NCBI GenBank assembly: GCA_977017575.1
Contig: CDRNVI010000002.1
Location: 744,001 to 808,000, forward strand
Length of the DNA: 64,000 nucleotides
Direction of reading: 5' to 3'
Source of the DNA: Paramoeba atlantica
Taxonomy: Eukaryota; Protista; Discosea
In this document: positions 1-64,000 of the stretch, piece after piece
How the letters are laid out: the number at the start of each line of letters is the position of its first letter
Position numbering within the stretch: position 1 is the first letter of the stretch
Notes under the pieces: generated by a model
The model's input: the letters and a program-made list of their open reading frames with translations, nothing else
Databases searched by the model: none
Told to the model about the DNA's origin: nothing
Position numbers and translations under genes: made by a program

Positions 1-1
1 G

Positions 2-400
2 TATCGCCTGGGACTGGAGCTTCTCCAGGGACGTTATGAGCGCTTTTGTCGTTTGCCACGTGATGTAGCGGATGCCTGCGCGGAGAGCTTAATTTCACAA
101 TATGACGCTTTTCCTACGCCAGAGTTCCTGTTGGGCTGTGCAGCCTCTGAAGGCATCGTGGAGGATTCTCCGGAACGTCTCAAGGGGGTTAAACGAAGGA
201 AAGTGAAAGCAAAAAGCGTCAAAAGAAATGGGTACAATGAACAAACAAGTTCCTATGACGCTGCATCAGCATTCGCCTTTTTGTCCCCACTTGATTTTAA
301 GTTACCCGATGAGAGGTTAGCTCGGTACGATAAAAAGTGGAGCAATTTTTGTCGAACTCGCAGGCAACTTCCCGTAGGCAAGGACCTAATGAAGTTGTGA
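2..400 (+). CDS. 3' part of an unidentified protein, truncated by the window start
   Basis: Frame is open from position 2 (YRLGLELLQGRYERF...) to TGA at 398-400 and is collinear with the other + strand genes; no recognisable domain. Confidence 0.55.
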   Translation, partial: YRLGLELLQGRYERFCRLPRDVADACAESLISQYDAFPTPEFLLGCAASEGIVEDSPERLKGVKRRKVKAKSVKRNGYNEQTSSYDAASAFAFLSPLDFKLPDERLARYDKKWSNFCRTRRQLPVGKDLMKL

Positions 401-618
401 AGTGTCCATTGCACGCACAATTAATATTTTTACCCTTTGCCTGACCCTCTCACCTACAACACCCTCTCCATCACACTGCAGCTGTACCCTGAAATGCAGT
501 GTATCATCCGAGGTCTTAATTTTTTGCTAAAAACCTTCCCCACACACCGAAAAATGACATCGTGCGTTTCGCTCTTAAAACCCTGGAATAGATTTTAACA
601 TCTGTGGTACACACGAAA

Positions 619-1461
619 ATGTTAGCTTTAACCACCGATTTCTCCAGGACTTTACTTCACACATCCCTTTTCTCAACTTCCCCACCTAAAAGCCCTCTTT
701 TTACCCCTTTCCCCTTTTTCCCCACCATGCCACCTCCCCACCACCCCCACCCCACCCTCTCCCCTTTTCTTCTCCTCCTCCTCCTCCTCCCCCTCCCCCC
801 CCTCCCCTCCTCCGACCCCTCCGACGACACCCCGTCCCTCTCCCTCTACCACGACCCCTACTCCAGCCCCCACACCTCCTTTGGGGCCTACACCCCCGAC
901 CCCTTGCCCTCCCCCTTCCACGACCCCCTCGACACCCACCTACGCGAGAGCAACACCTCCTCCTCCCCCTACCCCCCCTCCTCCTCCCCCTACCCCCCAT
1001 CGTACTCGTACTCGTCTTCCTCCCGTTCCTCCCCCCCTCGCTTCCGTGCGGAGGACCCCACGGAGGAGCGTGACAGCGCCCACGAGTGGAACCTCGACGC
1101 GTGCTGCGCCTCCCTCCCGCGCCCCGTGCGCTGGCTGCTGTGCCCGCTCGTGCTGTTCTACTGCTGGGCGCGCTGGGACCGGGTCTGGTACAGCTGGTGG
1201 AACTCCCCCGGGACGTACGGCACCCGGCCCGGGGGGGAGATCTACGACGGGCCGCGGCCCGATACGTGGGGCCCCGGGGCGGAGGTCCCGGATAGGACGG
1301 GGAGTGGGGCGGGGAGGGGAGGGGGGGAGAAAGGGGGTGGGGGAGAGGGGGGGGAAGGGGGGGGGGTGTATAGGGTGAGGGGAGGGCGTGGGGAGGGGGA
1401 GGGGGGGAGGTACGGTACACCGCCGTCGTTTGCGAGATGGCCGATGCCGGAGATGGGGTGA
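619..1461 (+). CDS. Low-complexity predicted membrane protein (hydrophobic N-terminal stretch, Pro/Ser-rich region, Cys/Trp-rich TM-like segment, Gly-rich tail)
   Basis: ORF 604..1461, first ATG at 619; LLLLLLL stretch and WLLCPLVLFYCWARW segment; composition is driven by a C-to-G skew island. Confidence 0.5.
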   Translation: MLALTTDFSRTLLHTSLFSTSPPKSPLFTPFPFFPTMPPPHHPHPTLSPFLLLLLLLPLPPLPSSDPSDDTPSLSLYHDPYSSPHTSFGAYTPDPLPSPFHDPLDTHLRESNTSSSPYPPSSSPYPPSYSYSSSSRSSPPRFRAEDPTEERDSAHEWNLDACCASLPRPVRWLLCPLVLFYCWARWDRVWYSWWNSPGTYGTRPGGEIYDGPRPDTWGPGAEVPDRTGSGAGRGGGEKGGGGEGGEGGGVYRVRGGRGEGEGGRYGTPPSFARWPMPEMG

Positions 1462-1472
1462 TGGGGAAGGGA

Positions 1473-1497
1473 TGTGTGTGTGTGTGTGTGTGTGTGT
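1473..1497 (+). repeat. (GT)n microsatellite
   Basis: About 12 GT units read directly. Confidence 0.9.
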
Positions 1498-1711
1498 CGA
1501 GTTTAGGGTCAAGTTAGGGTTGATTGAAAAAGGAGAGGATAGGTGAAGGGGTATTGGGAAAGAGGTTTGCAGGGAACCGGTTGAAAAATTTTGATTTCTT
1601 AGAAATTTTAAGAATTCGTTTTTTTCTTTGCTACACAGAGAAAAAGGGTATGTCGGAAAGATGTCGAGCACTTCAGAGTTATGGATGTAAAAAAAGTAAG
1701 ATGGAAAAGTA

Positions 1712-3487
1712 ATGCCGAAGCTGCACAACATAAATGTGGGGATACTGGGTCACGTTGACAGTGGAAAGACCACTCTGGCGAAGGCTTTAAGCACTGTGAG
1801 TAGCACCGCATGCTTTGACAAGCATCCCCAAAGTAAGGAGCGAGGTATAACTATCGACTTGGGATTTAGTTCTTTTTCCTTACCGCTTACGTGCTCGTCA
1901 GGTGATACAACGGACGGTGATCGCATTCAATTTACCTTAGTAGATTGCCCAGGACACTCCAGCTTGATTCGCACGGTTGTCGGAGGTGCGAACATAATTG
2001 ATTTTGCTCTCCTAATAATTGACATCACGAAGGGATTGCAAGCTCAGAGTGCCGAGTGCATTCTTATCGCTGAAATACTCGAAATACCGCTTCTCGTGAT
2101 TTTAAACAAGACTGATTTGTTGCCGTCTGGCCCCGAAGGCGCGACGCGAATCAATCTTCTTCGGAAACGGTTGAAAAAGAAGTTCGAGTCCACGCGGTGG
2201 CCTAATGTAGAAATGGTACCAGTAGCGGCTCGTGTGAACAATGAGAACATCTACCAGGTCGTAGAATTGAAAAAAAAGATGTATGAAATAGCGCATGCGA
2301 TTCTGCTCGATAAAGGCAAGGCTTTTACGCCTGGTGGGGAAGAAGCTTATCTTTCTACTAATTTGAGTGAGTTGGGAAATGACTTTTGTTTTTATATGTA
2401 TGTGGATCACTGTTTCGCTTTGCAAGGGAAAGGGGTTATCCTCACAGGTACCGTGGTCAAGGGAAGACTTGCTGTCGGTGATACAATTGATATACCCGCC
2501 TTGGGGTACCAACGAAAAATTCGCTCGATGCAAGTTTTTCATCAGACTGTATCATTTGTGCACTCAGGAGACCGCGTTGCTATTTGTGTGTCAAACGTAC
2601 CACCCGAAAAAATTGAGCGCGCCCTTGTGTGTGCACCGAACTCAACAAGCATATACTCAGCGGAGCGATTTATTGCCCGCGTTCGTCGGATACGATATTA
2701 TAAAGCCGCACTTCACTCAAAACAAATGATGTTATTATGTGTAGGGCACTCCACATGTTTGGCACGAGTACACTTCTTTTACTCTCAGGAAAAATGTTTT
2801 TCGCTGCAGAACAAGTATTGTTATCTTAGCCAACTTCCCGAAGATTCGTCAGTTAAGTTTGTCTCTTCAAAAGGTAGCGACAATGCTAGCGAGTGTACTT
2901 CTTACAGACCTCTCCGAAACGAAGAGGATCGGTATTGCTACTATGCCTTGATAGAGCTTGAGCATTCTCTAATCATGCCGCACAACGCTACAATTATAGG
3001 CATGGACCAGCAAGATGTGTTTGAAGGCGTCGGAAAGTGTCGCATTGCTTTGGAAGGAAAAGTGGTCTTTTCTCTTACACAAGAGCGTCAAAAATTACTA
3101 AAAATAATGCGTTGGAAGTCATATGCGTTGACAATCGACCGTATAATCGATGAAAAGTCATGTGTCATACAAAATCCTGGACGCCGATTGATACATGCAC
3201 AGCACTCATGTACGTACTTTCAACCGCCAGACTACCATCCTGATCCAAACTATCGGCTTATGGAACAATTGATATCCAAGAACATGCTAAATAACACTCA
3301 AAAAATAACGGAGTCCTGTGATTTACCTTTTTGTGGCACCCTGGGTGCAACTTTTGGAACCAAAGGAAAGATTAAGATCCAGTTTGCACATCCCGTCTTT
3401 GGAAAACGCGGCGCAAAGCATGAATATCGGCACTACCAGATAATTTTACACAAGCAGGTTTGTGTTACTCCTGGGCATGCTAGCTAA
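1712..3487 (+). CDS. EEFSEC: Selenocysteine-specific translation elongation factor (eukaryotic SelB)
   Basis: NINVGILGHVDSGKTTLAKALST, FDKHPQSKERGITIDLGFSSF, LVDCPGH and NKTD G-domain motifs of eEFSec type. Confidence 0.93.
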   Translation: MPKLHNINVGILGHVDSGKTTLAKALSTVSSTACFDKHPQSKERGITIDLGFSSFSLPLTCSSGDTTDGDRIQFTLVDCPGHSSLIRTVVGGANIIDFALLIIDITKGLQAQSAECILIAEILEIPLLVILNKTDLLPSGPEGATRINLLRKRLKKKFESTRWPNVEMVPVAARVNNENIYQVVELKKKMYEIAHAILLDKGKAFTPGGEEAYLSTNLSELGNDFCFYMYVDHCFALQGKGVILTGTVVKGRLAVGDTIDIPALGYQRKIRSMQVFHQTVSFVHSGDRVAICVSNVPPEKIERALVCAPNSTSIYSAERFIARVRRIRYYKAALHSKQMMLLCVGHSTCLARVHFFYSQEKCFSLQNKYCYLSQLPEDSSVKFVSSKGSDNASECTSYRPLRNEEDRYCYYALIELEHSLIMPHNATIIGMDQQDVFEGVGKCRIALEGKVVFSLTQERQKLLKIMRWKSYALTIDRIIDEKSCVIQNPGRRLIHAQHSCTYFQPPDYHPDPNYRLMEQLISKNMLNNTQKITESCDLPFCGTLGATFGTKGKIKIQFAHPVFGKRGAKHEYRHYQIILHKQVCVTPGHAS

Positions 3488-3726
3488 CATTTTTCGATAT
3501 AAAATTTTGACATTGCACATTATTTAAATTTGTATATGTCGAATCATTGCTTAAGCAATGTCTAAAAGTCAGAATGGATTGCATCATTTGATTATATTTC
3601 GCAAATACCATAGTCAGGATTTTTTTGTAACGTAAACAGTACTTCGTTTGAACACATTTGTTTGAACTCTCAGATTATTTGCTTGCGATTTTAAAACGTA
3701 ACGTGTAGCTTCATCTAGCACTCACA

Positions 3727-4254
3727 ATGAAAAAACTTATGTTCTGCATCATTTTTTTAGTCCGGCCGCTATTGGAATGTAGGGAACCAGTCAAGGAAAC
3801 AAATTCCAAAATGTGGACTCCAGAGTATTGTAAAAAACTTGGGTACCATTCAGCTCTCTTGAATTGTGCGACTTGTAACGTAGTGTTTGGCTCAGCAGAA
3901 TTCAAAACAATATATGATGAGTGCATGGAATGTTGCTACGATGATCGGGCGCCACTCCAAGCGTTACCCAACGTGTACACTAGGGTAAAATTTTATCTCC
4001 CTCAAAGAACATATGAATTCGTTCCCACATACAGATCTCTCATCGACGAAAGGCTCCGTCCGAAATACAAAAATCAGATTGACATAATTTTTGAAGAGAC
4101 CCCTCCGCGATTTTTACTATACAAAGAAAATGATTCTGTTGGAGACGCGTTTGATGCGTCGGAATGGTCTGTAGATACAATTTTTGATTTCTTAGCTGAT
4201 CAGTTGGAGGTCTCGACCATGTTAAACGGTGAAAATTCCAATGATGAATTGTAG
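3727..4254 (+). CDS. Sep15/SelenoF-like ER protein lacking the CxU/CxC redox motif
   Basis: Signal peptide; C..LGY...LLNCATC...ECMECC Cys-rich domain; thioredoxin-like C-terminus (EWSVDTIFDFL); NDEL retention-like end. Confidence 0.75.
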   Translation: MKKLMFCIIFLVRPLLECREPVKETNSKMWTPEYCKKLGYHSALLNCATCNVVFGSAEFKTIYDECMECCYDDRAPLQALPNVYTRVKFYLPQRTYEFVPTYRSLIDERLRPKYKNQIDIIFEETPPRFLLYKENDSVGDAFDASEWSVDTIFDFLADQLEVSTMLNGENSNDEL

Positions 4255-4530
4255 ATCAGGAAAATTCTCCCATTAGAATCTTTAAATATTGGTCCATGCT
4301 CTGGGGCTCCTTTTAGCGCATGAACTACGAAACGTAGGATTCAAAAAGCGAAATCCGTCATCATTTCTCCTGGCCAATTCACTGGCCGCGCGAATCTGTT
4401 ACCAAATGGTTTGCAATGTTCGGTTGATACTAACGACTACCAACCACGACAAGTTATTGGGGTAACGGGGCCGACTCATGTGCAACTTGGGTCGACTCTG
4501 TTGAGAGCGCATTGAAATCATTCAAATGAT

Positions 4531-6088
4531 CATGGGTGGGCACCTTCAGAGTGGGGGGATCTAAAATTCGTAAAACTTGTTCAATTTTGGAAAGTAATAG
4601 CGCATTCGAGAGCTCTCAAATAGTCTGGTGTAATCGTAAAAAGCACTCTGCGAAAGTTAACGGGAATCAAAGAAAGCTAGAATGGTCCCAAACACGAATT
4701 GCAACTTTATTTTTTAAGCGAAAAAGTCCTTTTTTTCCAAAAAAAATCTCAGTACCCACAATTTCCCCCTTTTTTCTCAATAACGATTTGAAAGCGCTTG
4801 GAGACACTCTTTATGGTCTTCACGCAAGTACTTTTGAGATCGGTTTGAAGTGCCTCGTATGCACTCTCGATAGAAGAGAGGAGATCTGCGCGATTGCGTG
4901 GTCGCATGCGATCCTTGTGCTGATCCATGATATTCCACAAGTTTTCGATGGGGTTGAGATCCGGTGACTTTGCGGGCCAGGGGAGCGTTCGCACGTTTTG
5001 TTGCTGAAAAGTACGCCTTGCCAAGTTGTGCGCAGGGCAATTGTCCATAGCAACAACTGCACGGTGCCTGTGTAGGTAGTTCAAAAGACCATTACGCTTG
5101 GTCATGGCAGCTTCGAAAACAGCCCCGTTCACAGTAACTCTATTTCCCTGCTCATCTCTATTAGGAAAAATGTGCAGATGAAATCCATGCTTTATGCTTA
5201 CCCCCATCCACACCATTATACCATCGCCCCCTACCCACGCTTCCAGCTCACCTAGCTGCTCTTTTACAGGGTCGGACCGTCGGCAAAGGTAGGTGTTTTT
5301 GGTAGATTTCTTGCAGGTAAACTTTTTCTCATCACACCAAATAATATTATCAAGCTGGTGTTCGCTCCAGCCCGACATGTCCTTACAGAATCGGACTCTA
5401 ACGTCTTTATGCTGTTGGGTTAGTCGTGGTTTACGCTGAACTACGCAGAGGATAATATCGGGCTTCAAAGCTCGAGCCAAAGTGCGTCTGGAACACTGAA
5501 ACCCTCTGGATAGAAGTTCGCGATGTAGAGCGCACCATGATTCCACACCATAAGGAAGATCCCGTGTACCCTCATCTACTATGCGGAGTGCTTCTCCGAT
5601 AAACAGTGATGTCCTAACTGTAAAATTCAGACGTCTGGGAATGCTTTCGACATCACCAGTTTCGCTGTAACGAATGACCCATCGCTTCACAGTGCTCTCC
5701 GCTACTTCAAAGTGGCGTGCTGTAGCATTGTAGGACCCAGAACGAAAGTAATGGTCTACGAGAAGCATGCAATGCGACGGCCTTACCTTCCCAGGTGGTG
5801 AATAAGCATCTCTCTGGAAGGGAAACCGTGATGTTCGCGATCGTACACGTTTCTGAGGCATTAACGGCGCAAAAAAACTAAAAAAAGCCAAAAAAACTGA
5901 AAAATTGCATCTTCGGGGAAAAATAAATTCCTTGTTTTTCTGTCATTTATCTCGAATGTCTAAAAACGGGAAACGGATGTTGCCATTACACCAGACTATT
6001 TGAGAGCTCTCGAATGCGCTATTACTTTCCGAAATTGGTCAAGTTTTACGAATTTTAGACCCCCCCACTCTGAAGGCGCCCACCCCTG
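4531..6088 (-). mobile_element. Tc1/mariner-family DNA transposon with 104-bp TIRs
   Basis: 4531-4634 is the reverse complement of 5985-6088 with 6 mismatches; right end CAGGGG.. is followed by TA (6089-6090), left flank reads AT; encloses a transposase ORF. Confidence 0.92.
4749..5861 (-). CDS. Tc1-type transposase, intact ORF, DD32E
   Basis: Two HTH-like segments (AESTVKRWV, SRRTLARAL); IIWCDEKKF, VAMDNCPAH and WPAKSPDLNPIENLW motifs; first ATG at 5861. Confidence 0.93.
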   Translation of the reverse strand: MPQKRVRSRTSRFPFQRDAYSPPGKVRPSHCMLLVDHYFRSGSYNATARHFEVAESTVKRWVIRYSETGDVESIPRRLNFTVRTSLFIGEALRIVDEGTRDLPYGVESWCALHRELLSRGFQCSRRTLARALKPDIILCVVQRKPRLTQQHKDVRVRFCKDMSGWSEHQLDNIIWCDEKKFTCKKSTKNTYLCRRSDPVKEQLGELEAWVGGDGIMVWMGVSIKHGFHLHIFPNRDEQGNRVTVNGAVFEAAMTKRNGLLNYLHRHRAVVAMDNCPAHNLARRTFQQQNVRTLPWPAKSPDLNPIENLWNIMDQHKDRMRPRNRADLLSSIESAYEALQTDLKSTCVKTIKSVSKRFQIVIEKKGGNCGY

Positions 6089-6553
6089 TATGTATTTGAG
6101 TGGTGAAAAAAGAAGTAAGTTAGCTTAAATCATTATATTTTTGTAATTGTTTACGCTTTTCCAGAACAAAATTACGTAGCACATTATCAGCGCGTCCAAT
6201 GCATTATCGTTGTTCTAGAGTTTCTCAACCCTGCTCCAAGAAGGCCTCGTTGATACTCGTCGGGTAGAGATGCCTCTCTACCTGAAAAGTGTCCCTCTGT
6301 TACTCTCTCAAGTTTCAAGACTTAGAGTCTAAGTCTTAGACAAGTACACAGAGTACAAAAATTGAACACTTCAAATTGGCATAATTGAACACCTCATAGT
6401 TTTACCTCATAGTTTTATTCTCGATTCTGTGATCGAGTTTATCTTCTTACATTTCAGTTTTTTACCCCTTTTCACAACTGGGAGTTTTCTTTTGCTTTAC
6501 ACACAACTTTTGCTACTGTGGAATTATCACTTTACAATAACAAAGGTATTGCG

Positions 6554-7210
6554 ATGTTTGCGAAAATCTTGCGATTGTCTTTTGCGACGTCAACTAGTCC
6601 AGTTTATACATCAGACACTCAGGCCCCTACCCGCTTAGCGAAGGTAAGAGGCACATTTTTACCGCAAGAATACCATTTAGTGCGGCTTATAGAAGGCATC
6701 GAGAACCAACATTCCTCATGGAATACTGGCACACCTGCATGCAAATGGCATGGAATACAATGCAATGAAGAAGGCGAAGTAATTTCTATTTCCTGGCTCT
6801 ATTGCAATCTTTGCGGAGAGCTAAGTTGGAAGTATTTACCACCCACGTTATTCATTTCATCACTTTATGACAATAAACTGTGCGGAAATGTGCCTTTCTC
6901 CTCGTTGCCGAAAAAGTTGGATCTAATTAATCTTAGCCAAAATCGCTTTTCTGGTGAGCCAAATCTTCGGGATTTGCCCCCTTTACTAACTTATTTGGAC
7001 ATTGGATATAATCACTTCGAAGGGCACGTTGATCTTGATTCACTCCCTGTATTACTCACTGATTTATATCTTGCATCAAACCAAGGGTTGGAAGGCATCT
7101 TAGATCTGGAAGGGAGAGTTAGCCATTTTTGTTACAGTGTTCTAGAAACTCACATCACAACTAGCAACGGAAAGTTGTGTGTCTACTCTGATGATGAGGC
7201 ATCAGAGTAG
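6554..7210 (+). CDS. Leucine-rich repeat protein (LRR family member 1)
   Basis: KVRGTFLPQEYHL..SSWNTGTPACKWHGIQC cap followed by LxxLxLxxNxFxG repeats; first ATG at 6554. Confidence 0.88.
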   Translation: MFAKILRLSFATSTSPVYTSDTQAPTRLAKVRGTFLPQEYHLVRLIEGIENQHSSWNTGTPACKWHGIQCNEEGEVISISWLYCNLCGELSWKYLPPTLFISSLYDNKLCGNVPFSSLPKKLDLINLSQNRFSGEPNLRDLPPLLTYLDIGYNHFEGHVDLDSLPVLLTDLYLASNQGLEGILDLEGRVSHFCYSVLETHITTSNGKLCVYSDDEASE

Positions 7211-7866
7211 GTATTTTTTGCATTTGCGTGCATTTTTAGGTCCGTATACAGTATCTCAAGAAACTGATCACACTTTCTCGCGTTGAACATTGTTTTAAGA
7301 AAATTTTTATAAAACAGAAGCCTTTACTTAATATTATGGTGTGGTAATATAGTCCGCTAGACCATGTGGGTAGCCATTAGCTTTCCAGTCTGATTGCTTA
7401 CTCTCTGAACAAATGGGAATACTATTTGTGCTCTGTTTCTATGTGATCTGTTTTTTCTCCCTCTGTGATCAGTTTTGTCAATTTTGGTTTATATTACGAA
7501 ATAAAAATACTTACTTCATTCGATACATGCTTACATCAACACTTTATGTAACCGTCCTTCGCCTTGATTACCGTTTGTATACGTCGCGACATGCTTTCCA
7601 GAAGACATAACAGTATGAAGAGGATGTGATCTCCCACATTTTCTTAGAACTCTACACAACCTCTCCTATATTCGCCGGTGGCGGCTCAACTTCACCTAGC
7701 TTTGCCTTTAATTGACCCCAAAGATTCTCAATGGGATTTATATCCGGTGACTGCGGCGGCCATTCAACCAGAACTTGAACTCCCACGCTGGCAATCTTGC
7801 TTGGGTATTTCATATTAAATAAAAGAATCTTGACATTTCACGAAGAATATGTAGTACTGTAGAATA

Positions 7867-7935
7867 TTGCGGTGGTTGTAAAACTACCGCTCTACCTTCG
7901 ATTATTGAAAAAAAAGTGAACAAAAACAGTGAAAA
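7867..7935. repeat. Dispersed repeat A, copy 1 (direct copy at 11996-12076)
   Basis: ttgcggtggttgtaaaactaccgctctacc..attattgaaa..aaaaagtgaacaaaaa recurs at about 11996-12076 with substitutions and a short insertion. Confidence 0.75.
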
Positions 7936-7964
7936 TATAAAGAGGAACACAGTAATACAATTTA

Positions 7965-8059
7965 GGCTCTTCGTTAAACGCGGTGGTTATTTTCAACTTA
8001 GAAGTCACTCATGCTGCGCCCTTCGCGTTGAAAACTACCACCGCGTTTAACGAAGAGCC
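7965..8059. mobile_element. 95-bp fold-back/MITE-like hairpin, copy 1
   Basis: 33-bp arms (ggctcttcgttaaacgcggtggt.. / ..accaccgcgtttaacgaagagcc) around a 29-nt loop; preceded by TA. Confidence 0.85.
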
Positions 8060-8460
8060 AAAAAAAGGAAAATTTCCGAAAGATCATGAATAATCTACTT
8101 TTTGGGTTAAAAGGCTTGATTTTTCGGCAAAAATTGCAAAATTTTACACCAATTTTGGGCGTCGTAGAGTGGTAGGTGACGTCGTAGAATGGTAGGTGAG
8201 GTCCCAAACTCTCCAAATACGGTTTAGGAGTCGATTTTGGAAAAATAATATTTTTACTTTATTTTGGGTCAACAAAAACTTTTTTTTTGGTCATCCCAAA
8301 AATTTCGGAATTTTTGACCTTGTAGGACCTCGCCCGCGCGTACCAGGGGGGGGTACCTCCAGGTGGGGAGGTGGAAAGTCATCGCTGCGGCCTACTCTTC
8401 CACTTCCTTGCGCTCGATTTCAAAAATCAAGATTTTGAACTTTTCAAAAAACATCGTATG

Positions 8461-8536
8461 CCCCCCCTCCATGGACCCCCCCATGGACCCCCCCCATGGA
8501 CCACCCCCCCATGGACCCCCCCCCCATGGACCCCCC
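8461..8536 (+). repeat. Tandem repeat (CCATGGA + C-run) x5
   Basis: ccatgga at 8469, 8481, 8494, 8509 and 8524, separated by variable C-runs. Confidence 0.9.
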
Positions 8537-8610
8537 ATTTTTCTCAATTTTTTTTTCAGTTTTGGACCACCGGAGCCCCCTTTTATATTTTTTTCTTCTA
8601 TTATATTACT

Positions 8611-8678
8611 GTGCCCCCCCACTTATAGTGCCGCGGTTTTCGACCAAACGGCACTATAAGTGGGGGGGGGGGGGGTAG
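8611..8678. mobile_element. TA-flanked mini-hairpin (transposon end or MITE)
   Basis: ta|ctgtgcccccccacttatagtgccg..cggcactataagtggggggg..tag|ta; loop ggttttcgaccaaa. Confidence 0.7.
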
Positions 8679-9641
8679 TATGTTTCAGGTCGAGGGTCAA
8701 AATTTTTCCCCCTAAAAAAAAAAGCGTGCCGCTTCGCGGCGCAATTCTTTCTATCATGTGTTTTTGAGTGCCTAAGCGCTGTAAATGGAGTTTCTACTCC
8801 ACTGCTGTGTATGGGTAATCGGGTGATGAGGTGTTAGTGGGAAAGAGAGCGGACGATAATGCGCAAGACAAGATGTCTGGTTGGGTAATGTGTGGCAGAG
8901 CACGGTGAAAGAATTCCATGAAGTACTCGACTCAATTCTGGAGATTCCAGAGAAAAAATTACAAACTGTGAGCCCAAACCGATACTTGCATTCAAAATAG
9001 CATTCAGTGCTTTTCTACATAAATTAATCAACGAAAAATATTTGAAATGCCTTATTATATTAAGGCCTTATCATAACCACATTATCAATGTAAATTATGC
9101 GATTGTGGAATCCATCGCCAAACACAAAAAGAGAATCCATTTACGACTGTCAAACGAATAATTTCAAAGATTACATACATACAACACTTTATGTATACAT
9201 ACATACAACACTTTATGTATGTGTCTGGGTCTTGTGATATAGGTGGGGTGCCCTCCCCATTTATCCTATATCAAACTTGTTTTTTTTTTCTTTTTTTTTC
9301 TTTTTTTTTTTGCAAATAATTGGGGGGAGTAGTATTGAGTCTAATGTTTTTATCTACTTTTCCAACTTTCCTACTCTCCACACTTACAATCCTTCACCCA
9401 AAAAGCTTTCACCCTACTTCCTTCCTTCCCCCACTTCCTGCCCCTCACCACACTTCCTTCCTTTCCCCCACTTACGCCCTACCCCACTCGACTCGTCCGC
9501 GCGGGGGCCCATGCGGTCCCCGGTTTTTCTTTTTTTATTAACGACCGCCCACTTTAGAGTCGCTTCTTGGGTCCTTTTTTTTCTGCTGAACGGTCGTACC
9601 CTCGAGCCGAACAGTTGGGGCTTTGATATAACATATCAATC

Positions 9642-10298
9642 CTATGGATACCAAGATTCCTTTGCAGTTTTCCGACTAATGACTGGAGTATCACTGGAGA
9701 AGAGGTTCATATATAAATTATTGACGACGTGCAATGCACAGTCATTGTCACCAGGAGCTTGTTGCACGCAATCAAGATATGTGACCTGTAGTCCATGATA
9801 TCGTTCGTGCGATAATTTTAAGGTTTCCGCAAAGCGATTTAAGTTGTCCATTGCTGCACGAGGAGCGTGTTGTTTTAAACTGTCAAAAACTAGAAGGGTG
9901 TTGGAAGAGACCCGAACAAGTACGAAGTGAACTTCGTAATACAAGCATGCATACAACTCCGTCACAGGATCGAGTTCAGGGACAGTCCCAAACCCAAGAA
10001 GTGCCTGTGTTTGCCACACATTCCACAGTGCGACCTTTACACCCGTTTGTGTCGAATTGTATTTCTCGACTACTCGGTTGCATAAAATATCGAGAAGTCC
10101 ACATGGGATAAGAGAGCCCCGGCGGCGGATAGCATTCCATCGATCCCCTTTGTAGGAGTTGTCCAAGGATCCCCTTTGTTCAGTTGATGGCAGAGCATCT
10201 ACATCAATCTTATTTAATTTTGTTGATTGATCAGATAATTTTGTTGATTGATCATTTTTTTCGAAAAGTTTCTTACGTGAAGCCAACGCAGAGGCCAT
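9642..10298 (-). CDS. Ulp1-like (C48 SUMO/ubiquitin-like) cysteine peptidase, transposon cargo
   Basis: His (EVHFVLV), Asp (VFDSL) and oxyanion Gln plus Cys (QQAPGDNDCALHV) appear in C48 order and spacing. Confidence 0.75.
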   Translation of the reverse strand: MASALASRKKLFEKNDQSTKLSDQSTKLNKIDVDALPSTEQRGSLDNSYKGDRWNAIRRRGSLIPCGLLDILCNRVVEKYNSTQTGVKVALWNVWQTQALLGFGTVPELDPVTELYACLYYEVHFVLVRVSSNTLLVFDSLKQHAPRAAMDNLNRFAETLKLSHERYHGLQVTYLDCVQQAPGDNDCALHVVNNLYMNLFSSDTPVISRKTAKESWYP

Positions 10299-11134
10299 TA
10301 GAGAGTTACGTACACCTTCAAAGCGTTGTCGAGCGTCCGAGCAACATGACGTCGAGCGTCTCGCAGTATGCGGGACTTTTCATCTTCTGCATTGGACTTG
10401 AACAGTACCGTAGGAGGAAGGGGAAGAGCTTTTCTGTTGTGAACATCGTAAACACCGGAAAGAAAAACAGTTATACTTTCCTTGTCGTTGGTGGTTACGA
10501 CTTGCACGTTACGAAGCCCTATGAGAGCCAATGTTACTCCCGTATTTTCACCATCAACGGGAAGAGACGTTTCATCCCCAAATATCACATACGCGTATGA
10601 ACGGACTTGATTTTGTATGTACAGCTGCCGTGCCCAAGCTCGTATTCGCGAGCCCACGTCGGAAGGACCCATGTAGTGGACACGTCCAAATCTTCGGTTT
10701 CTCCACCCGAAAAGACGCTTGAAGCGCTTGTATATGCGTTCCTTCGTCTCATCGGCAAAGCCTTGAAGCTGTATTCCGTATGTTTCCATAACGGGAAAGA
10801 CAAATGCCTTCGTTACAGCATGTTTACCATTGATTTCTTGGAGCAATTTAAGGTGCACTTTCCTTAAAATTGCCTTCCGCTCTTTGTTAAAGCCTCTCTG
10901 GCGCTTTCTTCCCTTGAGACCACGATTAATACGTGATTGATAAAAAGAGACACCGTTGCTTTTAATACTTCGGACAGTTCTTAAACTGATCCGATACTTT
11001 TCGCTCAGCTTTTTTGTGTCCAATCCGCTCAGGCACACATTCAACTTCTCTTGCATAGTCAAACACACTCTAGAGGTCCTAGGTGTGCTCATCGGAAGAG
11101 AATCAAGTGTGTTGGGGGGAGGACGGCTGGCCAC
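10298..11134 (-). CDS. pogo/Tigger-like transposase, C-terminally truncated (HTH domains and first catalytic Asp only)
   Basis: LTMQEKL..LSEKYRISLRTVRSIK HTH; YVIFGDETSL; DKESITVFLSG; LPPTVLFK; stop precedes the expected second and third acidic residues; first ATG at 11092. Confidence 0.78.
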   Translation of the reverse strand: MASRPPPNTLDSLPMSTPRTSRVCLTMQEKLNVCLSGLDTKKLSEKYRISLRTVRSIKSNGVSFYQSRINRGLKGRKRQRGFNKERKAILRKVHLKLLQEINGKHAVTKAFVFPVMETYGIQLQGFADETKERIYKRFKRLFGWRNRRFGRVHYMGPSDVGSRIRAWARQLYIQNQVRSYAYVIFGDETSLPVDGENTGVTLALIGLRNVQVVTTNDKESITVFLSGVYDVHNRKALPLPPTVLFKSNAEDEKSRILRDARRHVARTLDNALKVYVTL

Positions 11135-11751
11135 CGGGGGAAGTTCAGCGGAGAAGTCGTCAATGGTCTGAAGATCGGAAACAGCGAGGGAGATCCTTTA
11201 AAACAGCTGTGCGAAGATCTCTAATTAATGTGAAGACTCATCTTTTTAGAAGCGAAATCAAAAGAAATAGTAGTAGCGGCCCATAAACGTAAAAAGATAT
11301 CTGCATTTATTTTTTTCAAAAAAGGCGCAATAATGCTTTACTTTGACCAAAATGGCAAAAAAAAAATTTCCAAAATCGTTTCTCCTATTGAATTTTGATA
11401 CTTTGGGACCTATACTAGCTTTCTCCACAGCTGTTTTCGCCAGATATCCTTTCTACAAACCGTGGTATGCCCGCGAAAAATGACCCATTTTTGACTAAAA
11501 AAGGTGAAAAAGAATTTTTCGGACCCCAAGGGGAATTTTTGTGTCGAAAGAATGGTATGGTTAGAGTCGCATTCTCTATCCAATACGTTTGGTAGGCTTT
11601 CATTCATGCCTACGAGTGATATCCCGCACGCAAATGTCGGATTTAGTGCTTTGGGAGCAAAAATACGCAAAAATCACCCCATTTTTACCCGAAAATTTTG
11701 GCTATAATATTTCTATTTTCTTCGGCTTTCCAGGCTCAATTTTCTTTTTTA

Positions 11752-11846
11752 GGCTCTTCGTTAAACGCGGTGGTAGTTTTCAACGCGAAGCGCGCAGCAT
11801 GAGTGACTTCTAAGTTGAAAACAACCACCGCGTTTAACGAAGAGCC
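11752..11846. mobile_element. 95-bp fold-back/MITE-like hairpin, copy 2 (inverted relative to copy 1)
   Basis: Reverse complement of 7965-8059 with 2 mismatches; TA on both sides. Confidence 0.85.
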
Positions 11847-12445
11847 TAAAAAAGTGTTATAAAAAAATAGCCTAAATAAAGTGTTACTAGATATAAATTT
11901 ATACAAATTTATACTGTATTTGACATAGTTCTTCAGTAAATGACAAAGAATCATCCGAGAATTACTTTCCTTAAACTTCTATTACTATTGACTGATTGCA
12001 GTGGGTTGCATAACTACCACTCTACCCTCAATTATTGAAAATTTATTTAAAAAAAGTGAACAAAAATAGTGAAAAATAGAGAAACACGGCAAAAAAGGAA
12101 AAAAGGTAATAGAGAACAAAATAATGAAGAAATGAAATGCGAAAGGGGTGCCGGTGGTCCAAAATTAAAGTGTGTAATCATTACTAATGGTGTCCTCAAA
12201 AAGCTGTTTTTTAATCGCAAAAGCAAGTTCGGCCCCGCTTTGGGGCGCCTGTTTTCTTCGACTCACAAATATGTAGGGAAGGTGATTTTACTAACTTTTC
12301 CCACAATTGACAAATAAGTAGGGGGTGTGCAGCGACAATTATGTAGGAGGGGATAACAAGTGGAAAAGTCTTAAAAAGTCACCAAAAAAGGTTTTTTCGA
12401 CAAAAAAATATAATTTAAACCTGCATTTATAGTGCCGGTTACCCA

Positions 12446-12464
12446 AATTTTCTTTATCCTTCAG
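12446..12464 (+). promoter_or_regulatory. Candidate spliced-leader trans-splice acceptor (pyrimidine tract + AG) directly before the polymerase ATG
   Basis: aattttctttatccttcag|ATG. Confidence 0.55.
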
Positions 12465-15400
12465 ATGACAAAACTAGGCAATGTTCCATCCGTATTCATC
12501 CCTGCAATAGGTACAGCACGGTCACAAGAAAGATGTGCGTGGAATGTTTTGAACGAATCTGGTATGGAAGCAACGATTGTTATTCATCGGCGTGACGAGG
12601 AACTTTTTCGTAGGCTTGTCAAAAAAATGAGAGGTATTCGCCTTTGGGTTGCCCCCCGACGTTGCCACTCTTTTTCTCAACTTTGCAATTACATCATCAC
12701 TGAACTAGGAAAATCTCGGAACTGGGTATGGATTATTGATCAGCACGTGGAAGATTTTTGTTTCCCGGCGACACCCTCCCATGAGTACCGTTCTCTTTCA
12801 CCGCTAATTGCCCTGCTGCACCGCACTGAATGGGAAGATTGTCAATCACTTTCCACAGAAACCCCGGAAAGATCAATATCAATTATAGCACTAGAACGAT
12901 GTTCTGTATCAACAGGAGTGGTGGTACCTTTTTGCGAAGATTGTCAACCTTCTGCTATATGCATTAAGACCTCCATGGGAACATGTTTCCGTAGCAATCT
13001 TCGTGCAACGGATGATGTGCTCCTAGATGCAATGCGTAAGGGTCACAGTGTATGCTTTATTGGAACCGTTGGTTGCGCGTTCAAAACGGGTGTAAACCGC
13101 TACACGGAGCACATCCTAAACTACTCCATGTTGCCGGCGCAGGTAGAAAAAGAAAGATCGCAGTTTGAAAAACGATGGAGTTTCTTGACTATAAAAGCGC
13201 GGTCGCCCCGGTACTCTGTTTCATGGGAAAACGTCGAAAAGCATTTTGGCGAGCATAATGAAGATGACTCAGCTGTTACTGAAAATTCTTTGGAGTCGAG
13301 GCGTAACACAGGTTCGTCACCACGTACAAGCCGCTTTGCAGATGTAGGAAATGTTTCCTCGAAGGCTGGATCGCTTGATGAGGCGGGGCAGCAGATAAGG
13401 GGCACCAGCACCGACACGCTTCCAAATAAATATTTTTTGAGATCCAAAGGAACAAATTCTCGCGAACCCTTCCTGTGGGATGTGGGTAAATCGTTTTTTA
13501 AAAGAAAGAGACAAACCCAGAAAAAATGTCCCTTAGATACTTGGGATGTAGGTGGTAAATTTCTTTATGAGAAGTCACTTCCTTCAACAAAAGTGTGTCT
13601 TAAGCCTATTTCAATTTCAAGAGGTATTGAGACGTCTGAAATGATGTCTAGTCAGCCTGAATCGAAATCTGCCCAGGGGAGAAGCGGTACAACAAAATGT
13701 CAAACGTCTTCCGCAAAATCGAAGGACAGTGTGTCTGAGTATCCGACAAATCTAACTTCTGAAAATTCATCCAGAGATCTACTTGAAGATATGCCTACGC
13801 GAATCTCAACTAGTATGCCACAAAAAGATATTGAAAAAGAGCTTCCTATGAAAATTGGGATCGAAGACGAGATTATCAATCCCTTTGATTTTAACAATAC
13901 TAATCATGATCTAAGTTTTCTATTAGAGCAACTAAGAACGCATTCTACGGAATACAATGAGAGCTGTAGCCCCGACATCGACAAGGTGCAAAGTCATTGG
14001 GTTGGCATCATAGGAGTCGAATACGCCTCCCTAATATGTTTTTGGGGAGGTAACATTTACGTTGTTGACATGGCGTCACCCACAAACGTAGATCAGCTAA
14101 TCGAAATATTTTCTTTGTCAGTTGATAAAATAGTTGTAGGAGCTCAACCGATTTACCGCAGTCTACTTCGACACTTGCGTGGTACGCCGCTTTACGACAC
14201 GTTTTACCCTTCTATGATTCAAGACCTTTCAATTTCATCTTTTCTTCTTGGGCACCGCTCGCTAACTGTAGATTCACTCCCCGAACACGCACGTAATCTA
14301 GGATGTGATGTAGTTGAAGTTCGGTTTCCTCAAATTTTACGTGACATCTCATTCCAACACAAAAAATTGTTACAAAATGAGAATTTGTTCTCTGTGTGTA
14401 GTACCGCGAACGAACTCGAGTTTGTTCTAGCCCGAATGCGCTGCGATGGACTATTGTTAGACTTACAAGAAATGATTCGAGTCAAATCCGAATGGCTCTC
14501 CCAGCTTGAATCCCCTTCCATTACAAAGGCCAACGAACGAAGTCTCATATCTCGTATCGGTAACTTAGAGAGCATTTTACACGAGACCGTTTCAAAATCA
14601 CTCACGGAATCCGATTGTGCGCTACGAGAAATTCACCCTTGTTATCGTCAGACCACGCGAACGGGTCGCATCATGTGTTCACGGCCCAATATTCAAACCT
14701 TTCCAAAAGAAACCCTTGTGAACGGGGCGAGCAGTTCGGGATTACGAACAGCTCTACGTCCACCGCTTGGCATGGTATGGGTCTCTCTGGATTACAGCCA
14801 TTTAGAACTCCGTCTCCTGGCACACTTTGCAAACGATGACGTTCTCAAGGAAATGTTTATCCACGATGTCGATGTTCACGCACACTTCGCCTCCTTGTTG
14901 GAACAGAAACCAACGGAGGCGATTACCCATGACGAGAGAGAGCGGGCCAAACTTCTGATTTATAGTTATCTTCATGGAGCAAAAGTTGAACGGCTTGCTG
15001 CATCCACGGGTCTCGGCTGGGAGCGTGTCTCGGCATTTCTTTCTCGGTGTCAGGAGACTCACCCAAGGCTTACGGCTTTTCGGGCATCCGTGAAACAAGA
15101 ATGTGAGGTAAATGGTGTAGTTCGTACGCTATGTGGCACAAGGGGTAACTTTCCTCCTATTACGACAGGGGATGAGCCCGACCCGTGGCTCTATACCCAG
15201 GCGGTGAGTTTTATGATCCAAGGATCTGCTGCGGATATTATGAAAAAGCTGCTTTGTACTCTTTTTCGCATGTCCCAAGCCCACACGCCGTGTCCATTTT
15301 ATGTAGCATTCCAATTGTTTGACGAAGTAGTCTTAGGGGTGGATAAGAGACTCTTGTCCTACGCGCTGCCTCGTATTTTAAAAGAAGCGGAAAGTGTAGT

Positions 15401-15542
15401 GGCTCTTTCTGTGCCTCTTCGTTGTACCGTTCGAGTGGGTAAGAATTTTGGGGCAATGCAACGTTTGGGTCGAACTCGACTACTTAACGTCGATAACACC
15501 AACGCTGGAAACAATCTTTTTACAAGAAATACATGGAGATAG
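12465..15542 (+). CDS. Family A (Pol theta/nu-like) DNA polymerase with an N-terminal GREB1/JGT-like GT-A domain
   Basis: TTRTGRIMCSRPNIQTFPK, motif A SLDYSHLELRLLAHF, motif B RERAKLLIYSYLHG, IQGSAADIMK and motif C FQLFDEV; first ATG at 12465. Confidence 0.88.
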   Translation: MTKLGNVPSVFIPAIGTARSQERCAWNVLNESGMEATIVIHRRDEELFRRLVKKMRGIRLWVAPRRCHSFSQLCNYIITELGKSRNWVWIIDQHVEDFCFPATPSHEYRSLSPLIALLHRTEWEDCQSLSTETPERSISIIALERCSVSTGVVVPFCEDCQPSAICIKTSMGTCFRSNLRATDDVLLDAMRKGHSVCFIGTVGCAFKTGVNRYTEHILNYSMLPAQVEKERSQFEKRWSFLTIKARSPRYSVSWENVEKHFGEHNEDDSAVTENSLESRRNTGSSPRTSRFADVGNVSSKAGSLDEAGQQIRGTSTDTLPNKYFLRSKGTNSREPFLWDVGKSFFKRKRQTQKKCPLDTWDVGGKFLYEKSLPSTKVCLKPISISRGIETSEMMSSQPESKSAQGRSGTTKCQTSSAKSKDSVSEYPTNLTSENSSRDLLEDMPTRISTSMPQKDIEKELPMKIGIEDEIINPFDFNNTNHDLSFLLEQLRTHSTEYNESCSPDIDKVQSHWVGIIGVEYASLICFWGGNIYVVDMASPTNVDQLIEIFSLSVDKIVVGAQPIYRSLLRHLRGTPLYDTFYPSMIQDLSISSFLLGHRSLTVDSLPEHARNLGCDVVEVRFPQILRDISFQHKKLLQNENLFSVCSTANELEFVLARMRCDGLLLDLQEMIRVKSEWLSQLESPSITKANERSLISRIGNLESILHETVSKSLTESDCALREIHPCYRQTTRTGRIMCSRPNIQTFPKETLVNGASSSGLRTALRPPLGMVWVSLDYSHLELRLLAHFANDDVLKEMFIHDVDVHAHFASLLEQKPTEAITHDERERAKLLIYSYLHGAKVERLAASTGLGWERVSAFLSRCQETHPRLTAFRASVKQECEVNGVVRTLCGTRGNFPPITTGDEPDPWLYTQAVSFMIQGSAADIMKKLLCTLFRMSQAHTPCPFYVAFQLFDEVVLGVDKRLLSYALPRILKEAESVVALSVPLRCTVRVGKNFGAMQRLGRTRLLNVDNTNAGNNLFTRNTWR

Positions 15543-15824
15543 TTGATGCACTTAATAATTTCTTACGAGTTATCAGCTATTGATAGAGCGTTTTTAACAA
15601 TACATAAAAAAATTACGTAAAGGCACAGCAAAAATCAGGATTCAAAAAAATGTACATGAACGCAGACCAAGCTTTTGGTACCCACTATTTAATAAGAATT
15701 ATTGCTCATTTATTTACTAAGCTCATGACATTCCGAAACTTTAGGCTGATCAGTCTACCGTTGTAGTACCGATCCAGTGGGCTCAAGACCACGTTTTAGA
15801 CACATTTTTGGTCGCGATTGACAA

Positions 15825-17738
15825 ATGTGTGAGCTTTCCTCCGTTATTACAAGATGGTGCGACCAGCAGGAATTACTTATTGACTCGGAAAAAAATGCAT
15901 CCGAATTAAAAGGGGCACGTTCACATGCAATACGCGGTCATATCGAGCAAGTTATTGCCGTACTCGACGAAGCATATCATTTTCATATTCAACTTGCTAA
16001 GAAGCAAGAAAAAAATCCTTACCGTCCGCGTGAGTCAGTTAGATTACAGCGACATGATCCAACAGACAAGAAGCCTATCTCGTCAACTTCATGCACTAGG
16101 CAAGACAAAAGAAAATTAAATGGAGTCGTCATACAAGTGGGAGCAGGAAATATCGTGCTTGCCGTGCAGGATTTCGATTTTACATCTGAATGGGGTATGG
16201 ATGTGGAAGTAACTCTAACGTCATGTCCTGATGAACTTACCTTTCGACGACTTCGACGTGTATTGGGATCCGAAGAGCCCAGCATACGCGTCTTGCAACC
16301 AATGTTTCCTACACATGCTGATATTGTTTTTGGGAAGTCTGATAAAATTCCAGAGCCTGACGCAGATAAACAAAATAGTATAGAGCTTTTCAACTCCTCA
16401 TTGAATGAAGCACAGCAGCGTGCTGTACTAGGTGCTCTACATTCACCAAACATTCACATTATCCACGGTCCTCCAGGAACCGGAAAGACCACTACAATTT
16501 GTGAAATTGTTCGCCAGATGACCATTCGTCAAAATTTTCGTATTCTGGTTTGCGCACCATCAAATGTAGCCGTGGATAACATTCTGCTTAGCTTGAGCAA
16601 CACAAGGCTTTCCAGCAAAGGCATCCGTCCGATTCGATTAGGTCACGTCGGTCGAGTACATCCCAATATGGCGCAGTATACCTTAAATGAGTTACTCCGC
16701 TCGCACGAGCAAAACGAGGTTCTTTGCGATATACAACAAGATATTAACAAACTTCTCAAAGAGCGATGCACCGGTAGGTCTAAATACAGTGAAATCAAGA
16801 AATTACGTAATGAACTGCGAATGAGAGAACGAAAAGCGACAGAGCAACTGATCATGTCGGCAAACATGATTACATGCACGTGTAGCTCTGCGGCCCACTA
16901 TCTTGTACAACAAGACTGTTTTGATGCCGTTCTAATTGATGAGGCATCACAGTCGCTTTTTGTTGAAAGTTTCATCCCTTTGCTTCGAGCCACCCGATGG
17001 ATTCTTGTTGGGGATCCGTGTCAGTTACCTCCTACGGTGCTAAGCGGCTCTAAAGAGCTCGAAAAAACACTTATGGGTCATTTATTGTCTAAGGAAAAAG
17101 AAACTCCGAATATTTTATCCTTACTCGATACGCAATATCGTATGCATGAAGAGATTTGTGGGTGGAGTAATCAGGAGTTCTATGAAGAAAAACTAAAAAC
17201 GGATGTATCCTCAGCGAGCGCTCTTCTGTGTGATTTGCCAAATGTTGAATCCACCTACGAGACCTGCAGCGCTATTATGTTTGCAGACACCAGGGAAATG
17301 GGTCTTGGAGAGAGTTCTTCGTCCTCAGGAAGCAAAGAAAGTTTTGGGGAATCTATGCTGGTGGAACAGCACGTGCGAAGTTTGAAGTCTGCTGGAATTG
17401 CTCTCAGTTCGATCGGAGTTATCACACCGTACTCCGCTCAGGCAAAGCTGATTTCTGAAAGCTTACGTGCTGAGATCGATCCTGACTCCAACGTTGAAGT
17501 TAGTACAGTGGATGCATTCCAGGGAAGAGAAAAACTAGCGGTCATTCTATCTTTAGTGCGTTCCAACGTGGAAGGAGAGGTTGGATTTCTATCAGATTCT
17601 CGTCGGATGAATGTAGCCTTGACTAGGGCACAGAGACATCTCTTGATAATAGGAGACTCTGACACCATGAACCGGGATTCCGGGCTGCGAAAACTTTGTT
17701 CTTATTTAGAAGAAATAGCTTCGTATGTCCAGATTTAG
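15825..17738 (+). CDS. IGHMBP2: SF1B (Upf1-like) helicase, IGHMBP2/SMUBP-2/Hcs1 type
   Basis: LNEAQQRAV, IHGPPGTGKTTT, CAPSNVAVDN, IDEASQ, GDPCQLPPTV, QYRMH, ITPYSAQ, TVDAFQGREK and RRMNVALTRA motifs. Confidence 0.9.
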   Translation: MCELSSVITRWCDQQELLIDSEKNASELKGARSHAIRGHIEQVIAVLDEAYHFHIQLAKKQEKNPYRPRESVRLQRHDPTDKKPISSTSCTRQDKRKLNGVVIQVGAGNIVLAVQDFDFTSEWGMDVEVTLTSCPDELTFRRLRRVLGSEEPSIRVLQPMFPTHADIVFGKSDKIPEPDADKQNSIELFNSSLNEAQQRAVLGALHSPNIHIIHGPPGTGKTTTICEIVRQMTIRQNFRILVCAPSNVAVDNILLSLSNTRLSSKGIRPIRLGHVGRVHPNMAQYTLNELLRSHEQNEVLCDIQQDINKLLKERCTGRSKYSEIKKLRNELRMRERKATEQLIMSANMITCTCSSAAHYLVQQDCFDAVLIDEASQSLFVESFIPLLRATRWILVGDPCQLPPTVLSGSKELEKTLMGHLLSKEKETPNILSLLDTQYRMHEEICGWSNQEFYEEKLKTDVSSASALLCDLPNVESTYETCSAIMFADTREMGLGESSSSSGSKESFGESMLVEQHVRSLKSAGIALSSIGVITPYSAQAKLISESLRAEIDPDSNVEVSTVDAFQGREKLAVILSLVRSNVEGEVGFLSDSRRMNVALTRAQRHLLIIGDSDTMNRDSGLRKLCSYLEEIASYVQI

Positions 17739-18063
17739 ACTCGTACTTCGGTTGGTAATTTCGGTTGAGTACTTCGGTTGAGAAAGTGGAACTCTCAAAC
17801 GGATTCTCCTATTTCAAAATTACATTTCACGAACAGAACGCGATATTTGTCTTACAGTTTTACCTCGAAAAACTACCTCATAAACATGGCGAGCAAACAA
17901 AATGCTTTTATTACCCCTCTGATCAAAAATAAAGGAAAATGAAAATCCAGAGAGGGGGAATTTTTTTTTCCCTTTGTTTTTGATCATGATAGAGAAAATA
18001 TGAAGTATAGCACTGCAGTTGTGTAGTACCTTTGTCCGCTTACAACGTAAGATGTTATCTACT

Positions 18064-18288
18064 TCAAAAATTCTCTTCGGTGGTTCTCTTCGTGGTTCTT
18101 CGGAAAACTTGACTTGACTGAGCAGTTGTTTTTGAAGACTTGAGCCGAATACCAAGTTTGTTAATCCATCTACGAAATGTTGAATAAGAAGGGCTATGAC
18201 CATCACACGTCCCACGAAGCGATGATGCATGAGTTATCGCTTGGCGTCCACTTTCACGTTCTATCCTTGCCTTTTTTGGAGGTGCCAT
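18064..18288 (-). pseudogene. Possible decayed transposase N-terminal fragment
   Basis: MAPPKK.. start and PSYSTFRRWINKLGIRLK resembling an IS630/Tc1 winged-HTH; antisense like the other transposons; T-rich upstream on the - strand. Confidence 0.3.
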
Positions 18289-18628
18289 GATCAGAAATAC
18301 AAAGTCTAGTAAGAAAATGTGTAAGTAAGAAAATTCGAAGAGTGGGAATGAATTTGGCTATAAGAGAAAAATGACTAGAGTGACCAATAAAGGTGAAGAA
18401 AAGATCAAAAAGGTAAAAAGGTAAATATCGATCAGAATCCATTTTCTTTTATTTTTAATCAGGGAGTAGTCATTTTTTTAAGCATATTTGAGGCCCACAA
18501 GTCTATTAAAAAGTGCGTATAAAAGTCCCTAAAACATTATACGGTACTTTCTAGTAAAATTTGCACATGTCTTCTGGTCAAATACTCCAATAACAAATTA
18601 GAGAAACTCTAAATCATCTTGCAGCGTT

Positions 18629-21028
18629 TTGGAGCAAGAACCAACTAGAATAGCATTTACAGGCTTTGAAAAAGAAGTAATTAAGAAGTTTGAAGTCTCC
18701 ACAAATTCTTGTGAATGGCTCACGGTACAGAAAGATATTTCACAACGAACCTCGGTTCTAATCTGTGCTTGCGTAGCAACTCATAAATATGTTTACGCAG
18801 TGAAACATAAGATACCATGCGTTCAGAGGACTTGGCTAACCGAGTCCGTTCGAACGGGATACCCCTTGCATTGTATCGAAAAGTTCATGGTTCCTCCACT
18901 ACATGGTCTGCGAATATCCGTAACAGGAGGATCTCAAAGACAGAGGGAAGAAGTAGCGACGAAATGCGTGCAGGCAGGTGGGCAATTTTCAGCCAACTTG
19001 GATAAATATGTCCATTGTCTTATCATACTTCAAAAGAGCGAAGCGGGACGTATTCAACAAGGGCCAAAAATAGATTTTGCAAAAAAGTATAAAATTCGTA
19101 CGGCGAATTTAGAGTGGCTGATACAAATTATTGCGCAGGGTTACTGGAACGACACCGTGTGCGATCAAGATTCCGCGCATGCTTCTCACTCTGTTCGTAT
19201 GCTTTCGAATTCCCCTGAAAACTCCACTTTAAAAGTACAATCGCCCACCACGAAGGAATGTTACTTGAACGACTTCTTTGTATGGTTTCTAGGCGAACTT
19301 CCTTTACATTTTTCTGGCACAAAGGAAGCGACTGGATTTGTGCACGATAAGGTTCTATCTTCACATACAAATATCATATGCCTATCTGGGGTGAAACTGA
19401 ACGATCTGGATGTGTGTAATGCATTTCAACGTGTAGACCCAGAGTTTCGTCGCTTCGCTATACAACTGTGGTTAGAGGGAAAAGCGACCCTTCTACACTG
19501 GTCGTACTTTTTGCTATGTGCTTCATTAAAATCGAAGCAAGATTTAGCCATCTATACAATCCCTCCATGCCTGCACTATTTTGAAAGAGTCATAGGATTG
19601 CATTCTTCAATTTCTATTAAAGAAAAACTGGAATTGGCGATTATCGTTGAGCGATTGAACGGTTGTGTGCTGTTTATGGATTTCATGGAACCTGGTCCAG
19701 ACGATGGTGTCAATGAAAACATAGAAAATATATGCAGAATATCATCTCATCTTATTGTGCGTCAGGAGGACGACTTGACCTCGGGTAGGCGTATTAAAAG
19801 CCTACCAAAAAATCATCCCACGCCCATTTTTGCTTATGCCAGCTGGCTTCGAGATTGTGAAATCCAAAACAAATGGATGGAACCGCGCAAGGAACATTTA
19901 TACCCAACGGAGAATTTTCAGAGGCCACTGCGACCGATGCTAGAATCAGAAGCTCATATGCGACAGCCCTCAGTGACATCTACAAACAACTCCTTTACAC
20001 CCACGTCCCAAGACCCTTACAAGCACGATCTCAAAAGAGAACGATCTGACACCTCCTCAACTCAAAACTTCCACAACGAAACAACTCAACCGGATCGATC
20101 CGACGAAATCCTTGCCCTGTTTTCGCAACGTTGCAAAGCCCAACCTCCACAACCTCAACCCTCTCCCCCCCCTCCCACCTCCACAAACCCTCCCCTGCGC
20201 TACTCTTGCCTCCATCGTACCTTTGTACCCCGCCACCTCGACCCCACCCACGACCCCACCTCCCCCCTCTACGAAAGCCAGCGCGTCATCTACAACCACA
20301 ACCCCTCCCCCTCTCCCCCTCCCCCCTCCCCTCCCCCCCCCTACCGCTTCCTGCTCGGCCACAAGGACCCGCGGCAGCGCTCGGCCCTGATCTCCCACAT
20401 CCGCGCGCTCCCGGGGGCCACCGTCGTGGGGTCCGTGTCGTCCTGCACGCACTACCTCCCCCCCCGCGCCTCCAGGTCCGAGACCTTCCTCTCCTGCATC
20501 GCCTCCGGGAGGTTCATCCTGCGCCCCGCCTTCCTCACGGAGAGCGTGCGGCACGGGGCGTGGCAGGACCCGGGGGGGTATGAGTGGGGGGTGGGGGGGG
20601 AGGGGGAGGAGGGGGGGGTGGGGAGTATGACCACACAGTCACTGCTGCTTCAGGCGTGTCGAACGTGGCGACTCCGGGGTGGGGGGGCGTTTGGGGGGTG
20701 GAGAGTGGTGTTGGTGATGAGGGAGGTGGGGAGGAGGAGGAGTTTTGGGAATGTGTTGCGACGGGGGGGTGCGTCGTGGGTGGGGGAGGTGAGTCCAGAG
20801 GAGGTGGAGAGGGGGGAGAGGTTGTGTGAGTTTGAGAATCCGAGCTATGTTATCTATGATGATGGTTTGGATGAGGAGGAACAGCGAGCGCTGTATGGTA
20901 AACTCCGGGGTAGGACGAAGAATTCGTCGCACGTGCGCTTGGAGTGTATTATTTTCGTATTGACCTATCCGGATGAAGTGATTCCAGGGGCCTTGCGCGT
21001 GAACGGTCGTAGTCATAAATTCAGGTGA
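18629..21028 (+). CDS. Multi-BRCT TopBP1/Rad4/Dpb11-like protein
   Basis: Tandem BRCT pairs (GLRISVTGG..GGQFSANLDKYVHCLI..WLIQ; C-terminal CTHYL..SRSETFLSCIASGRFILRPAFL..FGGWRVVL); start uncertain (TTG at 18629, first ATG at 18887). Confidence 0.85.
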   Translation: MEQEPTRIAFTGFEKEVIKKFEVSTNSCEWLTVQKDISQRTSVLICACVATHKYVYAVKHKIPCVQRTWLTESVRTGYPLHCIEKFMVPPLHGLRISVTGGSQRQREEVATKCVQAGGQFSANLDKYVHCLIILQKSEAGRIQQGPKIDFAKKYKIRTANLEWLIQIIAQGYWNDTVCDQDSAHASHSVRMLSNSPENSTLKVQSPTTKECYLNDFFVWFLGELPLHFSGTKEATGFVHDKVLSSHTNIICLSGVKLNDLDVCNAFQRVDPEFRRFAIQLWLEGKATLLHWSYFLLCASLKSKQDLAIYTIPPCLHYFERVIGLHSSISIKEKLELAIIVERLNGCVLFMDFMEPGPDDGVNENIENICRISSHLIVRQEDDLTSGRRIKSLPKNHPTPIFAYASWLRDCEIQNKWMEPRKEHLYPTENFQRPLRPMLESEAHMRQPSVTSTNNSFTPTSQDPYKHDLKRERSDTSSTQNFHNETTQPDRSDEILALFSQRCKAQPPQPQPSPPPPTSTNPPLRYSCLHRTFVPRHLDPTHDPTSPLYESQRVIYNHNPSPSPPPPSPPPPYRFLLGHKDPRQRSALISHIRALPGATVVGSVSSCTHYLPPRASRSETFLSCIASGRFILRPAFLTESVRHGAWQDPGGYEWGVGGEGEEGGVGSMTTQSLLLQACRTWRLRGGGAFGGWRVVLVMREVGRRRSFGNVLRRGGASWVGEVSPEEVERGERLCEFENPSYVIYDDGLDEEEQRALYGKLRGRTKNSSHVRLECIIFVLTYPDEVIPGALRVNGRSHKFR

Positions 21029-21274
21029 CGTGCAAGGTAGAGTATGAACGCCGTAGTCGCATGTAAACACTATGTAAGTTTTTTTTCTTCATTTGGTTTA
21101 TTTGAGGAGGAGTGTTTTCATAGTGTCTAACGTAGTGTATGGACATGCTCGCGCAAAGAAGAAGTACAGCAAGATCTGCATAAAAACGCGCCTAAAACTC
21201 GATGAAAAAAAAAGTTTATTGGAAATAATGAAAAGGAATACTTAGCCTACATCAAAATATCTGACACCTATTAC

Positions 21275-22501
21275 ATGGCAGCGAGCTTATTTCTTGAGTA
21301 CATGCGACGCAGAGCGCATGTACCTTTTTCTATTGAAGAACTCTATGGAAGAGTAAAAGAGGAACGGCGAGAGGCAATGAAGCTCGATGTAGAATCAATT
21401 AAACGGGATCTCGGTAGAGTGCTACGCCACCTTGTGGTTTCCTATCCATGGCAGTGGAAGTGTGTAGATACCTCAAGAGAGATGTACATGTACGATCCAC
21501 AGCGCATACGAACACGACAGGACCTACTAAATGCTCTTCAAGAGATTATGCAAAGTATGAAATCTGTAGAGCCCTCTGAGGGAGATGAATCAGCTCCGGG
21601 CTATTCAAACACTCGAATCGGTGTTCCTCTTGCCGCGTTCGATCTTTCTGATGCGACAACAAAGAAAATTATTCATGAAGCCTTGGAGGAGAACGAAATA
21701 TCGAGCCTAATTCCGGGAAGCAAACAGCCACCGCGTGCCACTGGTCACGCTGTAATGACGGACTCACGAGTTGAGCTTGTGCACTACAGTTCTCGAATAT
21801 ACCTGGATGGAAAGTCCCAGGAGGTTCGCCTCAAAATGAAGAACGTTCCGGAGAATGACTTTCTCATGACTGTCCACGTGCAGTGCTCTCTCCCCAAAGC
21901 AGTCAGCATAGCCCCGACTGTTCATGACGCGAAAAAGGGGGAAACCGTATCCTTCCTCGTGGACCCCAAAATGATCTGCGAATGTGTCCTGCGTGTTGCG
22001 GTCGACGGAGCCGAACGTCTGGTACTCCCTCTGGAGGTGCGACGCAGTAAACTCGATCCTGGGATGGTACTCTACTCCCTTAACCCCTCTTTAGGGAAAC
22101 TATGTACCGTGATCGACAACGCCGCCGATCTTCCTCTGCGTCATCTCTGGCACGCCCTCCCCACCGACACCCCCTCAGGATCAGATGTATTCGATCGTCT
22201 TCTTCGGTTTTACACAACCTCCCGTCATGGCTCGGGGAATGCGAGCTCCTCCCTCTCTGCCCCCTCCCACCCGGAGCGTACCCGTCCGCTGCATCTCACC
22301 AATGCGCACATGCGACATCTCGGGTACGACTTCTCCAAGCCCTGCGGGTTACATACGGACCCGGACGCGTCCCGCCAGGACCGCGTGGAGGCGGCGATCC
22401 AGCAGGCCGAGGTGGAGATACGAAAAGAGTCCGACCCGAGTCGTCGGAGTTACCGGAGGAAACGAGCACGACGGGTCGTGGAACCTGTACAGCAGGGTTA
22501 A
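21275..22501 (+). CDS. Hypothetical protein with a beta-rich central domain
   Basis: 408-aa ATG-initiated ORF in polycistronic orientation. Confidence 0.7.
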   Translation: MAASLFLEYMRRRAHVPFSIEELYGRVKEERREAMKLDVESIKRDLGRVLRHLVVSYPWQWKCVDTSREMYMYDPQRIRTRQDLLNALQEIMQSMKSVEPSEGDESAPGYSNTRIGVPLAAFDLSDATTKKIIHEALEENEISSLIPGSKQPPRATGHAVMTDSRVELVHYSSRIYLDGKSQEVRLKMKNVPENDFLMTVHVQCSLPKAVSIAPTVHDAKKGETVSFLVDPKMICECVLRVAVDGAERLVLPLEVRRSKLDPGMVLYSLNPSLGKLCTVIDNAADLPLRHLWHALPTDTPSGSDVFDRLLRFYTTSRHGSGNASSSLSAPSHPERTRPLHLTNAHMRHLGYDFSKPCGLHTDPDASRQDRVEAAIQQAEVEIRKESDPSRRSYRRKRARRVVEPVQQG

Positions 22502-23057
22502 GGAAGTAGCGCAAGAACAAGCGGTTTGTACAGTATGTAAAAGGTCAAAACCTGAACCGTTCACGGTGTTTTCCGTAGTTTTCGTACTACAGAAGACGAA
22601 AACTTATGCGCTGGACGCATTGATGAAAAAGGCATGCAAAGCCGTGGAGTACTACTTGGACGTCCGCTCACTGCGTACCTTTGACGACTGTGGAATGAGA
22701 TTATTAAGGTCCTGTGGACGGTAACAGGGCCACGCAAGGAAGACCCGGCGATCTGCTTTTTGTCATTTTGCGCTGGCCATTGCAGTGGCCATCTTGAAAG
22801 ATAATGCACAGACACCCTTCACGGCACAGTAGACTGGAGGGATAAGGTAGTCTGCACCCAACCTAAAGATGTCCATCAATTTTATGTAGACACTTCTTCG
22901 TGTGAATCGGATCTAGTATTTCTTTCCGACGGAATAGCAACTTTTACAGGCATTCTGCGCAGACCGTGGCTTTTGCCCGAAGGAATGTAGCCAAAGAACT
23001 TAAGAAAGTCATGGAAATAACAGTACAAGTTTTTGATTACATTAGAAGCAAACTTAA

Positions 23058-23969
23058 ATGAATTATTATTCTATTCTATATTTTATGCCTGCTTTTTATG
23101 TTTCATATTCTTCAGCAATATACCTTTCTTCAGAAAGAGTTTTGCCTGTGAACTTGCTTATGCCACTTCTATTGTGTCATTCGAAGGACGACACAAACTC
23201 GAACTCACGATATTCTCGAGCTGGGAAAATTAGAGGGACACAATTACCTCAGGAATATGACCTTGAAAGATTTGTTACGGATATTGAAAATCCACATTGG
23301 TCGTGGAACACCAGTACCCCGGCATGTGAGTGGGACGGGGTTACGTGCGCCAACGGTGTTGACGTGTCGAAAATTCAGTGGTCTTCGAGAGAACTTTCTG
23401 GTTCACTACGATGGGATTCACTACCACGAACAGTCGCTCGGCTCTCCGTTTCACGAAACAAGCTTACAGGTTCGATAGAGTTATCTGTCCTTCCGCCAAG
23501 TCTGAAATTATTAAACCTGATGAAAAATAACTTTGCCGGCAGGTTTGATTTGCAACATTTGTCAGATTTAATGGAGAAAATTGGGGTTGTGGACAACCTT
23601 TTTGATGGGCCGGTAGACCTTGTTAATCTTCCTAAAAGTCTAACTGTTCTGTTATGTAACGAGAACATGTTTTCCGGTAACGTAATGCTTGATTGTTTAC
23701 CGCAGAGTATGAACTACCTTCATCTTGGAAATAATCAGCTGTCAGGTCCCCTCGATCTACAGCATCTTCCATCATCATTAAAAAGACTATATTGCCAAAA
23801 CAACTTCTTTGATGGTCTAGTTCAGTTTGACAGCCTTCCTGCGGGATTGCGCGTTCTATGTCTACGAAACAATACCGAACTACATGGTCTGCTAAGCAAA
23901 CACACCATTCCTGCGTCATTAAAAGACATCGATGTGTGGGATACGAAGGTCATACAAGGGCTACCATAG
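23058..23969 (+). CDS. LRR family member 2 (tandem copy A)
   Basis: KIRGTQLPQEYDL..SWNTSTPACEWDGVTC cap and about 7 LRRs; functional start may be the MPLLLCH ATG shared with copy B. Confidence 0.88.
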   Translation: MNYYSILYFMPAFYVSYSSAIYLSSERVLPVNLLMPLLLCHSKDDTNSNSRYSRAGKIRGTQLPQEYDLERFVTDIENPHWSWNTSTPACEWDGVTCANGVDVSKIQWSSRELSGSLRWDSLPRTVARLSVSRNKLTGSIELSVLPPSLKLLNLMKNNFAGRFDLQHLSDLMEKIGVVDNLFDGPVDLVNLPKSLTVLLCNENMFSGNVMLDCLPQSMNYLHLGNNQLSGPLDLQHLPSSLKRLYCQNNFFDGLVQFDSLPAGLRVLCLRNNTELHGLLSKHTIPASLKDIDVWDTKVIQGLP

Positions 23970-24365
23970 AGAAGGACAAGAGAATGTCTCTGGTTTTCAA
24001 AAATCTCGCATTTGCGCATTTCAAAATAAAAAGAAATTTTTGAGCAAAACGGGTGAGATTTGACCATTAATTTTAGTAAGAATGGTTCGAGAATTACTGA
24101 GTAATTGGGGAGGGGGGCATTCGATGAATGGAGTGCAGTACGACCCGTTCGATGAAGGGAAACGCGAATTTCTTTTCGCAAAAAAAAAGTTGATTTTGAC
24201 AAAAAAACATTTTGTTTTGTTCATCCCAAAAATTTGGGAAAGGGGTTGATTTGAATTTCAATGAGTTGAACGTATTCTATTCTGTATTTTATGCCTGCTT
24301 TTTATGTTTCATATTCTTGAGCAATATACCTTTCTTCAGAAAGAGTTTTGCCCGTGAATTTGCTT

Positions 24366-25175
24366 ATGCCACTTCTATTGTGTCATTCGAAGGATGACAC
24401 AAATTCGAACTCACGATATTCTCGAGCTGGGAAAATTAGAGGGACACAATTACCTCAGGAATATGACCTTGAAAGATTTGTTACGGATATTGAAAATCCA
24501 CATTGGTCGTGGAACACCAGTACCCCGGCATGTGAGTGGGACGGGGTTACGTGCGCCAACGGTGTTGACGTGTCGAAAATTCAGTGGTCTTCGAGAGAAC
24601 TTTCTGGTTCACTACGATGGGATTCACTACCACGAACAGTCGCTCGGCTCTCCGTTTCACGAAACAAACTTACAGGTTCGATAGAGTTATCTGTCCTTCC
24701 GCCAAGTCTGATATTATTGAGTCTGATGAAGAACGATTTTTCTGGCATGCTTGATTGGCAACATTTTCCAGATATAATGCAAAAGTTTGCGGTGGTGGAC
24801 AACCTTTTTGATGGGCCGGTAGACCTTGTTAATCTTCCTAAAAGTTTAACTGTGCTGATATGTCACAAGAATATGTTTTCCGGTAACATAATGATGGATG
24901 GTTTACCGCAGATTATGAGGTATCTTAATCTTGGAAATAATCAGCTGTCAGGTCCCCTCGACTTACAGCATCTGCCATCATCATTAAAAATGTTATATTG
25001 CCAAAACAACTTCTTTGGTGGTCTAGTTCAGTTTGACAGCCTTCCTGCGGAATTGCGAGTGTTGTGGCTACAAAACAACACGGAACTCCATGGTCTACTA
25101 AACAACTACACCATTCCTGTGTCATTAAGAGCCATCGATGTGAGTGGTACGAAGATCATACAAGGACTACCATAG
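24366..25175 (+). CDS. LRR family member 3 (tandem copy B)
   Basis: Near-identical 5' half to copy A and diverged LRRs; first ATG in the open frame at 24366. Confidence 0.88.
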   Translation: MPLLLCHSKDDTNSNSRYSRAGKIRGTQLPQEYDLERFVTDIENPHWSWNTSTPACEWDGVTCANGVDVSKIQWSSRELSGSLRWDSLPRTVARLSVSRNKLTGSIELSVLPPSLILLSLMKNDFSGMLDWQHFPDIMQKFAVVDNLFDGPVDLVNLPKSLTVLICHKNMFSGNIMMDGLPQIMRYLNLGNNQLSGPLDLQHLPSSLKMLYCQNNFFGGLVQFDSLPAELRVLWLQNNTELHGLLNNYTIPVSLRAIDVSGTKIIQGLP

Positions 25176-25398
25176 AGAAAGAGAGACAAGAGAGTGTCTT
25201 TGATTTTCAAAAATCTCGTATTTGTGTATTTACTCAAAATAAGCAAAATTAAATATGTTAAGAAATTGAGGGCAAAACGGGTGAGAGTTACCCATTAATT
25301 TTAGTTGTAAATGATGTTTCCAAAATATTTAATAACTTCATTGTACATGTTAAGGATACTATTTTTCTTTAGTATACACTGGTAGTACTGTTTATTAA

Positions 25399-25842
25399 AT
25401 GTGGCATTGTCTTGTTCTGTTGGCCTTCTTTCCGGCTACCTCAGCCGCTGAGTACGTCCCCGTCAGCTGTGCCACACCTCCTATGGAAGACTTATTCGCC
25501 CTGGAAAACGTTACCGTGACTCCGGATATCCCCGCACGCACCACTATGGATTTTTTACTTCATGGCAAACCGTCCAGTGCCATCACGGGAGTCCAAGTCA
25601 CCGCGACCAGTTCATTATGCATTACCGAGGAAACCTGTGTGCCAGTGGATACCCGATTGCTGCCCTGTGTTACCCCCACCTGTGAAAAGTTTCCTGTCGG
25701 TGTTGATCATATTGGTGTGCAAACGTTGATCCCTGCTTACACCCCATCTGGCACCTATGAGGTAAAGTTACGCTACGAGGGGACCATGAAAGGGGATAAG
25801 AAGGAATTTGCTTGTGCGTTATACAGGTTCAGGCTGCATTGA
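25399..25842 (+). CDS. Secreted ML-domain (NPC2/MD-2-like) lipid-binding protein
   Basis: Signal peptide, conserved Cys pattern, VTVTPD and IPAYTPSGTYEVKL..FACA motifs. Confidence 0.8.
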   Translation: MWHCLVLLAFFPATSAAEYVPVSCATPPMEDLFALENVTVTPDIPARTTMDFLLHGKPSSAITGVQVTATSSLCITEETCVPVDTRLLPCVTPTCEKFPVGVDHIGVQTLIPAYTPSGTYEVKLRYEGTMKGDKKEFACALYRFRLH

Positions 25843-26297
25843 AATAGAATGTGTGTTTGCAGGAATTTATACTACTTTATCCCCTATTAACATGTTGGAC
25901 CGGAGAATTGTACGTAGCGGGCGCCACAATAGTGCAAATTGAGGACGTGCTCGATAGCGTATAGGTTCTTGCTTGTTTGTGTACATAATTATAAGAATTC
26001 TTTTTGTCAACGACTCAAATCAATCACGAATGAAGCTAGGTTTGTACAAAACATAATACACTCTCAGTAGTTCGTTCTCCGTTTCTCTGTTTATCACTAT
26101 TCGATTTCCTCATTGTTTTTTAAATAGAAACTGCGCTTTATACTGCCTTGCATACATGTCGTTCACCGTTTACCAAGATTCCTCTATACATGCGTTTCAT
26201 CTTACTTGACATCGGGACCTTCATCAGAATCTTTTGTTTACGAAGAACACCGTTTTCTTTATTAGTTAGACCTTTCTTCGTTAATTTCCTTACTTTC

Positions 26298-26861
26298 ATG
26301 CATCGATTCGAAAGTTACGAGTCCTTGAACGCGTATACAATAACTATCTACGTCAAAGGAGCAAATGAACGTGATGTAGCTGTCGAATGGATCAAAAACT
26401 CTGCTGCAACGGAAATCGTGGGCTTCGTTGTCAAAATTCGGGAGAATAAGTTACCATTTACTCCACTGGCAGGAGGCGTTGATCCGGAACTTACGCACAT
26501 CGCGGTTAAAAATGTAAAGGTGGAAATTACTCTTCACAAAAGTATACCTGGATACTGGGGAAGATTAACACTCCAACCAAGGGAACAGACAAATTCATCT
26601 GGATTAAATGCTCCAGCGGACACATCTGTCCGCAGGGAAACACGTGACTGGTCAAAAATTAATTTTGAGGAAGACCCAAACACGGATATGCAAGATTTCT
26701 TGCGAAATATTTATGCACAAGGTACGGAAGAAAGTCGCAGAGCCATGATGAAGAGCTTTCAAGAAAGCGGTGGTACGGTACTTTCTACTAACTGGAGTGA
26801 AGTAGGGTCTAAAGCCGTCGACGCCAAGCCCCCATGCGGTATGGAAGAACGAAACTGGTGA
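26298..26861 (+). CDS. SGT1: SGT1-like co-chaperone (CS and SGS domains)
   Basis: DWSKI..F..IYAQGTEESRRAMMKSFQESGGTVLSTNWSEVG SGS signature. Confidence 0.88.
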   Translation: MHRFESYESLNAYTITIYVKGANERDVAVEWIKNSAATEIVGFVVKIRENKLPFTPLAGGVDPELTHIAVKNVKVEITLHKSIPGYWGRLTLQPREQTNSSGLNAPADTSVRRETRDWSKINFEEDPNTDMQDFLRNIYAQGTEESRRAMMKSFQESGGTVLSTNWSEVGSKAVDAKPPCGMEERNW

Positions 26862-27359
26862 GATCCTTGAGCCTGAAATGTCCCCGTTTGTAAGTTTTTG
26901 AGCATTAGAAGAGTTCTCGTACTAAGCAGAACCAATATTCTTATGAGTCATACGTTTCGTTGGTAGTTCTATTCTTGCTTGGGGCATCCATTCTAGATGC
27001 AATTAATGTCCTGTCTCTGTTAAAGTGTATCTGTTGTATAGCGAAACATTGTTAAGAGCTCAGGAGCTTCGTATCCGTCTGCAACTCACAAGTTTTGGTC
27101 TTGGAGTGATTTAAGCGTAGTGAACAGTCTTGCTCCACTTCTTGTTTCTTCAAAATGGAAAAACAGTGTTCAACAGAAGAAGTTAAGAAGTAGAATAGTC
27201 AGGGAGCTACTCCGTCAGGAGAGTGAAACAGCGAAAATAATCCAAAGTTTCGAAATAGCATCTCCTCATTGGCCTAGTTGCACGCTCTAGTGTATTCTCA
27301 TAAAAATGTGATCTTTATAACATTGGCTCAATATTAGGCTCCTAGTCATAATAGTATTA

Positions 27360-28388
27360 CTATCCCCCCCCTAATAGGGAACCCCCTTTAATAGGGCACC
27401 GGTTTTGGTGGAAATGCCCTAATAAAGGGGGGGGGGGGGATAATTGAGGAGATTAATATAAAATAGTGCACACGAACTTACTTATTGAAACGAATGTATA
27501 AAAAACTAACATCTCCGAAAATAACGTAGCTGTACTGTCGAACATCGTGCTGCGAGTACAGATGATGCGACCATCGTCTTATGCGTTGATCAATATCTGA
27601 AGGTGTGATCGCTTGAGTTTTTCCAAACGTTCGCCAAGTCTATCCAAACACGTAACGAAAGTGCTTATACGCTCTTTCTTTCGCCTTTTCACTCAGTCCT
27701 TCCCGAAATGCTCCATGTTCACTCATCAACTGGAGCACCCTATCACGAGTGATAGGGCTATGACCATTCAACAAACCGAGAAGGGTTTCATGAACCTTTG
27801 TCATAGAATCTTGTCGCGAGCCATTGAAAGCTCGCTCACGCTTCCTGTCGCGACCTCCACGATTCATTCTTGATTGGTATTCTTTTTCTCCGACCCGCTT
27901 TATTTTCCGTACGGTCTTCTCGGCAACACTATACGCCTTCGCAAGTTTTGATACGGAAGACGAAGAACGACACACGGACAACTTGTCTTGCACCGACAAG
28001 TGCTTTCTGCGGCGTGTTGATGGGGGAACAAAGGGAAGGGGAGAGGGACGTGCTGAAAAAGAATTCTCAGGGAGAGAGATGCCAGGCTCTTGTCCGGAAG
28101 CGAAAGGTCCGACTACACGTGATACACGAGCCACTGGAGTACGCGAAACAATCCAGTTGCTTAACGGTCCACGTGGCACCAAATCCTCCCGAGAATTCAT
28201 GGGGCAATAATTTTCAGGAGAAGTTTTCTATAATTCCTAAACGAAGGTATTGCTGCGTTTTTAAACAAATTTTTACACTCGTATAGCTATGCACCGGAAA
28301 AAAAAGCCGCCGCTTCGCAAAAAAAATCCCCATCCTAAAAAAATGTTTGACCTTTTAGACAAAATAGCCCTATTAAAGGGGGGGATAG
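27360..28388 (-). mobile_element. Non-autonomous pogo-like element with TA target duplication
   Basis: ta|ctatcccccccctaataggg... and ...ccctattaaagggggggatag|ta termini; internal transposase remnant. Confidence 0.82.
27511..28200 (-). pseudogene. pogo-like transposase pseudogene (in-frame TAG, truncated after the first catalytic Asp)
   Basis: Aligns by eye with 10298-11134; similarity continues past TAG (27640-27642): FG*TWRTFGK..PSDIDQRIRRWSHHLY..YSYVIFGD versus FGWRNRRFGR..PSDVGSRIRAWARQLY..YAYVIFGD. Confidence 0.82.
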
Positions 28389-28398
28389 TAATATGATT

Positions 28399-29087
28399 GC
28401 GTTACTCCCCCTTACTTCGCCTCCCCCCTTACATCACCACATTTAGTCACTGGACGTGTGGTGAAGTAAGGGGGGTGTCAGATTTTTCCCCAAGCAACTT
28501 ACCACCTCTACGCAGCCGGAGGGGTGCACTGCAATCGACCGTTACATTGGTGTAAGGCGAGGTAGAGCCACGCCCAGTGGTCTTCAAGGAGGGACACAGA
28601 TGGCGCACAAAAATAACGTTTTGTTTTTCAGGAGAGAAATGTTTTGAATTTTGTTGATGAACAGACCGACCACTGACTAAAATGTTTGGGAAGACTTTGG
28701 TGAAAATCTAAAAAAAAAATTATTCCGTTAATTATTATTCCGTTAATTTTTATTCCAATGATTTTTATTCCGTTAATAAGTACTTTGACGGTATTACGTT
28801 AATTAATGCTACGTTAATTAAAAAAAAAGTACATTTTAATTACGTTAAAAAGTGTTTCACCGGTAAAAGAAACATAAAAGATAGAACGTGCAACACGAGG
28901 TATTACAACACTCAAGAAAAGGAAATTACGCTCAATATCGATAGCATAGTGTACTTCAATAATTTGAGGATTTCCGAAAGAAATATAACTTGATCGAACT
29001 TTGAATCACTTATTCACCCCCCTTACTTTACCACAAAGTACAGGTTTTGGACCAAAAAGTGGGGGCTAAGTAAGGGGGGGATAACGG
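28399..29087. mobile_element. Non-coding TIR element with subterminal hairpins and repeat arrays
   Basis: Left cgttactcccccttacttcgcctccc versus right reverse complement ccgttatcccccccttacttagccccc; TA after 29087; internal ttattccgttaat x3 and tacgtta x3. Confidence 0.6.
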
Positions 29088-29667
29088 TAGTTAATGTTAA
29101 AACCTTTATGAGATACAATCTCTTAAATCTATAATCGTAACGATTTTGGTTTGGAGGGTGGGTGGTGTTGACGTTCGCTCCCGTACATCCCCGCTAATAT
29201 ATTTTTATATACGGGTGATTTTTCGACTTTTATAATTTTCTCAATTTATAAAAAACATGCTTCGCTTTCAAATTTGTGTACCTTTTTTCATCAAATCGGT
29301 CGAAAGCAGCATTTCGAAAGTATGGGAACCATCGTCGGTAAAAGTAGGGGATAGTGGTGACGTCAACCGCTACCTCCGCAAATTAATTTGTATGAATTAT
29401 AGATATACATGTAAATTACAGATATAAATGTAAAAGTTTTATAATTTATGTTTATAGAAATTTATTAGCGAAGGTGTATCTAAATCTATGTAAATTTCCC
29501 CAACCTTTTTCACATCCGCCTTCTGTTAGATTCTATTCAAACACGTACATGTACATGAGGATATGTAAATAGAAATAATCATAGTACTGATAACGGGAAA
29601 AGTTAAAAAGTAACTAAAATGAAAAACAAAATCAATCAACGAGTCATTTCAAGTTTATCTCTTACCT

Positions 29668-30300
29668 ATGTCACAGCAGTTTTCCGATCTTGGATATAAA
29701 CAGCTCGCATATGCACTCATCGCTCTTTGCCTGGGCATTTACATTCTCTTGTTCACCAAACGAAGCGCCCTAGTCGCCGGACATGAACTTCCCACAACGT
29801 CGTCGAAAAACCCTTCCAAAGTGGGGAAACAGAAGAAGAAGAAGTCATCCCATGCGAGAGCGCCTCACTCCACGGAAGCCATGCCCTTGCAGCCACCGCA
29901 TACGCCCCAGCCGGTTGTGAAAGGTCGCGGACGAACCGTTCCGGGCCTTGGTATGGAAGCTGACGTGGTGCGGCTACGTACCACCGCGGATGTGGCCGCT
30001 GAAAAGGCAAAACGCTCTCAGTCCGTCCGAGAGAAAGGAACGCAGGAGAAACTTGCCGAGCGTTCCTCCACACGTAAGCATAAAAAAGATAAGCCCCCGC
30101 GACTTGATGCTCGCAGTGCTAAAGCAGAATTCGAACTAGAGATGCAACGAAAAACGCAGGAGCTTAGTTCACGAATTAATACTTTTGTTTCCCAACAAGG
30201 TCGAATCAAGCCGAAAGAAAGTGAGGCCCCCGGAACAAGTGAGCCGGCTATCCGGGTCTCCTCTGATCTTCGACGAAGCAGCTTTACGTGGAATAGCTGA
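29668..30300 (+). CDS. Hypothetical single-pass membrane protein with a basic cytosolic tail
   Basis: N-terminal TM segment (LAYALIALCLGIYILLF) and Lys/Arg-rich remainder. Confidence 0.7.
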   Translation: MSQQFSDLGYKQLAYALIALCLGIYILLFTKRSALVAGHELPTTSSKNPSKVGKQKKKKSSHARAPHSTEAMPLQPPHTPQPVVKGRGRTVPGLGMEADVVRLRTTADVAAEKAKRSQSVREKGTQEKLAERSSTRKHKKDKPPRLDARSAKAEFELEMQRKTQELSSRINTFVSQQGRIKPKESEAPGTSEPAIRVSSDLRRSSFTWNS

Positions 30301-30739
30301 TTTTCTGAACCCTAATACCCAAAATTATGGGGGATAGACAAATGACAATGTTGTTTGTGAGAGTTCGGTACAATGTAATACGGAATCTACTTCGAAATAC
30401 ATCTATAAATTGTTTGTCTTTCGATATCATTCCATATAGTTTCTGCTGGTATGGAGCATAGAATTATGGGAAATATTTTACAATATACGTTACTTTATGT
30501 GGTAAAAAGAATGAGATAGGATAATAGACCACCACTTTTGTCACTGTCCTCTAAGCTTTTCAGCCATCATAGTTCGTTTCCCTTTATCTTTCACCTTCAG
30601 TTTGTGTACTCTTTTTTCGAATTTTTATGTTACTTTCAGGGCAACAACTAATAGCCAAAACTGAACACTCTGGACCGTATAGTTCTTAGCCGAAATAACA
30701 ATCTTTCTCCTACTGTACTTTAAATTGCAAAACACACTC

Positions 30740-30940
30740 ATGGCGGCATCTGTGGACCTTGATCGCACACCTTTATGGATAGCTTCAGGGCTTCGCTATC
30801 TTGAAGAACACACTGATGCGATTGCCTGGACAGTTGTGATGTTTGTTTTGACCTTTCATGCGATGTGCGTGCCTATGATTGTGTACAACATGTACCGTCA
30901 GAGCAATAGCCCTAAAAAAGCATGGCGTAAAAATGACTAA
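30740..30940 (+). CDS. Small single-TM protein
   Basis: 66-aa ORF from ATG 30740 with one clear TM helix. Confidence 0.5.
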   Translation: MAASVDLDRTPLWIASGLRYLEEHTDAIAWTVVMFVLTFHAMCVPMIVYNMYRQSNSPKKAWRKND

Positions 30941-31164
30941 GGATGAACCCATCTCCATACTTTCCTCTTTACGATATGTTGATTTGTGCAGCAAAAAATA
31001 CATGTGGCCGATGTCACATACAGCGTTCGAGTTATTCCAATTTTGCTTACGAGAAAAATATAGGCTTCATTCATATTCTTCCAATGCTAAGTTTTCCAAT
31101 ACTAAGCCTAACAACATACTAAACGTTTTATCCAAAATTCTGCTATCTTCTTTCTCTTCTTTCC

Positions 31165-32190
31165 ATGACAATCTCTAACAAGGAGGACCTTTTCGATGGT
31201 ATCCTCCTCGGACTCGCCCAACGCCATACCGGGGGCGTGGACGACCTACTGGACACTTTCTTCTCCTTCCTGGAACGCAAAACCGACTTTTTCTCCCGAC
31301 CCGAAGAAGCGCTCCGCAGAGTACAAAACCACTTTACCCACGCCCAACAACAATTTGAAAAACGAATCGCCACAACACGGCAGCAACAACAACAACACGC
31401 TGCAACAATGAAAGCCACAACAACCCCCCAAACCGAAAAACAACACCCCCACAGTCGTGTCGAGGTACTCAGTGACACAGAAGAGGAGACCGAGGCCGAC
31501 GACACGCCCCGTCGTGTCGAGGCCTACAAACAAAACATCGCCGCCACCGAGGCACGTCTCCAGGACACCCTCCACGAGATTGCCTCCCGTCCCCCGACAA
31601 CCTCCAAGACCCCGGAGAGTGAGGCTCCCCTCTCCTCCGAACAAACACAGTCACAGCCCCCCGCTCTCCCCCCGAACCCCGGCAACGGTGCCGATCTCCC
31701 GCGCTACCGTTTCACCCAGACCCTCGGGGAGCTGGAGCTCCGCGTGCCGCTGCCCTTCCCCTGCAAAGCCCGGGATCTCGAAATCGAGCTCACCCCGGGC
31801 TCCATCGCGGTGGGACGGAAGCGCGACCCCGCGGGGCCGTGGCTCTCCGGGGCCTTCACCCACGCGGTAAAGACCGGGGAGTGTGTGTGGACGCTGGAGG
31901 AGGGCGGGGGGACGGTGGTGGTACAGCTGGTGAAACAGAACGGACAGCAGTGGTGGAAGTCCGTGCTGGTGGGGGATGCGGAGATTGATTTGTCCAAGGT
32001 GGTCCCGGAGAATTCGAAATTGGGGGATTTGGATCGCGAGACACGGCAGACGGTGGAGAAGATGATGTATGATCAGCGGCGTAAGCAGATGGGGTTGCCG
32101 ACCTCGGAGGATGAGAAGAAAAATGAGATGCTACAGAAGTTTATGGAACAGCACCCGGAGATGGATTTCTCGAAGGCGAAGTTTAGCTAG
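31165..32190 (+). CDS. NUDC: Nuclear migration protein NudC (Hsp90 co-chaperone)
   Basis: FDGILLGLAQRHTGGVDDLLDTFFSFLERKTDFF; PNPGNGADLPRYRFTQTL; PENSKLGDLDRETRQTVEKMMYDQRRKQMGLPTSEDEKK..HPEMDFSKAK. Confidence 0.95.
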   Translation: MTISNKEDLFDGILLGLAQRHTGGVDDLLDTFFSFLERKTDFFSRPEEALRRVQNHFTHAQQQFEKRIATTRQQQQQHAATMKATTTPQTEKQHPHSRVEVLSDTEEETEADDTPRRVEAYKQNIAATEARLQDTLHEIASRPPTTSKTPESEAPLSSEQTQSQPPALPPNPGNGADLPRYRFTQTLGELELRVPLPFPCKARDLEIELTPGSIAVGRKRDPAGPWLSGAFTHAVKTGECVWTLEEGGGTVVVQLVKQNGQQWWKSVLVGDAEIDLSKVVPENSKLGDLDRETRQTVEKMMYDQRRKQMGLPTSEDEKKNEMLQKFMEQHPEMDFSKAKFS

Positions 32191-32467
32191 TGAGGAGTTC
32201 AGCGTCGTGAAACAAGAGGGCTCGTCATGCGTGGGCTGAAGCGTTGGAAAGTATTTATTTGGTGCGTCAAATGAACAGCCAATGTGCTTTAGACATGAAA
32301 TAGTGATCAGACCTGATATCCCTTTTATTCGTGTTGGTAATTAGCTCTTCGTTGTATAAAACAGTTTACGTTCTAGCAAGGTACTACTTAAAGGACAATA
32401 CAGATAAAAAACACTTCCAATACTGGACTTTTTTAGTTTTGTTTTGGCACCACTAACCGATTTTCTA

Positions 32468-32911
32468 ATGTCAAGCAATTTTTCCTTAGTGGGAAGAAGG
32501 CTTTTGTCTCCTCTTCTCCGGATACGGGCAATGAGATCTGTACCCCCAGAAGGCTATACTGTTTTCTACTTATCCAAAGGGCAAGACCTGGCGGAGTATC
32601 TAAAAGAGCACTCTAAAAAGTTGTCTATCGTCGTTTTGTACTCTGAAAAGGGGGAACTGCTCGACGAATTTCAAACGCATTTGTCTCACATTCCACTAGG
32701 AGATCCGAAGGATGTTACAGTGGCCTACTTGGGCATTGAACACTGTCCTACTTCATTTATCGAAGCGAACAGAGTATGTGCACTGCCTACGTCTTTATTA
32801 TTTATGAACGGGAGGGTAAAATACAAAGTAGTGGGGCTTAGGTTGAATGAGCTCAGCATTAAGAGCAACTTCGCGTTACGTAACGCGGGTCTAAACCCAT
32901 GTGCATGGTAG
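32468..32911 (+). CDS. Thioredoxin-fold protein without CxxC, probably mitochondrial
   Basis: Arg-rich transit-like N-terminus; cis-Pro strand VCALPTSLLFMNG..VVG; no WCxxC motif. Confidence 0.6.
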   Translation: MSSNFSLVGRRLLSPLLRIRAMRSVPPEGYTVFYLSKGQDLAEYLKEHSKKLSIVVLYSEKGELLDEFQTHLSHIPLGDPKDVTVAYLGIEHCPTSFIEANRVCALPTSLLFMNGRVKYKVVGLRLNELSIKSNFALRNAGLNPCAW

Positions 32912-33084
32912 TTCTTAAACCATACTTCATGAAAGTATATATTTCGAGAAGTACGTTGTGTGAATTAAATAGAAAAAGGCTTATAGAGGGTCACACACAT
33001 TTTTTTCATTTGTAAGAGGGGTTCAAAAAATTTCTATTCTTACACTGAATATTAATTTCTATTTCAGTTACGTTTCTATTTTGC

Positions 33085-36000
33085 ATGGACACTGAGTATC
33101 CCGAAACGGCAGATGTTGATTATAGCGAATATCCGCTAAAAGATTTATTAAGCCACAAGGAGTGGAAGGCAAGAAAGGTAGGATATGAGAGACTTCGCGA
33201 TCTCAGCGCGACGAGCAATCTTCCGGATCCTCTTCAGTACGTTGAATTGATTCCCAGCTTTCTGAAAGAGCCGAATGTAGCCGTGCTTGAAGTAGCTTTT
33301 GAAGCTCTACATGGTCTTTTAAAGCAGTTGAATGTGCCACATTCTGTAGAAGATTCTGTATTATCAACTCTATGTGAAAAGGGCTTAAGTGGGCGACCCC
33401 GCGCGCTTCGTGCTACTCTTGATGCTCTGGTAGAATTGGTAACTATGGGGAATGGCCAGGCAGTCGTCGAAGTCCTTCTTTTGCACGCGAGTTCTAAGAG
33501 CCCGAAAGGTCGGCATGGTGTGCTTCAAGCCGTACGGCGGCTTCTTCAAGAATTCGGTTCCGTTTTCGACTCAAAACTGAAGCCTCTGTTAAAATCTTTA
33601 ACTACGTTGGTAAATGATTCTGACAAGAACGTGAGAAGGGAAGCTTTGGGTGTGTTTGTTGAGCTTTATCGTCATATAGGGGACGCGATACGACCTTTTC
33701 TGGCTGATCTTCGAGATGTACAGAAAGAAGAATTAGAAAAGGAATTTGCTGGCATTTCTAATACTCAGCCGCAAAACTATCGACCCTTACATGGCAACTT
33801 ACCCGATGTAGCTGTTACTAAAGCTTCTTTTATACATGACGAAAGTCAGACCGTCCCTACTACGCTTGTTGCTGCTACTCCACTTGCTGACATCGAGCTT
33901 CACGACGCCACACCGGTATTAAGTAAACTTCCGAAAGCGTTTATTGGCACAGTGATGAACAAGGGACTCAAATGGCAAGAGCGCAACGAAATGGTACAGG
34001 AGAATTTGACGCCGCTGATAAAAGCTCCAAGATTAAAGGAGGACGACTACACCGAGTTGGTAAAATGTTTACGATCGCTTGTACTGGATTCACAGCTGCC
34101 GCTCCAAGTGGTGGGAATTAGAAGTATCGGAAGCTTGGCATCTGGACTGAGCACGTATTTTTCGCCATACGTTCGATTGGTTGCACCTTGTTTATTTGAT
34201 AAATTTAAGGAAAAAAAGAAAGCGCACCTTGAAGCCCTATGGTCCACTCTCAACACTTTTCTAGACTGTGTTTTGTCGTTTAGCGACATTTTTGATGACT
34301 GGGAAATAGCGGTAACAAGTAAAGTTCCTCATCAACGAGTGAACGCACTAGAATGGGCATGTACAGCACTTACGAAACACAACAACGCAACGCATACCAA
34401 TCGCATACGTCAGGCCAGTAGCCTTATCAAAAAACTTCTTTCCGACGATAAAGCCGAAGTTAGAAGTTCATCACAAAAGCTTCAAAGTGTTCTGAACGGT
34501 TGCAAAATTGAGAACCAAGCGGCAAAAACGAGACCAGAAGTGCATGAACCCTTACGCAAGATTCATGAAAAAGATGCGCGAGTACGCGAACGAACTCCTT
34601 CAAAACTTCAAGGTGGAACACACGCCAAGTTATTTAAAACTGTGAACAAGGAAGTATCTTCTCTTATTGTGGATCAATCGCCTGCAAAAGTAAACACACA
34701 AGTGAAATTTTTGTCAACCTTAGTGAAACCCTATTCCTTCAGTGAAACTATTGGTCTCGAGTCAAAACCAAGAGAGTGTGATGAAGCAGTTAACGATCTT
34801 ACGACCTGTTTTCCCCATGAGATCATTACGCAGCTCTCTAACAGAGACTGGAGTGTGAGACGAGATGCTGTTCGCTACATGTTAGAAACTGTGAGGTCTT
34901 GGTCCGAGTCTGAAGTTATAGGTTCCATCGAAAGTCTTGTATCGCTGTTGCATTACAGTCCCAGTTGGAAAGAAAATAATATGTACACGCTAGTTGAAAT
35001 GTTGTCCTTGCTGAAGGCACTCCTTATCCCGCTATCGCAAAGCACTATAATTCCTTCCTTCATTGCTCGCTTAATGATAGAGGGGCCTTTCCCGCGACTA
35101 ATTGACTCACGGTGCCAACCTACTATTTATGAAATCTACGACTTGGTTGCGAAAATGCATGGTTCTCAGTTTTTAGTGACCCATGTGGCATATTTGACAT
35201 CAAAGAATATTTCCAACGCAAAATTAGCATGTGAAGGGCTGTTGTATATGCAGCATAGCATTGAACAACATCCTTCCGATCCTACTGATACTAGCTTGAT
35301 AGTCCACATGGGTAAAATGGGTCTCGCGCACCTTCAGCCTTCAGTACGTGAAGTCACGGCGATCTTGGTTACTGCAGCAAGCCGGGTAAATAAAGAAAAC
35401 CTTGCGAAGCACATGGAGGAAATTAAACCTCAACTCAGAGGAGCACTGGAATCATCGATTGACAGGGTATTAGATAATCATTCGGGGCGTAACCCTTATA
35501 GTACGTCTGCCTCTACAAAGACTAATTACTCGTCCCAGGTAAGTTCGAAAGATAACATTGATCTGACTTCTAACGAATTAGTAAAGAAATTTGAGAGGTG
35601 CGCTGATTGGCAAGACTATTCTAAATTGCTGAAACTTCTTGAGTCCGAACTTTCATGTCAACAAAAACCAATCAAATTTTCGTGCTTGGGGGAATTGGTG
35701 AAGCATTTCTGTGTACGGTTGGAGGAGCCAAACAAGAACATAGTTCTTGAAACCCTTCACTTGATGCTATTATTATTTCATGCAATAGAAGGCGGTATCA
35801 AACCGGTTTGCCGCGTAGTGATAATGTCTACAATGCCTCTTCTTGGGGATTTAAAGCCCGCTCTTAGACAAGCAGCGTTCGATCTGGCTGAAGTATGTGT
35901 ACAACACGGAAATTTTGATACAATTGTCCCCGTCATGTTGCGTGGGATGTGCGCTGAATCAACACATGCTCGCCAACTTGCTCTTGAGCTTGCTCTTTTG

Positions 36001-37896
36001 TTTACATCTCGTAATGCCCCCTTTGACCGCGGTGCCTTAAGTGCACTATTAAGTCCTCTTCTTCCTCTTCTTCTTGACAAAAGCGCAGCGATTCGAGGAC
36101 AAGCCGAAAGCATGTTAGAATACGTTGTACCGAACGTCGGATACGATGCTGCTGTTAGGGCGACTCTGGTGCTTAAACCTGTCGAACAACAACTCATTCG
36201 TGATTCTCTTGATCGCTTCAAGGGAATAAGTTCTGACTTAGACGTCAGTATTACGGCGCAAAAAAATGAGAGCAACGCTCAACCCACCATACATGAATCA
36301 GTGCACTTACCACAAGAAAATCGAACAAATGTACACGTAGATTCGGGCAAGAAAGCTGCGAAACAGAGTGAAGAAGTAAAGACTGAAGTTTTTCTGCATG
36401 TGAAAAAAGAGGGAGTCATTCCAGTTAGTGCCGAAAACTCCAACTTAGTACCTTCCAATCCTTCACAAGGTTCTAAGGTGGGGGTACGTGGTGAACTCGA
36501 CGACCATAACGTCCACGATTTTTCTAAATCAAACTCTACTATATTCAATTCAAAACCAAGGCAAAATGTGGAAGTAGGTCTGACTGCACCGATGACCTTG
36601 CCGACTGAAGTAATACCAGCACCAGCATCTCACAGTTTACGAGAATCGTGTCACATTATTGGGTATGGAGCGATCGAGCAAGCTCTTTATCAATGCCAGG
36701 AATGGATTCGGGCGCTACAAGGTACAACGCCCATAGCCTGCCTCATTAGCGAAAAGGAAGTTTCTTCGCTCTTTCGTGCGTTGCTACATAGATTGCACAA
36801 TGTTCTCGAAAACATTGCTGTGAATACCAAGCCTGCCTTTCAAAGATTGGTAGGGGCTCTACAGGCTCTTGCAAAACGTAAAGATTTAGTGAGCCGCATG
36901 AGGACCGTCGATCTCCAGGAGCATTTCGCCAGCATGCTACAAGCCTTACTTGAGAGCAACAATGTTGAGGATACGAGTTTCTCCAAGTCACTAAATTCAC
37001 TCATTCTAAGCATGATCGAGTGTAGTGAACTTTCATCGTGCCTTGAGTCTCTCATTTTACGCCTTATTGTTGTTACCCGGAGCTACTTTGTTTCCACAAC
37101 GCGTTCGAATCACAAGCTGGTTGAAATCACGGTGAAATGTCTGCTTAAGGCTGGTCGCCGTATGAATCAAGAATTGCCATTGGAGTACAAAGCTGTGTTA
37201 TCCGCAGCTCATCGTTTTCTAAGAGATCACCCGCCTTCCTCCTTTGAGGGCAAGGATGACCTTGCACTACGCACGATAAAGACCCTTTTGTATGATATGA
37301 CGCGAATATCAGGGCCCGCCGTGCGAACCGCGTGTGAGGAATTATCTCCAGAAGGTTCTATGATTTCAAGTTTTGTTGAACTCAACTTGCGAAAACTATC
37401 CATTTCGGCGTCTGCCTCGCAGAGTACCCCAGCGAAAAACTCATTCGTACCCCCCGTCCAACTTTCCGAGAAGCAACATACCCCATGGAAGGCGAAACCG
37501 AGTGGGGAAACTTCTGCTCCCGCGGCACCCATACCGAACTCAACACCGACTCGGTCTCTCGCCGGTGCGTTCACTCCGCAGCATCGAAGAGCCGCGAGTC
37601 CCTTGACGCATCCGCCGGGCTCCGGGCCACACGCCACAGCCACACCTGCGGATGATCCTCTCCAGGGGATCTTCGGTAAAATTCGAATGCTCAACCACAC
37701 GGAACAAGGCATGAGGGAACTTTACCAGTACGCAAAGTGCAACCCAACGGTCGACATGGGACCGCATTTCTATCGATGCAGTGAGGCGTTTCAGACTTAT
37801 ATTGCCCGTCGCTTGAAGAAATATTTCGATGAAGAAGTGCGCTCAGGCACTCTCCCGGCGGATTTTCCTATTCCTATTCCAAGTCTACAACGTTAA
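33085..37896 (+). CDS. XMAP215/Dis1/ch-TOG family microtubule polymerase
   Basis: Repeated TOG/HEAT signatures (HKEWKARK..Y, KWQER.E, DWSVRRDA) and the family C-terminal domain. Confidence 0.9.
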   Translation: MDTEYPETADVDYSEYPLKDLLSHKEWKARKVGYERLRDLSATSNLPDPLQYVELIPSFLKEPNVAVLEVAFEALHGLLKQLNVPHSVEDSVLSTLCEKGLSGRPRALRATLDALVELVTMGNGQAVVEVLLLHASSKSPKGRHGVLQAVRRLLQEFGSVFDSKLKPLLKSLTTLVNDSDKNVRREALGVFVELYRHIGDAIRPFLADLRDVQKEELEKEFAGISNTQPQNYRPLHGNLPDVAVTKASFIHDESQTVPTTLVAATPLADIELHDATPVLSKLPKAFIGTVMNKGLKWQERNEMVQENLTPLIKAPRLKEDDYTELVKCLRSLVLDSQLPLQVVGIRSIGSLASGLSTYFSPYVRLVAPCLFDKFKEKKKAHLEALWSTLNTFLDCVLSFSDIFDDWEIAVTSKVPHQRVNALEWACTALTKHNNATHTNRIRQASSLIKKLLSDDKAEVRSSSQKLQSVLNGCKIENQAAKTRPEVHEPLRKIHEKDARVRERTPSKLQGGTHAKLFKTVNKEVSSLIVDQSPAKVNTQVKFLSTLVKPYSFSETIGLESKPRECDEAVNDLTTCFPHEIITQLSNRDWSVRRDAVRYMLETVRSWSESEVIGSIESLVSLLHYSPSWKENNMYTLVEMLSLLKALLIPLSQSTIIPSFIARLMIEGPFPRLIDSRCQPTIYEIYDLVAKMHGSQFLVTHVAYLTSKNISNAKLACEGLLYMQHSIEQHPSDPTDTSLIVHMGKMGLAHLQPSVREVTAILVTAASRVNKENLAKHMEEIKPQLRGALESSIDRVLDNHSGRNPYSTSASTKTNYSSQVSSKDNIDLTSNELVKKFERCADWQDYSKLLKLLESELSCQQKPIKFSCLGELVKHFCVRLEEPNKNIVLETLHLMLLLFHAIEGGIKPVCRVVIMSTMPLLGDLKPALRQAAFDLAEVCVQHGNFDTIVPVMLRGMCAESTHARQLALELALLFTSRNAPFDRGALSALLSPLLPLLLDKSAAIRGQAESMLEYVVPNVGYDAAVRATLVLKPVEQQLIRDSLDRFKGISSDLDVSITAQKNESNAQPTIHESVHLPQENRTNVHVDSGKKAAKQSEEVKTEVFLHVKKEGVIPVSAENSNLVPSNPSQGSKVGVRGELDDHNVHDFSKSNSTIFNSKPRQNVEVGLTAPMTLPTEVIPAPASHSLRESCHIIGYGAIEQALYQCQEWIRALQGTTPIACLISEKEVSSLFRALLHRLHNVLENIAVNTKPAFQRLVGALQALAKRKDLVSRMRTVDLQEHFASMLQALLESNNVEDTSFSKSLNSLILSMIECSELSSCLESLILRLIVVTRSYFVSTTRSNHKLVEITVKCLLKAGRRMNQELPLEYKAVLSAAHRFLRDHPPSSFEGKDDLALRTIKTLLYDMTRISGPAVRTACEELSPEGSMISSFVELNLRKLSISASASQSTPAKNSFVPPVQLSEKQHTPWKAKPSGETSAPAAPIPNSTPTRSLAGAFTPQHRRAASPLTHPPGSGPHATATPADDPLQGIFGKIRMLNHTEQGMRELYQYAKCNPTVDMGPHFYRCSEAFQTYIARRLKKYFDEEVRSGTLPADFPIPIPSLQR

Positions 37897-38323
37897 AAAG
37901 AGCTTCTGCGGGTTGTAGAGCAGTTGCATAAAAGTAGATCTCTTTCTTAGACACGTAGAGTGCACACACGTATCATGTTTTTTTTAGAAACAGCTCGCCC
38001 GAGTTGTGCAGTTCGGTGTGGCAAATTCTACGTACTTGTCTTCATACATTGAGCAATGTTGCAAGGCGGATAATGATATTTTGTATTTGCACTATCGCCT
38101 ATAACACTTATAGGAAAATACTTAGATTTAATGCGATAAGTTGATTATTACGCCCTAAAAATTTGTTGTGGTGTTATTATTAAAAACGTGAAAAAAATTG
38201 CTTTTTTAGTTACGGCACGCTGCGTTGATAAACCACTGCAATCTTTTATTTTCTTCCAATATCTAAGGCGTATGTTTACATACCAATCAGTCTTGTAACA
38301 TATCTCTGTTGAACGCCATTCGA

Positions 38324-38995
38324 ATGTCTGTGACTCCCGGCAATTGTGAAGGCGAAAAGTGTTCCTGGTCGAAGGCCCTATTGTTAGCGCTGTTTAATCA
38401 ACAAATGGTTCGCGTGCACGAACTTCTCAAGGAAGTGTCCCCGTTGACAACATCAGATTTACAATTACCTGACCAAAGCATCAGTTTTTCTCATGTGCGT
38501 TACGCTGTAGAGGCCGATATTTCTACGGACGATCTCTCAATTCTTCTTTGTTTATGTACCCCCAGTGATTTTACAAGCTGTGTGGCCTTTGTTTCACTCA
38601 ACTACACAAGCTGCAAAAACGATGTACTGCATGATACTATAAATCGTCTTTCATCTCAAGAGAGGGAAATGCTTTCATGGATGTTACTACTCCTTGTCAA
38701 CGAACACCGGTGGGAATATTTTAACTTGCTGTGCTCGAATGGTGTACTGCCGCCATCGCATGACCAAACGATATGGACTTCTTTATTCGAACTATCCCTC
38801 AAGGAGGGAACGTCAGAATGGATTGAGGCTGGATTAGGAAATGCCGAAGTGCAGACTCAACCTAGGATAAGTCCCGAATTGGCTGCACAAATCGTGAACA
38901 AATGTGATGTGCATTTAAAAAGTGGGATTTTGGAGCCTCAAAAACACGATTTGATTAGGTCTATTCGGCGTTCAATTTTAAATTCTCTCCAATAG
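38324..38995 (+). CDS. Hypothetical helical protein
   Basis: 223-aa ORF from the first ATG, in + orientation. Confidence 0.6.
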   Translation: MSVTPGNCEGEKCSWSKALLLALFNQQMVRVHELLKEVSPLTTSDLQLPDQSISFSHVRYAVEADISTDDLSILLCLCTPSDFTSCVAFVSLNYTSCKNDVLHDTINRLSSQEREMLSWMLLLLVNEHRWEYFNLLCSNGVLPPSHDQTIWTSLFELSLKEGTSEWIEAGLGNAEVQTQPRISPELAAQIVNKCDVHLKSGILEPQKHDLIRSIRRSILNSLQ

Positions 38996-39217
38996 TCAGC
39001 AATGTGGTATTAGTGGATGATGAAGATGAGATCAAATACCCCGTTCAGGGAGATCATCTAATTCGCTAGTGGCCGATTTGATGGTGCTTATCCATTTCCG
39101 GACCCGGACTTTATTATAACAGACGCATTTCTTCATTATGTCAGGATTCGAATAATACGCCGTTTGAACTCATCCTTCTCTCTTTCACTCTCAAAAAAAG
39201 GAAAACACTTTTCCGAC

Positions 39218-39271
39218 AGTTTCGAATTTCTTTTCGAACAGTTTCGAATTTCTGAACAGTTTCGAATTTCC
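39218..39271 (+). repeat. Three copies of cagtttcgaatttc
   Basis: Direct repeats read in the intergenic region. Confidence 0.75.
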
Positions 39272-39527
39272 TTTGGAGGACCATTTCGATAGTTACAGTA
39301 ATGTGTAGTTAGTAGTACAGTAAGTAGTACACTGTAGTGTGTATTTTATCATAGCCTGAAAGTGCAGTGAAAATGTTCAACATAGTGCATACAGTTTGTA
39401 TAATTTTTTCATGCCATCACTCTATACAGTAAAAAGCGGCTCGTATTATTTGTAATAAGTGTAATTATCACTGCGCAGAATAAAAAAAACGAAGTATAAA
39501 ATGGTTTCTTAATTACACCATTAACCC

Positions 39528-40220
39528 ATGATTTCCACCATTCGCGGTGACATTCTATGCAGATCTCTGAGGCATATCCCAGCTCTTGGCTTTACTCGAG
39601 AAACCTTTGAGACGGCAGCGAGAGAAGCTAGACTCTCTCCTATGAGCATCTCTTCAATTTTCCCCCGAGGACCTGTCGAGCTCGTTGAGTTTGTCCTCCA
39701 AACGGCAAACAAATCGACAGTATGCGCCTTACAAGAATTAATAAGCTCCGCGCAAAATTCTGAAAGCTTAAATGAAGTTCAAGGGACTAAGGGTGTTCAG
39801 TCGGCATGTAGAACGCGTTCAAGCGAATGGCAAAAGGATTTACATTCACAATATACTAGCTTGAAGCCAGAGATTATCCCATCTCTCTCTTCAGCGGATG
39901 TGGTGAAGCATGGACTTTCGCACCGTATTTCTTGCATCATACCGTACGCCGCACACTGGACTACAGCGATACGATTAGGGCTTCAGCCAAAGTCCATAGC
40001 ACGGGTATTATGCCTTACACGAGAGCTTGCGGATGAGATTTCCTACTACGCAGAAATATACGAGGTGGCAAACTATGGAATACGGTGGTACATGAAAAGG
40101 GGAGTTCTAATGGGGTTATATGCTGCAGCTGAAATTCATATGGTGGGAGACAATACGGTTCACAAAAGATCAACTCATGAATTTATAGGGAAGCAAGTGG
40201 ATATGTTATGGAAAGCGTAA
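39528..40220 (+). CDS. COQ9: Ubiquinone biosynthesis protein COQ9
   Basis: SLRHIPALGFT..AA..FPRGPVELVEF N-terminus; LADEISYYA..WYMKRGVLMGLYAAAEIHMVGD C-terminus. Confidence 0.85.
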   Translation: MISTIRGDILCRSLRHIPALGFTRETFETAAREARLSPMSISSIFPRGPVELVEFVLQTANKSTVCALQELISSAQNSESLNEVQGTKGVQSACRTRSSEWQKDLHSQYTSLKPEIIPSLSSADVVKHGLSHRISCIIPYAAHWTTAIRLGLQPKSIARVLCLTRELADEISYYAEIYEVANYGIRWYMKRGVLMGLYAAAEIHMVGDNTVHKRSTHEFIGKQVDMLWKA

Positions 40221-40878
40221 ATTGTGTTTTTCCGCTTCTTTCATCATTTCCTCACTTCTAGTACGCTAAGTAAGGATACCGCCATGTTTTCGAGGGTATG
40301 TTCCAATCAATATGAAGTCAAAAACTTCCATGTACATGTAGTGGGCAACACTTGTAAATGAAAGTAATAGCGCATGAGACTCGTGCTCCCTCCTTGGAAT
40401 ACCAACTTACATGTGTTGCAAATTCGCACTCCAAATCATATCTCTTTTCGTGGACTAGGGATACTCCCGCATTCCTCGTGTGGGATATACCTTCGTGGAG
40501 AAGCTAATTCTGGGATTCGGTGGCGCTTTCGTTGTGCTTTATTTTTCGATTACTTTCCTTCGATCCCTTTCTTAATAGTACCACTGCGCATGTTTCCTTC
40601 AAGTTTCTTCCTCCAAAATCCGTCAAAAAGGTCGCCACTCAACATCGTGAAATATCGAAAATAACGTTCTTGGAATCTCGTGGAAAGACAGGGTTCCCCG
40701 AGCTTGACATTCGAAGCTACATGTCCCAAAATATGATAGAGTTTTTCATACAGCAGAAGATCAAATATAGAGAAGCGAGCGGGGATTATGTCTCTGACTT
40801 TTCCCCAATCTGGCTTTCGCTCGTATTATTAAATAGTTTGAACTTTTTCATCGGTATGTTCATTATCAAAGTATAAGT

Positions 40879-41667
40879 ATGTCCCGGGCATTTAGTTATG
40901 CTGGAAAATTTGCGGGGTTGATCCTTTTTCCTCCTCTTGGCGCTTACACCATATCAAAGGCAATGGACTACTTTTCACTCGTGCATCATGAATCCACTAA
41001 ACTATCTGTTTCGACACCTCGAAACTCAATTGGTGTACCCGATCACTCGACGTCGTTCGTCTTACGCCGCACATCCGATGGGAAGGAACTTTCGGAAAAA
41101 CATTTTCTTCGTGAGACTACTCATTGGACTCTTCTCTATTTCGGCTTTGCACAGTGCGTTGAGGTTTGTCCCAATAGTATCCGGTACATCTGCAGATTGA
41201 TCAAAGAAATACGAAATTCAGAAAAACAAATTGTAGGAAACAAGCGTGACGCAAAGGAATCTCTTGAAAACGAGGCCTCGAACGCCTTTCAGGAGAATGG
41301 TGGCAGTGCGAACAAAGTTCGGGGAGCATTCGTCACATTAGATCCCATTCGGGATGGGTCTCAGCAAGTTGAATTGTTTTTGAATACTCATTGTGACCGT
41401 TCTACTAGAGAATTTTTTGATGGTTATGCCGGGAATCCAACCGATACGACATCTGTGGCTCAAGTTTGGAGAGTTTATTTTTCATCACCAGAAAAGGATG
41501 AACAAAAATCTAACCCAGAGTATCAAATTGACCACTCCAACTTCATATTTCTAGTTTCTCCATCTGGAAAATTCGTTGATTTTTTTGCAAAAGATATGCC
41601 TGAAGAAATGGTTGTAGAAAAAATAAAAATGCACATGGAAGGCGCTTATGACATTGATGTGTATTAA
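40879..41667 (+). CDS. SCO1: Cytochrome c oxidase copper chaperone SCO1/SCO2
   Basis: LLYFGFAQCVEVCP (CxxxC), FVTLDPIRD and YQIDHSNFIFLVSPSGKFV motifs. Confidence 0.92.
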   Translation: MSRAFSYAGKFAGLILFPPLGAYTISKAMDYFSLVHHESTKLSVSTPRNSIGVPDHSTSFVLRRTSDGKELSEKHFLRETTHWTLLYFGFAQCVEVCPNSIRYICRLIKEIRNSEKQIVGNKRDAKESLENEASNAFQENGGSANKVRGAFVTLDPIRDGSQQVELFLNTHCDRSTREFFDGYAGNPTDTTSVAQVWRVYFSSPEKDEQKSNPEYQIDHSNFIFLVSPSGKFVDFFAKDMPEEMVVEKIKMHMEGAYDIDVY

Positions 41668-42295
41668 ATCACTCACTCCGAGCATCTACATTTGAAGGGC
41701 TGCGGGTGTGATCTCGCGTGATCTCGCTTTTAACCTCGCCCGCAGCCCCTCATTTCTTAGCACCGTACCGCATAGCACGGTGTGCTTGTCACCTCACGGA
41801 GGTGGCCTACTCAAGTCCCCACTTTTACTACAGACCTCCCTGATTTAGGTGTATTCAAAGTAGGAAGACATCATCTCCCAAGACTTACATTCCATAGGTT
41901 ACACTGTTCTAATGATACAGACGTGCTGTTTCTCTGCTTTTTTGTTGTAAATATTGCAGCTGTGATACAAATTCTATTGTTTTCTAGCCGCGTGCAATAT
42001 GCCTTGAAAAGGCAACCTGAAAGAGTATTTTCTTCGCTCCTCTATAATGCGCTCTGACATTTCAGTCTAAGAACACCTCCGCGATCCTCCTCTGGAGTCC
42101 CAACGTTCATGCCAAAGACAAGGATTTTTTTCGAGTCTACCAAAGAAATGACAAGAGTTATTAGAAGAGCATCCCCCAAATCAAAGGAAGTATAGGGTTT
42201 TCAGCGGAATCTAACTCTTTGCTCTGATTCTTTTAAGTAAAATACTTAAACATCTTGAAATTTTTTAATATGTTTTCCTTTCGATCCTACAAAGC

Positions 42296-43228
42296 ATGAT
42301 TAACTTTCTTTTGGTAGCGTCCTCCGTCATCGGGGCTGATCCGTCATCAAAAAAAGGCAGGGTACATAGCTCATTGCTTCCTCAACAAATGCAGCTCTCC
42401 GGTTTCATTCGAAACCTGTCTAATGTACCGGAATCATGGACAGCAGAAAATGACATTTGTCAGTGGGACCACGTGGTGTGTGAGCAGAACACAGTACGGG
42501 AACTTAACTGGCAGCGAAGGATTTTTGGATTCGGAAGCACTATGCCACTCAAGTTGCGGGGTAATATCTCATGGGAATATCTTCCACAAACGCTTCACGT
42601 TGTACGACTTGCCGAACAGGAGTTACAAGGGCAAATGAAAAGTGACCTTCCTCCCGAATTGCAACAGCTAATGATTAATGAAAATGACTTTTTGGGACCT
42701 CTGGATTACGATTTACTTCCTGAAACGATGAAACTATTCGTGATAAATGGTAACTATTTGGGCGGTAGCACGGATCTCGCTCATTTGCCACATGGGATGC
42801 AAAGGTTCGAAGTTCCCAGAAATAACATTAAGGGAACTATTTGCATGGCTCTTCTACCGCGCGGTTTGATGTGTCTCAATTTGAAAAAAAACAATTTTAG
42901 CGGCTTGATCCATTTATCGGAACTTCCGCGCATGCTTATGATAATGTCCCTGGGGTGCAATAGATTCGAAGGAGATCTTGTATTAAAGAATCTACCACCT
43001 CTTATCAGTGATGTCGACTTAAGTGGAAATCAACTACGAGGGAAATTACTTTTGGAAGGTGTTCCAATGAAACTGAGTGTGTTACATCTTAACGGAAATC
43101 TTTTTACAGGAGTTGCGGATTTTCGTGGCCTTCCACATGGACTCAGGAAGGTAACTATTGATCGTGTGGAAAGCTTAAAATTTATTCCCGATCCACCAAA
43201 TTTTCCTGTTCAAATCACCAATGAATGA
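42296..43228 (+). CDS. LRR family member 4, with signal peptide
   Basis: SW...DICQWDHVVC cap and about 8 LRRs. Confidence 0.88.
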   Translation: MINFLLVASSVIGADPSSKKGRVHSSLLPQQMQLSGFIRNLSNVPESWTAENDICQWDHVVCEQNTVRELNWQRRIFGFGSTMPLKLRGNISWEYLPQTLHVVRLAEQELQGQMKSDLPPELQQLMINENDFLGPLDYDLLPETMKLFVINGNYLGGSTDLAHLPHGMQRFEVPRNNIKGTICMALLPRGLMCLNLKKNNFSGLIHLSELPRMLMIMSLGCNRFEGDLVLKNLPPLISDVDLSGNQLRGKLLLEGVPMKLSVLHLNGNLFTGVADFRGLPHGLRKVTIDRVESLKFIPDPPNFPVQITNE

Positions 43229-43617
43229 GAACGTGACATACAACTCTATTTGTACTCAACCGCGTATAGTTTGAGCCTCAGTACATATTGAAAATAATTT
43301 TGGTGAAATTTTTATTCTGTGTCTAAGATGGAGGTGCCTTGAAATGTAGATGACAATTGAAGATAATCTCAGAATTTCTGATATCATAAATGTTTCGCTT
43401 CGTACTTGTTTTCTACTATCTTGTATTCTGTGAACTCTGATTCCTTTTTCCCTAATTTTAGGTAGTTTCTGGTCCAATAACATTTATCTCCTTTTACATG
43501 TACATTTCTATGTACGTTTCGTACGTTTTAGTAGCTTATCAATAACTTATAGGCCACTCCATCGCATAATACAATGATGGATTAGTGCTACATATCTTTT
43601 CAAATTTTCTCGATTTT

Positions 43618-44418
43618 ATGCCAGTTTTAAGTTCGCTGTTGTTCACCCATGCCCACGCATTTTGTGTAGACCAACATTCAGGTTCCATGAAGGCTTCAAA
43701 AGTAAGGGGTACCACTCTTCCACTCGAATACTATCTTGAAAGTCTTGTTTCAAACATTGAGAATCCCCTTCCTTCATGGAATATATCTATTCCTGCCTGT
43801 GAGTGGCAAGGTGTAAGCTGCAAGGATAAAGAAGTACAAGCCTTAGAATGGCAAAAGATTAATATTGGGGGTCAGCTGAACTTCGCATCATTCAAATTCT
43901 TTCCTTTTTTGCAAAACATCGACATTGCATATACGTCTATCTCTGGTTCTATTACACTAGAATATTTTCCTGAGAGTCTTGAACTGATGACTCTCGCGCG
44001 GAACTCTTTTTCCGGACATATTGAATTGGCTTCTCTTCCATCGAATCTGCAAAAATGCAAGTTGTTTCACAACCAATTATCCGGAGAAATTGATTTAACC
44101 CGATTACCGTGCACACTGGAAGTTTTATCCCTCCATGAAAACATGTTTTCAGGGCCTGTAGATCTCACAAAGCTTTCTCCTAAAATGCGTCATCTGGTGC
44201 TTTCTGATAATAAATTTGAAGGCTCCATCGATGTGACTTCCTTCCCGGAATCTTTAGAACATTTCTGGATCGAAAAGAATCGGTTGTCCGGCATCGTAGA
44301 TTTAAGGTTAGTTTCTCAAAAGTTGGTATTTTTTAATCTTTCTGGGAATTATTTCAAGGAATTCATCGGCCCAGGTCCTCCTTGTGCAACGCTCTACCCG
44401 CAGAATCCAGAATTGTAG
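43618..44418 (+). CDS. LRR family member 5
   Basis: KVRGTTLPLEYYL..SWNISIPACEWQGVSC cap and LRRs. Confidence 0.88.
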   Translation: MPVLSSLLFTHAHAFCVDQHSGSMKASKVRGTTLPLEYYLESLVSNIENPLPSWNISIPACEWQGVSCKDKEVQALEWQKINIGGQLNFASFKFFPFLQNIDIAYTSISGSITLEYFPESLELMTLARNSFSGHIELASLPSNLQKCKLFHNQLSGEIDLTRLPCTLEVLSLHENMFSGPVDLTKLSPKMRHLVLSDNKFEGSIDVTSFPESLEHFWIEKNRLSGIVDLRLVSQKLVFFNLSGNYFKEFIGPGPPCATLYPQNPEL

Positions 44419-44797
44419 CCTACAGTTCACGCTATGGATCAGAAATTCTGCAATATATTATAAATTACGAATTGTTTACCAAAGATAATTGCTAAAAAAT
44501 GAAAAGCTAAATCACTCTGTACATATTGTAGCTGTGGTATGTGCATCATAAGAAGCGGTGATTCTTCCAAAGTTCATTCAATTTTGGGGTAATTTGGCAT
44601 TGTACGATTCTAAAAACTGATAAAAGGGTGGAGTTCTGAGAATGGTTTTACGCTATTAAGAGGGTTACAACCTGTTTTTATTTATCAAATCTCTAATCCA
44701 CATTGCAGTATAGTTCAAAGCTTTTAAGGCACAAAAACAAAACTTTTGGTTTGTGAGTATTTCGGCGCGTTTGTAATTCATCTCAATTTCATCTCAC

Positions 44798-46171
44798 ATG
44801 CATCGATCTATAGATGCCGAAGTTACTGCTGTTCTGAGCCAGCTCCGAATCTTAAACGACGCGGATCGTAAATTTTTTATGTCCCTGTGGGAAGCCCGTG
44901 CGGAATCAGCCTTGCTAAAGGAGCTCACCACCGGCCATGAATCCACTGTCGCAAACTTTATGCTGCGAATCCTCACCACGATTCATACGGAGTCTGTACG
45001 AAAAGAGATTACCCGACTCTGTGCCATTCTCTGCCGTGAATCCACAAAATTCTCCATTGCCTACGCCAACGCCATGCAAACCTCCCAATTCGTCGCCCAG
45101 AGCCTCCCCTCCGCCTCCGGAAGCACCCTCGTCTGTCTCGCCTACGCCCTCTGCCACAACGACACCCTCCAGAACTACGTCCCCAAATTCCTCCGCCTCA
45201 CCAACGCCATGCTCCGCAAGACCTCCGAGGAGGACCCCCCGCCCCCCTCCGTGGTCCACGACACCCCCGCCCTCCTCAAGGCCCTCACCATCTTCCTCCG
45301 CAACCGCGCCCTGCGTGCCGCGTTCTGTGCCAACGACACCCCCGCCCGCCTCCCCCGACTCATCACGCTCTACTGCGCCGGGGACTTCGCCGCGAACGCC
45401 CAGCTCGCCTACGACACGCTCTTCTGCTGCTGGGTCTGCCTCTACCAGCCCAGCGTGATTGCTCCCCTGGTCGCCCAGGAGCGCCTGATCCCGATCGTCC
45501 ACGACGTGCTGCGCCGCGCGGCCCGGGAGAAGTGTGTCCGGGTCGCGCTCGCGGTGGTGGAGGTGCTGCTGCTGCAGCAGAGGCGGTACTCCTGGGGCAC
45601 CCACCCCGGGCTGTCCGCGTTGAGTGGGATGAATGACGGCCGCGGGCCATGTTTTGTGCAGGAGATGTGTGCGATTGGGCTGGTGAAGACGCTGGTGCGG
45701 TTGGAGAAGAGGACGTGGGAGGATGGGGATATTCCCGCACGGTTGGGGGAGATTATTAAGGAACTTACGATGAGTTTTGAAGCCATGACGACGTTTACGC
45801 AATATCAGGGGGAAATCCGAAGCCGGCATCTGGAGTGGACCCCGCCGCATACAAGCGAGACGTTCTGGAAGGAGAATATTCATTGCTTTGAAGAGAACGA
45901 ATTTGAAGTTGTGCAGGAGATTTATGAAATCCTTCGTACCTCGAAAAATGAGCAATCGCTTGCCATAGCCTGTCATGACATTGGAGAGCTTGTTCGGTAC
46001 CACCCGCAAGGTAGAAAAGTGCTAAGTGCACCAATCTTACAGGGACTGGACGAAAGCGTGCTAAATTTAATCACGCATGAGTCTCCCATGGTAAGTAGGC
46101 ACGCACTGATGGCCACGCAAAAAATTTTAGTACAGAAATGGCAGTACTTGGATGTCCAAGAAGTTAAGTAA
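44798..46171 (+). CDS. ATP6V1H: V-type ATPase V1 subunit H
   Basis: AQLAYDTLFCCW, AREKCVRVA, LEWTPPHTSETFWKEN...FEEN and LAIACHDIGELVRYHPQGRK..ALMATQK motifs. Confidence 0.93.
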   Translation: MHRSIDAEVTAVLSQLRILNDADRKFFMSLWEARAESALLKELTTGHESTVANFMLRILTTIHTESVRKEITRLCAILCRESTKFSIAYANAMQTSQFVAQSLPSASGSTLVCLAYALCHNDTLQNYVPKFLRLTNAMLRKTSEEDPPPPSVVHDTPALLKALTIFLRNRALRAAFCANDTPARLPRLITLYCAGDFAANAQLAYDTLFCCWVCLYQPSVIAPLVAQERLIPIVHDVLRRAAREKCVRVALAVVEVLLLQQRRYSWGTHPGLSALSGMNDGRGPCFVQEMCAIGLVKTLVRLEKRTWEDGDIPARLGEIIKELTMSFEAMTTFTQYQGEIRSRHLEWTPPHTSETFWKENIHCFEENEFEVVQEIYEILRTSKNEQSLAIACHDIGELVRYHPQGRKVLSAPILQGLDESVLNLITHESPMVSRHALMATQKILVQKWQYLDVQEVK

Positions 46172-46426
46172 ATAGAGTCAGCTTAAGTGAGAGTAACCTT
46201 TTATTGTTATGTCGTTAGACGTATCATGTGTCATTTCACTACATGGGCAAAATGCTGCTTAACACGCTATCGATTTCCATAAATACTCTAATCGTTATTA
46301 CTTTGACTGTTTGTGCCAATAGAAAGGTATGATTGAAGGTACATACTCTTTTATGATGTAGAGCAACATTTACTATATTTTTTTTGTGTTTTTTTATCTA
46401 AAACTTAGCTATCTTTAGCTTAGGTG

Positions 46427-48058
46427 ATGGCGGATATGACTCCTGATACGGCATGTAAAATAGCCTGCGAAGCACAAACAGGACACCCACAACCTTCGGA
46501 GGCCTTCCAAAATCTGCAAAACGCCTACGCCAAACAGCAACAATCCTTGGTGACTTTGCATGAAATGCATTCCAAGCGTGTGAGCGATCTTCAACTCCAG
46601 ATTCAACTACTGAAGCAGAAGGAGGAAGAGGCCGTGCAACGCGTCCAAGATGCCGATCAAGCGACCAAAGCAGCGGAGGCTAAGTTGGATCTGGTAACCT
46701 TGGAATTAAATATTCTAGTAGAAAATTCTCAACAGAAGGTGGTTGCACAAGAAAAAGAATATGAAACGAAGCTGACCTCATTGCACAGCTCGCTAGCAGA
46801 AATTATACAAAAACAAAAATGTGAGATGGAAAGCGCAATAAATAAATTGGAGAAAACCAGAATTGAATTAGCAAAGGCGAAAGCAGAAACTGTTAAGGTT
46901 CCCAAGCTTATAGCTGAGGCTGTGAACGAGGTAAATCTCTTGGCTTCGGTACATATACTTAATCTTGAAAAACAGATTCGCATTCTGTCGGAGGAAAAAT
47001 CTGCGAACGATAACGAAAGAGAAGTGCTTCAAAAGAACCTCTTGGACCTTAGTAATAGAGTTTCTCAAAACGACAAACAGTGGCAAACTCAGGTGGAGAA
47101 ACAGCAGAACGAAATACTGTCTAGTCGAATGCAATACGAAGAACTGCAGGTTGTTAACCGTGCTCTTGAATGCCGAATTGAGGATATAAAAAATGGTGTA
47201 TGCGAGGAGCATTGTGCTTCTATTGGGCAATTGAATGAACAACTAGTGCGCGAACGTGAATTAAGGTGTACAACTGAAAATCTATATGAGCAGCTGAAGG
47301 AAAAAGTATGCGTATCTGAGAAGCATTTCGAGGAGTATCAGATGAAAGCCACGTTAGACATTAAACGGAATCGCGACTGTGCGTGGAAGAATGCCCTGCT
47401 AGTTGCTCAGGAAACAAAATCTTATAATGAACTCTTCGCAGCATTACATGCTAAGCTAAACAGCGCGAATGCAGAAGCGGCGGCGACGCTATCCCTGCGA
47501 GATAGTACGATAGAACTTCTTCGTCAAGAGCTGATCAGCCTTCGAGGCAATATGGAAAATGGAATGACAGAACAACAGATATCTCAACAGGAAGAATTGG
47601 ATCTTCTTCGCGATCAAATTACACAGTTACGCCAAGTGAAGATACCACAAGACCTTCCAGCAAGCGTAAATAATGACGCAATCCGAATCGAGTCCATTGA
47701 ACAAGAAAACGCGAGCCTAAAAATGCATCTTCAAACATTACAAATCACTTTAGAAATGCAGCGATCCGAGCAGGAGATGATTAACAGTGAATTACGACAA
47801 GCACATGCCTCAGAAGTCGAAATCGTTCACAGAAATTCTACAGAAAAAGCTGAACAATCTTTTGAAATGTTGCAGAAATATCGTAACGAATCTCTGCAGG
47901 CTTCTGAAAATGCTTCACGGTTGGAGGCGAGAGTGAGAGAGTTGGAACAGGAATTGAAGTCCACAGTTTTAACTTTAAACAGGGCACGGGCCAAAGCTAT
48001 TCTTCAAGAAAATTCGGAAAAAGCAGATGAAGAACCTTTGCACTCTCGTAAAAGATAA
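46427..48058 (+). CDS. Long coiled-coil protein
   Basis: Heptad-like E/Q/K/L-rich composition throughout. Confidence 0.75.
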   Translation: MADMTPDTACKIACEAQTGHPQPSEAFQNLQNAYAKQQQSLVTLHEMHSKRVSDLQLQIQLLKQKEEEAVQRVQDADQATKAAEAKLDLVTLELNILVENSQQKVVAQEKEYETKLTSLHSSLAEIIQKQKCEMESAINKLEKTRIELAKAKAETVKVPKLIAEAVNEVNLLASVHILNLEKQIRILSEEKSANDNEREVLQKNLLDLSNRVSQNDKQWQTQVEKQQNEILSSRMQYEELQVVNRALECRIEDIKNGVCEEHCASIGQLNEQLVRERELRCTTENLYEQLKEKVCVSEKHFEEYQMKATLDIKRNRDCAWKNALLVAQETKSYNELFAALHAKLNSANAEAAATLSLRDSTIELLRQELISLRGNMENGMTEQQISQQEELDLLRDQITQLRQVKIPQDLPASVNNDAIRIESIEQENASLKMHLQTLQITLEMQRSEQEMINSELRQAHASEVEIVHRNSTEKAEQSFEMLQKYRNESLQASENASRLEARVRELEQELKSTVLTLNRARAKAILQENSEKADEEPLHSRKR

Positions 48059-48417
48059 GAAAAATAGGGTATTTTAGCAAATTTTGCGAATCAAATATTC
48101 AGATAAGTTTCAAGTTATAGGAGACTTCAAAAATTAATGCGTAATGTAAATATTTCTTCCTGATTAGCCAATCCGTTTTATAGGACAATGTATGTTTGAT
48201 ACGTACCACACTATGCGTTATGTACTTATTACGTACGTGTTCTATACACCTATTAGATTTCTTTCACTGTTTCATAAAATTTAGCTTCTCGCCTTGTCAC
48301 CACTCTTTACCTTGTCACAATACAAGCGCTTAGATCTAACAGGGAATACATGGTTTTTTAAAGAACCACGGATACAGTGTTGACAATCCTGTTGTGCTTC
48401 ATCTGTGCCATTCTATA

Positions 48418-49680
48418 ATGTCGAGTTCACACTCACGTCGTGTTCAGCGGATACTACACATGGGATCCGGACAGGTTGGTGCCTCTCGAAATGATGATCT
48501 CACTCGTCACTACGCACGTCTCTTGTTAAGATTAATCTTTCCTGTAGTTATAACGATGGTAGGGGTGATCTGGTCCGTATGCTGCCTATCTGATGATCAT
48601 CTCGCAGATGCTACAGCACTTCCTCTTCTTTTTGAAGAGGGTGAACACCTCTCTCATTCCACCAACGTTCGTGCGGGAACAATGAATGCGCTCATTCTCG
48701 TTGGTGTCATTGCTGCCGCCACGATTCTCATTGTTTTACTATACAAATGGGGTTGTAAACGTCTACTTTTCGCTTGGTTGCTTACAGGAGTCTTTTCTCT
48801 TTTGGGATTGCAAATGTGGTTATGGTTAGACCTACTCTGTGCTACCTATCGCATACCGTACGAAGCGCTAACTATGGCCTTTGTAGTCTGGAATCTAAGT
48901 CTGGTAGGAATACTTTCTATCTTTTTCGAAGGTCACCCATACATACGACAAGGTTACCATATTGTTATTTCAATTATTCTGGGTTGGTTGTTGTGTAAAC
49001 TGCCACAATGGACTACGTGGGCACTTCTACTATTAGTTGCCATTTACGACATTTTAGCCGTGTGCTTACCGTACGGACCTTTGCGCCTCTTACTTCAGGA
49101 AATCGAACGCAGAGGGGAGGCGGTTCCTGGTTTGATATACGAACCTCGTAGCGGGGTTGCCTATCAGGGCGACCTACAAGATCGTATCAATATTGAGGAA
49201 GAAAACATTGATGAGACCGTTACAAGCGGAAGCATAGTGGATGTAACTGTGGGAGAGCAAAGGTCAAACTCGTATTCAAACAATGGCTCCACTGAAGAGC
49301 TTTCTGCTTACCAACGCAATGAGGAAGTAACAATAATATCTTCAAGTGCGGAGAATTCCTCTTCAGTGTCTCAAGAAGCAACCGCTCAAGCTGCTACAAG
49401 TGGCACTTTCGAATTTCCAGCCAACTCTTTCGGACTTGGTTTAGGTGACTTCATTTTTTATTCTTTGCTTGTCGGACGTGCTGTTCGCACTTCTATGATA
49501 TCTTGCATTTGTTGCATGGTGGCTACTGTAGTTGGCCTCTCATGTACCCTACTCGGACTTATGTTCCTTAGGAAGCCTCTTCCAGCGTTACCCATTTCTG
49601 TTCTTCTAGGATGTGCATTCTATTTCTCGTCTCGTTTTCTACTAGAGCCTAATATCCAGAAAAATATGTCTTGGCATTAA
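48418..49680 (+). CDS. PSEN: Presenilin (gamma-secretase catalytic subunit)
   Basis: Multiple TM segments; catalytic YDILAV and LGLGDFIFYS (GxGD); PALP motif. Confidence 0.93.
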   Translation: MSSSHSRRVQRILHMGSGQVGASRNDDLTRHYARLLLRLIFPVVITMVGVIWSVCCLSDDHLADATALPLLFEEGEHLSHSTNVRAGTMNALILVGVIAAATILIVLLYKWGCKRLLFAWLLTGVFSLLGLQMWLWLDLLCATYRIPYEALTMAFVVWNLSLVGILSIFFEGHPYIRQGYHIVISIILGWLLCKLPQWTTWALLLLVAIYDILAVCLPYGPLRLLLQEIERRGEAVPGLIYEPRSGVAYQGDLQDRINIEEENIDETVTSGSIVDVTVGEQRSNSYSNNGSTEELSAYQRNEEVTIISSSAENSSSVSQEATAQAATSGTFEFPANSFGLGLGDFIFYSLLVGRAVRTSMISCICCMVATVVGLSCTLLGLMFLRKPLPALPISVLLGCAFYFSSRFLLEPNIQKNMSWH

Positions 49681-50060
49681 TCAATGACGGTAATCCGTAC
49701 TTTGGTGCTGATACATGTATGACGTTCGTGGTGTAACGCTCGGCAGTATACTTGTCTTCATTCAGACATCTCAATTGTATCACACACGGCAGGTGAGAAA
49801 AATTGCGGCCGAACAGATTCAATTTTTCCTGAGGTGCTGCGACCAAAATGGTAGGTGACTTGATTGCCCGTGAACGATGCAAAGCTCAATGACCTCATAT
49901 TGCTCCATACATTAGAGCGAAGCGACACGAGTCCACATTGTTCGAAGACTGCACCTTGTTCGAAGACTGCAAAGGATGTTGTATGTCATCAGCTAACCTT
50001 ACTTTACTTTTGTTGTTCTATTCGCAATAATTTCATAAGGTCTAATGCCCTTTTTGCATA

Positions 50061-50157
50061 AACGGGGGCCCGGGATAACATACCTGTAACACGATAACAT
50101 ACCGGGGGGGGGGGGGTATGTTATCGTGAACAGGGGTGGATAACATACCCCCCCCTC
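50061..50157. repeat. GATAACATACC array (3 direct, 1 inverted) around a G-run
   Basis: Motif at 50074, 50093 and 50139, inverted at 50115; 14-bp perfect inverted repeat cacgataacatacc/ggtatgttatcgtg. Confidence 0.8.
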
Positions 50158-50286
50158 TGGATTTTGGAACATCTCTACAAGACAACTTGTTCTTACAACT
50201 TTATTTCTTATTACTAGAACGCTAAACATTTTCAAAAATTAGCAAAGAACATTGCTCCGGAAACTTTTCAATCGAATTCTTTCAGC

Positions 50287-52287
50287 ATGGTCGATACGAC
50301 GTCGAAAAACCTTGACGCAACCGAAGTAGATGACATGTCCGCACACCTCAGTGAAGCAAAAATAGACTCACGATCAAGCACAAACAACGATGCGCAGCGA
50401 AAGCAAGACACTTCCTCCTCTCGACGTCCTCCCCCCATCGCGCTTCCCACGGAATCTCACGAGACAAAACCCTCCGATGAAGCTTCTGGAACCAAGCTCG
50501 AGCCTCGTACCCCTGTAGCGGTGGACCTTCCCAACAGTGCCTTGCAGAACGCACTTCCGTACCTTACACTGGAAGGTCTGCTCACCGCCCGATCCGTCTC
50601 CCGCAGCCTTCTACACGCCGTGCACGGACGCTACCTCACTATGTACAACCAGGGCGTCGTGTTCCTCCACGCCCCTGAGGGGGGTTATGCCACCTACCTA
50701 ACGTCAACCGACAATGCCCACCGCTGTCTAACCTGTGGAGGCCCACGGCCGGGAACCCATGCAGAACCCGGAGCGATGAAGCATAAGAACATGGAGGGTG
50801 TCCCGGAGACCTCCCCGCATCCTAGCGATACGTCGGCTGCGAAGGAAACGGACGGCGCGTCGTGTGTCGCATGTGCTCCTCCCGCCTCCCGGCTGTTTGT
50901 CGGTCAGCTCCGCCGTCAGCACACCGCCGGGTCGATTTTATGGGCCCTCGCGATGGTCGCCCCTGAGGTGGCCATCGCCCACGTCGACAACCGCACCAAC
51001 CGCGACACTGGCCGCGAGAAGGGGTGTTGCTGGATCCACATTCCCTCCCGCTTCGAGTCCACCCTCCTCGGTCTCAACCGTCGCCTCCTGTTCGACATCA
51101 ACCCCCACGGCGGCTCGCTCTCCCAAGGCGAGGGGTTCTGGCGCGTCCCGGACCACTTCGCCCGGGTCTCTGACCTCGAAGGCTTTGCCCTACGCCGGGT
51201 CGAACGCGACCTCCTCCTCCCACGCCGCCCCGTCGTCATCGAACGCGCCAACGGCTCCGGTGGCCGTGACCCCACCCGTGGACCCCGTGGCGGTCTCCAC
51301 AACCTCCCCTCCCTCACCCGACACACCCCTCGCGAGTGTGCCCGAGCCACCCCTCTTAGTCTCCACCCCGCAACCGCTCCCCCACCCCCACCCCCTCACC
51401 CCCCGATGCCCCCCACAGGTCTCCATCCCTCCACCCTCCCCGGTACCATGACAACCCCGATGCCCACCACAACCCACCGGGACACAACCACCACCACGAC
51501 GACTCCTCACCCTACGGCTACGACTACCCTTCCCCCCCCCGTTGCCCCCTACCCCCCGACCTGCACCCCCACCGGCCCCTCCCCCCGGGCCCCCGCCCCC
51601 CCCCTCCCGCTCTTCCGCGTCCCCTCCGGCACCTGGGTCCCCTCCCCCGACGGCACCACGCTCGTCCACGTGGCCTGCGCGTGCGCGGAGTGCCAGGCGC
51701 TCCGGGTGCTGGGGAACGAGACCCCCGCGGCGTCCCCGGTGACCCCCACGGGGGCGGGGGCGCGCTGGCCCGGGGCGGACTCCCCCGCGAGGGTGCGGTA
51801 CGGGTCGGGGATCGGGGCCGTACCCCATCCCCACCCCCCGGGGATGCGGCGGAGTCACAGCGGGGTGATGGTACACCCGTACAACCCACAGGGTATGCCG
51901 CGGGGGGAGAGTGGGGAGGTGGTGATGGGGAGTACGGCATCGCTGGAGGGGGGGGCGTTGGTGGCGGGGGTGCATACCCCGCCGTATATGGTGATTACCC
52001 CGGAGCTCGGCGAGCTCTCCGGGATGGGAGGGGGGGGGATGATGGGACACTACCCGCCTCCGATGATGATGGCCCACCCCTCGGAGGAGATGTTGGCCTC
52101 GAGTGAGAATGTGACCCCGGCGCCGGTGCTGGTGGATCCCTCGGTGCCGTACCCTGTGAGTCCGTTGCTGGCGGGGTATCACCCGGGTGGTGGGTCTCCG
52201 GTGTTTACGGCCACGAATGTGGCGTTTGGTTCTCCGCAAGGTGTGCGTCACCGGGCACGGTCCGGTACTCCGCACAACCAGGGGTAG
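50287..52287 (+). CDS. RRM protein with a putative N-terminal F-box and a Pro/Thr/Gly-rich tail
   Basis: ALPYLTLEGLLTARSVSRSL (F-box-like); SRLFVGQL (RNP2); KGCCWIHI (RNP1). Confidence 0.7.
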   Translation: MVDTTSKNLDATEVDDMSAHLSEAKIDSRSSTNNDAQRKQDTSSSRRPPPIALPTESHETKPSDEASGTKLEPRTPVAVDLPNSALQNALPYLTLEGLLTARSVSRSLLHAVHGRYLTMYNQGVVFLHAPEGGYATYLTSTDNAHRCLTCGGPRPGTHAEPGAMKHKNMEGVPETSPHPSDTSAAKETDGASCVACAPPASRLFVGQLRRQHTAGSILWALAMVAPEVAIAHVDNRTNRDTGREKGCCWIHIPSRFESTLLGLNRRLLFDINPHGGSLSQGEGFWRVPDHFARVSDLEGFALRRVERDLLLPRRPVVIERANGSGGRDPTRGPRGGLHNLPSLTRHTPRECARATPLSLHPATAPPPPPPHPPMPPTGLHPSTLPGTMTTPMPTTTHRDTTTTTTTPHPTATTTLPPPVAPYPPTCTPTGPSPRAPAPPLPLFRVPSGTWVPSPDGTTLVHVACACAECQALRVLGNETPAASPVTPTGAGARWPGADSPARVRYGSGIGAVPHPHPPGMRRSHSGVMVHPYNPQGMPRGESGEVVMGSTASLEGGALVAGVHTPPYMVITPELGELSGMGGGGMMGHYPPPMMMAHPSEEMLASSENVTPAPVLVDPSVPYPVSPLLAGYHPGGGSPVFTATNVAFGSPQGVRHRARSGTPHNQG

Positions 52288-52616
52288 AGCCAGCGCTGGT
52301 GTTTGGGTAAGTTAAATCGGTCGTATACAAAATAAGTGTGACATGCAAGGGGTACACAAGAAGTTGCGTTCATTCGAATGTCACTACTGTTTCCGAAAAG
52401 AATAGAATTGCATAACACGTATTTACGGAATAATGTTTTAAGTGTTTCTGTGAACACTGAGAATAAGTTTAAAGCAAATAGTTTGAAGGTAGGTTTTCTG
52501 GTTGTATTAGAAAAACTTTTTTTTCTTATCACGATGATGTAGTGGATGCGTAAAACTTTTTCTTGTTTACGAGAGTTTTCTCGTCAATTTTATTTTTGAC
52601 TGATGTAAGAAAAGTG

Positions 52617-54002
52617 ATGAGGCTTTCGCCTTTCAGTTCTTTGGTCAAGACCAACGCAACTATTGGGAGGTTGAATTTTGCTTTTGACGCATTTTCTGGA
52701 ATAGCAATCCCACCAAGGCCCCGTAGGAAATATGCTCCTGCAAGAAGATTTGCTTCTTGTTGTCGTGGTCATGAGCGCACGCTGTGGTTTTCCAGCAAGC
52801 GAATGTACTGGAACCCCTTTTTGTCTTCGAGTAGTCAACGTTTCAATTGGAGAAGGTATCGACCGATTTGTTGGGTTTCTGGTGCAGCGATTACAGCACT
52901 TTTTTTGTTTGACAGTCCAGCTGCACGCCTTCAAATAGCGCGTGAAAAGTTTCACTGTTTCATAGAAAGGTGTTCCTTATTTTTAAGAGATTTGAAATCG
53001 TTACCAGTGTCCTTGGCTAGTCGAAAATTAAGCGGAGATCAGGCAGAGTTCAACTTTGAAAGCGTGGAAGATCTGGACAGCAATGAGTCTCTGGAAGAAT
53101 ATATTGCTGCAATGAGCATAAAATCACCCAAGAAAGAGACTGGCAAGAAGCGACGTACTGGAAAACCGCCTCCTGGCTTCACCAATGCTTTTCAAGCTTA
53201 CGCACTGGGGGATATCATTCCTCTCACTCACGATGTCGCACTGCTTCGCTTTCTTTTTGATGACCCCGACACTGAGTTTAACCTCAGGCCTTGTAGCACA
53301 CTACAAGGAAAGTTCACCACAGGTCTTCAGCTTGCCGATTTGATAACCCGGTTCTACACCCCCGTGACCCCTAACCACACAAAAGGCTATTTCGACATCA
53401 TTGTCAAGCGCAAACCGAATGGAATGATGACAAAACACTTATTCGGGCTACACGTCGGTGACCGCATGCATTTCCGTGAGGTTCCTTTCAAACTGCGGTA
53501 CAAACCCAACCGGTGGAAAGAGGTTGGTCTCATTGCCGGGGGTACGGGACTCACCCCAATGCTTCAGGTCATCCGGCACGCCTTGGAGGAGTACCCCGAG
53601 GACCGTACCAAGCTGCGGCTTATCTTTTGCAACCGCACTGAGAACCACATCCTGTTAAAAGGGCTGCTGGACCGACTCGCCCGGGACCATCCCGAGCGGT
53701 TCTCTGTGGTCTACGGTGTGGACTGTCCGGTGGATGCGGAGAGGTGGAAGGGGTTCACCGGGTACCTCACCGCCGATCTGCTCCGGGCTCACCTGCCCCC
53801 ACCCTCCCCTAGCTCACTTATTCTGGTTTGTGGGCCAGACAATTTGCTGTGGCACGTTGCCGGGACCCCGACCCAGCTGATGGATACCCTCTCCGGGGGT
53901 CGCCCGGTACAGCCCATGGCCGTGGATCTTGCCAACCTGACCAAACTTGGGGGGTTGTTGGCACAGTTGGGATACACGGATCATGACGTGTATCGGTTTT
54001 GA
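52617..54002 (+). CDS. NADH-cytochrome b5 reductase-like flavoprotein with a mitochondrial-type extension
   Basis: TRFYTPV (RxYTP), IAGGTGLTPMLQ, LIFCNRTE and ILVCGP motifs. Confidence 0.9.
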   Translation: MRLSPFSSLVKTNATIGRLNFAFDAFSGIAIPPRPRRKYAPARRFASCCRGHERTLWFSSKRMYWNPFLSSSSQRFNWRRYRPICWVSGAAITALFLFDSPAARLQIAREKFHCFIERCSLFLRDLKSLPVSLASRKLSGDQAEFNFESVEDLDSNESLEEYIAAMSIKSPKKETGKKRRTGKPPPGFTNAFQAYALGDIIPLTHDVALLRFLFDDPDTEFNLRPCSTLQGKFTTGLQLADLITRFYTPVTPNHTKGYFDIIVKRKPNGMMTKHLFGLHVGDRMHFREVPFKLRYKPNRWKEVGLIAGGTGLTPMLQVIRHALEEYPEDRTKLRLIFCNRTENHILLKGLLDRLARDHPERFSVVYGVDCPVDAERWKGFTGYLTADLLRAHLPPPSPSSLILVCGPDNLLWHVAGTPTQLMDTLSGGRPVQPMAVDLANLTKLGGLLAQLGYTDHDVYRF

Positions 54003-54235
54003 GGGTCTGAATAGGGATGATATTGAGTTCAAAAATGCTTGTAGGTCTGCTCTGACGACGATAACATTGTCTTAAGCATAGTGATGTTTTTGTTATAGGG
54101 CTCCGTTCTTTTCAAAGAAATACAAGATTGTTTTTATTTACCTCAGATTAGATCATACGGAGATGTACATTGGTACGCATCAAAATATTGCATAGTGTAA
54201 CTAGGAAACATGATTTATTTCCCTACGTTGTTCAT

Positions 54236-54640
54236 ATGTTTGGTTTCCGAAGAGCATTATCTCAACAAAGAGGAAAATCGATAGATGCCACGCGCGGCGG
54301 TAAAATGAAATCTTCAACGAAGACCCCGCCATCTTCTCTTCACATGAGACATAATTCAATTAAACAGAATTTGGACCCTATGGATCAATCTTGTCCTCGG
54401 AGACCATGGACACCAGCAACCCCGGGGATCGGGACAATTTTTGCCGGTAATGATCCATTTGATTTGCGAAAATACCGAAAAGCGATTAAACAGGGTAGAG
54501 TTCCCGCTGAATACGGTCGGGTCTCGCGACCTGGAAGTGTAGGCGCCCCTGCATCTAAGCTATATCCGCACACCACACTCCCGACTATTTTAAAACGTGA
54601 TTGTTCTCCTTTTCTCGCTTACCGGCGACCTCCAAAGTAA
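54236..54640 (+). CDS. Small basic protein, probably mitochondrial
   Basis: MFGFRRALSQQR transit-like start; basic composition. Confidence 0.6.
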   Translation: MFGFRRALSQQRGKSIDATRGGKMKSSTKTPPSSLHMRHNSIKQNLDPMDQSCPRRPWTPATPGIGTIFAGNDPFDLRKYRKAIKQGRVPAEYGRVSRPGSVGAPASKLYPHTTLPTILKRDCSPFLAYRRPPK

Positions 54641-54877
54641 GTGCGGGGGCATGACAGTCCCTGTCCTGGCTTGTCCATGTACGAGGAATATACAACTCGG
54701 TACAGAAATTCTCTCTGGTATTCATAATTATGCTGGACTTCGTACGATGCGATTTTATATACTTTACAAAACACAGATGTTATTACGTGGATTCCCCGAG
54801 ATTCCCCGAGAACCCACAAAGTTGTTGATTGTCAGTATTTTTAGAATTTTTCGCAACTCTTGAACTATGTCCATGCG

Positions 54878-56569
54878 ATGTATCGGCTAACTTTCCACCG
54901 ACTCACATGGATCGAACGTGTACACGCTGCCAGAGAGGAGACTGCTCGTCGATTCGGAAACATAAACTGTCTTGGGACCCCCGGTGCCATTCCCGGCTTT
55001 GACAACTTTGTAGCACAAAAGCGTGAGGAGAAACAATATGAGGACTTTGACCAACGCGTGGAGAGAGCTTTTCAAAAAGCGTGGGGTACACACAAGCAAG
55101 AGGTATGGAACGCACATAAGCGACAGGTAAGAGATGGAACTCTACCAAAGGGCACCTCACTGAACCAAATACGGGACTTGGAAGGCAAGCTCGAGGAGCG
55201 CAAGGAGTGGCTACGAAACGTGTGGGCACAGGTGGACTCAGATTACCGCAGTGGAGACACCGAACGTGTGACTCGAGCCATGTCTGACATAGAGAAGGCT
55301 AATGCAGGAAAGGGCAATGGCTACATGGAGTGGGCCTACCAAACAAAATACGATATGCGCTTCATGGGGAACAAAGAAAAGGACGAGCTTGTTCGCAAAT
55401 TAAACTCAACGGAATTCCCGGATATCTCAGAAGAAGAGACGACACGATTTATCAACCGAAAGATGAACATGAACGAGTTGGAGAAATCTGTTACGCGCGT
55501 GTTCGGGGAAGCCGGACGACGCCACTGGGAGCTTCTGCAGCAGGAAAAAGATGATGAATACACGGAGAAAATGGACCGCGCGCTTGACATGTATGAAACA
55601 TTGAGCAAGGAGGAACGCGAAGCTTTCAGTGCGCAACGAAATCGTCGTCTCCAGGCCCGGCCCTCTCGAACCGATGAGGCAAAGCAACGCCTCGCCGCTG
55701 CACTGGAACGAGAGGAGAAGAGACAGAACTTAGTAGACGCGGATCTTGCACGAGAGGCAGAGGAACGTCACGAAAAATATGTTAAGCGCCGTGAGAGTAT
55801 GCTTGCCGCAGAGAAAATGCGCGTAGGTGGGGTCCCGAACCGCGAGCTGCTAAACACAATGCGTCGCCGATCCCTGGAAGAGATCCAGCAAAAACACAAC
55901 TTGGCGGCACAACAGGAGCGCACGGAGTTGATGGAGAAGAAACGGGTACTGTTCGAGACGATGCGCGTGATGCAGCAAGAGGCGGAGAAGCGTAGTGTGT
56001 TGCGTGCGATGAGTCCCGGGGGGGTAGCGGCGGCACAAAAGTACACCCCTCTCAGCGACGCGGAGAATACCTTGGCGGCCGCCAAAAGCCTTGCGCGACA
56101 AACCGTAAAGTCGAGCGCCGAGTTGGAATTTGCCACGAAGCGTTCACTGTGGAAGTTAGTCCACAATACGAAATATGAGTCCCCCTCGGACGTGATTCAC
56201 CAGGCACGCGTTGATGCGCACAAAACGTACAGCCAAGTGTATCGAAAGACCCGTGCCCACCGCCTGCGCCATAAACGTTACAAGGACATCAGCCAGGCGT
56301 ACAGCGGGTTTGAGAGTCGATGCTATTCTGGGGGATGGCGTGAGCGGGGGATCTCTACATGGGGGCTCAGTGCTTCGACGATTGCCAATTTGGATGACGA
56401 TACTAATGTGACTTATGTGGAGGACAGCCGCGGACCTCACCGCATGGATAAGAATATCCCCGGAGAGATCGATCCTCGGGAAGAAAAGCGAAGTGGTGAA
56501 GGCCCGATATTTCATGGGAAACGTTATCACAAGCTTCCTCCGTCGGATATTGGGGCCAACCTGTCATAG
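54878..56569 (+). CDS. Charged helical protein, probably mitochondrial (possibly lineage-specific mitoribosomal)
   Basis: MYRLTFHRL transit-like start; long E/R/K-rich helices. Confidence 0.7.
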   Translation: MYRLTFHRLTWIERVHAAREETARRFGNINCLGTPGAIPGFDNFVAQKREEKQYEDFDQRVERAFQKAWGTHKQEVWNAHKRQVRDGTLPKGTSLNQIRDLEGKLEERKEWLRNVWAQVDSDYRSGDTERVTRAMSDIEKANAGKGNGYMEWAYQTKYDMRFMGNKEKDELVRKLNSTEFPDISEEETTRFINRKMNMNELEKSVTRVFGEAGRRHWELLQQEKDDEYTEKMDRALDMYETLSKEEREAFSAQRNRRLQARPSRTDEAKQRLAAALEREEKRQNLVDADLAREAEERHEKYVKRRESMLAAEKMRVGGVPNRELLNTMRRRSLEEIQQKHNLAAQQERTELMEKKRVLFETMRVMQQEAEKRSVLRAMSPGGVAAAQKYTPLSDAENTLAAAKSLARQTVKSSAELEFATKRSLWKLVHNTKYESPSDVIHQARVDAHKTYSQVYRKTRAHRLRHKRYKDISQAYSGFESRCYSGGWRERGISTWGLSASTIANLDDDTNVTYVEDSRGPHRMDKNIPGEIDPREEKRSGEGPIFHGKRYHKLPPSDIGANLS

Positions 56570-56760
56570 TCCTACACTTGAATTGCATCATTACTTGTGT
56601 GTCAAGGATTTCGGTAGTGTCTTTTCAGTAGCATATATGTTTTCTTCTCATTTAAGTTCTGTATGGTATACAAACAACGTAAACTAGTCTCCACTATGTC
56701 ATGTGTTCTTTTCTGTACGTTTTCTTACTCTCCTTAGTTGATTTACAGAATTGTTACAGA

Positions 56761-57543
56761 ATGGGATCACTGCGCTATCGTCGTCCCTACTGGATGCTTC
56801 ACCTGAAAAACGTGAAGTACTGGAGAGTATACGCCAAAACAGGGGCAGGATATCAACGCACAGAGATGCTCTATCAGGCCTGGCTAGGAGGCATTGACCG
56901 ACCCTATGCCCGACCCCGATGCACGCATCGCACTCCTACGTGGCTTACGCGCAAGCGCTTCGCCCTCGAGAAACCCCACTTGACTCCCGATACGGTTGTC
57001 GAGCGCCTTTTTCTTGAGTTTCACCAGAAATATTTTGCGTATAGAGGAACACTAAGACCAGTCGTGGAGGATGTTCATAACATGTTTGAGCTTGTAGAGC
57101 GTCCGTTGGACATGAGCTATGCATGCCGAACGCTGTCCCACCTTCACAATGACTTCCTTGTTGTACTTACCTCAGAAACATTTGCTCTGTTCTTACATGC
57201 TGCTATGAAGGTGGACCGACGGGATCTCATTACTTTTGCGATCCAGAATGCTGAAAAGCTTGGATTTGTGTCGATCGGCTCCAAATCTCGAGCCTTTGCC
57301 GAGGGAAAAAGTTCGTGGTATAAAATCGAAGACGGGCAATATCTTCCTCTTGAAGGCAATGAAAAATTGAACTCACCGGAGCTGGTCAAGGAACGTAGAG
57401 ATGAAGAGTCCGAACTTTTGCGCCAGTTGGACCAAAAGAAGCATATTTCGAACATAGAAAATACACGCTCTCCTGAGGAAGAGCTTGCTCAATTAGAGAA
57501 AGAGCTTGCCGAAGCAGAGTCTGCAGGAAACGAAGAGAGATAG
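56761..57543 (+). CDS. Probable mitochondrial protein with PPR-like helices
   Basis: Arg/Trp-rich N-terminus; LTSETFALFLHAAMKVDRRDL helix pair. Confidence 0.65.
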   Translation: MGSLRYRRPYWMLHLKNVKYWRVYAKTGAGYQRTEMLYQAWLGGIDRPYARPRCTHRTPTWLTRKRFALEKPHLTPDTVVERLFLEFHQKYFAYRGTLRPVVEDVHNMFELVERPLDMSYACRTLSHLHNDFLVVLTSETFALFLHAAMKVDRRDLITFAIQNAEKLGFVSIGSKSRAFAEGKSSWYKIEDGQYLPLEGNEKLNSPELVKERRDEESELLRQLDQKKHISNIENTRSPEEELAQLEKELAEAESAGNEER

Positions 57544-57780
57544 TAACGAAACAACAATTTCTTTCTTATTTCCCGTAGGTGAATTTTCTTACTTTTTTCT
57601 TACTTGTAGCTAGTATTCATTATTAGAGGCACTAGTGTAGCACGTCAACCCATTTTGGGAAGTTTCTTAGGATTAGCATTTTACATTTCAAAGTTTCAAA
57701 TTTTTGTATAGATCTTTGTCCTTATTTTCTTGAATAGACAGGTGTTTTTTTGCACTAACCAGATACACGTGTAAACAAGC

Positions 57781-58758
57781 ATGCCCATGGGATCTACCAT
57801 CGCTCAACGTACCCCCTCTGATGTGCCACATCATTTATGGAACACATATCGTCACACTGTAGCCGTTCAAATTGCTGCCGCGTCCAGCACGTTACTATTC
57901 TACCCACTGGACTCTGTCAAGTTTCGTATCATGTCCCAGGATGGCACATCCAAGCACAGCTATCATCACCATCGAGGTGACTTCTCTGGTGTCTCTCAAG
58001 CCCTACGCCAGACCTACAAGGTGGAAGGATTGATGGCCTTGTATCGCGGCGCACTCATTTCGGTAAGCGGATCCGTCCTCTCTTGGGGAATCTACATGTT
58101 TGCCTACAAGTATCTTCTGCACTTAGGAAGCACCGGGTCGATGTCAAACTCGATTTATTTCGACTATACAGCGTCTTTGAGCGCAAGTGTGTTCTGTGCG
58201 ATTTGCACTAATCCACTATGGCTAGTAAAAACGCGCATGCAGTTGCAGGACCGTACGGTTAAGAACCAGACATATTACCGAGGCTTTTTTCACGGCACAA
58301 GAGAGGTAATAAAGAGCGAAGGGCTTATTGCTCTGTATCGCGGTCTCCTCTCTCAAATTCTACTAAGCGTTCCTACTGCAGCATATTTCCCCATGTACGA
58401 AGCCTTTAAGGCGTACGCCAGATCTATGAAACAAATAGAAGATACCCAACACTTGAATTTCTTTGAGCTTCTTTTATGTACATTGGCTACGAAAGTCATT
58501 ATGGCTGTAGTTTCGAATCCACTTATGGTGATAAAGACAAAGATACAGGATCATCGTAACGTGTCCACCTCTGCGAAAACCGGGAGTAGGGCACCAGGTC
58601 AATATGAATCCATACGCAGCACAATTCTACTGGCGACTCGTCGAGAAGGCCTAATTCGTGGGCTGCTCGCCAGAGGGCTGTGGAGTAATCTGGTTCAGTC
58701 CATTCCTCGAAGCACCTCCCATATGCTACTGTACGAGCTTATTCTAAGGTACATTTAA
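57781..58758 (+). CDS. Mitochondrial carrier (SLC25), folate/FAD transporter-like
   Basis: Three PX[DE]XX[KR] signatures: YPLDSVKFR, NPLWLVKTR and NPLMVIKTK. Confidence 0.9.
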   Translation: MPMGSTIAQRTPSDVPHHLWNTYRHTVAVQIAAASSTLLFYPLDSVKFRIMSQDGTSKHSYHHHRGDFSGVSQALRQTYKVEGLMALYRGALISVSGSVLSWGIYMFAYKYLLHLGSTGSMSNSIYFDYTASLSASVFCAICTNPLWLVKTRMQLQDRTVKNQTYYRGFFHGTREVIKSEGLIALYRGLLSQILLSVPTAAYFPMYEAFKAYARSMKQIEDTQHLNFFELLLCTLATKVIMAVVSNPLMVIKTKIQDHRNVSTSAKTGSRAPGQYESIRSTILLATRREGLIRGLLARGLWSNLVQSIPRSTSHMLLYELILRYI

Positions 58759-59229
58759 AAAATTATTTACTTGACTATCTCTGCTAGTCTTTCGTTAGTT
58801 TTTGGCCTCCTGTTAGCATACTGCAAGCATGATTTCCACGGTAGGTAAGTTCCTAAAGTTCGAGGCGTTGCGAGTAGAGAAAAGAAATCAAAGGAAATCG
58901 GACTTATCTCCGTTTGAGAAATTGCGAAGGTGGGAGATACGAAGGGGGGGAGATTGTGCAGTCTAGAAGATAGCTGGACTCCTAACCCCCCCCCCTTTAC
59001 GTTTCGCATGCAGAGCACTTTGGTTAACCCACCCTACTGCCTCTCAGTCTAAAAAGAGTCTCACACATCTTATTGGAAATCACGGCACGGTAGTGTACGC
59101 TGTTAACTTTTACGCTGCTTAATTTTATGGTCATGTATGCTATTCATATTCTTCACCCAATAAAAAAATGGAAAGCAAAAATCATTTTTGCAACGTCTTG
59201 AAATTGTTTTTGTACAATTGAAATATTCA

Positions 59230-60519
59230 ATGTGTTTGTCCAAGATGCGGAGCGTGCTTCTATCACATTTTTCAAGGACATTTCGTCATCTTTTCGGCAG
59301 GTTTCCTCTTTGTCTTACTGTGCACGACATTCCCTTGATTCTGGGAGGCACTTCAATAATATTGAGCGTGCTTTCAGGCAAAGATCTAAGCCGTACCTTA
59401 CTGGTAGTGGGAGCTGTGACTTATGGACTTCGTCGTATTACAGCTCTAATTTTTCCGAAGCTTTGCGTTCGACCCTTGTCTCAGGGGTTTGGCGCGACCC
59501 ACACTGTCGGCGTCCGTTGGGTTCGATCAGACTCTTTGACCATTCCACATTTCGTCACACTTTATCCCATAATTTCCACAAGGGGTTTGAAGGCGATGAA
59601 TTCGGTGCCTTGGCTTCCTTTCGGGAACTTGCGCTATGCTTCGGAATTCGCCCAGTCGCTTCATTTGCCGCAATTTCTAACAAATCATTTATCGGAGTGT
59701 CGAATTGAAGCCACCTTAGATGCTCCGTCGTTGTACGATCAACAAAACATGCGGGGCAAGGCGAAATATGTTGTATTCTCACACGGTCTGTACGGGCACA
59801 TGAATATGTACAGTACCTTGGCTCAGGAGTGGGCCGCTCGCGGTTACGTTGTGCTGTGTCCGGAGCACCGAGACGGTAGTGCTGTGTTCACCACGTGTGT
59901 AGATAAGGAACCGATTCCCTTTCGCCGCCCCTCCCTGCCTCACAATGATCCTGGGGTGAGACAACTCCGGTACGATCAAGTGCAACATCGCACGGAGGAG
60001 TTACTGGCACTGATTCGAGACAATGTTCCTTCTACGGCTCAGGAGGTGATATTGGCTGGACACAGCTTTGGTGCCACTACCGCACTAAACACAGCTATTG
60101 AACTGCGTCTACGTCACTGTACTGATGGTCAAGTAGAATCCTTTCCTGTTATTTCTCGAGTCGTCACATTTGATTTGTGGACTTATCCGTTGGAGCATAT
60201 TGCTTTTAGGCAGAAATTGAGCCGTTTGTGCTCAAAACTTGAAAAAATTCACGAATTAGTACCAATAAGATTGCAGCTTTTTGATAGTGAAGAATGGTAC
60301 AAATGTGAAGAGCGAAATAGTATCCTGTCCAAGCTATTCTTGCCTGATCTTCGTAAAATTTTTACTTTAAGTCGTTCATGGCGTGCAGGGACAGATCATC
60401 ACTCGGCCTCTGACATGGGTTTACTGAATCCTTATATTCGAAGGAAAAGAGCGTGGCGTCAGCATTGCAGCGATTCTTACCATATTCAGGCTTGGGCTTT
60501 ACGCGGTATCCGAGAATAA
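59230..60519 (+). CDS. Platelet-activating factor acetylhydrolase-like alpha/beta hydrolase
   Basis: VVFSHGLYG, GYVVLCPEHRDGSA, AGHSFGATT (GxSxG), TFDLW and DHHSASD motifs. Confidence 0.88.
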   Translation: MCLSKMRSVLLSHFSRTFRHLFGRFPLCLTVHDIPLILGGTSIILSVLSGKDLSRTLLVVGAVTYGLRRITALIFPKLCVRPLSQGFGATHTVGVRWVRSDSLTIPHFVTLYPIISTRGLKAMNSVPWLPFGNLRYASEFAQSLHLPQFLTNHLSECRIEATLDAPSLYDQQNMRGKAKYVVFSHGLYGHMNMYSTLAQEWAARGYVVLCPEHRDGSAVFTTCVDKEPIPFRRPSLPHNDPGVRQLRYDQVQHRTEELLALIRDNVPSTAQEVILAGHSFGATTALNTAIELRLRHCTDGQVESFPVISRVVTFDLWTYPLEHIAFRQKLSRLCSKLEKIHELVPIRLQLFDSEEWYKCEERNSILSKLFLPDLRKIFTLSRSWRAGTDHHSASDMGLLNPYIRRKRAWRQHCSDSYHIQAWALRGIRE

Positions 60520-60803
60520 TTTGTTATGCTTTATCTGTGTATTCTAGGGCTCCTAGTCTAGAGTTATAGAATGAACACTAGGTAATTATTTCAACACAGG
60601 GGTCTCTCAAATACGAATTGAGCATTATTTTAATTCACTTTATTCATTTGTATGCTACGTAACGTATCATACAGAATGTGACATTCAGTAATAGATGCGA
60701 ATCATTTTCATATAACGTCTAATATAACATCCTATACACCAATTTTAGTCAAACATTCGTACATCTAATACATAAAACACTACGTATACTACATCCCCGC
60801 GGA

Positions 60804-62258
60804 ATGACATCTATTCCCAGACAGGATTTTCCCGGATCACAACTCCGATCGCACTCCACAGCACGAACTCTCTCATCGAGCGCACGCCCGACCCCACACA
60901 TTTCTCTTCACAAATCCTTCTCCACCCTACCCCCTTCCCGAGGCTCCACGCCCCTTCCCTTGCGGGACCCCACCCCCATACTCTCACGGAATCGACCCCC
61001 TCGCTTGTCCCTTCGCCCCGCCCACACCGTCCGCACCTCCCTCCGCGTCACCACGGCCTTCCACAACTCCTCTGAGGTCCTGTGCTACGGCGGCCCGAAC
61101 GGACTCGGCCTACTCCACACCCGCTACCTCCACCAGCACGTCACCCCATCCCCCGGAATCGCCCCCCGTGCCATTCTCCCCTACCTCCCCGACCGTGACG
61201 CCAACCGCTTCCTCCTCCTCCTCCCCCACGGTGAGGTCCTCTCCCTGGACGGTACCCCCCATGCGGAGCTCACCCCCTACACCACACTCACCCTCCCGAG
61301 TCCCGCTCCCCCCTCCTCAGTTACCCCCCCTCCTACCCACGGGAACCTCCACAGCGCCACCGTACTCACCCCCTCCCCCTCCGTCGTCGTGAGTACCACT
61401 CATGGAGGGCTGTTGCTGTGGGATGGTGAGGCCCACGCCCCTTTGCCTAATAACTCTTCCACTACTCACTCCACTACTCACTCTACCACCCCTACCCCTA
61501 ACTCTATGACGCCTCCTCCTCACTCTTCTTCTACTACGGCTACTACCTCTTCCTCTCTCCAGCCCCTTCGTCCCCCCCTCCCCGGTCTCTGTGTTACGTG
61601 TTCCCAACACGAGTCCGGCCCCTACGAGCCCTTACTGCTCCACACCCACACGCTGTCGTTGCTCTACGACCTGCGGTGTGAGAGGGTGGTGGGGCGCTTC
61701 CCCGTGGGGAGGGGGGGCTCGGGGGGGAGGACTGGCCTTCCGGCGGGTAGGACAGGCAGCTCCTTGGGTACAGCCTCGACGCTGTCACCTGGAGTGACAG
61801 TCCCTTTTGCGGGGACCTCGAGTTGTGTTGGCACACAGGTCCCTGAGATCTTGTGTGCGACCCGTGAGGTCTCGGGACGGTACCTTGCGGTAGCGAGTGG
61901 GGCGGGGCGGGTGGGGTTGTGGGATGTGCGAAAGGGAGGGGGGAGGGAGGGGGAGGGGGGAGTACGAGGGGGGGAGGTGACCTCGGTGGAGGTACCGGGT
62001 GGGGTCACGGCGATGGGTTCTGGGCTGGCGTGTGCGTCGGGGACTTTTTTTATGGGGACAGCGCAAGGGGAGGTGTGGACGTGGGGGAGTGGGAGTGGGG
62101 AGGTTGCGCGGTTGGAAAAGGGAGTGGAGTTGGGGGGTAGGGAGGATCGGTCAGCGATTACCACCGTTGTGGTGCCCTCGATGGCGTGTGGGGGTGGGCA
62201 GCACGTGATGACGTTCTCGGAGAGTACGCAGGCGACGGTGTATGAAGTGCGAACGTAG
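60804..62258 (+). CDS. Degenerate WD40-like protein with low-complexity inserts
   Basis: SGRYLAVASGAGRVGLWDVR, SLLYDLR and FFMGTAQGEVWTW segments. Confidence 0.6.
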   Translation: MTSIPRQDFPGSQLRSHSTARTLSSSARPTPHISLHKSFSTLPPSRGSTPLPLRDPTPILSRNRPPRLSLRPAHTVRTSLRVTTAFHNSSEVLCYGGPNGLGLLHTRYLHQHVTPSPGIAPRAILPYLPDRDANRFLLLLPHGEVLSLDGTPHAELTPYTTLTLPSPAPPSSVTPPPTHGNLHSATVLTPSPSVVVSTTHGGLLLWDGEAHAPLPNNSSTTHSTTHSTTPTPNSMTPPPHSSSTTATTSSSLQPLRPPLPGLCVTCSQHESGPYEPLLLHTHTLSLLYDLRCERVVGRFPVGRGGSGGRTGLPAGRTGSSLGTASTLSPGVTVPFAGTSSCVGTQVPEILCATREVSGRYLAVASGAGRVGLWDVRKGGGREGEGGVRGGEVTSVEVPGGVTAMGSGLACASGTFFMGTAQGEVWTWGSGSGEVARLEKGVELGGREDRSAITTVVVPSMACGGGQHVMTFSESTQATVYEVRT

Positions 62259-62455
62259 TATGAGGCGGAGATAAAACCAACCCCTACAGATGGAGTTAAA
62301 AAAATATTGATAGAAAGCCGTTACAAAACATGGTTATAGGACGTACGATTTACATACGAAAAAGTGATTACTGACAGCAATAATGGTGTTTACAAGATGC
62401 ATACACTATTCAAATCTCGTGTCAGTAGAACACTTTTTTCCTTGTATACCGTAGT

Positions 62456-63100
62456 ATGACTGATGTCAATTCTTCTTTATGTTCGTTCTGTGGTGCGCAG
62501 GGCATTTTTTCATTTTGTTTGAAGTGTCCGGGGGGCGGATACTGCAGCACGGTATGTCTCACAATGCACGAAGAAAGGGTTCACTTCGTTGAAGAGGACG
62601 ACCCCGAGCTAACTGATAGTGACAGTTTTGATGAAGTTGCCTCGGAAAGTAGCACCACGTGTAAATCCGAAGCCGGCCGAATACCATTAATTTCATCAAA
62701 CGTGTCAGTGGAGTCAAGTTTGCACTCTTCAAAAGATTCTGATGATGATTCAGTAAAGGATTTATCACAACCCGAAGCAACGTGCGCGAAAATTGTCGAA
62801 GAGGGATCTTATGTAACAGAAAAGGAGGTATGTGCTACGCCAGCGCCGAAAGAGGCGGAAACAAACAGCTTGACTTCTGGCAGGGAAATTGAGGGTTTAC
62901 TGACACGTCGACAACTTCACGCTCTGGCTTCTGACTCAAGAATCCGAAATGAGGTTCGAACGCCAGAACTTCAGACTCTCTTAAAGACGATAGACTCCAG
63001 TCGCAGCCGCCTTGATGTGTTAGAAACTGCAGAATATAATATACCTGAGTTTTCAGAATTCTTGAGGCACGTTTCACAGGCAATATACATGCACCCATAG
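62456..63100 (+). CDS. HIT zinc-finger protein (ZNHIT3/Hit1-like snoRNP assembly factor)
   Basis: CSFC..CLKC..YCSTVCLTMH zf-HIT and a C-terminal LQTLLKTID..PEFSEF helix. Confidence 0.8.
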   Translation: MTDVNSSLCSFCGAQGIFSFCLKCPGGGYCSTVCLTMHEERVHFVEEDDPELTDSDSFDEVASESSTTCKSEAGRIPLISSNVSVESSLHSSKDSDDDSVKDLSQPEATCAKIVEEGSYVTEKEVCATPAPKEAETNSLTSGREIEGLLTRRQLHALASDSRIRNEVRTPELQTLLKTIDSSRSRLDVLETAEYNIPEFSEFLRHVSQAIYMHP

Positions 63101-63315
63101 TGTTACCCCAAATTCGGAATTGTTGACTTCTTAATCTTGATTTTTCTGTATATAAGCGGAACAGTACACTTACGTAAATTCTAAATTCTAATTTAAGATT
63201 CGTGAGTAATTTTTACTTTTCTCATATCGAAATTGCCACATTTGCAGGATGTTGTTTTGAAAGGACGGGTGTTATGTATATTCGTATTAATCTATGAAAA
63301 AAATACAGCAAGCAC

Positions 63316-64000
63316 ATGATCCATCCTTTTTGCTTCTCTGACAACCAAAAATCGTCGGAAAAATGCTCAGGAGCTGTTCTTCCACTGGAATATGATTTAA
63401 TGAGACTCGTACAACACGTCGAAAATCCTCATATTTCTTGGCATACCGGTACACCTGGATGTGAGTGGCGAGGCATAAACTGTAACAACAAGAATAGCGT
63501 TCTCTATATTAAGTGGTCCTTCTTGAAACTGGGAGGAAAACTAAATTTGAAATACTTACCCCCACGACTGGTGAAGTTGGATGCTTCTTCGAACAACTTG
63601 TATGGCGAGTTTTTATTTGGGGACCTGCCTCCGAGTTTAGAATACCTTATGGTACCCCACAATAAATTTTCTGGAACTCCGATGCTTCATCTTTTGCCGC
63701 CATCTTTGAAGGCAATCGAAATTAACAACAACAATTTTGGTGGTCGTATCATTTTTAGTGTACTTCCTGTATCCTTATGCGAAGTGAATGTAAGCTACAA
63801 TAAGAACTTGGAGGGAACGCTAGATATCAAATGTCATGTGAAAGATTTGTGCTATAATGTTGAAGGGACACGAATCAAAGTATGCAACGGTCCAATGAGA
63901 ACTGCGTCGGTAGTCAACCCTGTACCGGATTCCGAAGCTATGAATGCAGAAATTGAATCCATGGAGAGGGAAATGGAACGTCTAAAATGGCTACTGATCT
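63316..64000 (+). CDS. LRR family member 6, runs off the window end (absent from the ORF track)
   Basis: Translated by hand: MIHPF..VLPLEYDLMRLVQHVENPHISWHTGTPGCEWRGINC..LRRs; no stop before 64000. Confidence 0.88.
   Translation, partial: MIHPFCFSDNQKSSEKCSGAVLPLEYDLMRLVQHVENPHISWHTGTPGCEWRGINCNNKNSVLYIKWSFLKLGGKLNLKYLPPRLVKLDASSNNLYGEFLFGDLPPSLEYLMVPHNKFSGTPMLHLLPPSLKAIEINNNNFGGRIIFSVLPVSLCEVNVSYNKNLEGTLDIKCHVKDLCYNVEGTRIKVCNGPMRTASVVNPVPDSEAMNAEIESMEREMERLKWLLI

What the first reader, a model, noticed from the sequence alone, without database searches (positions are those of the whole stretch)
12465..15542. Base-J-glucosyltransferase/GREB1-like GT-A domain fused to a family-A DNA polymerase
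Seen: the first ~250 aa before the polymerase read VFIPAIGT..WNVL / TIVIHRRDEELFRRL / LWVAP..FSQLCNYIITEL / WVWIIDQHV / SIIAL / VPF / FRSNLRATDDVLL..RKGHSVCF. From memory of the family, this follows in order the GREB1 C-terminal/TET-JBP-associated glycosyltransferase blocks: IFIPxxGR, VLVV.E.E...Y, LVLP..G.GAA...I, I..DD, FxxxxxxxDDVDF..R..G. Established: a member of this family (JGT) glucosylates hmU to base J in kinetoplastids, and a Pol theta-like PolIE is telomere-associated in T. brucei. Here the GR Arg and the DD motif are altered (GT, DQH) while the second acidic patch (DDV) survives. Inference: the protein either couples DNA synthesis to base modification or, more likely, uses a catalytically dead GT domain as a reader of hmU, base J or UDP-sugar to target the polymerase. 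I do not know of this fusion being characterised.
Basis: partly seen in the sequence, partly recalled or inferred. Interest (0 to 1): 0.85.

Follow-up and report, generated by a model that had tools for sequence, protein, structure and literature searches.

The report
Dead J-glucosyltransferase domain fused to polymerase
One uninterrupted gene of a euglenozoan protist joins a degenerate copy of the enzyme domain that puts glucose on DNA (the base-J glucosyltransferase family) to a very divergent family-A DNA polymerase. No other sequence searched has this combination, and it may link DNA synthesis to chemically modified DNA.

Summary
Window 12465-15542 (+) is one 1025-codon reading frame.

- **N-terminal domain.** Residues about 5-255 are a true but very distant homologue of the TAGT/JGT DNA glycosyltransferases. 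An exhaustive phmmer of 1.84 billion proteins gave one real hit, a JGT-family protein (E 6e-4). hhalign gave 96% probability over 220 columns. The family profile scores 35 bits, against at most 3 bits for 1001 shuffles.
- **Below library thresholds.** Pfam TAGT and the phage TAGT profile do not detect the domain.
- **Active site.** All three published active-site motifs (R...DDD...EDY/F) are broken: T17, D-Q-H 92-94 and A-T-D 181-183. The hydrophobic core is kept, so this is most likely a pseudo-enzyme.
- **Polymerase.** Residues 694-996 match Pfam DNA_pol_A (E 7e-51). Both catalytic aspartates are kept. The thumb is about half length, two near-invariant residues are changed, and the tree branch is extremely long.
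- **Uniqueness.** None of its 120 nearest polymerase relatives carries the domain, including a Leishmania Pol-theta/nu-like protein. No orthologue was found.
- **Not shown.** Transcription and any reader function remain untested.
- **Verdict.** The scan also noted the same fusion on another piece of this genome (s1-386313).

The parts
12465..15542 (+). Single CDS of 1025 codons plus TAG stop: JGT-like domain, disordered linker, exonuclease-like region, family-A polymerase
   Evidence: ORF list. Each of the four segments has 0 stops in frame 0 and 8-18 in the other forward frames, and a positive codon-usage score (+0.24 to +0.31 per codon) only in frame 0. Contigs of three independent runs show no insertions or deletions inside it.
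12448..12464 (+). Pyrimidine-rich tract ending in AG directly before the ATG; possible trans-splice acceptor
   Evidence: Read from the sequence. The genome is reported to use a 39-nt spliced leader (unchecked note). Not confirmed by RNA.
12477..13187 (+). JGT/TAGT-like GT-A domain (aa 5-241 by hhalign; similarity probably runs on to about aa 255)
   Evidence: AF2 model with pLDDT 80-92 for aa 10-90. Foldseek top AFDB cluster is a 642-aa unnamed entry (Q4CRM6), the length of the T. cruzi JGT-family protein P0132, at E 8.8e-10 and TM 0.63; TAGT-named and GT2 proteins follow. PDB hits are GT-A enzymes.
12492..12515 (+). First strand and nucleotide loop, VFIPAIGT (aa 10-17); the family has (I/V)(F/Y)IPSK.R
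   Evidence: S14A, K15I and R17T against 10 true members.
12732..12749 (+). Degenerate metal/donor motif IIDQHV (aa 90-95); the family has (M/I)DDDI
   Evidence: D92 is kept, D93Q and D94H are changed. DDD is named as an active-site motif in bioRxiv 10.1101/2023.12.21.572611.
13002..13016 (+). Degenerate second acidic motif RATDD (aa 180-184); the family has (R/K)xDxD, REDYD in JGTs
   Evidence: E181A and D182T are changed, D184 is kept. EDY/F is named as an active-site motif.
13290..13874 (+). Ser/Lys/Thr-rich linker (aa 276-470, pI 9.3) with a basic NLS-like patch KRKRQTQKK (aa 346-354, nt 13500-13526) flanked by two WDVG..F motifs
   Evidence: Composition, pI and motif positions. No family match.
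13875..14384 (+). Exonuclease-like N-terminal region of a Klenow-type large fragment (aa 471-640); no recognisable exonuclease carboxylate motifs
   Evidence: The model of aa 466-1025 aligns over about 490 columns with the Bst and Taq large fragments. pLDDT there is under 50 and Pfam finds no exonuclease family.
14544..15452 (+). Family-A polymerase palm and fingers (Pfam match aa 694-996)
   Evidence: E 7.3e-51; model pLDDT 85-93.
14787..14813 (+). Motif A, LDYSHLELR (aa 775-783), with catalytic Asp776 kept
   Evidence: Alignment A3; positions.
14937..14978 (+). Motif B, RERAKLLIYSYLHG (aa 825-838): R and K kept, Tyr at the Phe position as in Pol theta/nu-like proteins, and the otherwise invariant last Tyr replaced by His837
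   Evidence: Alignment A3.
15312..15332 (+). Motif C, QLFDEVV (aa 950-956): Asp953 and Glu954 kept, the His of HDE replaced by Phe952
   Evidence: Alignment A3.

Best explanation
Shown: a single-copy gene in a plus-strand gene array of a euglenozoan genome encodes one polypeptide. It joins a complete but degenerate JGT/TAGT-type GT-A domain (aa ~5-255), a ~200-aa basic disordered linker with an NLS-like patch, and a Klenow-like family-A polymerase (aa ~471-1005).

Inferred: the GT-like domain no longer transfers sugar. The three active-site motifs of the family (R...DDD...EDY/F) and most other polar residues conserved from phages to kinetoplastids are replaced, while the hydrophobic core positions are kept. 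It is therefore most likely a folded pseudo-enzyme module.

Most likely mechanism (inference): the module keeps the ancestral habit of docking on DNA that carries 5-hydroxymethyluracil or base J, or on partners of the J machinery. It thereby brings a low-processivity, probably low-fidelity polymerase to such DNA in the nucleus for gap filling, lesion bypass or end synthesis. The polymerase features behind that description are the kept catalytic aspartates, the half-length thumb, Y-to-H in motif B and H-to-F in motif C.
For: - Homology of the N-domain.
- Loss of conserved polar residues with retention of the core: of 42 positions at least 90% conserved in 10 true members (4 phage, 6 eukaryotic), 15 are kept. 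Most are hydrophobic or aromatic (I12, W87, W89, F98, L143, L187, Y220, W238) and the kept polar ones include D92, E144 and D184. 27 are lost, including S14, R17, E41, G69, R74, D93, D94, D182, Q188 and R198.
- The active-site motifs are named in the literature.
- One CDS. Contiguity and absence of indels in three runs, at single-copy depth.
- Some purifying selection: 12 synonymous and 17 non-synonymous among the listed variants, with 23% synonymous sites, giving pN/pS of about 0.4. In the GT-like part the counts are 4 and 2.
- Polymerase core intact.
- No mitochondrial-type presequence: the first strand of the fold starts at aa 10. A basic patch lies in the linker.
- Context: unchecked scan notes report many TET/JBP dioxygenase genes in this genome. 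In Leishmania, JGT co-purifies with a J-binding complex (PMC7055916). Base J moderately blocks replication in human cells (PMC4111573).
Against: - No binding, activity or localisation data exist.
- No RNA evidence: the only RNA-labelled run held nothing.
- No orthologue in 1.84e9 representative proteins or in the metagenome scan, so conservation of the fusion across species cannot be shown.
- The polymerase branch is extremely long, 5.97 changes per column. Seven listed variants in aa 899-967 are all non-synonymous. Both could mean relaxed constraint.
- D-Q-H is a possible D-x-H metal site.
- The structural match to JGT is partly circular, because the model's alignment consisted of JGT-family sequences.
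- The presence of base J in this organism was not tested.
Confidence: 0.5

Rival explanations
1. The GT-like domain is still an enzyme with a remodelled active site (D-x-H metal site, other donor or acceptor). The protein would then glycosylate DNA, or a protein, in step with DNA synthesis.
For: D92 and H94 form a D-x-H pattern, which some GT-A enzymes use in place of DxD (my knowledge of polypeptide GalNAc-transferases). One residue of each motif survives: N75, D92, R180 and D184. The TAGT relative GREB1 acts on a protein substrate (PMC7968844).
Against: Ten positions that are 100% conserved in all true members compared are replaced, including the Arg after strand 1, Glu41, Arg74, two of the three Asp and the first Asp of the second acidic motif. 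The NSYNN segment is missing. Neither Pfam TAGT nor phrog_842 detects the domain.
Confidence: 0.12
2. The fusion is a young or decaying lineage-specific accident. The N-domain is a relic with no role of its own, kept open only because it lies upstream of the polymerase. Alternatively the whole gene is drifting towards loss.
For: There is no orthologue anywhere. The branch is extremely long. The run of non-synonymous variants in aa 899-967 fits relaxed constraint. Near-invariant polymerase residues are changed and the thumb is shortened. No expression was shown.
Against: The GT-fold core residues are selectively retained while the polar ones are lost, which points to long selection for folding. 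Codon usage is gene-like in all four segments. The frame is intact in three samples that differ by about 1%. Overall pN/pS is about 0.4. Both catalytic aspartates are kept.
Confidence: 0.2
3. Two products are made. An internal trans-splice site in the linker yields a separate polymerase mRNA starting at one of the in-frame Met codons (aa 393 to 462), and the GT-like part is made alone or not at all.
For: Euglenozoan arrays are cut by trans-splicing. The linker contains five in-frame Met codons, at aa 393, 394, 443, 451 and 462. No RNA data contradict this.
Against: There is no stop codon between the parts over 195 linker codons, while the other frames have 8-18 stops, and the codon usage is coding-like. 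No pyrimidine tract plus AG like the one at 12448-12464 is evident before the internal Met codons printed.
Confidence: 0.08
4. The N-terminal resemblance is chance, and the region is an unrelated alpha/beta domain.
For: Pfam and PHROGs give no hit. Identity to true members is only 17-22%. The word-based search was blank.
Against: Database-wide E of 6.4e-4 to a true member in 1.84e9 proteins. hhalign E 1.5e-9 over 220 columns in the right order. 35 bits against at most 3 bits for shuffles. Independent language-model features agree.
Confidence: 0.03

Closest known systems
Base-J glucosyltransferase (JGT) of kinetoplastids and its short relatives in uncultured eukaryotes (Pfam PF20691 TAGT)
   Same: The order of all sequence blocks is the same from the first strand to the C-terminal R..V.W segment. 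The predicted GT-A fold is shared. The nearest sequence in 1.84e9 proteins is a member of this clade.
   Different: The active-site motifs R...DDD...EDY/F are broken, the NSYNN segment is missing, and the domain falls below Pfam's threshold. It is fused to a polymerase, whereas true members listed carry only PF20691.
Phage TET/5mYOX-associated GT-A DNA glycosyltransferases (phrog_842; bioRxiv 10.1101/2023.12.21.572611)
   Same: Same family and fold. They share core positions with the window protein.
   Different: The phage enzymes keep all catalytic motifs, are stand-alone proteins of about 255 aa next to dioxygenase genes, and are not detected by the window domain.
GREB1 C-terminal glycosyltransferase domain
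   Same: Another TAGT-family domain embedded in a large multidomain nuclear or cytoplasmic protein, next to an inactive nucleic-acid enzyme domain (PMC7968844).
   Different: GREB1's GT domain is reported to be active (O-GlcNAc on ER-alpha) and its partner is a dead helicase. Here the GT looks dead and the partner polymerase looks potentially live. No direct comparison with GREB1 was made here.
Pol theta/nu-like family-A polymerases of protists (T. brucei PolIE, Leishmania 'DNA polymerase A family protein' P0016) and metazoan Pol nu
   Same: Family-A palm and fingers without a helicase domain. Tyr at the motif-B Phe position. It falls outside the bacterial Pol I clade, which has 98/97 support (PMC7515707).
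   Different: Only about 30% identity, confined to about 290 aa. The N-terminal parts are unrelated. The thumb is about half as long. Motif B has His for Tyr and motif C has Phe for His. Orthology to PolIE is not shown.

Membership tests
TAGT / JGT glycosyltransferase family (PF20691) | Match to the family's curated Pfam profile at or above the gathering score (27.5 bits) | tested here: not met
   No Pfam family at E<=1 for aa 1-282. The phage TAGT profile phrog_842 is also silent, while the control P0122 scores E 2.8e-22.
TAGT / JGT glycosyltransferase family (PF20691) | Statistically supported homology to bona fide members over the whole domain | tested here: met
   phmmer E 6.4e-4 in 1.84e9 proteins. 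hhalign 96.3%, E 1.5e-9, 220 columns. 35.4 bits against at most 3.1 for shuffles. 33.8 bits leave-one-out.
TAGT / JGT glycosyltransferase family (PF20691) | GT-A (Rossmann-like, single-domain) fold | tested here: inconclusive
   The model (pTM 0.68; aa 10-90 pLDDT 80-92) matches a JGT-sized cluster, TAGT-named clusters and GT2 enzymes. The model's alignment was made of JGT-family sequences, so the match is partly circular. Alignment-free language-model features agree.
TAGT / JGT glycosyltransferase family (PF20691) | Active-site motifs R ... DDD ... EDY/F (bioRxiv 10.1101/2023.12.21.572611) | tested here: not met
   T17 for R, D-Q-H for DDD, A-T-D for EDY.
TAGT / JGT glycosyltransferase family (PF20691) | Transfer of a sugar to hydroxymethylated bases in DNA | not testable with these tools
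   Needs an enzyme assay.
Family-A DNA polymerases (PF00476) | Match to the Pfam profile above the gathering score | tested here: met
   173.7 bits against 34.3, E 7.3e-51, aa 694-996, but only profile positions 78-380.
Family-A DNA polymerases (PF00476) | Catalytic carboxylates of motifs A and C | tested here: met
   D776, D953 and E954 align with the invariant columns.
Family-A DNA polymerases (PF00476) | Motif B R..K...(F/Y)..YG and the His of HDE | tested here: inconclusive
   R, K and the first aromatic residue are kept. The final Tyr is His837 and the His of HDE is Phe952. The effect on activity is unknown.
Family-A DNA polymerases (PF00476) | Full-length thumb subdomain | tested here: not met
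   About 45 residues are missing between the ..STSE.VL.. segment and the IH..F.Q strand, relative to six relatives. pLDDT there is under 50.
Kinetoplastid PolIE orthologue group | Closest relative is PolIE, with similarity beyond the catalytic core | tested here: not met
   The Leishmania relative scores 108 bits, no better than bacterial Pol I at 129 bits. Similarity is limited to aa 723-999. The grouping in the tree is a join of two long branches.

The most novel reading that the evidence does not exclude
The protein is a modification-guided DNA polymerase. A catalytically dead descendant of the base-J glucosyltransferase acts as a built-in reader of hmU or base J (or as a dock for the J machinery), so that repair or bypass synthesis is directed to hypermodified DNA. 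This would be a first example of a eukaryotic polymerase physically coupled to a hypermodified-base recognition module, in a genome that earlier scan notes describe as full of TET/JBP-carrying transposons.
Probability: 0.3. Interest if true: 0.8.

Novelty: new variant of a known kind. Interest (0 to 1): 0.6.

Why it matters
How cells replicate, repair and maintain DNA that carries base J or its precursor hmU is poorly understood, and the J glucosyltransferase has so far been seen only as a stand-alone enzyme. A JGT-derived domain that has lost its catalytic residues yet kept its fold, welded to a DNA polymerase, gives a concrete and testable candidate for a link between DNA synthesis and base hypermodification. 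It would also be a pseudo-enzyme member of the TAGT family, in an architecture that none of the true members or polymerase relatives recovered here shows. If the domain proves to bind hmU- or J-DNA, it could also serve as a new affinity reagent for these bases.

Tried and rejected
- Pfam on aa 1-282 gave no family at E<=1. PHROGs gave only a stray 15.8-bit hit.
- The word-based search with aa 1-300 was blank.
- The top hit of the exhaustive search, P0121, is a six-fold HYR-repeat protein matched by summed short stretches. It was rejected as an artefact.
- A profile built from the four trypanosome JGTs alone, which carry long insertions, barely scores: 4.9 bits. The signal comes from the short JGT-like proteins.
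- Orthologue searches found nothing: the polymerase part had nothing above 33% identity, the metagenome contig scan found no relative, and the exact-sequence look-up found no record.
- PolIE-type relatives and 120 polymerase hits were scanned with the JGT profile. The best score was 2.8 bits.
- RNA evidence: the only RNA-labelled run (X4) held nothing. Runs X1-X3 are of unknown kind. The ends of the X2 contigs at 12447, 15541 and 15696 looked at first like mRNA ends. There is no AG before 12447, and variant sites lie just beyond 15541, so they are better read as contig breaks at polymorphisms.
- Transposon-cargo idea: no inverted repeats bracket the gene and depth is single-copy.
- Rfam found nothing in the window.
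No paper retrieved by the keyword searches describes a TAGT-polymerase fusion.
Full report
**The sequence**

The window holds an open frame at 12432..15542 on the plus strand. Its first ATG is at 12465, giving 1025 codons and a TAG stop. A pyrimidine tract ending in AG lies directly before the ATG.

The window looks like a euglenozoan directional gene array. 26 of its 28 ORFs of 250 aa or more are on the plus strand and read without introns. They include eEFSec, a BRCT protein, a TOG/XMAP215 protein and V-ATPase subunit H. Earlier notes of this scan describe a 39-nt spliced leader in the same genome (not checked here).

**One gene or two**

I split the frame into four segments: the GT-like part (aa 1-275), the linker (276-470), the exonuclease-like part (471-640) and the polymerase (641-1025). 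Each segment has no stop in frame 0 and 8-18 stops in the other forward frames. Each also has a positive codon-usage log-odds, trained on nine neighbouring genes, only in frame 0: +0.24 to +0.31 per codon.

Contigs of three public runs of the same organism cover the gene. They break only at a heterozygous bubble (13605-13797). Depth equals that of the flanks, and no insertion or deletion lies inside the CDS. Indels occur only in the intergenic stretches. So the joint is neither an assembly artefact nor a repeat.

None of the listed single-base variants makes a stop. 12 are synonymous and 17 are not, where 23% of possible changes are synonymous, so pN/pS is roughly 0.4. The counts are 4 and 2 in the GT-like part. 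Seven variants in aa 899-967 are all non-synonymous. The listing was truncated, so these numbers are rough.

The only run labelled as RNA held nothing, so transcription as one mRNA is not shown.

**The C-terminal half**

Pfam DNA_pol_A matches aa 694-996 at E 7.3e-51, but only from profile position 78. Solved Pol I, Pol nu and Pol theta chains match at E 1e-29 to 1e-19.

An alignment with six relatives shows the following:
- The TGR...PN.Q motif is kept.
- Motif A keeps its catalytic Asp (D776).
- Motif B keeps Arg and Lys. It has Tyr at the Phe position, as in the Pol theta/nu-like eukaryotic sequences, but His837 in place of the Tyr that is invariant in the others.
- The QGSAAD motif is kept.
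- Motif C keeps Asp953 and Glu954 but has Phe952 for the His of HDE.
- About 45 residues of the thumb are missing.

An AlphaFold model of aa 466-1025 is confident for palm and fingers (pLDDT 85-93). It is poor for the thumb and for the exonuclease-like region. It aligns over about 490 columns with Klenow-type large fragments.

The nearest proteins in 5.8e9 clusters are only 28-33% identical over the core. They are mostly bacterial Pol I, along with a Leishmania 'DNA polymerase A family protein', a protist sequence and Pol nu.

In a maximum-likelihood tree the window protein lies outside the bacterial clade, which has 98/97 support. Its terminal branch is 5.97 changes per column, against a median of 0.6. 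Its join with the Leishmania sequence is a meeting of two long branches.

From general knowledge of Klenow-fragment mutants, changes at the motif-B Tyr and the motif-C His lower fidelity and DNA binding rather than abolish catalysis. I therefore read the enzyme as possibly active, distributive and error-prone. This is inference.

**The N-terminal domain**

Pfam and PHROGs do not see it, and the word-based search was blank. Three other lines of evidence do support homology.

- **Exhaustive search.** phmmer of aa 1-290 against 1.84e9 representatives returned two proteins. One is a repeat artefact. The other is P0122, at E 6.4e-4 for aa 4-112. P0122 is a Pfam TAGT protein at E 2e-17. Its relatives include the TAGT-family proteins of Trypanosoma brucei, T. 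cruzi, T. vivax and Strigomonas. To my knowledge this is the family to which the experimentally identified base-J glucosyltransferase belongs.
- **Profile comparison.** hhalign of the domain against an 18-member alignment of that clade gives 96.3% probability and E 1.5e-9, aa 5-241 against profile 16-254. The HMM of the clade scores the domain at 35.4 bits, against at most 3.1 bits for 1000 shuffles and the reversed sequence. With P0122 left out it still scores 33.8 bits.
- **Language-model features.** Independently of any alignment, these place 87 of the 100 nearest Atlas clusters in PF20691.

An AlphaFold model built on the clade alignment has pTM 0.68, with pLDDT 80-92 for the first 90 residues.
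- In AFDB clusters, its best match is an unnamed 642-aa entry (Q4CRM6) of the same length as the T. cruzi JGT-family protein P0132 (E 8.8e-10, TM 0.63). TAGT-named proteins and then GT2 enzymes follow.
- In the PDB, it matches GT-A enzymes such as WrtF, TarP and chondroitin polymerase.

Because the model's alignment consisted of JGT-family sequences, this structural match is corroboration and not independent proof.

**Is it an enzyme**

I fetched four distinct phage TAGT genes and aligned them with six eukaryotic members and the window domain. Among the ten true members, 42 positions are at least 90% conserved.

- The window domain keeps 15 of them. Most are hydrophobic or aromatic: I12, W87, W89, F98, L143, L187, Y220 and W238. 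It also keeps D92, E144, D184 and G209.
- It has replaced 27. These include S14A, K15I, R17T, E41H, G69S, R74C, D93Q, D94H, D182T, Q188D and R198F. The last few columns of that alignment are less reliable.

A recent study of phage DNA glycosyltransferases names R...DDD...EDY/F as the conserved active-site motifs shared with T. cruzi JGT (bioRxiv 10.1101/2023.12.21.572611). All three are broken here.

Loss of the polar catalytic set with retention of the core is the usual signature of a pseudo-enzyme. One caveat remains: D-Q-H is formally a D-x-H motif, which some GT-A enzymes use to hold the metal. Residual nucleotide-sugar binding is therefore possible.

**Is the architecture known**

None of the 120 best polymerase relatives scores above 2.8 bits with the JGT profile. 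The Leishmania relative has only DNA_pol_A, and its N-terminal part is unrelated. The paper on T. brucei PolIE describes a polymerase domain only (PMC7515707). True JGT-family proteins carry only PF20691 in the precomputed lists. A metagenome scan with peptides of the window protein found no relative. No paper retrieved by the keyword searches describes such a fusion. The founding TAGT paper could not be fetched by the ids I tried.

The scan's own index holds a first-reader note of the same fusion, with the same 3078-letter length, on another piece of this genome (s1-386313). I could not tell whether it is the other allele or a paralogue.

**Mechanism**

The protein starts directly with the first strand of the GT fold, so it has no organellar presequence. 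Its basic, Ser/Lys/Thr-rich linker carries the patch KRKRQTQKK between two WDVG..F motifs. That fits a nuclear protein.

My best reading, at about 50%, is that the dead JGT module serves as a docking or recognition domain that directs a distributive A-family polymerase. The likeliest target is hmU- or J-bearing DNA, because that is what the ancestral fold engaged. A second possibility is partners of the J machinery, since Leishmania JGT co-purifies with the JBP3-PNUTS-Wdr82-PP1 complex (PMC7055916). Base J moderately hinders replication in human cells (PMC4111573), so a dedicated polymerase is at least plausible.

Rivals:
- a still-active, remodelled transferase (about 12%);
- a lineage-specific relic in a fast-drifting gene (about 20%);
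- two products through an internal trans-splice site (about 8%);
- chance resemblance (about 3%).

**Verdict**

The homology and the 'dead GT' inference are supported. The finding is a new domain architecture built from two known families, seen so far in one genome only and without expression data. It is interesting but not yet compelling.

Noticed in passing
window 11744-11854: A 111-bp element made of two 41-nt arms that are 98% complementary. Summed contig depth there is about 1.2e5 and 1.1e5 in two runs, against about 43 for the neighbouring single-copy gene. This is a very high-copy hairpin or MITE-like repeat.
   Followed up: partly
window 15825-17738 (+) and 18629-21028 (+): An SF1 helicase (AAA_11 E 2e-57, AAA_12 E 2e-56) starts 283 nt after the polymerase stop, and a BRCT-repeat protein follows it. 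That makes three DNA-metabolism genes in a row on one strand. Adjacency in such arrays may mean nothing.
   Followed up: no
window 13476-13563 (aa 338-366 of the fusion): Two short motifs, WDVGKSF and WDVGGKF, flank a basic patch KRKRQTQKK in the disordered linker. The patch is a possible nuclear localisation signal, or the whole could be a small repeated binding motif.
   Followed up: no
window 13605-13797: A heterozygous bubble: two contig versions differing at 7 positions, present at about equal depth in two runs. The three runs also differ from the window by about 1% across the gene.
   Followed up: partly
window 10298-11134 (-): A 278-aa ORF on the opposite strand just upstream of the gene, with only a weak helix-turn-helix hit (GerE, E 0.02).
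   Followed up: no
L001 590-2026 (Logan contig DRR438482_508250): The nearest true JGT-like protein (P0122, 478 aa) lies in a same-strand array next to a CMAS/sterol-methyltransferase-like gene on a 4-kb contig of an unidentified sample. It may come from another euglenozoan.
   Followed up: no
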